A stretch of 63,680 nt of DNA, counting the filler, from Octopus bimaculoides (Eukaryota), in assembly GCF_001194135.2 (NCBI RefSeq). It is 9 parts of 9 records of this genome, joined end to end, with 100 filler letters (N's around TTAATTAATTAA, not from the genome) between each part and the next. Parts side by side here need not be neighbours in the genome. Positions count along the whole stretch, not along the records: positions 53,422 to 57,667 come from NC_068989.1; 8 more parts are not named here. One strand, 5' to 3'. The notes beneath the pieces were generated by a model. The model was not told the origin of the DNA, made no database searches, and worked only from the letters and a program-made list of their open reading frames with translations. The stretch's first letter is position 1; the number at the start of each line of letters is the position of its first letter. The position numbers and the translations under genes are program-made. Shown in pieces: positions 1 to 63,680 of the stretch.

Positions 1-13124: not shown

Positions 13125-14697
13125 AAAAGAGAGAAACAAACTACATCAATAAGCCATTTAAGGGAATGCGATTGCTGCGTATATGACGAAGGGGAACGCT
13201 GGCAAGTTATTTTTTTTAAAAACCGTCAACAGATTTAAAAAGGTAATTTAGAAAAAGAGAAGGAGGAGAAAGAAAGAAGTTAACAGAGAGTTAAGAGTGG
13301 AGAAATATAGTCTGATAGATGAATGCAAATAAAGCTTAAAAGCGTGGAAATAGATATCTGTTGTGGAAATGAAATACAAGAAGACAGTTAAAGGTCGAAT
13401 TTTATAGATTGGTAAAAATTACTTATAGAAATTACTTATAGCAACTAAAGGCATTATTTTCGATGACGATATAATTAAAGCCAACTTTTTGGATATTACC
13501 CTTAACTTATATAATGATTCATATTTGCCATACCATAAATCCTCAACTAATTTAAAATATATTAGCTTTTTCAGTAATCATTCAAAGGTTATTACAAGAA
13601 ATTTAGTTTGAAATATTTCACTTAAACTTTCTTGATTATCTTCTATTTTTGATAACTTCAACGATAAAGCCGAATGTTATTACTTTACCTTACTTAAAGC
13701 AGGCTATAATGAAAAAATATCTATATCAACCCTATTGACATTAATTCTGCCTGTATTAATCAGGACATGAAAACACGTCATAACGGTAATAACAATATAA
13801 AGTTTTTATTCGAATAACAACACTAAATCGAAAAATGTAATTTTTCAGTGTAAGGGAGATAACCGTTCTTTATATCTCTTGATACGTAATAAAAATAAGT
13901 CTAGGACTTTTAAAGATAATTACCCTAATAACAAGGTGTGTCCTAGTAAAACTGTTTGGTTGATCATTCCATATGGTAAGCAGATCAAATCCAACATCTC
14001 TTACCAGCTTCGTGAAGCTATAGATAAGAATTTCCCCAAAACTTCGAGATACCATTCCATTATCAATTCACACCGAATTAGGATAGGGTTCTCAAACACC
14101 AAAAACCTTTCACAAATCATCTCTTCGCATAACAGTAATTTGTTAAATACAAATCCACTTGAGGAAAATAATAACCTTGATATTATTAGCGCTAACCATT
14201 CTTTGAACAATAATAACAACAATATTAATATTCCTGATATAAATTCGAATCGTATACGAATACGAATAACAGTAATTCTAAGACTAGAAACTCTGTTTAT
14301 CAGTTTGAAATTACTTCCGGTTCTGATGTCTTTTTTTTACATAGGTAGTTCATCGTCTTAGTTGTCGAAAAGAATATCTAACCATTACTCTACAATTAGA
14401 CATATCAATAAATGCAACAATGGACTTAGTAATTTAATTTGGTCTTTAAAGGAACAGAATAAACAATTCGATTTGGAATGGAATATTCTATCTAGATCCT
14501 TCCCATATGACAAAGGTAAATCTTTTTGTCCGCTCTGTAACGAAGAACAATTTCTCATCCTTTCCTTTGACGTTAAATCTATTAACGGTTTAAAAAAAAA
14601 TAACTTGCCAGCGTTCCCCTTCATCATATACGCGGTAATCACATTCCGTTAATTTGGCTTATTGATGTGGTTTGTCCTTCTCTTTTTTTCTCTCTTT

Positions 14698-14786
14698 TTT
14701 TTCCTGACGAGATGATTGCATTGTTTTACATCATTTTATTCCCTCTGGAATAATATCAATGCTTTCTTCAACACACATGTTTGAAG
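14698..14786 (+). ncRNA. Degenerate hammerhead motif in the right PLE terminal repeat
   Basis: CTGACGA at 14704-14710 and the same long stem II, but GAAA is replaced by AACA (14770-14773). Confidence 0.5.
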
Positions 14787-14986
14787 TATGAAGATTTGAA
14801 TAACACCTGCGTTTGGCTCCATTTCTTATTCTATCTATGTTATTCAAAGATATTTCACTTAACCCTGGAATTTCTACCTTTATAAGTAGGCTGTAATATC
14901 CCTGGCACTTAGGTGAAGTTGTGCTACCGTGGTAACTATTTTTTTCCCGTGTTATTTGTACACATTGAAAAAATACACACATGCGC

Positions 14987-15017
<31 letters not shown>

Positions 15018-15044
15018 GGTATGTATGTATATATTTGTGTTTAT

Positions 15045-15230
15045 GTCTGTGTCTGTCCCTCTACCGTCGCTTTACAAACAATGTTGGTGTGTTTACGTCC
15101 CCGTAACTAAGTGGTTAAGCAAAAGTGACCGATAGAATAAGTACCAGGCTTACAAAGAATAAGTCCAGAGGTCAATTTCTTCGAGTCCAATCGCTGAAAC
15201 AAGGAGAAAAGGTTAAAAGAATAAAAGAGT
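15045..15230 (+). mobile_element. SINE family B, 3' half
   Basis: GTGTGTTTACGTCCCCGTAACTAAGTGG...GATAGAATAAGTACCAGGCTTACAAAGAATAAGTCC. Confidence 0.75.
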
Positions 15231-15399
15231 CTAAGCATTAAAGTGGAAAAATTGTTACAAAAGCCATTTCTATTCATGTTTTTCAATAATTTAATTATTA
15301 GTATACACATTAGTGATTCGCTAAATCATCAATAGATTTTTATAGAGTATGCACATGTATTGGTAGCGATCTTATCTGGAATCTGGCGAGTTGTACCGA

Positions 15400-15450
15400 C
15401 CCTACTGAAGAGGATTCGGTCTTAAAGCCGAAACTCTCGATGGTATAGGG
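15400..15450 (+). ncRNA. Minimal type-I hammerhead ribozyme motif
   Basis: CCCUA-CUGAAGA-GGAUU(cggucuua)AAGCC-GAAA-CU(cucgau)G-GUA-UAGGG: perfect 5-bp stem I, all core nucleotides present, GUA cleavage triplet. Confidence 0.7.
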
Positions 15451-15960
15451 ATATTACGACTGCCGATTTCGGCCGTTTACGGTCGCTATCAGTATGTATG
15501 TAACCAATTATAATATGTTGACTGCAGCATCAGAGCACTTTAGCTCTTATTTCTAACATTGTAGGTGTTTCTAATACCCTCTGTCATTTTTAATAACATG
15601 GATCAAACGTGGATCAAACAGAGTGATTCAAATTCGTTGGTACTCTGAGTTTCAAGCGTCATGCTAGTCTTCAGCCATTTTGAATTTGAATGAAAGGAGT
15701 TGATTGTTATTATCGTAAGGTGGGCTGCAATTGGTCACATGGTTTCATAGTTTGATGTTGGTATCTCGGTATAACAGGGACAACAGTTAGTTGGAAAATA
15801 CCGCATGGTGAACAGGAAATTGACCACGTGGTGGACAGGAAAATGGTCAGGTTGTTGGAAGGGAAGTAGCCAACCTATTTATTGTCCACCACGCGGTCGA
15901 TTTACTCGAAGTACCAACGAATTTGTCTCAAACTATTTTGATCCGTACATATATATATAC

Positions 15961-16095
15961 GACGGGCTTCTTTCAATTTCCGTCTACTAAATCGACCTTG
16001 GTCGGCCCGAAGCTATAACAGAAGACACTTGACCATGCAGTGGGACTGAACCCCGAATTATGTGTTTGAGAAGTAAGCTTCTTACCACTCAGGCG

Positions 16096-16096
<1 letters not shown>
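15961..16096 (-). mobile_element. SINE family B, 5' half
   Basis: Antisense GACGGGCTTCTTTCAATTTCCGTCTAC...GGGACTGAACCC...AAGCTTCTTACCAC. Confidence 0.8.
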
Positions 16097-16145
<49 letters not shown>

Positions 16146-17819
16146 CGCCTGAGTATGTATGTATGCATGTATGTATGTATGTATGTATGTATGTAATGAT
16201 TTTTATTGTTCTAGGTAAGACTTTAAACTGCACCCAGTTGTGGGGCTCTTGTTCAGGAGTTCCAGGGTTTTGAGAAGTGTGGAGCCACCTCTAAGCTGCT
16301 ATTGTTTCAAAGTCTTCTCTGACCTGGAGTTGTAGCATCAGTCAGGGTACCAGCTAGGGATTAGCTAGCATATGTGATAACATTCCATCTGAACGAGGAG
16401 ACGCAGACATACTCCTGTTCGCTGCCAGGGCGCGCAATAAAACCACTGGAAGTAAGAGAGACACTCGGGTTTCGCGTAATTGCTGGTCATCTCAATTCAT
16501 TCTGTCACTACGTACTAATCACGTTGACACTAAGAATGATACTTGTGTTATACTTGTGTTGTACAAGCGTTCAACACTATAATCCAATGACGTACAGGTT
16601 TTTCTGTCACCGATTACTTGACGCTCGAGTTGAGCCGATCAATGAAAATATATTTCACGAACATTTATTACTGTATATAAATATATTTTGTGATGGCTTT
16701 TTACAGCGAACAACATAAATATTTGTTGAGTGGGAGAAAAAGAAAAATTGCACCGCATCCGCAAATGTTATTTATGAGAAATTGTGTGAATATTCAGCTT
16801 GGTCTCTCCGAGAACTTAGAGTAGTCTGCATAAATGTCTGGAACCGTCAGCCTGGCAGGAGCGGAGGCGCATATCACCTTCACTACTCTAGAAGTAACTG
16901 AGCGGTAAAACGGTCTTTTATAAGGCACATGAAAAACATTCGAGAAAACTATACCACAGAGCATCTTAACGATGATTGGTTGATTAATACACCGATCACA
17001 TGAAACCATGGTGGTTCGCTCGTGGTGTCAGATCGGTTATCTAGCGGTTGGTGTTTCGAAACACCGTTACAAGTAGTCTCCTCTTAGTTCTTTACGCGAA
17101 AGAAAAAAAGAACGAAACAATAAAACAGTGTCTGCATTAGAATACCCATAATACTATGTGAAGTTGCCATATCTTTAAACACAAATTAATTGAAACCACG
17201 AAGATGAAAGGATATGAAAAAATTAAATACTGGCTGTTACAACGATTTCGGGAAGGTTCTACATAAAATTCGCTCCGGAATCATTCATTCGAGAAAAGAA
17301 GAGACTTTCTTTGGTGTTGAAAGTTGGTTTTGACTGTTATTTCGAGCAGGCGAAAATATGCCTAAGCCGATAATAGTCATGATAATAGCCTTTAACATCA
17401 TAGACTCAACAAGTGGGAGGAGGGGGTTATGGTGGTAAAAGTAATGAATGTCACCAAATGTCGCTTGGTGAAGATGAATGTCGGTTGTAACCGATTTCGT
17501 GATTTTACTGGCCTTTTCTTGAGACGAGGGTCAACAATGTCATCGGTTATCTAGCAGGTGGGGGATTTCAATCACAACAACACTTCTTTATGGTGACCTC
17601 ATTTGTCATTCTATGAACTGAAAGTTCTATGGAAGTGCCCAGTAAGTTACAACTTTCGTCTGTCACCTTTTTTTTTTTCAAACCACGCAGATCTGCCTTT
17701 TCAGCCTTGACCTCTCAGATGATTCAATGCTCATCTGACAGGTCAAGGCTGGAAAGTTGGAAATGACATTGACAACCAGGATGCAGTAGGAACCATCTCT
17801 GAAGATGAAGCAATCACCA

Positions 17820-18120
17820 TGTGTGTATGTATGTATGTATGTATGTATGTTATCAATCAGTTTCATTTCTGTATTTCTTGTCCACAGAGAAAGAGCCGGA
17901 CTCTAACATAGATTCAAGGCTCCTTCATTGGAACTTTTATCAACATCATCTAGGTATTTGTGCATATGTGTGTGTGTGCAGTATTTGGTGTTAGTGTATG
18001 CACAGATTTGTATGTCTGCTTTATGGATGCGTTTTTATGTATATATTTTCATGTCTAGATGCATGCATATGTATTTATGTGCTAAATTTTTGGAAAGTTT
18101 TACATATCTTTACAGTTCCA
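17820..18120 (-). mobile_element. R4/Dong-like LINE 3' end with 3' UTR and (CATA)n tail
   Basis: GGAAAGTTTTACATATCTTTACAGTTCCA resembles the ORF end of the 3760-4445 copy; the element ends in (TATG)n at 17820-17849. Confidence 0.55.
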
Positions 18121-18451
18121 NNNNNNNNNNNNNNNNNNNNNNNNNNNNNNNNNNNNNNNNNNNNNNNNNNNNNNNNNNNNNNNNNNNNNNNNNNNNNNNN
18201 NNNNNNNNNNNNNNNNNNNNNNNNNNNNNNNNNNNNNNNNNNNNNNNNNNNNNNNNNNNNNNNNNNNNNNNNNNNNNNNNNNNNNNNNNNNNNNNNNNNN
18301 NNNNNNNNNNNNNNNNNNNNNNNNNNNNNNNNNNNNNNNNNNNNNNNNNNNNNNNNNNNNNNNNNNNNNNNNNNNNNNNNNNNNNNNNNNNNNNNNNNNN
18401 NNNNNNNNNNNNNNNNNNNNNNNNNNNNNNNNNNNNNNNNNNNNNNNNNNN

Positions 18452-18600
18452 TGTATGTTTTATGTATGTATTCTCATGCATATAGTTGCATACCTGGACA
18501 TGCTCATATATATTTAAATGATAAACTTCTGGAAAGTGCTACAGATTTTTACAGTACCAGTGATGGCTTGGAATGTATTGTATGTATGTATGTATGTATG
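18452..18600 (-). mobile_element. Short 3' stub of the same R4/Dong-like family
   Basis: GGAAAGTGCTACAGATTTTTACAGTACCAGTGATGG matches 3805-3845; runs into (TATG)n. Confidence 0.6.
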
Positions 18601-19469
18601 TAAGTATGTATATGTACACTCACACACACACGCACGCACACAAGCACACGCACACACACACACACACACACACGCACGCACACATAGCAAAAGATGAATA
18701 CAAAAATAGCAATGGCTAATTTCTTACATAATTTTTTTAGTTACGACATACAAGCAGCACCACTATCTGTTGCTTGAAAATTTATATGATCAAACGAATA
18801 TATTTAAAAGCGCAATACTTTTATTTTAACGTATTATTTGAAGAAACCCTAGATAATAAATCACCTTTTCAATTCCGGCTAAATATATATTAAACTCCCT
18901 AATGCTGTTGATTTTGCGTAATTCGCAACACTGCTATTTCCATATCTGTATACTTCTTAGCTTTTCTTTTTCTCTTTTGTTTGTTGTTATCGTTGTCATT
19001 GTTGCTGCAGCTTTAGTCATTTTGAACAACGTCTTGTGTCAACTTTTACCCTAAACTAGGCTTCTGCCGCGTGACGGAAATAAAGAAACTAGTAATTTAG
19101 TAAACATATCTATTATAAATTGGTGTCTTTCACCAAATCTATCCTGTCAACGTTGATTTTTCTTCTCTTTTTTTTTTACAAGCAAGTTCAAAGGAAAACG
19201 TAACCCACCCATCTATCTATCTATTTATCAATACATGTTGCTCTCACTCTCTTTCTTTCTTTCTCTCTCTCTTTTTCTTTCTCTCTCTTTCTCTCTCTCT
19301 CCCACTCTTCTCTGTAGACCTACAGACGCGCGCACATACGCAGGTACACACACAGATAGGTATACAGATAGATTGATAGATAAATATANNNNNNNNNNNN
19401 NNNNNNNNNNNNNNNNNNNNNNNNNNNNNNNNNNNNNNNNNNNNNNNNNNNNNNNNNNTATATATATAT

Positions 19470-19507
<38 letters not shown>

Positions 19508-19767
19508 CCGTCACCGTCTCTATATCCCTCTTTATGTGTCTAGTTTTTTTTTGTGTATGTAAGTGTATATTTGTGTGTAACTGTGCGTACGTGTAAATGT
19601 GCTTGTTTGTGAATATTTCAGTTTATTTAGATAAAAACGCTCCCACGAGCAAGTTCAAGTACGTACCCACTTCCACATACCCATACGTACCCACTTCACG
19701 TATATGTGTGTGTGTGTGCGTGTGTGTTTGTGTATACATATATCACACACACACACACACACACGCT

Positions 19768-19812
<45 letters not shown>

Positions 19813-19892
19813 TATCATATATAAGGAGCAGACGTGGTTGTGTGGTAAAGAAGCTTGCTTCCCACCCACATAGTTATATATATATATAGCTT

Positions 19893-20013
19893 TATTCAGC
19901 ACCAGTATTGCTAGAAATAAGAATCAATAAAAGCCATAGTCACAGTAAGCATGGTGCTCATTGTGGCTATGGGTTCTTTTGACTCTTATGTCTAGCAATA
20001 CTGATACTGAATA
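19893..20013. repeat. ~120-bp imperfect fold-back (about 58-bp arms, 3-nt loop)
   Basis: TATTCAGCACCAGTATTGCTAGAAATAAGAATCAA...CCATAGTCACAGTAAGCA versus the reverse complement of the right arm TATTCAGTATCAGTATTGCTAGACATAAGAGTCAA...CCATAGCCACAATGAGCA. Confidence 0.8.
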
Positions 20014-20129
20014 GCGCCCTCAGTCGCTTTAGTGGCGTATATATATTTGCAAGCACGCATACAATAGCACTCACGCACACAAATATAAGATATAATGTGT
20101 TGTCGTTTCAATTTCAACGTCTCCTTTGC

Positions 20130-21832
20130 CTCGGGGCATGCAACAATCTAATTCTTCGGGAAAGAGGCGAAGAAAGACATTTTCTTCACTCAGATTCGGC
20201 ATATCCAAAGGCGTTGAAGTACAACGTAGCCTTTAACGAACTCAGCCGCTGCCCTAGCGAGTGTGACGAGGCCGAAACAGAAACTCAGTACGGATGGTTT
20301 TCACGAAGATGCTGTATCTAAGAGGATACAGGCCACAGTTCATAGAGGAAGTGTGACACACTAAGCGCACGAACACGATGGTGACACGAGAGAAGTGTCC
20401 ACAGGGCCAAATAGAACGGCAAATTAACAACGACAGCCGATATCACTGTCGATATCACAGACCGCAGACTCATGTCAATCATCGTACGGACAGTGTTACG
20501 GAACCTAGATGGTCTACCATGGCTCTCGGTGAGGGATGCGAGGTTCTGCGAAAAGCCGATTACAATCTCTGAAATATGGGTGGCGATGAGCGATTGCACA
20601 AGTCACAAATCGCTCGGTTTAGATAGTCTGCCCTACGAATTCTAAGTTTTCATGCCAGATTTGTTTGGCAGCCTCTTGGCAGATATCTACAGTAACCTGC
20701 GGCAGAACGGGAGAATTCCTAGTGCTGTTGGCCGAGGGGTGGTAACACTGCTGAGAAAGGACGGCGACAATGGGGACGTGCCAGGGAATACTCGGCCCGT
20801 AACTCTGCTAAATACAGAGTTTAAGATTTTGGCCAAGGTGTTAGCGAAAAGGTTGGCGCTTGTCGTTGGTAGTCTGGTCGAGGTGGCACAAACGTGCGCA
20901 ATCCCGTGCAGGTCTATCCACAACAATTTCCACCTTATGCGATACATCGTAGAGAGGGCTGGGACGAAAGCTGGCTTCGATGGTGCCCAGATCAATTTAG
21001 ATCAGTCAAAAGCTTTCGATAAGGTAGACCATCGCTACTTGGAAGCCGTCCTTAAAGTGGCCGGTTTCGGACCCGTTTTCAGTGGCTGGATAGCTGCAAT
21101 GCACAGCGGCACCTACTCGGTGGCCAAAATAATGACTACTTATTGGAACCGGTCCGTCAGAGTTGCCCGCTGTCATCCCATCTGTGTGTGCTGGCTCTCG
21201 AGTCACTACTGCGGAAGTTGGAACAGTTAAGAGGCCTCCCTTTCGAAACTGGACTCGGGAGGGTAGTGTCTGCATACACGGACGACGGCCTCATTGTAAA
21301 AGAGTGTGAGTCGGTTGCAGAGACTAAAATCAATGCCGACAAGTCGGTGGGATTGCGATTGGGCACCTGAAGAGGCTAATCGATGCCGTCGGACGGCGTC
21401 GTTGGACTCTGAACTGACGGACCAGTTAAACTGCTCGGTGAGACTCTACTCGTCGACGAAGACGAACTGGGAAGTCTATTCCGGAGGACTTTCTGGTCGG
21501 AGACTGTTATGGATAATTTCCAGATGTCTTTGGCCTTGCAGTGCTACCGGGGGCGCTACCGGTTCGAGATAAACTCTACAGGCACGGATGTACTGTCAGA
21601 TGGGCTTGTCCGAGGTGCTCTCAGAACGATGAAACCGTTCTGCCTGCAATCGTTCAAGTGTCCGGGAATTGCTGACTTGTGGCGTTACGTAGCACAGCTG
21701 TTGTCGCGTGTAGGACAGATCCGTCTGTTAGCTGAGTCCATAATGATGATTGCCCAGCTGCCTTCCTTTAATGGGGCTGGCAAGGCAGTTTTCTTCTGTC
21801 TGATGGCTGTGGTGAAAGAGGTTATCTGGTGA
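20130..21832 (+). mobile_element. L1/Tx1-like LINE ORF2 remnant (RT + zinc knuckle), frameshifted and internally deleted
   Basis: KSLGLDSLPYEF, GNTRPVTLLNTEFKILAKVLAKRL, NLDQSKAFDKVDHRYL, VRQSCPLSSHLCVLALESLL, SAYTDD, then a CPRC..DETV..CPGIADLW knuckle. Confidence 0.85.
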
Positions 21833-21859
21833 ATGAGGCTGAAAGGAATGAGGACGGAG

Positions 21860-23525
21860 AATTGGTAGTGGGAGCCTGGTCTTGTGCAGCAATGATCAGG
21901 CTTTCGGTGGTATGCTTCAAATCACCTCGCTCAAGCCATGCCTACAATGAATGCTGTATTATCCTTATCGTCTTGTGCCTTCTTTTCAAACTGTCCATGC
22001 ATTCTCATTTCAAGAAGGTCTTCTTTTCTCTTCTCCTCAGCTTTTTGGTTTAATTCTGCCTTGCCCATCATTTCATCTGCATTTACACCTATCTCTTTCG
22101 TGGCATATTCAGCAAGTCTTCATCAAATTTTTGGCATTCAGGTTGGATTTCAACACTATATTCACTCTTTTTTTATACGCCTCGCTGACATTGACTTTCA
22201 TTTCTCTGTGTAGAATGTCATCCAGCTACAAAATCCCTGAATACATATACCCACTACCGTCGGGTTCATCCATAGTGTCTCTTGATGGTAACCGCAATCC
22301 TCTGCAAAATGCTTTCTTCCCTCTTTTCATATTAAGTACTGAGCATTTGGTAATCCCCAATTCCATACCGATGTCCCTAACACACTTCTGGACTGTTTTG
22401 GTTAAGGAATCTATCAGATTTTTAGATTTTCTAAACAGGTCATCCATAAACAGAAGATGGTTCAATAATAGGCCTTTCTTCCAACATCGGTAACCCTTCT
22501 TAACTTTCCTAAGTATCATTGTTATGGGTATTAGTGCAATTACAAAAAGTAACGGAGTAAACGAATCACCTTGAAAGATTTCCCTTTTAATATTAACTTC
22601 TCCAAGAAATACATTACTTGAGTACAATTTGGTTTTCCATTCTTCCATGCTATGCATCAGAAAATTTATCATGTTATCAGCAACACCAAATGTCTGCAGG
22701 CGTTCAACGATCCAAGGATGAGGCATCATATCATAAGCCTTCTTGAAGTCAATCCAAGCCATAGACATGTTTGTATGTTTTTTACAATGCTTCAAAATTT
22801 TCATCGATGACCAGGTGATCCTTGGTATTCTGAGAACTCTTCCTACATCCTTTTTGTTCCCTTGGTAGTATTTCTTCCTGTGCCAGGAAAGTGCATGTCT
22901 TTGCCGCACATATTCCAGTGAGTATCCTCCAGATTATGCTTAGGCATGCTATGGGACGGTAGTTTCCCACAATATTCCCCTTTCTTCTTATCTTTCATTA
23001 CAAGTGTTGTCCTCCCAGTCACCATCAAAGCGGGGACTGTACCGTTCTGGACACATGCATTAAATTGGGCTGTTAGCCTTTCATGCATCGCGTGGCATCT
23101 CTTCAACCGGAAGCCATGAATCCCATCTGGTCCGAGGGCTTTCCAGTGAGGCACTTTACCCACATCACTCGTGCTTATGACAATATTCTTTTGTTCCTTT
23201 CCTCCTTGTAATTCTGTCTTGATAGTTCCTATCCTCATTGCATCCCTTTTATGCACCACATTGTTTCCCCATAATCCGCTTTAGAACTCTTTGGCTTGAT
23301 TTGCATCAGGAGCAACATTTTCCCCACTGTCTCCTTCTAACGTTCGGAAGAATTGCTTCGGCTTATTTTTGAACAATCTGTTCTTCTGGAAGTGCTTGTT
23401 TCTGTTCACAAATTTTCTGATCTTATGGCCTTTTCCCATGATCCTCTGTTTTAACTGCTCTATTACTGCATCAAACTCGCTCTTCCGTATTTTATATTTC
23501 TTCTCTAATTTTTCTCGGTCGGTCG
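21860..23525 (-). mobile_element. R4/Dong-like LINE RT region, degenerate
   Basis: ALGPDGIHGF, GNYRPIACL, EQKGCRK, MAWIDFKKAYDMMPH, IFQGDSFTPLLFVIAL, LNHLLFMDDL, MHGQF, WLERGDLKHTTESLIIAAQDQA; 5' junction in (AAG)n/(AAT)n. Confidence 0.88.
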
Positions 23526-23526
23526 G

Positions 23527-23590
23527 TCTTCTTCTTCTTCTTCTTCTTCTTCTTCTTCTTCTTCTTCTTCTTCTTCTTCTTCTTCTTCTT

Positions 23591-23657
<67 letters not shown>
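23527..23657. repeat. Compound (TTC)n(TTA)n microsatellite
   Basis: Direct reading. Confidence 0.95.
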
Positions 23658-24378
23658 GGGCAGTAGATTTGCAGGATCGTTAGTACGATGGGTATTCTTT
23701 CCGCAAAGGTATTAACCTTTCACCCTTAAAATAGAAGTTAAATAATAAAGGATCAGTTAAGTAGAGGGGTCGGTAGAATGGATTAATCCCCTTCCCCTCA
23801 AAATTATCCATTTAGCTAAAATTTGAAACGATTATCGTTATTATTGCAAAAACAGCAACATATATTTTATGTAGTCAACTGAATGTGTATATATATGCAT
23901 ATATGTCTGTAGATATGTATATATGTATATATGTATATATATGTATATANNNNNNNNNNNNNNNNNNNNNNNNNNNNNNNNNNNNNNNNNNNNNNNNNNN
24001 NNNNNNNNNNNNNNNNNNNNNNNNNNNNNNNNNNNNNNNNNNNNNNNNNNNNNNNNNNNNNNNNNNNNNNNNNNNNNNNNNNNNNNNNNNNNNNNNNNNN
24101 NNNNNNNNNNNNNNNNNNNNNNNNNNNNNNNNNNNNNNNNNNNNNNNNNNNNNNNNNNNNNNNNNNNNNNNNNNNNNNNNNNNNNNNNNNNNNNNNNNNN
24201 NNNNNNNNNNNNNNNNNNNNNNNNNNNNNNNNNNNNNNNNNNNNNNNNNNNNNNNNNNNNNNNNNNNNNNNNNNNNNNNNNNNNNNNNNNNNNNNNNNNN
24301 NNCATGCGATTAAATGGCTTCCTTGGTCATACTGGCGATTTGAGGGCGGCGTTGTCGTGCAGCAGAAGGACTCCATAA

Positions 24379-24795
24379 GGCGGCGAGCTGGCAGAATCGT
24401 TAGCACGCCGGGCGAAATGCTTCGCGGTATTTCGTCTGCCGTTACGTTCTGAGTTCAAATTCCGCCGAGGTCGACTTTGCCTTTCATCCTTTCGGGGGTC
24501 GATAAATTAAGTACCAGTTACGCACTGGGGTCGATGTAATCGACTTAATCCGTTCGTCTGTTCTTGTTTGTTCCCTCTATGTTTAGCCCCTTGTGGGCAA
24601 TAACGAAATAGGTATTTCGTCTGCCGCTACATTCTGAGTTCAAATTCCGCCTAGGTCGACTTTACCTTTTATCCTTTCGGGGTCGATAAATTAAGTACAA
24701 GTTACGCACTGGGGTCGATGTAATCGACCTAATCCCTTTGTCTGTCCTTGTTTTCCCCCTCTGTGTTTAGCCCCTTGTGGGTAATAAAGAAATAA
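24379..24795 (+). mobile_element. SINE family A tandem dimer (full unit 24379-24610, 5'-truncated unit 24611-24795)
   Basis: Two near-identical units GGTATTTCGTCTGCC...GGTCGATAAATTAAGTAC...GCCCCTTGTGGG..AATAA; the GCCTTTCATCCTTTCGGGGGTCGATAAATTAAGTACCAG segment resembles the Meta-type SINE core. Confidence 0.9.
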
Positions 24796-25700
24796 TGACT
24801 CCATGCTGCTGATTAGGTCTTTTCTCTTGAATAGCCGTGTTGAGTCGTTCCATCTGTTGAACATAGAGTTCCGCGTTGACCGTTTGGTTCCGTTCAAGCT
24901 ATTCGAAATGGATAATCCCTTCTCAGTCCCACCATACGCACAACATCGTTTTACGTGGATGCAGATCTTGTTTCACGCGTGGTGTCGCTTGTTTACCGGA
25001 GCTAAGACATTCCTTACGGTGCTTCATATTGATGTACAGGCACCATTTTCCGTCGCCAGTTACGATTCGGTAAAGAAATCGTTGCTTGTGTCCATAAGTT
25101 GAACGGTGACGAGCAAGCAAACCAGCAGAGATTGTAGCTCGTTGATTTTTGTTGTTGTCACTTAAAGCATGCGGAACCCATGCTCCATACTTCTGAACCT
25201 TTCCCATCGAGTGAAGATGCTTCTCTATAGCAGCATGGGAGCATTCCATTTTCTCTGTCAGTTCCCTTGTCGTTTGACGAGAATTTTCGTGAAAAAGTTG
25301 GTTTAATCGCTCTCCATCGAACTCAACTGGACGGCCAGAACGAGGTGCGTCTTTGAGGTCAAAATTTCCATTTTTGAACTTGGCATACCAATCACGAGCA
25401 GTTCTTTCAGCTATGGTACCCTCTCCATACACAGCACAAATGACGCGAGCAGCTTTTGCGACCTTAGAACTCTGATAAAAAACAAAAAGAAGGTGTCGAA
25501 AATGCTCGTTTTTCTTAACTTGGCATTCCTTTTTAATGATTTGAAAATAATCAAAAATTAACTAAAATTAACTAGAAAAGAAAATAGATTCCAAAATGAT
25601 TCAAAAATAGAATTCTTGAAAAAAATAGATGCCAAAATTTAAAAACGCAATAAATTCTAAAATTTAACAAAACGGCGGTAACTTAGTTGCCAACCCAATA
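24796..25700 (-). mobile_element. Mariner transposon, 5' two-thirds (TIR + transposase), truncated before the second catalytic D
   Basis: DAPRSGRP, GAWVPHALS, RIVTGDGKW, HPRKTMLCVWWD, TVNAELYVQQMERL; TIR TATTGGGTTGGCAACTAAG at 25700. Confidence 0.92.
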
Positions 25701-26400
25701 TATATGTTTATCTATATTTCACTTCATGCGCATGCTTGCACTTCGTGCACAGGTTTGTGTATGAATATATTTATTATTAAAACCTATAATAGGCGCTTTG
25801 TAGTTCAGTCAATTAGAGTAATAGCCATCAAAAGTTATAAATCCGATACAGTAGATTAGTGTCAGCTGCCTTTAATCTACTCAAATTTGACTGTAGATAT
25901 GTGGGCGTATAACATATTAGTCACATGTTAAACGTTACCAACACGTTGAAGTATTACAAGCCAGTCTACCATGCTAATTACTAAACTAATTATATTTATA
26001 TTCAATACGCATACACACACGCACACACACGCACACACACACACACACACGTACACACACACACGCACACACACACACGCACTCATGTGCACGCATACAC
26101 ACACAGACACACACGTACATATGTGTGTGTATGTGTATATGAATTTGTATATGTTCGTATGAATGTACGCACACATATTATTGACGTCATACGAATTTGA
26201 AAACTTTCAGAACGTGAAATAATTTTTCCTGATATTTTTTTGGAGTGCCAAATCTCGAATAAATAATACTGTGTAAAACGAAATATTTACATGCGATTAT
26301 TTATAGCTATATTTGTTTCGCGATGCACTGTTCCTGAATATACATGCATACATACATACATACATACATACATACATACATACATACATACATACATACT

Positions 26401-27274
26401 CATACCAACATTTGTGCTGCTTGATGAGATCCGAGCCATTGGTGTGAAAACCCGAAAAATACTAACAAGCACACATAATTTCCACATAAACAGTGACGTA
26501 GACAGCCTCTATCTAAAACTAAAACAAGGCGGAAGAAACTTAACATCGATCCAAAATGCCTTTGAATGTCACATCATATCCCTTCGGCAACATCTTTTAA
26601 TAACCAAGTGTCGAAGTGCATTCTTGACCAAGTTTGCATACATGAGGCTAATAGTATCAAAAGACGGAGAAGGCAGCTTCTTGAACAACACTCTTTGTCT
26701 GATAACCTAGAATACATGCCCAAAGAAGTCACACGACTCTACCGCAGAAGACTAAGCATGGATATGTTACGAGAAAGCTCCGTGATGATAGTAACATCGA
26801 TCATCAAAGCAGTTAATCATGGACCAATAGCCGGATTACTACCTCCCACTTTGAAGAGTATGCATTTGCAATCCAGGAACAGGAAATATCAACCAAGTAC
26901 TTGGTACACAAAAGGGATAGAGATGCAGGTAAAGCCGTAAAGTGTGACAACCGATGCAGACTTTGTGGAGTTCATACTGAAGATATCACCTACATCATAA
27001 GCAGTTGTCTGAAAATGTCATCACGGTATTATCTTCCGATAAGACATGATGTTGTAGCTAGGACACTCTATAATGAAATCCGTCGGAAGGATAATCCCGA
27101 GAACAAAGAAATATGAACCCACAATATGGTAGAAGCCATAGCCACTCATAATAATATGGAATACTAGTGGAATGTCCCAGTGAAGACCTCAATAAAATGC
27201 AAGCACAACAGACCTGATATAATGATTTGGGATAGAGAAGAGAAACTGTGCACGGTTATGGAAATTAGCTGTCC
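26401..27274 (+). mobile_element. R4/Dong-like LINE 3' fragment (same family as 3760-4445)
   Basis: GVKTRKILTSTHNFHINSDVDSLYL..GGRNL, CRLCGVHTEDITYIISSC, KHNRPDIMIWD; 5' junction directly in (CATA)n. Confidence 0.88.
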
Positions 27275-27430
27275 TCAAATTGACACCCAAACACCCTGAA
27301 ATGTTCGTATTGGAACTTCCAGTGTGAATGCCAAGCAGTACAGCATGTCGTTTCCAAATTTCTAGCAGAGTGAATTGCGTCATGGTGCTGTCTTTCTCAT
27401 AGACGGTGCCCAACTGACCCTACTATACTG
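27272..27430 (-). mobile_element. Tc1-like transposon 5' fragment
   Basis: MTQFTLLEIWKRHAVLLGIHTGSSNTNISGCLGVNLR is an HTH-like N-terminus; it truncates the LINE at a GTCC microhomology. Confidence 0.55.
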
Positions 27431-27684
27431 TGTAGTCGATTAAATCTAAAACAAACAATGCGCATGCATGCGCGAAATTAGGCATATACAATGGGTAAAT
27501 ATACAATTTACCCATCGCACCCTTTCTCACTTTCCCGAGCGTCAAACTAATTCAGCTGCGTGTTGTTTATACACCTGTCTTCGTCTTTTGTTTTTCTGTA
27601 AATTTCAACTATATATATANNNNNNNNNNNNNNNNNNNNNNNNNNNNNNNNNNNNNNNNNNNNNNNNNNNNNNNNNNNNNNNNN

Positions 27685-27715
<31 letters not shown>

Positions 27716-27972
27716 TGTATGAAGAAAGGGAGAGAGATAGGGAGGGAGAGAGAGAGAGATAAAGTGATATACAAACCTACTGTGTAAGCGCAGGTTTATC
27801 TATACACAGTTACATATACATACAAACACTAATTAAAACACCACAAACTCAATAGCAGCCTTGCGATGAACAGCAGATTCCTGTCACAATTTTATTGACC
27901 GGCTTGGATTTTACCAAAAGCAAATCAATAATGATCTCAAAGACATAACATAGGGATTCATATATATGTAGG

Positions 27973-28395
27973 TACGAAGGGGTACCCAAAAGTAACCGGA
28001 AACGTTCTCTGTGGGATAAGCCCGTAGTGGTTCAGGCTTCATCCGCTAGAAGCCACTTGATGCAACCCCCAGATATCAGTCTGTCGACTGACGCTGTCCA
28101 TCGAGGTCATATTGCAACACGTTGCGTCTGTGTTTTGCAGTGCTTCTCCCATGTTCGTCGATTTTTACGATGGTTGAAACGGAGGAACAGTGTGCTTCCG
28201 TGAAAAAATTCTGTTTTCTGCCGAGGAAAACAGCGGCTGAAGCAGTTGCCACGCTTCAAACTGCCCTCAAGGACGCTGCCATGAACAAAACACAAGTTTA
28301 CGAGTGGTTTTCTCACTTTAGGAAGGGCGGCTTGCCGTTTGAAGACCAGCCTCGTTCAGGGCGACCGTCGACCTTCCGAACGAATGAAAACATCT
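27973..28395 (+). mobile_element. Mariner transposon 5' fragment
   Basis: TACGAAGGGGTACCCAAAAGTAACCGGAA TIR-like start; KTQVYEWFSHFRKG...EDQPRSGRPSTFRTNENI. Confidence 0.85.
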
Positions 28396-28419
28396 AAGGT
28401 CCGTTGTTCTTGTAGGTAT

Positions 28420-28860
28420 ACAGCTGCTTATCTGCCTAATTGTGACTGCAACACAAGGCCATTTCGTATGAGGCAGAAGTCAGGTACAGAGGGCTCAACG
28501 AAAACTTCAGGCTTAAAACGTTATATCGGATTAACGGGGGTATCCATCAAGAAACCACGCAGCATCATTTAGAAGCACATTACACAACCACATACCATCA
28601 TTCAAGAGCTAAAAGGAGCGGAACATCTTGACAAGACATGGTGGCTGGAGAAGCAGGCTGCAAACTGCATTAAGTATGCTAGGAGAAGCGAAAACTTTAT
28701 TCTAACAGTAGATGTGAATTGCACTTAGCGCGGAAGATACAGAAACTTCAGAGCTCCCTCACGTCGAGGATGTACTTAACTACTAAATCTGAAACTTTTA
28801 CACCTTGTTTACAAAGTCAAAAGTACATTCTATATACTGGTTCAACCTACCATATGGGAG
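28420..28860 (+). mobile_element. Penelope-like GIY-YIG fragment, highly degenerate
   Basis: KRYIGLTG motif followed by ASFRS and QELKG..TWWLEKQA, similar in order to the 14340-14560 PLE nuclease. Confidence 0.45.
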
Positions 28861-29180
28861 TCCGTACAAATGCTCCTTCCTCCCTACCACTTTTCGCGAT
28901 CGTTCTTCCATACATTCCTTCATTCCTTCATGCCTTTTTCCCACATCTCCTTAACATTATATTTATCCTTGCCTTTTTCCTATTTCTTTATTATTCTTCC
29001 CTTCTTTCCTTTGGTTGTACCCTTTCTCTATTCTTGTACATTCCCTTCTCTCTCTATCTCTTTCTCTTCTTTACCCTCCTACACTGCCCTCTTTCTCTCT
29101 TAACTTATAACTTAATGACTCTCCTTCCCTCTACATACATAACTCTTTCTCTTTCTGTGTCTTCTGGTTTTACCTGATCT

Positions 29181-29220
29181 AGAATTATTTCCCTAGCACT
29201 AGTGCTAGGGAAATAATTCT
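29181..29220. repeat. Perfect 40-bp palindrome
   Basis: AGAATTATTTCCCTAGCACT-AGTGCTAGGGAAATAATTCT. Confidence 0.95.
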
Positions 29221-29534
29221 TCGCTCATCAACCATGAATGTAAGCGCTTAGCTTAAGTCCTTTGCCCGCAGAGCTTCCTAAGTAACCATATTTCCTTTGT
29301 CCAATCCCAAAACTTGTATATATGACGAGCATAAATTATCGATCTTAAACTTAGTTGTAAAAGCAAATGAGAGTCACAGCTGGAGCTTGAGGAGCAGAAT
29401 TACAAATGTCAAAATTTTTCTGCGAGGCAAAACCCAGCTGCTACTAAGTAATATGGCGCTGAACCAGCTTCACATGGTATAATTTTTGCATTTCTTAGTT
29501 ACTCAGTATGCTAAAACTGCAATACATACCAAAG

Positions 29535-29635
<101 letters not shown>

Positions 29636-30396
29636 GTGCGTACGTTGTTTGCGACAATATAGTCTTCGTAAGAAGCTACAAGATCGCTGGAGCAATGCTT
29701 CTCACCCATTACTCTTTCGTTCGGAGACTACGTCATTAGAGTCTCTGGATGCTGAAGGCCAGTCAAAGTAACAGAAAAAGAAGAATATTCAACCATTAAA
29801 TGACTTTCAATGACTTGATATAAATATCCAGTTGTAAAGAATGAAGAAGTATAAAGATAAGAATTGAATTTCAAAATTCAATAAAAAAAATCTTCTTAGA
29901 ATGATCAAAAACTCTTGACATCATAAGAAAACTAAATTCTAATGTTCTACACCGAGAATACTTAACGAATTTGGTTATAAGTAAATGGAAAACGCGTGTT
30001 GCAGTCTTTGAACAAAACAAAATATAAGTGAAGTAAAAGACTCAAACCAAAATGTAAGTCGAGTAAAAGACCCAATGTGTCATCCATAAATCAATAATAA
30101 ATAAGCCTAAACTTGATCCCTTTTTTCAGATCACGGTGCAGCATGCCCTGACTCCAAAGATTTTTCACACTAATAGTTTCTATTAAAATACAAGTTTATC
30201 AGAGTGAATAATTGTCATGTTGTTTCCTCGACGTACAGAGCTCCAGTTAACGAGAGAAGATGATGGTTGCAAACAGGACACGAACTCTAGAACTGAAACT
30301 ACTTTAGCACTTAGTCAATGTCCTGCTGTTAATAAAAGTTAGTATATCGTTGGAGAAGCTCAATTTTCACAAATACGCCTACCACCGTGTCACTGT

Positions 30397-30427
<31 letters not shown>

Positions 30428-31912
30428 CCTCCCTCTCTCATATATAATACTCTTTACTTCAGTACACCAAAACTTTTCTAAAGCACTAAAATTACTTAGC
30501 ATAAAAAATTAACTTTGGAATGGTCTGAGAAATACAAATTTTATGTTATAAATTACGTGTGAAATCTGCTTTAGCAATATTTCTTTATAATTTTTTTCTT
30601 AAGAACTTCTGGTATTGCTTTACTGAGGTCACTATTCAAAGAACCTTAACAAAAAACCTACTTAAACATCTGCAGAAACTTGCTATCAAATTCTTATAAC
30701 AAGAATACTTCGAAAAAAATAATGCAGTTAAACTTTAAGTTTCATAATTATAATAATGTGTTTAACATAAGGGAGCGTCGTTGGAGAAAGCTTAATTAAT
30801 TTGACATTGATAAACAGATCAAAACTATTTTGCGAGTTGTTTCGTCCTTTTCACAAAGTTTCAGAAGGAAAATAATATTGTTAAATGGCAATATACAGCT
30901 TCCTTTTTCTTCAGATGATATATGAATTTCAAATAATATAATCTAGATTTAAGAAAAAATATTAAGATATATATAGTTTTCCATAAAGGAAAAAAGTTTT
31001 TGCACTAGAAGAGGAAATATGATGTTTAAATGATTATGCCTTCCCCCAGCTGACGTTTCTCTCGCTAACTATAACCCTAGTTCAGAAAAATTTAGCAGGT
31101 AAAAGCTACATAATCTAGCCCCGTTGATTTCCATAATTCTTTGTTTATAGTCTTCAAAAGATACTGATGAAGACCGTTGGGAGCACTCCAGGCACAAGCT
31201 GCAGAAGCTGTCCGAAGTCCTCTAATATATCACACACTTCGGCTTTTTCAACATTCGATGACACAGAAGTCGTGGATTGTCAAATCCCCGATGTTTTCAA
31301 TGATGGACACTCTTTCGGCGAGACTGTTGCGACTATTATGATAGATCTTAGTTTTACAGACGTAACATAATGAATTGAAAAGAAGTGTCTATCAATTGAG
31401 ATTATCCTAGCATTTAGTAGTTAAAAATTCTCCTTAGATGTGTTTAAAATCTAAACTCTAATAAGATTTGCGTGGTAACCCCTCGGTGGTCAGTTAGTGT
31501 AAAAAAAAAAGGCAATCATATATATGGCGAGATTAGACGTTTAAAGTTTAAAAGCGTTGAACTCAGAAGATGCATAGAATATAAATATTTAATATCATCA
31601 TGCTTAGATATTATGAAGTTGATAGAAGTAAACTTGTAGAGCGCTATTTTACTTTTACTAGAAATCGTCAGAGGTGAAATCATCCAAGGTGAAGCGAGAC
31701 GTTTCATAAAGATCGAAAATAATTAATCACAAAGACATCCATTGAATTTTTTCTCCACGGTAACGGCAGTGAATTTGTCTTCAGAAGTTGAAATATATCA
31801 CAAACATATTTTAACTAACCTACACACACACACACACACATTTACACGTATATACTTAGGGGAGATGAAAGAAGCTAAAGTCTACTTGGCATCAGCCAGT
31901 GTATGCTTCTTG

Positions 31913-31952
<40 letters not shown>

Positions 31953-31953
31953 A

Positions 31954-32015
<62 letters not shown>

Positions 32016-32426
32016 CTCCCTCTCCCTCTCTCTCTCTCTCCTCTTTCTCTCGCACTTTCGTACACAAAATGATAACATGAATGCGTTTTGTGTCATATGG
32101 TGGTTAAACTCCACTTTTTCAACATTGAACATGCACAACCGATGCAAGGAAATGTTTTAGTATGAGAGAAGTTTCTTGCATGATATTCATTACTCTCTCT
32201 TTTCTCTATCCGTTGTTTGTCTTATTGTCTTCATGGGATTTTGAATTCGTAATTGATGTCACTCTATTTCCGATTCATAAAGAAACAAAAAATGTTTACA
32301 TATAGAACTATCTGTAATTCTATTCAAACCAAGAAAGTTACTTGGCTTGTTGGAAAAACAGCCAAATTCCCCGAAATCACTTTTTAAGCATCTTAAATAT
32401 AGAAACAACATATTAGTTAATATGCG

Positions 32427-32650
32427 GAGGCGCATGACTTGGTGGTTAGGGTGTTGAAATCATGAACGTAAGATTGTTGTTTCGATTCCTGGACGACGCG
32501 TTGTTTTCTTGAGCAAAACGTTTCATTTCACGTTGCTCCAAATGTGTAATCCTGCGACAGACCAGCGTCCCGTCCAAGTGGGGAATATATATGCCACGGA
32601 AACCAGAGAACCGGCCCTATGAGTCTATTTGACTCGGGAATGATCTTTAA
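32427..32650 (+). mobile_element. tRNA-derived CORE-like SINE (family E)
   Basis: GGCGCATGACTTGGTGGTTAGGG A-box, GTTTCGATTCC B-box, CTTGAGCAAAAC core. Confidence 0.7.
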
Positions 32651-32907
32651 CACCCACCTTTTTTTTTATCTATTAGATAATACAACTCTAAAAAGATGCA
32701 ATGGTCGAAGTAATGATCTGTTTGAATGTAAGTCCTGCTCAATAAGGGATAACTGGGACTAAACAAGGAAAAGACAAAAATAACTAAATTCTAGAAATTG
32801 CTCAATTCGAGGCTATGGTAGAAAATTGCTCAAGGTGCCACGTGTTTGCGAAGCGAATTTCTTGACTACAGAATGCTCTCATATTTATGTGCGTTTACTT
32901 GAGAGTC

Positions 32908-32982
<75 letters not shown>

Positions 32983-33307
32983 GTACGCGCGTGTGTACGC
33001 GCGTGTGTACGCACATGTGTGTGTGTTTTGTTCGGCCTCGTAGAATTATTTATCTGACTACAGACCTGTTATAGTCTATTTTATAGCGTACCTAATTGAT
33101 ATGATCTCTACGTTAGAATAATAGAATGGCTGAAATTGCCAATAATTAGTTCTTATCACGCACATGAAACATGCACACTTACACATACACATGCAAACAC
33201 ACACACACACCTCTTTTTCTCTCACTCCCTCTTTCTTTCCCCCACCCCTTCTCTGTTTTTCTCTACTCAACCATGTAATGTATTCAATGTTCTTATTGTT
33301 TAGATTC

Positions 33308-33434
33308 ATTTTCTTCTTCTTCTTCTTCTTCTTCTTCTTCTTCTTCTTCTTCTTCTTCTTCTTCTTCTTCTTCTTCTTCTTCCATTACCACAACTACCAC
33401 CACCACCACCACCATCACCAACACCACCACCACC

Positions 33435-33480
<46 letters not shown>

Positions 33481-33498
33481 ATAATAATAATAATAATG

Positions 33499-33577
<79 letters not shown>

Positions 33578-33578
33578 C
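33308..33578. repeat. Compound trinucleotide array (TTC)n(CAC/TAC)n(TAA)n(TGA)n
   Basis: Direct reading. Confidence 0.95.
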
Positions 33579-36054
33579 TTCATTTATTTGCCACAAGGGC
33601 GAAGGATGAAAATGCCAATACACATTTCTTTCTTCACTTCTGTCTTCCTCTTCTGGTTCTTTCTCTTTTCACCACTTTCTTTTTCTTATATCCCTTCTGT
33701 TTTTTCTACTTCTTTTCCAACCTTTTCTCTCCAGCTCATACATCCTAGCTAATTAACCATGTTTATTTCAACCTCACATTATCGTTATATGCGACTCAGG
33801 CTTAATCTAATTAACTCTTTCATTTTAGTTGATCTGAAACCTGAACGCTCCTCATTTTCGTGTCAGCATTTAAAAGAAGCTATAGATTTGAAATTAATCT
33901 TGTTAATTTTCCTTCAACCACTTGAAGTTATACAAATTTTCACCAGATTACTTTCAAAAGAGAAGGAATCGGTAAAGAGAAAAAGTTCGTAACGAATTCT
34001 TTCTCCATCACCAAATTTTGTTGACAATTTTGTCGTAAGAAAAGAGAAAATACTTTTAATTTTAGTGGTGTCCCGTAAGTGTTTTAAGGGTTTTGAATTT
34101 GAGAAAAGTTCTACGTCTGTAGAGACTGACATTACTTTAAATGTTTTGAATAATATTCAATAAGTGGTAAGTAATTGGACCTTCCTCAAGCAAGGAAATA
34201 AGCGATACTGCGGCTCAATGTTTGGTTCTTTTGAGATTTGAGACTTTGTGGTGGATATGAAGGATGATTTGGTTGCTATTTCGAGCAGGTCGAGAAACCT
34301 GTAACGCTTCATGTTTGCTGATCTACCTGCCAAAGAAGACCAGCATAGATGATAATGTCATCAACGGGCGTTTTCGATTGGCTAAAATTATATAAATTTA
34401 AATGTTTACAGATTTTTCTATTATTCATTTCTAGAAAAAATGAATGCGATTTTCGTCTTCAGGACGGAAAACTACATCAGAAATATAGTTTTTGAAAATA
34501 ATCTGATAATAGTTTGAAAAACTCGAAATGACTGGAAGAAATTTAGCAAGATCCAATCTTCTAGTATTCATACACTACTGAACATAAATGGAATTTAAGA
34601 AAGTTTGGATGATATGGGTACTGCTATTTTGTTCGAACAGATACTCGAATTAACGAATGCTTCTTGTCATAAAGAATGTGTTGGTAGAATTTAGGAGAGA
34701 GCACAGTGAATTCTAAGTACTTTCTAAATATATATTGCTTATGTCAGCATTTAGAAGAATGCTGCACATCAGCAGATACGCTTTACATTATTTGTATATG
34801 TCTCTCAGCCCAGCTATTCCAATTCGCATCGAGGTGACTCGAGTCCACGATGCCGGTGAACTGAAATAACAGCAAAATAGCAACACCCATCGTTCTCGTT
34901 CACTTACGGGGCGATTTGTCTCACCTGGTTCGAGGTACTCAGTGCTTTTAAACACTCCGCATCATAAAGGGACGTTCTCCCTAATGCAGTCCTACAGTTG
35001 ATAAACGCATAAACAAAATTTACACATTATGTGACATCGGTAATGTATACATAATTAGAGTTGCTTATAATTCCAAATTTTATCTATCTATCTATCTATC
35101 TATATATATATATANNNNNNNNNNNNNNNNNNNNNNNNNNNNNNNNNNNNNNNNNNNNNNNNNNNNNNNNNNNNNNNNNNNNNNNNNNNNNNNNNNNNNN
35201 NNNNNNNNNNNNNNNNNNNNNNNNNNNNNNNNNNNNNNNNNNNNNNNNNNNNNNNNNNNNNNNNNNNNNNNNNNNNNNNNNNNNNNNNNNNNNNNNNNNN
35301 NNNNNNNNNNNNNNNNNNNNNNNNNNNNNNNNNNNNNNNNNNNNNNNNNNNNNNNNNNNNNNNNNNNNNNNNNNNNNNNNNNNNNNNNNNNNNNNNNNNN
35401 NNNNNNNNNNNNNNNNNNNNNNNNNNNNNNNNNNNNNNNNNNNNNNNNNNNNNNNNNNNNNNNNNNNNNNNNNNNNNNNNNNNNNNNNNNNNNNNNNNNN
35501 NNNNNNNNNNNNNNNNNNNNNNNNNNNNNNNNNNNNNNNNNNNNNNNNNNNNNNNNNNNNNNNNNNNNNNNNNNNNNNNNNNNNNNNNNNNNNNNNNNNN
35601 NNNNNNNNNNNNNNNNNNNNNNNNNNNNNNNNNNNNNNNNNNNNNNNNNNNNNNNNNNNNNNNNNNNNNNNNNNNNNNNNNNNNNNNNNNNNNNNNNNNN
35701 NNNNNNNNNNNNNNNNNNNNNNNNNNNNNNNNNNNNNNNNNNNNNNNNNNNNNNNNNNNNNNNNNNNNNNNNNNNNNNNNNNNNNNNNNNNNNNNNNNNN
35801 NNNNNNNNNNNNNNNNNNNNNNNNNNNNNNNNNNNNNNNNNNNNNNNNNNNNNNNNNNNNNNNNNNNNNNNNNNNNNNNNNNNNNNNNNNNNNNNNNNNN
35901 NNNNNNNNNNNNNNNNNNNNNNNNNNNNNNNNNNNNNNNNNNNNNNNNNNNNNNNNNNNNNNNNNNNNNNNNNNNNNNNNNNNNNNNNNNNNNNNNNNNN
36001 NNNNNNNNNNNNNNNNNNNNNNATATATATATATATATATATATATACATACAT

Positions 36055-36230
36055 GGTGGTTGTCTACTTAAACAGAGTTTGACCACCTCCTGCACCTACA
36101 CCTTAGCCCTTTCATGGCGTCTGATGTGGCTTTTTAAACCAGACAGTGTTTTGAAAAAACACCCACACAGATTGCACCTCTGATTTGCACTACCAATACC
36201 TGCAAGTAAGAGCATTTGATGTAAGAGCAT
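36055..36230 (-). mobile_element. Probable LINE (RTE-like) 3' stub ending in a C2H2 zinc finger
   Basis: Minus strand 36176-36096 reads CNLCGCFFKTLSGLKSHIRRHERAKV-stop, followed by a short UTR running into microsatellite; RTE assignment is inference. Confidence 0.5.
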
Positions 36231-36493
36231 TTGGACTGCTACTTCTAGCAAGCAAAGCGACTGTGAGAAGTTTCAAACGCTTTACAAGAGTTATCACCCT
36301 TAGCTATAATAATAAGCAGAAGGTTATGTGTCAAAAAATTGACCAAAGCTTTTCGAATTTAATACTAAAACTTTGAGATGTTACCTCTGTTACCTACAAT
36401 AATAAATGCGACATTCTGTCTGTCAACCAGGATTGTTCATCCTGCCGTCTTACAATGTTTTCCGAATGTCACAATGATACAAAATTTTCCAAA

Positions 36494-36837
36494 TGTGATA
36501 TTCTGTGATATAAATCTGAGATGGTAAGATACCAATAGATGCTTTATTATTATTGCCCCCTTCGTTTTGGAGACCGAAGACCTAATTAGCCCTCCGCAGG
36601 AGCTAGCTTATTGCTGCCAGGAGCGGACCTTGGTTATCGCTCTGGTGACCAGGTACTCGCGACTAAGAATGAGCCAAGCAGCTCGAAACTGAGTTAGTCT
36701 CGCGATCCTGTTGTCTGCTAAAGGATGGTAAGGGTTCGCTCCCCCTGTTAGCAATATATATTGTATATAAAGGGGTGCAGCGTCGCACAGATAACCAGCT
36801 GGCGGAAGATTTGCTTGGGGTTAAACTAGTAGTAACA
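36494..36837 (-). mobile_element. Candidate solo LTR
   Basis: Minus strand begins TGTTAC, has TATATA and AATAAA, and ends ATCACA; GC-richer than its flanks; no target-site duplication seen. Confidence 0.35.
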
Positions 36838-36889
36838 TGGAACTGCCACTTTGATGTAGCGATTGACTTTACTGATATATATATATAGG

Positions 36890-37078
36890 GGGAGAATTCA
36901 CAAAAACAAAAGCCGAAGACAGGTGGTGTAGACAGCAAACAGATGTATTAGTTTAACGCTCGGGAAGTGAAAAAGTCTTCAACGTTTCGAGCCTACGCTC
37001 ATCCATAGAAAGGAACACAGAAAGAAACAAGGAGAGAAAATAAAGAATGTCTAGCGGCTAGCGATCTATCATGGCGAA
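36890..37078 (-). mobile_element. Probable Penelope terminal remnant with a hammerhead-like motif
   Basis: Minus strand CTTT-CTATGGATGA-GCGTAGGCTC-GAAACGTT-GAAG; PLE assignment is inference. Confidence 0.4.
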
Positions 37079-37717
37079 TAGATAGATAGATAGATAGATA
37101 TGTATACGATTTTTGTCAGTTCGACATTCCACTCACTCTCTAGAGTCGATTCTTCTGCAACATTTTCTTCTTGAATAGAACAATGGAAGCAAAAACATCA
37201 CCACTACTCCATTGCTATTACTGTTACCCTTACATTCTTGTAAATATTTTCCATATGCAGGAATAACTGCTTGCCTGACATATTTTCAAGTATTCTAATA
37301 CAAAGGGAAAATAGTGTCTTTTCTTTTTCTGATTGAACAAATCTCAAATGCACCCATGTTTAGAATCTTCAGTTTCATATTTCAGCATGTGTATTCACCT
37401 CAATAACCATCGTCATAAACCATATCAGTGAAAACCGAAAAAATATTTTACTGAAAAGGAAAATGCCTCTTTCAGCAACAAGACTGTTGTACTCTGTCTC
37501 TAATCTTCACCCAAATACTTTTAGTTTCTTTTACTTTTGATTCAAAGAATGATCGAAACAAAGCATATAAGAAATTTAAGTGTGGAGCAAACACGAAAAT
37601 AGATTACTACTTAACTTACGAAAATGGATTAAACTTAACTTACAGTTGAGATTCAAACATTGGATAGAATTTACAAAATAAAATACTTTACGATTTCCGG
37701 ACAGAATTAAGTTTACC

Positions 37718-38005
37718 AGGCGTGAGTGTGTGGTAAGAAGCTTGTTTCCTAACCACATAGTTCTGGGTTCAGTCCGCTTATGTGGCAACTGCCCTCTACT
37801 ATAGTCTGCGTTTGTACCCCACTACCGCTTGACAACCGGTGTTGGTGTTTACGTCCTCGTAACTTAGCAGTTTTGCAAAAGACTCAATAGAATAAGTACC
37901 AAGCTTAACAAAAAATAAGCACGGGGATCGATTCGTTCGAATAAAAGTTCTTCAAGGTAGTGTCCCAGCACGTCTGCAGTCTAATGATTGAAACAAGTAA
38001 AAGAA
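37718..38005 (+). mobile_element. SINE family B lacking the internal microsatellite
   Basis: GTGTGTGGTAAGAAGCTTG head joined via CTACTATAGTC directly to the 3' half CGCTTGACAACCGGTG...GATTGAAACAAGTAAAAG. Confidence 0.75.
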
Positions 38006-38574
38006 AAAAATAACTTAGGAGTAGGTTATAAAAGGTTAAAATTTGTGAATAATTTCACGAACGAATATGAAAGGAGTCTTAATATGCTAAATATACATTA
38101 CTATTTTACCAAGACTTCACGTTAAATGCTAAATGAAATGATGTGGTTCAAAGTTAGTTTTATATAATTGTTACTTATCCATACCCGTTTGGGCATGCTC
38201 ATGATAAAACTTCAGATACATACATACATACATACATACATATAGATTTACAAACACACACACTTACACTCGCACACACGCATCCCCACACGCCACATAT
38301 GTATTCGAGTGTGTGGTCTATTTATAAGAGGGCTTGCTCAGATACATGTAGAGTTATGAGTTGCGATGAGCATAAAAGTAGTACCAAATAACCTACACAA
38401 GTCACAATGCGAAAAATACATTTATTTATGTGGGCATTTGTAATTATCGATACACACACATATACATACATATAAACATGTATATATGTATGTATGTATA
38501 TACATATGTATATACATATGTATATATGTCTATATATGCATATATGTATATATATGTATATGCATACATACACG

Positions 38575-38632
<58 letters not shown>

Positions 38633-39164
38633 CATATATATTACAAGGCCTCAGTGAAATAAGAATGCAAACACTTTCTTTCTATACTATTGATTGAAAG
38701 AAAGAGAGAGAAGCCTCTTAATTGATCGTTTCACAGCTGGTTGACTGCTCTTCAGAGGAGACATATCTTGCAGCTTCGTTTCTCAATTAAAAATTACAGG
38801 ACCTGCTATATAAAGCAATAATAAATTAGGGCTATGATGGTTAGCCTAATTTATATACTTCTTCTTTTGACAACTCGTCATTATTTAAACAGCATCTATT
38901 TTATGTATAGAAGAAGAACTGAATTCAGAACAATTGAAATAACTTTAAACCTTACCGAGCTTTACTCTGCATGAAAACTAAACGTAGATATATTCTCTTT
39001 ATGTTATAAATGTGTAGAAAACAGAATGGGGTTCTTAACGGGTCATGTCAAACTTTATTGACTACTTCCGGGAAAGACCTAGTTGGCTTCCATCCCCAAT
39101 CGATACGAGTACAACTTCTCTAGAAACCGAGAAACGGTGCGTTAGGAGATACAACCATTCACAT

Positions 39165-39374
39165 AAGAGATACCACCACGCTGGAAATAGCAGTCAAAAC
39201 TTGACTCTAAAACCACATTAAATGTTCATATAGCACCAGGAGAGAAGATGAAGAGACAAAATAAACTAGCAGAAATCCGGGATTTGGAATTATCCAATAA
39301 TTTTTGCTCGTAATTTTTGCAGTAATTTTTAGAGTCAAGATTTGACTGCTATTTTCAGCGTGTTAGCATCTCTT
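39165..39374. repeat. MITE-like element / inverted repeat pair (about 48-bp arms)
   Basis: AAGAGATACCACCACGCTGGAAATAGCAGTCAAAACTTGACTCTAAAA versus the reverse complement AAGAGATGCTAACACGCTGAAAATAGCAGTCAAATCTTGACTCTAAAA. Confidence 0.75.
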
Positions 39375-39478
39375 AGATACTCTAAATTATAATTTTAAAT
39401 AATTATTACCTTTGATGGTTGTTATTCCCGCTTGCTGGCCACCTGATAAAATCGGTATTTAAATATCGATCTTATCCT

Positions 39479-39510
<32 letters not shown>

Positions 39511-39597
39511 CTCTTTACTCTTTTTATTCTTTTATTTGTTTCAGTCATTTGACTGCGGCCATGCAGGACCTTTAGTCGAGCAAATCGACCCCGGGAC
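39511..39597 (-). mobile_element. SINE family B, 3' end
   Basis: TTGTTTCAGTCATTTGACTGCGGCCATG...GTCGAGCAAATCGACCCC. Confidence 0.8.
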
Positions 39598-40901
39598 NNN
39601 NNNNNNNNNNNNNNNNNNNNNNNNNNNNNNNNNNNNNNNNNNNNNNNNNNNNNNNNNNNNNNNNNNNNNNNNNNNNNNNNNNNNNNNNNNNNNNNNNNNN
39701 NNNNNNNNNNNNNNNNNNNNNNNNNNNNNNNNNNNNNNNNNNNNNNNNNNNNNNNNNNNNNNNNNNNNNNNNNNNNNNNNNNNNNNNNNNNNNNNNNNNN
39801 NNNNNNNNNNNNNNNNNNNNNNNNNNNNNNNNNNNNNNNNNNNNNNNNNNNNNNNNNNNNNNNNNNNNNNNNNNNNNNNNNNNNNNNNNNNNNNNNNNNN
39901 NNNNNNNNNNNNNNNNNNNNNNNNNNNNNNNNNNNNNNNNNNNNNNNNNNNNNNNNNNNNNNNNNNNNNNNNNNNNNNNNNNNNNNNNNNNNNNNNNNNN
40001 NNNNNNNNNNNNNNNNNNNNNNNNNNNNNNNNNNNNNNNNNNNNNNNNNNNNNNNNNNNNNNNNNNNNNNNNNNNNNNNNNNNNNNNNNNNNNNNNNNNN
40101 NNNNNNNNNNNNNNNNNNNNNNNNNNNNNNNNNNNNNNNNNNNNNNNNNNNNNNNNNNNNNNNNNNNNNNNNNNNNNNNNNNNNNNNNNNNNNNNNNNNN
40201 NNNNNNNNNNNNNNNNNNNNNNNNNNNNNNNNNNNNNNNNNNNNNNNNNNNNNNNNNNNNNNNNNNNNNNNNNNNNNNNNNNNNNNNNNNNNNNNNNNNN
40301 NNNNNNNNNNNNNNNNNNNNNNNNNNNNNNNNNNNNNNNNNNNNNNNNNNNNNNNNNNNNNNNNNNNNNNNNNNNNNNNNNNNNNNNNNNNNNNNNNNNN
40401 NNNNNNNNNNNNNNNNNNNNNNNNNNNNNTATATATATATATATATATATATATCAGCAACAGGATATCAAGAGGTGATACAGGACAACCGTTGCAAGCG
40501 GCTCCATTTAATTGAACAATGCAATCATTACATCAATTTAAATGCAGGACTATCCTCAGCTGCATAAATAAATTGAATTTTTTAATCAGTTGGACGCATT
40601 AATATAATTCTACTCAAATTCTCTAATAGTGCAAGAAGAGGGAGAAAGTCTATGCTGCTACTTGTGTGACTCAGAATATACTACACTTCTAAGAACTGTA
40701 TGAAGTTTGTTAAGGTCATAGCTTGCAAATGATTGTGGTTCGCTTTTAATTTATTAGTCTCTTTTTTTATCAACTTCCAAATCTAAAGCTAGAGGACATT
40801 TTGGTCTTATTCATCTTAGTTTGAGTTGTACGGATAATACCGCACTGACTTGGTGCTTCAACTTAAGTACCAAATTCAACTAAATCTCAATTACTTATGT
40901 A

Positions 40902-41060
40902 TACGAGGGGAAGTCAAAAACTATCCACACTTTAGCCATATCATATCTTAATTAATTGTCACACTGCCTTCTGTGCATACGTGCTTATAGTTGGTACTAT
41001 TGTGGTCACGTGATCGAAATTCGAGCCTGATCGCACCATTTTTCTTTCTGGCATGAGAGT
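40902..41060 (+). mobile_element. Mariner-like TIR-bearing fragment
   Basis: TACGAGGGGAAGTCAAAAACTATCC resembles the TIR start at 27973; no ORF seen. Confidence 0.4.
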
Positions 41061-41282
41061 GTATGTATGTACATACAAGCAAACTACGTACGATAAGCGT
41101 TTTTATTATATCTATTTCACGATATAATTCTCTGAATTATTTGTGATTGTTTTTAATATAAAACACCAAAAACATGCCTCTCACGTTTTACATTTTCGAT
41201 ATACAAGGTGAGTTTCGGACCCAATAAACTGTTGAAACTGAGGAACAACTGCGTATCTATATCTATTTCTATATTCATATAT

Positions 41283-41347
<65 letters not shown>

Positions 41348-42910
41348 NNNNNNNNNNNNNNNNNNNNNNNNNNNNNNNNNNNNNNNNNNNNNNNNNNNNN
41401 NNNNNNNNNNNNNNNNNNNNNNNNNNNNNNNNNNNNNNNNNNNNNNNNNNNNNNNNNNNNNNNNNNNNNNNNNNNNNNNNNNNNNNNNNNNNNNNNNNNN
41501 NNNNNNNNNNNNNNNNNNNNNNNNNNNNNNNNNNNNNNNNNNNNNNNNNNNNNNNNNNNNNNNNNNNNNNNNNNNNNNNNNNNNNNNNNNNNNNNNNNNN
41601 NNNNNNNNNNNNNNNNNNNNNNNNNNNNNNNNNNNNNNNNNNNNNNNNNNNNNNNNNNNNNNNNNNNNNNNNNNNNNNNNNNNNNNNNNNNNNNNNNNNN
41701 NNNNNNNNNNNNNNNNNNNNNNNNNNNNNNNNNNNNNNNNNNNNNNNNNNNNNNNNNNNNNNNNNNNNNNNNNNNNNNNNNNNNNNNNNNNNNNNNNNNN
41801 NNNNNNNNNNNNNNNNNNNNNNNNNNNNNNNNNNNNNNNNNNNNNNNNNNNNNNNNNNNNNNNNNNNNNNNNNNNNNNNNNNNNNNNNNNNNNNNNNNNN
41901 NNNNNNNNNNNNNNNNNNNNNNNNNNNNNNNNNNNNNNNNNNNNNNNNNNNNNNNNNNNNNNNNNNNNNNNNNNNNNNNNNNNNNNNNNNNNNNNNNNNN
42001 NNNNNNNNNNNNNNNNNNNNNNNNNNNNNNNNNNNNNNNNNNNNNNNNNNNNNNNNNNNNNNNNNNNNNNNNNNNNNNNNNNNNNNNNNNNNNNNNNNNN
42101 NNNNNNNNNNNNNNNNNNNNNNNNNNNNNNNNNNNNNNNNNNNNNNNNNNNNNNNNNNNNNNNNNNNNNNNNNNNNNNNNNNNNNNNNNNNNNNNNNNNN
42201 NNNTATTAGTAAATAGCTACCCCATAAAAATGCTTCATTGTTTTCTCGTGAAGGATTATATGTACGTGTGTGAGTGTGTACGTTCCTGCGTGCGCGCATG
42301 TGTGTGTTTATGCGCGCGCGTTTAACTATTTGTATGTGTGTGTGTCTGTGTGTGTGTGTGTGTGTGTGTCTGTGTGTGTGTGTGTGTGTATGTACGTATG
42401 TATATATGCATGTACGTGTGCGTATGTGTGAATGTGTGAATGAGAGAGGTAGCAGAATTGAGAATAATGTTCTTAATTGTCTGCTCCCTGACTGCAGTAA
42501 CCAGTTACATTGCAATTTCAAAGCAAAATTCCCTGAGCCTGCATTATGGACAAAACCCTTAAAAAATTATTTTTTGTGAGTTTAGTGTACAGTCGACATG
42601 AACATTATAACTCATCCCACTGCGCTTGGATGTATTCTACTCCTTGTTTCTGGTATGGTGTTAATGTCATCAATAAAAGCACGAAACAGGCGTAGTATCA
42701 GGTCTTCATTCCTTCTGATCAACCTCTTGTATCACTTAATACCAACTTTGCAAAAACATAGTCATCGCAACGACCACTGGATAAATAGTAAGCCTCCTTA
42801 TGCTACCTATTTTCAGTGCCTAACAGTTGGTCATGAATTTATGGTGATAAACCATATGCATATTGATTCAAGGTGTTGCATTAGGAGATTCCTCACACGT
42901 TCATGAACGC

Positions 42911-43171
<261 letters not shown>

Positions 43172-43790
43172 NNNNNNNNNNNNNNNNNNNNNNNNNNNNN
43201 NNNNNNNNNNNNNNNNNNNNNNNNNNNNNNNNNNNNNNNNNNNNNNNNNNNNNNNNNNNNNNNNNNNNNNNNNNNNNNNNNNNNNNNNNNNNNNNNNNNN
43301 NNNNNNNNNNNNNNNNNNNNNNNNNNNNNNNNNNNNNNNNNNNNNNNNNNNNNNNNNNNNNNNNNNNNNNNNNNNNNNNNNNNNNNNNNNNNNNNNNNNN
43401 NNNNNNNNNNNNNNNNNNNNNNNNNNNNNNNNNNNNNNNNNNNNNNNNNNNNNNNNNNNNNNNNNNNNNNNNNNNNNNNNNNNNNNNNNNNNNNNNNNNN
43501 NNNNNNNNNNNNNNNNNNNNNNNNNNNNNNNNNNNNNNNNNNNNNNNNNNNNNNNNNNNNNNNNNNNNNNNNNNNNNNNNNNNNNNNNNNNNNNNNNNNN
43601 NNNNNNNNNNNNNNNNNNNNNNNNNNNNNNNNNNNNNNNNNNNNNNNNNNNNNNNNNNNNNNNNNNNNNNNNNNNNNNNNNNNNNNNNNNNNNNNNNNNN
43701 NNNNNNNNNNNNNNNNNNNNNNNNNNNNNNNNNNNNNNNNNNNNNNNNNNNNNNNNNNNNNNNNNNNNNNNNNNNNNNNNNNNNNNNNNN

Positions 43791-44638
43791 CTGTAAGCTT
43801 GTTACGCAAAAAGTACGAAGATCTGAACGTGCAAAACAACAGAAATAAACGGACCGATACCCTACGAAAACGACGACCGTCAAAATAAAGGGCCGACGTT
43901 GTTCCTCATGTCCCGCAAACAAAACCAAAACGGCATAAATGGACACGTGAGAAATACATTTCGATCCTACACGCCTATTTTACAGCAGTGCTCTACCCAA
44001 AAAACGAAAACGCAACAACACATACATATAAAATATGGAAGAAATATAATCTAAATAAAGACCTCGATAAAACAAAGAACCCTAACAAACTAGCTAACAT
44101 AAGAAGATACATTCTCAAAGCAAAAACATATCAGAAATAGAAATAGAACAATTGAAAGGAAAAATACATTAGGAAAATCTAGATAGTAGTCACACAACAA
44201 TGCCAAATAATAATATAAACACTGAGATAGTAAAACACGAGGACAAACGTAATATCTCCGGCAAAAAACAAAAAACAACAAACCCAGACCGTAGAGATGT
44301 ATAATAATGTACAAAAAGCACCAATCCAGAACACCACAGACAAAACATATGAATGAAAAGGAAGGCAAAACAAATCTAAAACCTGGGAATGACGAAGGGA
44401 AACCTAATAATTACGATACTATGAAAATGAGAATAATCAAAGAACGGAAAACCACAGATCTTAGAATGGACCACAGATTATATCTCCCAAAAATCAAAAT
44501 AGACAATAAAACAACATCAATAATAAATAGCATAAACCTGGCCGTCACGGAACTAACAACCACAGAAACAACTGGCAATATCACTGAGCTAAATGACATA
44601 ATATATGCGGTAGCCACTGCAGCCACAAAAGAAGCAGG
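43791..44638 (+). mobile_element. R4/Dong-like LINE, N-terminal ORF region
   Basis: RHKWTREKYISILHAYFTAVLYP...TYKIWKK...NKLANIRRYILK and LYLPKIKID...NITELNDIIYAVA resemble R4-clade N-termini; lies across a gap from (AAT)n. Confidence 0.65.
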
Positions 44639-44742
44639 NNNNNNNNNNNNNNNNNNNNNNNNNNNNNNNNNNNNNNNNNNNNTTAATTAATTAANNNNNN
44701 NNNNNNNNNNNNNNNNNNNNNNNNNNNNNNNNNNNNNNTGCG

Positions 44743-44795
<53 letters not shown>

Positions 44796-44940
44796 TTATC
44801 TATATATTTGTCTGTCTGTCTATCTGTCTGTCTGTCTGTCTTTCTGCCTGCCTGTCTGTCTGTCTGTCTATCTATCTATTTATCCATCACTCTCTTTCTC
44901 TCTCTCTCTCTACATACATAGTACATACATAGATATTTAT

Positions 44941-44971
<31 letters not shown>

Positions 44972-45753
44972 TGCTTATACATACATATATTCCTTCAACT
45001 ATATTTTTTCCATTACTTACTTGCAACCCAAGTAACAATGCTACTCTCTCTTCCCCCTTTCTCTCCTCCTCCTCCTCCTCCTCCTCTCTTTCTTTCTCTC
45101 CTATTGGCAAAGGGAAACGGTCCGGAACATTAGATTTTCCATCCTTCCTCTTAGCAATTAAATTTATTAATCTATGCTGTAAGCTCTCCCATTGACGAAC
45201 AGTTACCAACGCAGGCCGTCACCTGATTTCTTGGATTCTAGATTTTACCATATTGCACAAACCACCATCAACACAACAAAAACAACAACAACAACAACAA
45301 CAACAAAATCCCTCGAACTAACGAGGCAGTTTCTGCACGCTCGTCAACCGAACTGTTAGCTAAAAATAGAAGCGAAATTTCCCTTAGACCGCACACTACT
45401 GTACAGAAATAAGAATGGATACGTTAGACAAAGCAGTTCTCTGTGAACTAACCAAAGCTGGGAGGCCACAACTGGAGCGACATTCATCGGTCTGCTTGAT
45501 CAAGGCGGAACTGGAATCGAACAACAGCGACAGCAACAATAACAGCAGCAGCAGCAGCATTATCCACAATGTCACTTGTGTCATTGGTCTCCGTTAAAAC
45601 CAATAACTCTGGTGTGTTTAGTGAAGGAGAATAAACCATGGCTTTATTTATAGCTCCGCTGTTTTTATGATTTTGCGTCGTGACATTAGAACGACGCGAC
45701 AGAAATATTAAATAGAGAACTTCTCAAAAGAACGCGCCAACGAAAATGTCTCT

Positions 45754-45963
45754 ATGTGACCGGTTTGATCTGCTTGAAATAGCAGCCAAGTCTCCCACAC
45801 TTGAAATGAAACCCAGTTGTCTTATAAAAAAAAACAGAAAGACACTTTAAGTAATGCTACTTTTGGTCACAGCGCCTTGGAAAAACAGGACGGCCACGGC
45901 TAGAATGCTAGAATGTCTTTAATCGTAGATCTAATTAGTCTGGGCTAACCTGTGCCGAAACAC
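45754..45963 (+). repeat. Unclassified dispersed repeat (GAAATAGCAGCCAA family)
   Basis: The motif recurs at about 17330, 34270, 39185, 57505 and 63378 in both orientations. Confidence 0.55.
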
Positions 45964-47129
45964 CGCCACCTCCGCCTCCACCGCCTCCGCTGCCTCCGCC
46001 GCCTCCGCCGCCTCCGCTGCCTCCGCCGCCAACTGCAGCAACAGTAGAAGCAAATCAAAATGATACGGTACGCATGTCTATAATTTTTATTTATCATTGT
46101 TTTTGTAACTATCACGATTTGACCTTTGACTATCTTCTGAAATTTGCCTAATGTCTTATCATAAATAAGTGTGTGTGTGTGTGTGTGTGTGTTGTGGTGG
46201 AAAGGCCAGCTTCATTTATGTAATAAAAATAAACCCCACCCCGGGGCAATCCCGGTTATTTTGCTTTTTATGCTTTCAGGATCGTCAGAATGAGCACCAC
46301 CTACATAAACTGGAAATGAATATCAGTGGAAGTAATAGCCAACCTTCCCTCCGAAATGCGCAGAAAAAGTCCTCTGTTTTAGTTTCATTCATATCTAAGA
46401 TTTTGTTGTATCCTGGGAGGGTCATTACGCCAATAGCAATAACACAAGCATTGGTTCAATTCCATTTCTTTATTGTTATTCAATTGGTTAAATATCCAAT
46501 CAACTAACTAATCGATCGCTGGTTTAATGTGCTGGTCGATTGGCTGTTTCTTTATCAAAGTCCTTTCGTTGCTAGTCGCGACGTTTTCACTGACTTGGTG
46601 ACTTCTCTTCTTACTTTGCCGAGGCCAAAGGAAAAGTTGGCCTCGGCACGATTTGAACTCGCATCGGAAGGAGCTGGAATGAATATAACAAGAGAATTGG
46701 TGTGACGTTCCAACGCTCGGCGACGTAACTACAGAGTGTGCCGCTCGAGGTAGCTTTTCACATTTGATCTCCTCCCCAGATGTAAGCCTATATAGGTTTA
46801 TACAGCAGAGCCAAAAGAGCCACCCTTATAAAAGCGTTGCTCGGGGCGGACAGCCCCTTGCTGCCCTAGATATGCTACTGCTAACGCTTCAGCCTATAAG
46901 CCGTCTTATTGCACAGCTACTAGAGTCAAACAACATGAAACATTTTTCAAAATGATTCATTCGTCATATTCTTCTTGTTTAATTCCATTCACATCGCTGC
47001 TTCTTATCAGAATATAATGATATCATTTGTCTTCTGTATTTGTCTGATACGATTCGACCAAAAGGAATGTTTTTTTTCCCTTTTATCCATACAAAACATA
47101 TTTTACGTCACCCACTTCTAATTTTAGGT

Positions 47130-47960
47130 TCATTGTTTCATGTTATACTGTTGAAACACTTACGCACAAACTGATAGAGCGCACACGCGCGCACACATAC
47201 GTATACACACGTATACATGGATACATCCACACACATGTATACACGCACACTGCNNNNNNNNNNTACACACGTATACATGGATACATCCACACACATGTAT
47301 ACACGCACACTGCCCCCCCCCCCACATATACATACTTGCATACACGCACACGTATTCACGCACACGTATTCACGCACACAGCACACACGTATACACACGC
47401 ATATATACACGCGTATACAGAAATACGTATACACATTTTCACACACATGTAAACACACACATGCACACAACCGTATACATGCACACACACACATATATAT
47501 ACACACACACACACACACGTGTAACGCACATTTAGACACTCAAATACACACACGTACACATGCACACACACATATACACACATACATACACACGTTTACA
47601 CACACATACACTCACGCATATACACGTACATATGCACACATGTATACTCATACACATAGGCACACACAGATACAAGCGCACACATACACACACATACACA
47701 CCTAGATACACTCACACACACATATGTATACACGCGCACACATGCACACACATACACACTTACACACACACATGTATACACGCGCACACATATACATACA
47801 TACCTAGGCACACATATACCCACACGCATATACACGCACATACGCAAGTATGTATACACATACACACGCGTATAAATACACACACACACGCACACACCTA
47901 TACGTACACACGCACACATATATACGCACAAACACACATACACACATATACACACACGCA
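47130..47960. repeat. Degenerate (CA/TA)n low-complexity tract
   Basis: Direct reading; source of spurious HTHT/CVCV ORFs. Confidence 0.9.
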
Positions 47961-48034
47961 TATTGATTCGGTAAATGAGAAGAAAATTACGGTGGTGTAT
48001 GATAGATGTTGAAAATCTTGTAGACATTGTAGTA

Positions 48035-48490
48035 TAGACGGTTGTGTCTTAGTGGTAGTGCAGGGATCGGTGGTGTAGTGGTGATGGTGGTAGTGAAGAT
48101 TGTGACGGTAGTTGTGTGGTAGACATCGTTGTGGTGATAGTTGCGGTTGTGGTAGATATTAAATTGGCGGTAGTAGAGATTGATGTGATTATGGTTTCGG
48201 TGGTGGTGGTTGTAGTAGTAGGGGTTGCAGTGGTGATGGTAGTAGATGAAGTGGGTGGTTTTGGTGGTAGCGGGATGGTAGTAGTATTGGTGGTGGTCAT
48301 CGTAGTAGAAGTTGTGGTGTGGTAGTGGTTGTGGGGTGGTGGTAGTAGTTGTGTGTGCGTGTGTGTGTGGGGAGGTTGTGACACATATGTTAGTGGTGAC
48401 AGCTGTGGTAGTTGCAGATATTATAGTAGTAGTATCAGTAGTCCTGGTTGAAGATGTGGTTAGGGTGGTAGTGGTAGTGATTGGAACAGT
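48035..48490. repeat. Degenerate (GTG/GTA/GTT)n low-complexity tract
   Basis: Direct reading; Thr-rich ORFs on the minus strand only. Confidence 0.75.
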
Positions 48491-48592
48491 TCTGCTAACC
48501 TGCAGTTGAACACTCATATACACACAGACCAATCGCAATAATTCCTTCTTCTTGTTCTTCTTGTTCTTGTTGATCTTCTTCCTTTTCTTCTT

Positions 48593-48623
<31 letters not shown>

Positions 48624-48791
48624 TTATTATTATTATTATTATTATTTTTTTTTTCTTCTTCTTCNNNNNNNNNNNNNNNNNNNNNNNNNNNNNNNNNNNN
48701 NNNNNNNNTTAATTAATTAANNNNNNNNNNNNNNNNNNNNNNNNNNNNNNNNNNNNNNNNNNNNTAATAATAATAATAATAATAATAATAT

Positions 48792-48822
<31 letters not shown>

Positions 48823-49759
48823 AAGAAGAAGAAGAAGAAGAAGAAGAAGAAGAAGAAGAAGAAGAAGAAGAAGAAGAAGAAGAAGAAGAGTAGGAGAAGA
48901 GTTTGTGAGCGCACACAATAGTAAGGATGGAAACAGCCCATATAGAAAGAATTGTAATAAAGATGTAAGCGGCGGCTGGGAATTTGCTACCCAGACCTAG
49001 GAACAACTCAGTATAGATTGGATATAAAGAAGAGAAGTGGAACGGGTAATACAGTACAGTACAATACAGCCAATTGTTAGATCTCTAAACAGAATATAAG
49101 TTCATGACTCAACCATGATAAGGGTAGATATTAAATTAAAATAGGAACTGGGAATAAGATAACACACTGGAGATTTTAGTAAGAAGAGATGAGGTTCAAA
49201 TCTTAGTATAAAACCCATAGAATATAGTGGTAATAGCAAATAATGATAATATATTGAAATGTTATTGAATNNNNNNNNNNNNNNNNNNNNNNNNNNNNNN
49301 NNNNNNNNNNNNNNNNNNNNNNNNNNNNNNNNNNNNNNNNNNNNNNNNNNNNNNNNNNNNNNNNNNNNNNNNNNNNNNNNNNNNNNNNNNNNNNNNNNNN
49401 NNNNNNNNNNNNNNNNNNNNNNNNNNNNNNNNNNNNNNNNNNNNNNNNNNNNNNNNNNNNNNNNNNNNNNNNNNNNNNNNNNNNNNNNNNNNNNNNNNNN
49501 NNNNNNNNNNNNNNNNNNNNNNNNNNNNNNNNNNNNNNNNNNNNNNNNNNNNNNNNNNNNNNNNNNNNNNNNNNNNNNNNNNNNNNNNNNNNNNNNNNNN
49601 NNNNNNNNNNNNNNNNNNNNNNNNNNNNNNNNNNTATATATATATATATATATATATATATTGTAAAAATTATATATCAATTTAACATTTAACTATCTAA
49701 AATAGTTTATACTTTAATACCCAATAATTCACTAGATAATCAATTAAATTTGATTACAT

Positions 49760-50510
49760 TTTCTAAACACACAATTTGAAAAGTGCTTACAAGATAAAAC
49801 ATGTTCTTCTCCGAGGTTAATAAGTTTCCTTGTCGATGTTAAATTTGATATATTTCCTCCACACAAAATGAGCAATTTTATAAGAACTAGCATGACTAAG
49901 TGTTTGCCATTCAAGGTTATATAGTTTGTTATTATTCTTTAACGTCCTTATAAATTTACATAAGCTGGTGCTACACAATTCTGCTTCTAAAAGTATATTT
50001 ATTGTCTGTAATACGTCATTTGATAAAATTATCTGTTGAATCAATATAAAAATAACTATTTCCTACACATTCAAACCTATATTCGTATATACAGTTATTA
50101 TGGATACACAAATTATTCAAATAACATTCACCCTTAAACCTACAATCACAAGTTCTGCTACACGACTTCCATTAGGGTCATTATTGGTGTTAGTATTATT
50201 ATTTATATTACTAGGAAAAAATATCTAATCTATTGTTTTTTATCGAAGAGGTAATTCTAAATAAGATTTTAGTATTGAAAAAACAATTCTAACTGTTTTA
50301 TTATTAATAATTTGATTATACCTATTTTCCCTATTGGAATATTTAGAAATAGATCTGTAAAAAATATTTAATGAAATTAGATTTTATTTGTCTTGCACAA
50401 GGATAAAAGAACCCAAATATTATTGTCTTTATCAAAGTTACCATTATGAGAATTATCAAAATTAACATATGGTGTATATTTTCTACTCATACATTTAAAC
50501 TTATAGTTAC
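49760..50510 (-). mobile_element. Penelope-like element 3' fragment (linker + GIY-YIG)
   Basis: Minus strand CDCRFKGECYLNN...IYEY...SYFYIDST...STSLCKFIRTLKNNNKLYNLEWQTLSHASSYK; the linker resembles 13940-14140. Confidence 0.7.
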
Positions 50511-50514
50511 TCCT

Positions 50515-50529
<15 letters not shown>

Positions 50530-50545
<16 letters not shown>

Positions 50546-51850
50546 CAAGGCCCAATGGAGGAACATGTCTTGCGGGGGACGTAACTGTACCCCACTTCAT
50601 TGTACTGTAGTAGTGTTTGTTGTTAGCCCGTTTTATTACCATATAGCGTAGGAATATCGTTGCTGAATGCCTGAGAAATTTTGTGCAGTCTGCTTCTTTG
50701 GATGGAGTGTGGTGCACCACATTCTCATGTGTGCATTGAGGAGCTTTTCCACTCCTTAATGGTCCTGTAGTGCAACTTCTCTCATGCGACGGACGTGTTG
50801 TTATTGACTGTCTGCCTGACTTGTTGGTAGGGAGGCACACTAATTACTTGATCCTAATTTGCTGTTTCAGTTTTTGTATGATTTGGTGGGTTTCCCTTTC
50901 ATTATGTTTTTTAGTGGTTATGTTGTACCGGTCAAAGATATCGGAGTCTATTTCTAGCTAAGTAAATCTTTGCCTCTATCTCATTGTTAGTCTGTGGTGG
51001 GATAAATACCTTTTGTTGAAGGGTACGTTTGCGGGGTAGATCCTCTTCATGTCGTATGATTAGTTGTTGGGTTTATAGATGACAGATTGTAGGGTGCTAC
51101 CTGTGTTACTATCGTTATGGTTTATTGTTGCTATTGTTGCTGGCATTGTTGTCGCTGGCGGAAGTGGTAGTAATGCTTGGGTTGTGTTCATTGTTGTTAT
51201 TGTTGTTGTGGTGTATTTTGTTTTTATTGTTGTGGATAGTCTTGATGTTGGTGGAGGTGTGGATGATGTAGTCGGTATTGTTGTCTGTGCGTGGGGCGTT
51301 GTTGTCATTGTTGTGATTATCATCGCTATAGTTGTTGTTTTGGTTTCGTATGTCTTTGTTGTCGTTGTTATAGTTGTTTCTATAGGGGATGCTGTGGTTA
51401 TCATTGTTATTGTCACAATTATTGGTGTCATTAACATCGCTATTGCTATTATTGTTGTATTGTCCTAACCATCTTATTTTTAAGAAAGTGTTTTTTCCAT
51501 CTCAGATAGACAATAAATTTTTCGGTGATAACTCTAAGGTATGCCTTTTATCCGTATCTAGCTGTACTGCACTGTATATTCCAGGAGTGTAAGTATTGCT
51601 CTTTGTTAATGGTGGTGGTGGTTCTACTGTTTTTTGTTGTCCTGGCGCCGAAATCCTGTGCTGGTTTACAATTCCGATATGGCAATCTCGTATGTGTTGA
51701 TTTTGCCAAACTGAGATCGTTGTAGTTCCTGTTTTATCCATCTGAGTTTGTTGTTAAAATGTTTGTTACAGGCATAGTTTATTGGTGGTATTCTTGTTAG
51801 ATGTTTGTTATGAAACTGTCTCTTTCATGTGGTATAGTTGTGCTTTTTAG
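50530..51850 (-). mobile_element. R4/Dong-like LINE remnant with Thr-rich linker, internally deleted
   Basis: DRYNITTKKHNERETHQIIQKLKQQIRIK parallels KYKIRK..VIEQLKQRI at 23450-23520; EKLLNAHMR..LHPK; ends at (GAT)n. Confidence 0.5.
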
Positions 51851-51865
51851 TTCATGCAGCAGGAC

Positions 51866-52160
51866 CATATTTCACTTCTGGCACGTAGCTTAGTGGTTAG
51901 TGCATTGGATCGTATGATTATAGTTTCACTTTCTGGGCAAGCAATGCTCATGTTCTCAGGCGAAACATTTTATTTCACATTCCTCTGGTCAACACAGCTG
52001 GCAACTAATACTTTGCACCCGTATTTCAAAAGGGCCAACCTCATCACATTTCACATCACGCCGAATCTTCCTGTTTGTGTAGTTCTCAGCAACTTGCAAA
52101 TTAATTTCACGAGCAGGCTGTTCCGTTGATAGAATAAACTAGAACACTCGCCGTCCTAAT
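51866..52160 (+). mobile_element. tRNA-derived SINE (family D)
   Basis: GGCACGTAGCTTAGTGGTTAG A-box head; body TTAATTTCACGAGCAGGCTGTTCCGTTGAT. Confidence 0.7.
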
Positions 52161-53425
52161 CTTTTGGAGATATACACAAATCCTCGTCAATTTCCAAGAA
52201 AGATTATCACTAAGTGAATGAATTCCGCGATGCCAATCTTTTCCGCAGGTACAGGTGACCACAGATTTATATGCCATCAATTTCAGCCAATATTTACTCA
52301 GTTTGAACATTACGTTTCGGGCAGTGCTACATAACGTTGTATAACTTATTCCCCAAACACTTCCGATTAATTCAATGTTTGAATTGCTAATTTTTTTCTC
52401 CTGTATGATAATGATAATGAAGACAAAATTCCTTTGTTGCCTTTTAGACTTCAAACTTTGGAGTAGTATTTCAAAGAAATTTCTAACTGTGTTGTCTATT
52501 ACTTATGTACGATTTCAGCAATGTTTTAAGCTCAAAAGATATGAAATCCCGTTCACAATTACTGAACGTTTGAAAGCTCACCGATGATGGCATTTCTTTA
52601 TTCATGTCAAAACAAAATACAGATAGCAGTTATGGAAAAGTCATATACGAACGATTATTATGAATGGAGAACATAATCTTAACATATTGTCATGTTACAC
52701 CAAATGAATCCATACACAGCAATGAAATATGAATGGTGTCAAGACCTTTTCAATATCTACAATCGTGGGCTGAAGTATCTGCTTTTACTATTTTATCTTC
52801 ATGGTGTAAAAGCCCTTCCTTGCTATCATTCTGTTTTAGTTGTTTCTGCTCTACAGCTTTTCCTGACAGCTACGCTATTTCAAAATAACTATATTCTATC
52901 CCTGCTAATACCCTATCAAATGACAAGCGTATGCTTGACATTTAAGTATATATTGAAACAAGATGCTGGAGTATATTAATCTTATTTTACAAAGAATAAT
53001 ACAAAACATATAATATTAAGGATGTTATTACTCTCAAGACGAGAATGGTTCTATATCTAATGTCCGAACTTTAAAATTTTAACCGACTGGGTACGGGCAA
53101 AGCTGATGATTTGAATATCTGCGTTGTTTTCGAGATTCTTTCATACATTATTAATATACAAAACCTTCGCAAGTTATACATGTGTGCGCATAGATGTGTA
53201 TAAGTGAGCGCGTATTTACGTATTTATGTCGGAATAAACACACACACACACACACACGCATGCACATATGTATATAGGTATATATACAAATATATAGGTC
53301 TCTCTCTCTCTCTCTCTCTCTNNNNNNNNNNNNNNNNNNNNNNNNNNNNNNNNNNNNNNNNNNNNTTAATTAATTAANNNNNNNNNNNNNNNNNNNNNNN
53401 NNNNNNNNNNNNNNNNNNNNNTCTT

Positions 53426-53463
<38 letters not shown>

Positions 53464-53464
53464 A

Positions 53465-53741
53465 AAGTATCTGTCATTACAGTATCGAAATGTGATTGTT
53501 TCAGTTAGTGGAATAGTTTCATTTTTAAAGTGAAAGTATTTGACATGAGTGTTTTTGTTTCACTTTTGACACGTAATACTTAAATAGTGGAGGAGATATT
53601 ATGTTGCCGTGGGCTCGAACTCTGCAAGAAGTTAAAAAAATTTTTTGACTAAAACACAACTGGAACCCTAAGTAAGGCATGTGTAAAATTTGAATGAAAT
53701 TGGTTGCGTAGTTCTCGAGTTTTAGGGATTCACACACACAC

Positions 53742-53776
<35 letters not shown>

Positions 53777-53826
53777 AACAGACAGACAGCCAGACACACA
53801 CACATTCTCATTTTTATATATATAGA
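53465..53826 (-). mobile_element. Non-autonomous Helitron-like element, 5' portion
   Basis: Minus strand A|TCTATATATATAAAAATGAGAATG-(CTGT)n-...CCAATTTCATTCAAATTT, the typical 5' layout of microsatellite-carrying non-autonomous Helitrons; 3' CTAG end not seen. Confidence 0.55.
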
Positions 53827-54863
53827 TGAAACATAAACATTAATCTTTTGCCAGTTTATCTCAATAAACATCTAACATATCCTCTAACTCTTTAAATCCT
53901 TTGGTATTTCCTGCAAGGTTTACCTTCATTCTGGGTCAGGTATGTGGTCTCATTTGTGTTAATTTTACTTAAATTTTGAAGTGATTAACATCTGAACTTT
54001 TTGTAAAAGCAGAGAATAAAATTTTGAAATCTAATATTTTTTTTCCTTCTTCAGCTTTTATCTTCTTCTTGAGCATCAGTAGTTATTTTTCTCTGAAACT
54101 TGTAACCAAAATAAGGGTTAGGAATTAATAGTTCCTTGGTATTAGAGTTAACATCAAGAGGATCTGCTCTGTTTCTGTACAGCACAACACTAAGATATTG
54201 GTTTCAAATTTAGGCACAAGACCAGCAACTTTGAGGGAACGGGTAATCTGGCAGTAGTATAATACTACCATTGGATAGCAATGGGTCAAATATAAAGGTG
54301 AAGCAGCTTTATACTGTACTCTACTACATTCTTAATGGAATATAACCTAATTATATAAATGTATAGTTTTAGGGAAAAGAACCAATGTGCATGAACTCAT
54401 CGATGAAAATCCACTGTCACATATAGAAAAATTAATAAGTAAAATAATATAATACAAAGTAAGTATCATAAGATAATGATAATAAACTTACTACTAATTA
54501 ATTTAGTGTTAAAGATCAATTGAATTAAACAAAGGTAAAATGATACTTATTGCTACACTGTTTAAACTTAATTTTAATTTTTAATAAACTGAATTTAATT
54601 GAGTTTTTACCAGTAAATTTGGATTTTTATCCCTAATAATATTATTATATATATATATATATATATGTATATNNNNNNNNNNNNNNNNNNNNNNNNNNNN
54701 NNNNNNNNNNNNNNNNNNNNNNNNNNNNNNNNNNNNNNNNNNNNNNNNNNNNNNNNNNNNNNNNNNNNNNNNNNNNNNNNNNNNNNNNNNNNNNNNNNNN
54801 NNNNNNNNNNNNNNNNNNNNNNNNNNNNNNNNNNNNNNNNNNNNNNNNNNNNNNTATATTATA

Positions 54864-54910
<47 letters not shown>

Positions 54911-55053
54911 ACGTGTGTGTGTTTGTGAGCTGTCTAAGAGTCCATAAGTCAGGAAAAAACACGCTTGTATATCTGCCTGTAAAATGGGTGTATCAATTGA
55001 TGTGTACAGTATTATATATTCATTACAACTGATCTTACCAATTGGGGTTCAAA

Positions 55054-55232
55054 GGAGTGTTAGGTAACAGTCCGGTTATGTAACCATTCACTCATCAGAG
55101 GTAACTGTTATGGAATGAAATATGGCAACTGCTCTCCAGAGAGCAGTCACCATATTTTGCCATAATTTCATTCCATAATGGCTACCTCTGATGAGCTCTA
55201 GGTTACATAATCAGACTGTTACCTAACACTCC
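55054..55232. repeat. ~180-bp fold-back element (MITE-like)
   Basis: GGAGTGTTAGGTAACAGTC...CTCATCAGAGGTA...TTATGGAATGAAA..ATGGCAA is present on both arms; central hairpin ACTGCTCTC-CA-GAGAGCAGT. Confidence 0.85.
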
Positions 55233-55341
55233 ATTACTCCCCTAGTGTGAAACCAATTGGTAAGATCAGCTTTAATTGATATATAATACTGTACGCTTTG
55301 ATTAATGTGTGAGTGTGTGTGTGTGTGTGCGTGCGCACATG

Positions 55342-55772
55342 TGTAGTGAACCCTGGCGGTCACATTAGGAAGCAAAATGGAAAAGGGATTTAACGAGAGT
55401 AACCTCTCTCGAGCTTCTAGAAAGTTCTCGAACATTCTAGAAGCTTCTGGTTTATGTGGAAGTCGGGGATTTCCAGTTCATTCCTTATATAAGGAAGGAA
55501 TTTCTAAATTCGTGCCATTCAGTACCTGTTTATTCTTCAACATGCATTGGGTTACACTACCGCATTTACACACCAGCTCGCGTGCATGTTCACCTCACTT
55601 ACTTGGAGACATGTGAACGCAAACAGAATATATTAATGTAATGTTACAAACTTTCCTTCAATTTACCTTATATGTTAATGCATTACCTCCAGTAATAAAT
55701 ATGTTATGACTTATTACAATCGTCTCCTGAATTTCTATTTTCTTGTTCTTATGTACAAGATGGTGACCCCAC
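55342..55772 (+). mobile_element. LTR retrotransposon 5' LTR (55342-55757) + tRNA-Trp PBS, truncated immediately after
   Basis: TGTA...TACA termini, TATATAA at 55486, AATAAA at 55694, then AGA-TGGTGACCCC (complement of the tRNA-Trp 3' end GGGGUCACCA). Confidence 0.8.
55414..55448. promoter_or_regulatory. Perfect 7-unit heat shock element (nGAAn array)
   Basis: cTTCtaGAAagTTCtcGAAcaTTCtaGAAgcTTCt, alternating in exact 5-bp phase, about 40 bp upstream of the TATA box. Confidence 0.8.
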
Positions 55773-55923
55773 TTTTTCTCATACTGACTAGATTATAGTG
55801 TGTCATTTGATCAACATTACCACCATAAAATGGTAACCCTGACATCACTATCTATATATAAATATATACACACACATATATACACACAAAATGTTTATAT
55901 GTTTGTGTGTGTGTGTGTGAGTA

Positions 55924-56062
55924 TACTCTTTTATTTTTTCATTTGTTTCAGTCATTTGACTGCGGCCATGCTAGAGCACCACCTTTTTAGTCGAGCAAAT
56001 TGACCCCAGGACTTATTTTTGGAAACCTACTACTTATTCTATCGATCTCTTTTGCCGAACCG
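55924..56062 (-). mobile_element. SINE family B, 3' half
   Basis: TTTGTTTCAGTCATTTGACTGCGGCCATGCTAGAGCACC...TTATTCTATCGATCTCTTTTGCCGAACCGC. Confidence 0.85.
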
Positions 56063-56660
56063 CAGAAGAGAAAAGAGAGGAAGAAAAGACAGACGGAGGA
56101 AAGGAGGAAAAAGAGGAGGAATGGAAAGTTACAGAGAGCAGAAGGAGAAAGAGAAAAACTAGAAAAATCACTGAGTATGATGTGGTATTCCAGTCCAACT
56201 CCATCACACCCAAGACCACTCAGACCCACCCTCCCCATACAAACACCAAACTCACCCACCTCATTTCCCCACAAGAAAAAAAAAGAAAAAGAAAGAACAG
56301 ACACCACAAAATTTAGAACCCCGCCTCGGTGTGAAAAAGTTTACCAATGCATAGCAGAGAGAATGATGTCACTAAGTGATGGAGAAAGGGGAAAAAGGAT
56401 TGGACTGAAGGAGTAAAAGGACTTAGGACCCAGAGGCGGCAAGTGGTGTTACTCAGTGTGAGGTGAGTAGCACACTCTTCATAATATCATTTTCAGATAT
56501 CATTCGTGTTTTCATATTTTAATTTGTTTTTCATGTTCATTTTCATGTGTCATTCATTATATCACATTTTATTTTTATATTTTTAATTGTTTTTTGTCCC
56601 CACATGTGTTGGTAGTGTCCCCCTCTGTGTAATGCCTTTATGGCAATTTTAAAGAAATAA
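56063..56660 (+). mobile_element. Unclassified element, possibly a Tx1/L1-type ORF1 end plus 3' UTR
   Basis: Frame reads EEEWKVTESRRRKRK...; T-rich UTR ending CCCCCTCTGTGT...TAAAGAAATAA; family assignment is tentative. Confidence 0.35.
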
Positions 56661-57043
56661 AGAAGCTTGCTTCCCAACTACATGATTCTGGGTTCATTCC
56701 CACTGCATGGCACCTTGGGCAAGTGTCCTCTGCTATAGCTTCAGGCCGACCAAGGCCTTGTGAGTGGATTTGGTAGGCAGAAACTGAAAGAAGCCCATTG
56801 TGTGTGTGTTTGTTTGTGTGTGTGTGTATGTGTAGGTCTTTGTGTCTGTGTTTGTCCCTACCACCCATCACTGCTTGACAACCGGTATTGGTGTGTTTAT
56901 GTCCCTGTAACTTAGCATTTCGGTAATAAGTACTAGGCTTCAAAAATAAGCCCTGGGGTCAATTTGTTTGACTAAAACTCTTCAAGGTTGTGCTCCAGCA
57001 TGGCCACAGTCAAATGACTGAAACAAGTTAAAGAATAAAAGAA
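56660..57043 (+). mobile_element. SINE family B (first ~20 bp missing) with internal (GT)n
   Basis: AAGAAGCTTGCTTCCC...GGCACCTTGGGCAAGTGTCC...CTCCAGCATGGCCACAGTCAAATGACTGAAACAAG. Confidence 0.88.
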
Positions 57044-57913
57044 TATATTTTTTAATGATTTTTTTAAAGAACTGATTGGGATGGGTGTGTTTTGGCTTGC
57101 AGTTAATATAAGTTGTTACTGGACTATTTTTCAAAATTGTATAGAAAAGTAGATAAATTTCGAGATTGAATCCACAAATTTATGGTAATGAACTTGCATT
57201 AAGCAGTTGCTAAAATCACAGCAAGCAGTTGACAGAGAACATGAGGTCATAGACAAAAGATGATAAAGACAAGCTAACTCAAAGCTAAAGGTCATGGACA
57301 ACACCAGTAAAATAATCTTAATATATATAAATCTGAAATTGTGTGTTTGTGTGAAGCCTTTTTGAATGTTTATAGAAATCCACATTTTCCACTTTTTCGT
57401 AAAAATTTTTACATCAATGGAATTTTCTCGATGTGAACTTTCCAGTGCAGTAATTAGATTTTTAAAATTCCGTTTACTTTGTGTGATTTAAGGGAGATTT
57501 GGCTGTTGTTTCTAGCAACTTTTATATTTCATCCCTGCTACCTGGAACGTCATTCTTACACACGCGCTCAACATAAAAATATAGAGAGTAAAAGTAAAAG
57601 AGGGAGAGGGAGAGAGAGAGAGAAAGTGATACATACAACGTCATAGATTAAACTTTCATCTCAGTATNNNNNNNNNNNNNNNNNNNNNNNNNNNNNNNNN
57701 NNNNNNNNNNNTTAATTAATTAANNNNNNNNNNNNNNNNNNNNNNNNNNNNNNNNNNNNNNNNNNNNCTACGTCTATCTTTACTTATCTCTGATTTATTT
57801 ATTACTGATCCAAGGTAACACGGTACGCTCAATTGTAAACCACGTTACACTTACTACGGATTGATCTGTTATATCACGGGTCGGTGAACAATCGAAGATT
57901 CTGCGAAGGTTTA

Positions 57914-58122
57914 TTTTCTACTCTAGGCACAAGGCCCGAAATTTTGGGGGAGGGGACCAGTCGATTAGATCGACCTCATTACGCGACTGGTACTTAATTC
58001 ATCAACCCTCGAAAGGATGAAAGGCAAAGTCGACCTCGGCGGAATTTGAACTCAGAACATAAAGACAGACGAAGTACTGCTAAGCATTTCGCTCGGCGTG
58101 CTAACGATTCTGCCAGCTCGCC
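57914..58122 (-). mobile_element. SINE family A, full length
   Basis: Antisense TCTAGGCACAAGGCCCGAAATTTTGGGGGAGGGG...AAAGTCGACCTCGGCGGAATTTGAACTCAG...GATTCTGCCAGCTCGCC. Confidence 0.9.
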
Positions 58123-58449
58123 AAAGGCCCCATGTTAAGTGGGATTTGAAAATTCCATTCTCAAATGTTTATTCTTTCTTCTTTTGTTTCTTTTTCTGTT
58201 TTTGAAAAACGAAGAGTGTTTGAGGAATATCTGACTACTATTTCAAACACGTTCAGCCAGCGCATAGAGCAGGCAGGGGCGATCTTTCTCGAGAAGCGGG
58301 CCGCATGAGACATGGCTCATCATCAAGATGACCACACAACTAAAAAGAATTCAAGGTTTTTTTGTTTTGTTTTTTTTAGTTAGGTGCGTCATTCTGAAAG
58401 TTCCCCAGGTTGCTTGTGGCTGCCGCAGAGATGCCGTTGATGTTTTCGT

Positions 58450-58622
58450 ATACTGGTTTCAAATTATGGCACAAAGCCAGCAAGTTCGAGGGAAAGTGGG
58501 TAAATCGATTACATCGACCCCAGTGTGCAGTTGGCACTTCTGATATCGACCCCGAAAGGATAAAAGGCAACGATGACCTTGCCGGAATTTGAACCCAGAA
58601 CGTAAAGACGGACGAAATGCCT
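58450..58622 (-). mobile_element. SINE family A (alternative tail), 5'-truncated
   Basis: TGGTTTCAAATTATGGCACAAAGCCAGC...GATTACATCGACCCCAGTG...GGAATTTGAACCCAGAACGTAAAGACGG. Confidence 0.8.
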
Positions 58623-59224
58623 TCGTATTTAGCGATGTACAGATGTAAGTACTTTAAAATAGAGTTGAGTGGGTTGAATGAGGGAGAATGACAGAATAAA
58701 AGATAAGGGAGGGAGATAGAGAGAGAAGGGGGGAGGTATTAGACAGGCAGGCAAACAGACTGACAGACAGACTGATTAAACAGTTGGACAAACGAAACCG
58801 AAAATAGCGGGAAGAGTTGGTTGATAAGAAAGACAAGAAATTGCAAGATATCGCAGAAGGCGTTGTTCTGCGATATTAGACACACGGTTGTTGTTTTCGT
58901 AACTGGAGAAGGAGACCAACACCGCTTCCTCACCACCGCCCCACCCACACTCCCTCTCTCTCTTTCTCTCCTTCTCTTTCTTTCTTCCTTCCTTCCTTTC
59001 TTCTCTTGTTCTCTTTCCTCTCTCTCTTCTCCCTTTCTATCACTGTATCATCTGTGAAATAGGACTTTGCTGTAGTTTAGCCCCAGGTCAGACCTAGATC
59101 TGATCCTATAAATATTTGATCAAANNNNNNNNNNNNNNNNNNNNNNNNNNNNNNNNNNNNNNNNNNNNTTAATTAATTAANNNNNNNNNNNNNNNNNNNN
59201 NNNNNNNNNNNNNNNNNNNNNNNN

Positions 59225-59255
<31 letters not shown>

Positions 59256-59299
59256 CCCCGGCGTGATAAAGATTACGCTAACTTGCCGACTTCAACACT

Positions 59300-59690
59300 G
59301 AGAACCTGATGCGAAAAATAGCTCGGACACATACAGGGAAGATGATATTCCAAAGGCAGGAGTTCTTATGATGGGAAACAATGCTCAATAAACCATATTT
59401 AAGCGACATTGCCCCATCTGATTATCATTTAATTCGCACTCTTCAAAATCATTTGGCAGGGAAAAATATGAATGCTGTAAACGAGATCAGAACAGTATTG
59501 GAGGAGTATTTTTCGTAAGAGACGGGTGAATTTGGAAGACAGGCCTTATACGTATACCAGATAGTTGGAAGAGCATTGTACAAAATAAAAGAGAGTATAA
59601 TTTAGATTTAAGAAGAAGTTTGTTAATCTTAATTTTGAAAAATTTAAGAAGTATAAAACCCCGTATTATTTAAGGGATGACACACTTATA
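59300..59690 (+). mobile_element. Mariner transposon 3' fragment with right TIR
   Basis: KPYLSDIAPSDYHLIRTLQNHL (YSPDLAPSDYHLF-like), ..WKSIVQNKREY; TIR-like CGTATTATTTAAGGGATGAC. Confidence 0.75.
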
Positions 59691-59833
59691 TACGTGCATA
59701 TATCAGATGTGAAATGTTGTAACACATGTGCATTTATTTCATTATAATTTTTATATTAAAACCTAACGTGCGCTTCCCTTGTTCTAAAAAATATATTCAC
59801 GAATTTATTTCATAGAATATTTAAAATTATAAA

Positions 59834-60046
59834 GCGGCGATCTGGCAGAAACGTTAGCACGCTGGGCGAAATGCTAAGCGGTGTTTCGTCTGTCTTTAAG
59901 TTCTGAGTTCAAATTCTGCCGGCGTCGAATTTTCCATTCATCCGTTCGGATCCAGTTAGATACGTACCAGTTACACACTGGAGTCGATCTAATCGACTGT
60001 CCAGCTCCCCTTAAATTTCGGGCCTTGTGCCTAGAGTAGAAAAGAA
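59834..60046 (+). mobile_element. SINE family A, full length
   Basis: GCGGCGATCTGGCAGAAACGTTAGCACG...GAGTTCAAATTC...AAATTTCGGGCCTTGTGCCTAGAGTAGAAAAG. Confidence 0.88.
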
Positions 60047-60072
60047 TATTTAAAATAATAGAGTTATTAGTC

Positions 60073-60232
60073 GCATGAGTGGCTGTGTGGTAAGTAGCCT
60101 ACTTACCAACCACATAGTTCTGGGTTCAGTCCCATTGCGTGGCACATTGTTGAAGAGTTTTCTGCTATAGCCTCGGGCCGACCAAAGCCTTGTGAGTGGA
60201 TTTGGTAGACGGAAACTGAAAGAATCCCATCT

Positions 60233-60240
<8 letters not shown>
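60073..60240 (+). mobile_element. SINE family B, 5' half running into (TA)n and a gap
   Basis: GAGTGGCTGTGTGGTAAGTAG...GGGTTCAGTCCC...CCAAAGCCTTGTGAGTGGATTTGGTAGACGGAAACTGAAAG. Confidence 0.85.
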
Positions 60241-60269
<29 letters not shown>

Positions 60270-61693
60270 NNNNNNNNNNNNNNNNNNNNNNNNNNNNNNN
60301 NNNNNNNNNNNNNNNNNNNNNNNNNNNNNNNNNNNNNNNNNNNNNNNNNNNNNNNNNNNNNNNNNNNNNNNNNNNNNNNNNNNNNNNNNNNNNNNNNNNN
60401 NNNNNNNNNNNNNNNNNNNNNNNNNNNNNNNNNNNNNNNNNNNNNNNNNNNNNNNNNNNNNNNNNNNNNNNNNNNNNNNNNNNNNNNNNNNNNNNNNNNN
60501 NNNNNNNNNNNNNNNNNNNNNNNNNNNNNNNNNNNNNNNNNNNNNNNNNNNNNNNNNNNNNNNNNNNNNNNNNNNNNNNNNNNNNNNNNNNNNNNNNNNN
60601 NNNNNNNNNNNNNNNNNNNNNNNNNNNNNNNNNNNNNNNNNNNNNNNNNNNNNNNNNNNNNNNNNNNNNNNNNNNNNNNNNNNNNNNNNNNNNNNNNNNN
60701 NNNNNNNNNNNNNNNNNNNNNNNNNNNNNNNNNNNNNNNNNNNNNNNNNNNNNNNNNNNNNNNNNNNNNNNNNNNNNNNNNNNNNNNNNNNNNNNNNNNN
60801 NNNNNNNNNNNNNNNNNNNNNNNNNNNNNNNNNNNNNNNNNNNNNNNNNNNNNNNNNNNNNNNNNNNNNNNNNNNNNNNATATATATATATATATATATA
60901 TATAACTTTTTTGTGATACGCAGAAATTATAGTCTCAATCATAAAATGGATGCAATCATCCAGCCACAGAATTTACTAATCTTCGAAAGATTAATGAGTG
61001 TTTATCACCTCAGGAAACATAAAAAAAATATGATTAACGGAATAATTATTTCTCCGTATTTGAGTCATACCTATTTCAATTAATTGTGCAGCATGTTTGT
61101 GTATATCTCAGTAAAATTGCAATTCATTATTTAGTTGCGCTCGCACATATTCAAGCATTTATGGGAATGAAAACAAGTGAAAATAAATTTGAGAAAGTAA
61201 GAAATTTTCATTTCTGGTAATTGAAATTTCATATAATATACTTGTATCATTGATCATGGGGTAAAACTAATGAGCGCGTTTCTTTTTAATTCATGCTTGT
61301 TACTTACGCCACTAATGCGTTCATTTCAGTTAGCGTAAGTTATAATCACTTGGCTAGTACACATACCATGGCATATTTGCCACCTATTGTTCACGCTGCT
61401 CCATTTGTCTTCAAAGAGTAATTTCCTCATTTTCCGTCATTTGTGTATAGTTTGCACTACTGATTTTATCTCCCCTTCTAACGAACATAGTGCATTTATT
61501 TCAATTTTTTCCACATCGGGATTTAAGTTGAGACGTGGCAACAATGCCATAATCTGAAACATATTTTCTCTAAAAAATAATACATAAAAATGGGACCCGA
61601 GGAGATGGAGCATCCTATATATTATATTTTATAATATTCTATAATATGTATTAATCATTCTGGATGTTCCATCGAAATGTACATAGGTCAATT

Positions 61694-61752
<59 letters not shown>

Positions 61753-62535
61753 GTTATTATTATTATTATTTTTATTATCATCATTATTATTATTATTCAG
61801 TAGTTTTATNNNNNNNNNNNNNNNNNNNNNNNNNNNNNNNNNNNNNNNNNNNNTTAATTAATTAANNNNNNNNNNNNNNNNNNNNNNNNNNNNNNNNNNN
61901 NNNNNNNNNATGTATGTATGCATGTATGTATGTATGTATGTATGCGTGTATGTATGTGTTTACACGTATGTAAGTTGTATTAGAAGCATTCCTAAGTGCC
62001 ACTTTTCAATTCAAGAAGGGGGAATTTTTTCTATCTTTCCTTTGCATTAAACTTTTGCAGTTTCCTTTTCATGATGACGTGATACCGGTGTATATTGCTT
62101 ATATTTTATAATAGACAAGGTCAATTTGATCGTCAGGGATTTTTGACTAAGTTTTATACGCTACCTCACAGGTATCTTGCGTGTATGCTACCAGAGGACA
62201 GTTCTAAATATTACTCTTATCATTCATCGTTTATTTGGGAGGGGGAGATTCTATACATGTGTTGTCTACTAATGTTTTTCTTTTTGATCTAGTTTTCTGT
62301 TCTGTGGTGCAGCGCTTTATAATCATTCCTTTTTTTAAGTGGATGATGAACAGTGTGAGAGTGTCGTGCTTTTGGGAAGACAGTGAATCTCGAAGCACAT
62401 AAAAACTAGAAGTGATATCATGTAAAATATCAGGTTCAAAAAAAAACTTTGGGATAGAAAAATTCGAAGACTATCTATAGATATCGTATGACTGGTAATC
62501 GAAAAACAGAATATAAAAATTAACGATAAAAAAAA

Positions 62536-62700
62536 GGAGTGGCTGTGTAGTAAGTAGCTTGCTTACCAACCACATGGTTCCGGGTTGAGTCCCACTGCGT
62601 GGCACTTTGGGCAAGTGTCTTCTACTATAGTTTCGGGCCGACCAAAGCCTTGTGAGTGGATTTAGTAGACGGAAACTGAAAGAAGCCCGTCGTATATATG

Positions 62701-62765
<65 letters not shown>

Positions 62766-62955
62766 NNNNNNNNNNNNNNNNNNNNNNNNNNNNNNNNNNN
62801 NNNNNNNNNNNNNNNNNNNNNNNNNNNNNNNNNNNNNNNNNNNNNNNNNNNNNNNNNNNNNNNNNNNNNNNNNNNNNNNNNNNNNNNNNNNNNNNNNNNN
62901 NNNNNNNNNNNNNNNNNNNNNNNNNNNNNNNNNNNNNNNNNNNNNNNTATATATG

Positions 62956-63019
<64 letters not shown>

Positions 63020-63218
63020 TGTGTTTGTCGCCCCAACATCGCTTGACAACTGATGCTGGTGTGCTTACGTCCCCGTAAATTAGCGGTTCGGCAAAAGAGA
63101 CCGATAGAATAAGTACTAGGCTTACAAAGAATAAGTCCTGGAGTCGATTTGCTCGACTAAAAGCGGTGCTCCAGCATGGCCGCAGTCAAATGACTGAAAC
63201 AAGTAAAAGAGTAAAAGA
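62536..63218 (+). mobile_element. SINE family B, full length, with a gap inside the internal (TA)n(GT)n
   Basis: Head GGAGTGGCTGTGTAGTAAGTAGCTTGC, core GGCACTTTGGGCAAGTGTCTTC, 3' half ending GACTGAAACAAGTAAAAGAGTAAAAGA. Confidence 0.9.
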
Positions 63219-63680
63219 GAATATGAAAGTGCCAAGGAATAAAAATACAAATTCTTGTTAGAATACCTCTTGAATATGGAACTTGCTTCATTACGAAGAA
63301 AAATTCCCTTTGTTCTATTTTCTAATTTATTTTTATGTTTATTGTGTGAACTAGCTTTAACGAAACATTCGTTTGACTAGAAATAGCAGCTAAATCATGC
63401 TCAATATCCCCTAGTAACTGTGTCACACAAAAAAAAATAGAAATTAGATAATGGGTTTTACTGCTTTATATTATGTGTGAAATTTTAAGGTTCTGGTTCA
63501 AACGCTGCCAAGGTCGACTTTGTCTTTCATTCTTACGAGGGTTGATGAAATGAGTAGCTGTTGGGTGCCGATGAAACCGTAAACTTAATTTCGCACTCAT
63601 TGTTAGCGTGATGAGTCACTGGGCCAATAGTAATAACAATAACAATAATAATAACAATAATAATAATGATGATGATGATG

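What the first reader, a model, noticed from the sequence alone, without database searches (positions are those of the whole stretch)
55342..55772. LTR with a perfect 7-unit heat-shock element: candidate heat-inducible retrotransposon promoter
Seen: a 416-bp TGTA...TACA segment contains TTC-ta-GAA-ag-TTC-tc-GAA-ca-TTC-ta-GAA-gc-TTC (55415-55447), a palindromic TATA box TTCCTTATATAAGGAA (55481-55496), an Inr-like TCAGT (55519), AATAAA (55694) and a TGGTGACCCC PBS 3 bp after the LTR. Established: HSF trimers bind alternating nGAAn arrays, three units suffice, and HSE-bearing LTRs confer heat activation (for example ONSEN in Arabidopsis); TGGTGACCCC is complementary to the tRNA-Trp 3' end. Inference: this family could spread HSF-responsive promoters through an ectotherm genome. 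This copy has lost its internal region, so it could drive heat-induced transcription of the flanking host DNA.
Basis: partly seen in the sequence, partly recalled or inferred. Interest (0 to 1): 0.8.

Follow-up and report, generated by a model that had tools for sequence, protein, structure and literature searches.

The report
Retrotransposon LTR fragment with heat-shock promoter
A 416-base terminal repeat of a dead retrotransposon copy carries a textbook heat-shock promoter, so its family probably switched on under heat stress; the trick is already proven in a plant and a flatworm, and only this one broken copy could be examined.

Summary
These are a perfect 7-unit nTTCn/nGAAn array (55415-55447), a palindromic TATA box, an Inr-like TCAGT, AATAAA, TGTA...TACA ends, and TGGTGACCCC 3 nt after the end. 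The array is far beyond chance: about 6e-9 expected in the piece, and no shuffle comes within three mismatches.

The anatomy is a coherent U3-R-U5 5' LTR followed by a tRNA-Trp primer-binding site. That site matches 10 of the 12 bases of the PBS that is a hallmark of the CsRn1 clade of Ty3/gypsy elements.

No second LTR, gag/pol remnant or protein domain lies within 1.9 kb on either side. This is therefore an isolated 5' LTR+PBS fragment, followed by two SINE insertions.

Nothing about the family could be tested. None of the collections searched gave a copy of the LTR, and the metagenome collection also lacks the flanking SINE. Copy number, HSE conservation and heat induction remain open.

HSE-bearing, heat-activated LTR retrotransposons are already validated in Arabidopsis (ONSEN) and in the flatworm Macrostomum lignano, where CsRN1-clade families are among them.

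Verdict: real feature, interpretation partly supported, a new member of a known kind, moderate interest.

The parts
55342..55757 (+). Candidate 5' LTR (416 bp, U3-R-U5), TGTA...TACA ends
   Evidence: TGT...ACA is the usual 3-bp terminal inverted repeat of LTRs (PMC2582038). No second copy in the piece.
55342..55520 (+). Predicted U3 (promoter part of the LTR)
   Evidence: Inferred from the positions of the HSE, the TATA box and the Inr-like sites.
55407..55448 (.). 20-bp unit repeated 2.2 times; it generates the HSE array
   Evidence: TRF. The two units differ at 4 of 8 spacer positions and 0 of 11 core positions, plus one indel at the array's edge.
55415..55447 (.). Perfect 7-unit heat-shock element (alternating nTTCn/nGAAn)
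55465..55474 (+). GGGGATTTCC, a perfect match to the Rel/NF-kB consensus GGGRNWYYCC, between HSE and TATA (weak evidence)
   Evidence: the only match in the window, but 15 of 100 shuffles give at least one.
55481..55496 (+). 16-bp palindrome holding the TATA box (TATATAA at 55486-55492)
55515..55523 (+). Inr-like CCATTCAGT; predicted start at A55517 (31 nt after the first T of TATATAA) or A55521 (35 nt after)
   Evidence: spacing rule from general knowledge. Not tested experimentally.
55521..55717 (+). Predicted R region (start site to poly(A) site)
   Evidence: Inferred. RNA fold is unremarkable (z = -0.24).
55694..55699 (+). AATAAA polyadenylation signal
   Evidence: It is followed by a CA at 55717-55718 and a T-rich stretch.
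55718..55757 (+). Predicted U5, with a T/GT-rich downstream element and the 3' end ...TACA
   Evidence: inference.
55761..55770 (+). Primer-binding site complementary to the 3' end of tRNA-Trp (10 nt)
   Evidence: Matches 10 of 12 bases of the CsRn1-clade PBS TGGTGA(G/C)CCCG(T/A).
55771..55845 (+). 75 nt after the PBS: leader remnant or host flank, undecided; it ends at the microsatellite tail of a SINE

Best explanation
Positions 55342-55770 are the 5' long terminal repeat and primer-binding site of an LTR retrotransposon. It is probably of the Ty3/gypsy type, and the tRNA-Trp PBS points to the CsRn1 clade. The U3 region of the LTR is built like a heat-shock gene promoter.

Proposed mechanism, which is inferred and not shown: under heat or proteotoxic stress, HSF trimers bind the seven contiguous nGAAn units, enough for two trimers. 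The array sits about 75-105 bp upstream of the start site and drives RNA polymerase II from the TATA/Inr core at about 55517-55521. In an intact family member this transcript is the genomic RNA (R-U5-PBS-gag-pol...), so stress would trigger expression and possibly transposition.

This copy is an isolated 5' LTR+PBS fragment with no coding region left. At most it could make a short transcript of about 200 nt ending at its own AATAAA, or a read-through transcript into the SINE-rich flank.

Shown: the motifs, their geometry, their improbability by chance, and the absence of coding sequence nearby. Inferred: LTR identity, HSF binding, heat induction and family membership.
For: 1. The perfect 7-unit HSE is at the stated place and far beyond chance.
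2. The promoter geometry is canonical. The HSE ends 38 bp before TATATAA, Inr-like A residues lie 31 and 35 nt after the TATA, and AATAAA lies about 175 nt after the start and is followed by a T-rich stretch.
3. LTR hallmarks are present: TGT...ACA ends and a 10-nt match to the tRNA-Trp 3' end 3 nt after the end. It is almost identical to the 12-nt PBS shared by CsRn1-clade elements.
4. The two 20-bp units of the array differ at 4 of 8 spacer positions but at none of 11 core positions (p = 0.018, or 0.058 if the edge indel is counted). This hints that the nGAAn cores were kept by selection after the duplication, which can only have acted in a replicating lineage.
5. There is precedent. Canonical HSEs in LTR promoters give more than 250-fold heat induction in M. 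lignano Mag, CsRN1 and Gmr1/Osvaldo families, and mutating them abolishes it. ONSEN does the same in Arabidopsis (PMC12801592).
6. No host gene lies downstream that this promoter could belong to.
Against: - Only one copy was seen. No second LTR lies in the piece, and no copy was found in any collection reachable with these tools. That absence says nothing, because the metagenome collection also lacks the high-copy SINE next to the LTR.
- The PBS match is only 10 nt.
- A 4-of-5 direct repeat (ACATG/AGATG) flanks 55342-55757 and would instead suggest a solo LTR.
- No gag/pol was found, so the element cannot be classified.
- Arrays of (TTCTAGAANN)n also occur as plain tandem repeats in prokaryotic MAG contigs that share nothing else with this LTR. 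The pattern alone therefore does not prove HSF function.
- No expression or binding data exist.
Confidence: 0.6

Rival explanations
1. The LTR identity is right, but the 7-unit array is a private, functionless by-product of a local 20-bp tandem duplication in this dead copy. Alternatively it sits in silent chromatin. In either case the family was never heat-driven.
For: TRF reads the array as a 20-bp unit repeated 2.2 times. Similar 10-bp-period TTCTAGAA arrays arise in prokaryotic MAG contigs with no other similarity to the LTR. No other copy was available to show the HSE in a consensus.
Against: Even a single 20-bp unit (TTCtcGAAcaTTCtaGAA) is already a complete 4-unit HSE, so an HSE predates the duplication. 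After the duplication the units diverged at spacer positions only (4 of 8 against 0 of 11, p about 0.02). The array sits at the right distance from a strong TATA/Inr core.
Confidence: 0.2
2. It is not a transposon. It is a host heat-shock-type promoter for a short unannotated transcript (for example a stress-induced non-coding RNA) or for a first exon. On this reading the TG...CA ends and the tRNA-Trp match are coincidences.
For: HSE-TATA-Inr-AATAAA is also the layout of a small heat-shock gene. Only one copy was seen. The ATG inside AAGATGG at 55759-55761 has a good Kozak context.
Against: No ORF or protein domain lies downstream; the ATG frame stops after 12 codons. A 10-nt exact match to the tRNA-Trp 3' end placed 3 nt after a ...ACA end is improbable by chance and matches the PBS of a known clade. 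The region is otherwise a patchwork of repeats.
Confidence: 0.12
3. It is a solo LTR left by LTR-LTR recombination, flanked by a 5-bp target-site duplication (ACATG/AGATG). The apparent PBS is chance sequence in the host flank.
For: A 4-of-5 match of the bases directly flanking 55342 and 55757. Solo LTRs are generally far commoner than 5' LTR fragments (general knowledge). There is no internal sequence.
Against: A 4-of-5 match has about a 1.6% chance for each boundary and length tried, and several were tried. The PBS 10-mer is orders of magnitude less likely by chance and fits a clade-specific PBS. CsRn1-like elements make 4-bp, not 5-bp, duplications.
Confidence: 0.08

Closest known systems
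HSE-containing Ty3/Mdg4 LTR retrotransposons of the flatworm Macrostomum lignano (Mlig-id115 Mag; Mlig-id36 and Mlig-id55 CsRN1; Mlig-id38 Gmr1/Osvaldo), PMC12801592
   Same: Canonical nGAAnnTTCnnGAAn motifs lie in the LTR upstream of a TATA box and start site, and the host is an animal. One to four HSEs per LTR; by that paper's own regular expression, this array holds five overlapping ones. CsRN1-clade families are among them, and the PBS here is of the CsRn1 type.
   Different: There, families of 4-20 copies with consensus HSEs, more than 250-fold heat induction, and loss of induction on HSE mutation were all shown. Here there is a single truncated copy, no RT to place it, no expression data, and one contiguous 7-unit array.
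ONSEN / ATCOPIA78 (Ty1/copia, Arabidopsis and other Brassicaceae)
   Same: The LTR promoter carries HSF-binding HSEs that make the element heat-activated. The mechanism is the same (as summarised in PMC12801592; PMC3907296 and PMC5059998 listed).
   Different: It is a plant Ty1/copia element with a different primer tRNA and direct HSFA2 binding demonstrated. Nothing of this kind was tested here.
CsRn1 clade of Ty3/gypsy elements (CsRn1, PwRn1, AgCR-1 to AgCR-14), PMC2582038
   Same: tRNA-Trp PBS 5'-TGGTGA(G/C)CCCG(T/A)-3' (10 of 12 identical here) and TGT...A(C/A/T)A LTR ends.
   Different: The clade is defined by its Gag CHCC motif, RT phylogeny and 4-bp target-site duplication. None of these can be seen here, because the internal region and the 3' LTR are absent. 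Their LTRs are 146-381 bp (381 bp in PwRn1); this one is 416 bp.
Helitron1_CE of Caenorhabditis elegans
   Same: A mobile element that carries HSEs and is transcribed in an HSF-dependent way, and can spread heat-responsive sites (as cited in PMC12801592).
   Different: It is a rolling-circle DNA transposon with no LTR and no PBS.
Promoters of cellular heat-shock genes (for example Drosophila hsp70 and hsp83)
   Same: Contiguous inverted nGAAn units within about 100 bp upstream of a TATA box and an Inr (general knowledge).
   Different: No heat-shock protein gene, or any gene, lies downstream. The unit is bounded by LTR ends and followed by a PBS.

Membership tests
LTR of an LTR retrotransposon / endogenous retrovirus | 5'-TG...CA-3' ends with a short terminal inverted repeat (TGT...ACA) | tested here: met
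   TGTA at 55342 and TACA ending at 55757. The rule is quoted in PMC2582038. Weak taken alone.
LTR of an LTR retrotransposon / endogenous retrovirus | Primer-binding site complementary to a tRNA 3' end, a few nt after the 5' LTR | tested here: met
   TGGTGACCCC at 55761-55770, 3 nt after the LTR, equals 10 nt of the tRNA-Trp 3' end with CCA.
LTR of an LTR retrotransposon / endogenous retrovirus | A second, directly repeated LTR bounding an internal region | tested here: not met
   No repeat of the segment anywhere in 53422-57667. The piece reaches only 1.9 kb to each side, and there is a 182-N gap upstream.
LTR of an LTR retrotransposon / endogenous retrovirus | Internal gag/pol coding sequence | tested here: not met
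   No Pfam hit in the ten longest open frames of the piece (66-141 aa), nor in the three stop-masked forward frames of 55758-57667.
LTR of an LTR retrotransposon / endogenous retrovirus | Target-site duplication | tested here: inconclusive
   Only a 4-of-5 match (ACATG/AGATG) directly around 55342-55757. None is expected if this is a truncated 5' LTR+PBS.
LTR of an LTR retrotransposon / endogenous retrovirus | Multiple dispersed copies in the host genome | not testable with these tools
   The source genome is not in any searchable collection. LTR patterns gave 0 hits. The flanking SINE also gave 0 hits in metagenome contigs. Translated-ORF routes were empty.
Heat-shock element (HSF binding site) | At least three contiguous, alternately oriented nGAAn units | tested here: met
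   Seven perfect units at 55415-55447.
Heat-shock element (HSF binding site) | Position upstream of a core promoter | tested here: met
   38 bp upstream of TATATAA; Inr-like sites lie 31-35 nt after the TATA.
Heat-shock element (HSF binding site) | HSF binding and heat-induced transcription | not testable with these tools
   Needs ChIP or EMSA, RNA-seq or CAGE, or a reporter assay.
Heat-activated LTR retrotransposon family (ONSEN-like, Mlig-id115-like) | HSE present in the family consensus LTR, not just in one copy | not testable with these tools
   No other copy could be retrieved. There is only the indirect hint from the contrast between spacer and core divergence.
CsRn1 clade of Ty3/gypsy | tRNA-Trp PBS TGGTGA(G/C)CCCG(T/A) | tested here: met
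   10 of 12 bases identical; the last two differ.
CsRn1 clade of Ty3/gypsy | Gag with CHCC motif, RT phylogeny, 4-bp target-site duplication | not testable with these tools
   The internal region and 3' LTR are absent from the piece.

The most novel reading that the evidence does not exclude
The fragment is a relic of a family of HSF-driven CsRn1-like Ty3/gypsy retrotransposons in a mollusc. The flanking SINE looks cephalopod to me, but that rests on memory and could not be tested.

It would be a third validated host lineage for heat-hijacking LTR elements. Because CsRN1-clade families also carry HSEs in a flatworm, it would raise the possibility that heat responsiveness is an old, inherited trait of that clade across spiralian animals, and not only repeated convergence. 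Solo and truncated copies would then seed heat-responsive promoters through the genome.
Probability: 0.2. Interest if true: 0.6.

Novelty: new member of a known kind. Interest (0 to 1): 0.4.

Why it matters
If the family is real and heat-driven, it would add a third host lineage in which LTR retrotransposons captured the heat-shock response. The authors of the flatworm study predicted that more such cases would be found. It would also give a concrete candidate for temperature-triggered transposon activity, and for dispersed heat-responsive promoters, in a marine ectotherm. That bears on how warming affects genome stability and gene regulation.

As it stands it is a single dead copy. The value is a well-defined, cheaply testable lead and not a discovery.

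Tried and rejected
1. **Other copies by DNA pattern.** The HSE pattern, the TATA region, the 5' end and the U5-PBS junction gave 0 hits in viral contigs. An HSE+TATA pattern gave 0 hits in metagenome contigs.
2. **Control for that absence.** The conserved core of the flanking SINE also gave 0 hits in metagenome contigs. That collection simply does not hold this organism, so the absence of LTR copies means nothing.
3. **Genome contigs (prokaryotes).** Five MAG loci hold (TTCTAGAANN)n arrays but have no other similarity to the LTR. They were rejected as relatives.
4. **Copies through spurious ORFs.** I looked for a translated open frame across the LTR and for three other ORFs of the piece. None is on record. 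The homology search for the LTR frame and for a SINE frame found nothing.
5. **Identifying the organism.** SINE sequence words were absent from the literature library and from the supplement of the Octopus vulgaris repeat paper. The host remains unidentified.
6. **RNA and bacterial-signal scans.** Rfam gave only sub-threshold hairpin matches to microsatellites and to the foldback. No tRNA was found. The bacterial promoter/terminator scan is irrelevant. The R-U5 RNA has no unusual structure.
7. **Readings considered and rejected.** A host hsp gene promoter (no gene downstream) and a Helitron or other DNA transposon (no such ends).

Full report
**1. Observation**

The piece (53422-57667) is AT-rich (35% G+C) and full of microsatellites and repeats.
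- TGTA at 55342
- the array TTCtaGAAagTTCtcGAAcaTTCtaGAAgcTTC at 55415-55447
- the 16-bp palindrome TTCCTTATATAAGGAA at 55481-55496
- TCAGT at 55519-55523
- AATAAA at 55694-55699
- TACA ending at 55757
- TGGTGACCCC at 55761-55770, after the spacer AGA

The array is not a chance event. With up to three mismatches allowed, no hit occurs in 100 dinucleotide-preserving shuffles. From base composition, about 6e-9 perfect 7-unit arrays are expected in the piece. The five overlapping canonical 3-unit HSEs are the only ones in the piece, against 0.03-0.07 expected.

Tandem Repeats Finder shows how the array arose: a 20-bp unit, itself a 4-unit HSE, repeated 2.2 times over 55407-55448. The upstream copy has lost one base, which puts two further would-be units out of phase.

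**2. Anatomy**

Read on the + strand, the segment is a coherent U3-R-U5.
- The HSE array ends 38 bp before TATATAA (55486-55492).
- Two Inr-like A residues lie 31 nt (55517) and 35 nt (55521) after the first T of the TATA.
- AATAAA lies about 175 nt further on. It is followed by a CA and a T-rich stretch, and the segment ends 58 nt after the signal with ...TACA.
- Three bases later comes TGGTGACCCC.

The reverse complement of human tRNA-Trp with its CCA is printed in PMC6379413 as TGGTGACCCCGACGTGAT.... It occurs once in the window, and matches with up to one mismatch are expected 0.09 times.

The match ends after 10 nt, but that need not mean truncation. The CsRn1 clade of Ty3/gypsy elements shares a 12-nt tRNA-Trp PBS, 5'-TGGTGA(G/C)CCCG(T/A)-3'. 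Its other hallmarks are TGT...A(C/A/T)A LTR ends, 4-bp target duplications and LTRs of 146-381 bp (PMC2582038). The window matches 10 of those 12 bases. This is a lead to the clade, not a classification.

**3. What is missing**

- No second copy of the segment lies anywhere in the piece.
- No tRNA gene was found, and no Rfam family reached its threshold.
- The ten longest stop-to-stop open frames of the piece (66-141 aa, of the 28 that reach 45 aa) have no Pfam domain. The three forward frames of 55758-57667 with stops masked have none either.

Downstream of the PBS there are 75 nt of unassigned sequence. Next comes the microsatellite tail and 3' part of a 5'-truncated SINE on the minus strand (about 55846-56062). 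A full SINE of the same family follows on the plus strand (56654-57065), flanked by the duplication TTTTAAAGAA.

So this copy is an isolated 5' LTR+PBS fragment, or a very decayed element.

A 4-of-5 direct repeat (ACATG/AGATG) directly flanks 55342-55757 and would fit a solo LTR. I judge it a coincidence, because it has about a 1.6% chance per configuration tried, while the PBS match is orders of magnitude rarer and clade-typical. I keep it as a rival.

**4. Mechanism**

- Established knowledge: HSF trimers bind contiguous inverted nGAAn units, and three units suffice.
- Literature: canonical HSEs in LTR promoters give more than 250-fold heat induction in four M. lignano families of the Mag, CsRN1 and Gmr1/Osvaldo clades. 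Mutating the HSEs of an isolated LTR abolishes induction. ONSEN in Arabidopsis and Helitron1_CE in C. elegans work the same way (PMC12801592).
- Inference: in the live ancestors of this copy, stress-activated HSF bound the array and drove genomic RNA from about 55517-55521.

One internal observation supports function in the replicating lineage. The two 20-bp units differ at 4 of 8 spacer positions and at none of 11 core positions. The hypergeometric p is 0.018, or 0.058 if the edge indel is counted as a core change. The sample is small, so this is only a hint.

What the dead copy does now is open. It may make a short RNA of about 200 nt ending at its own poly(A) signal, or it may read through into the flank.

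**5. Family-level claims**

- DNA pattern scans found nothing in viral contigs or in metagenome contigs.
- As a control, the conserved core of the neighbouring high-copy SINE is also absent from metagenome contigs. That collection does not hold this organism, so the negative result carries no weight.
- The prokaryotic genome collection returned five MAG contigs with (TTCTAGAANN)n arrays that share nothing else with the LTR. They are a useful reminder that such arrays can arise as plain 10-bp tandem repeats.
- Searching for gene calls made on spurious ORFs across the LTR, the SINE and other parts of the piece also failed.
- The host could not be identified with the tools. The SINE looks cephalopod to me, but that rests on memory.

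**6. Comparison and novelty**

The closest known things are the flatworm HSE-LTR families and ONSEN. It works like them on paper, but membership in a heat-activated family is untested.

The library holds no paper that joins "heat shock element", "retrotransposon" and words beginning "mollus". A mollusc case would therefore be new as an instance. [quoted passage not shown]

Verdict:
- It is a new member of a known kind.
- Interest is 0.4.
- Confidence in the LTR-with-heat-shock-promoter reading is 0.6.

Noticed in passing
window 55002-55296 (arms paired by the repeat finder: 54992-55045 with 55253-55306, and 55039-55121 with 55165-55247): A foldback (MITE-like) element of about 300 bp lies just upstream of the LTR, with only a (TG)n tract between them. 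It folds as a near-perfect hairpin, -100 kcal/mol, z = -16.6. The sub-threshold Rfam plant-miRNA matches at 55090-55197 are this hairpin.
   Followed up: partly
window 56654-57065 (+) and about 55846-56062 (-): Two copies of one tRNA-headed SINE family with an internal (TG)n tract. The plus-strand copy is full length and flanked by the duplication TTTTAAAGAA. The minus-strand copy is 5'-truncated and has a microsatellite tail. From memory it resembles the abundant octopus SINE, which would make the host a cephalopod; I could not test this.
   Followed up: partly
window 55465-55474: GGGGATTTCC, a perfect Rel/NF-kB consensus (GGGRNWYYCC), sits between the HSE and the TATA box, and a weaker AGGAATTTCT lies just after the TATA. 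It is the only match in the window, but 15 of 100 shuffles give one. It may be a second stress or immune input to the LTR, or chance.
   Followed up: partly
L001-L005 (prokaryotic MAG contigs, e.g. L002 931-968, L004 about 490-557): Tandem arrays of 10-bp TTCTAGAAnn units, four to eight units long, occur in contigs binned as WOR-3, Prevotellaceae (two contigs of one MAG), Thermodesulfobacteriota and Gaiellaceae. They look like iterons or repeated operator sites for an unknown protein. They are unrelated to the LTR outside the array.
   Followed up: no
window 54673-54854: An assembly gap of 182 N sits inside a long (TA)n tract. The top-ranked inverted repeats reported by the repeat finder (I1-I5) are artefacts of the N run and the (TA)n.
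   Followed up: no
window 56460-56468: GAG|GTGAGT is a perfect 5' splice-site consensus. It follows a purine-rich, low-complexity stretch (56063-56420) that holds the longest open frame of the piece (141 aa, no Pfam domain). It could be a chance match or the end of an untranslated exon.
   Followed up: no
window 53422-53462 and 57583-57623: The piece begins with (TC)n and ends with (GA)n, so its two ends are complementary low-complexity tracts. This is probably a coincidence of microsatellites.
   Followed up: no
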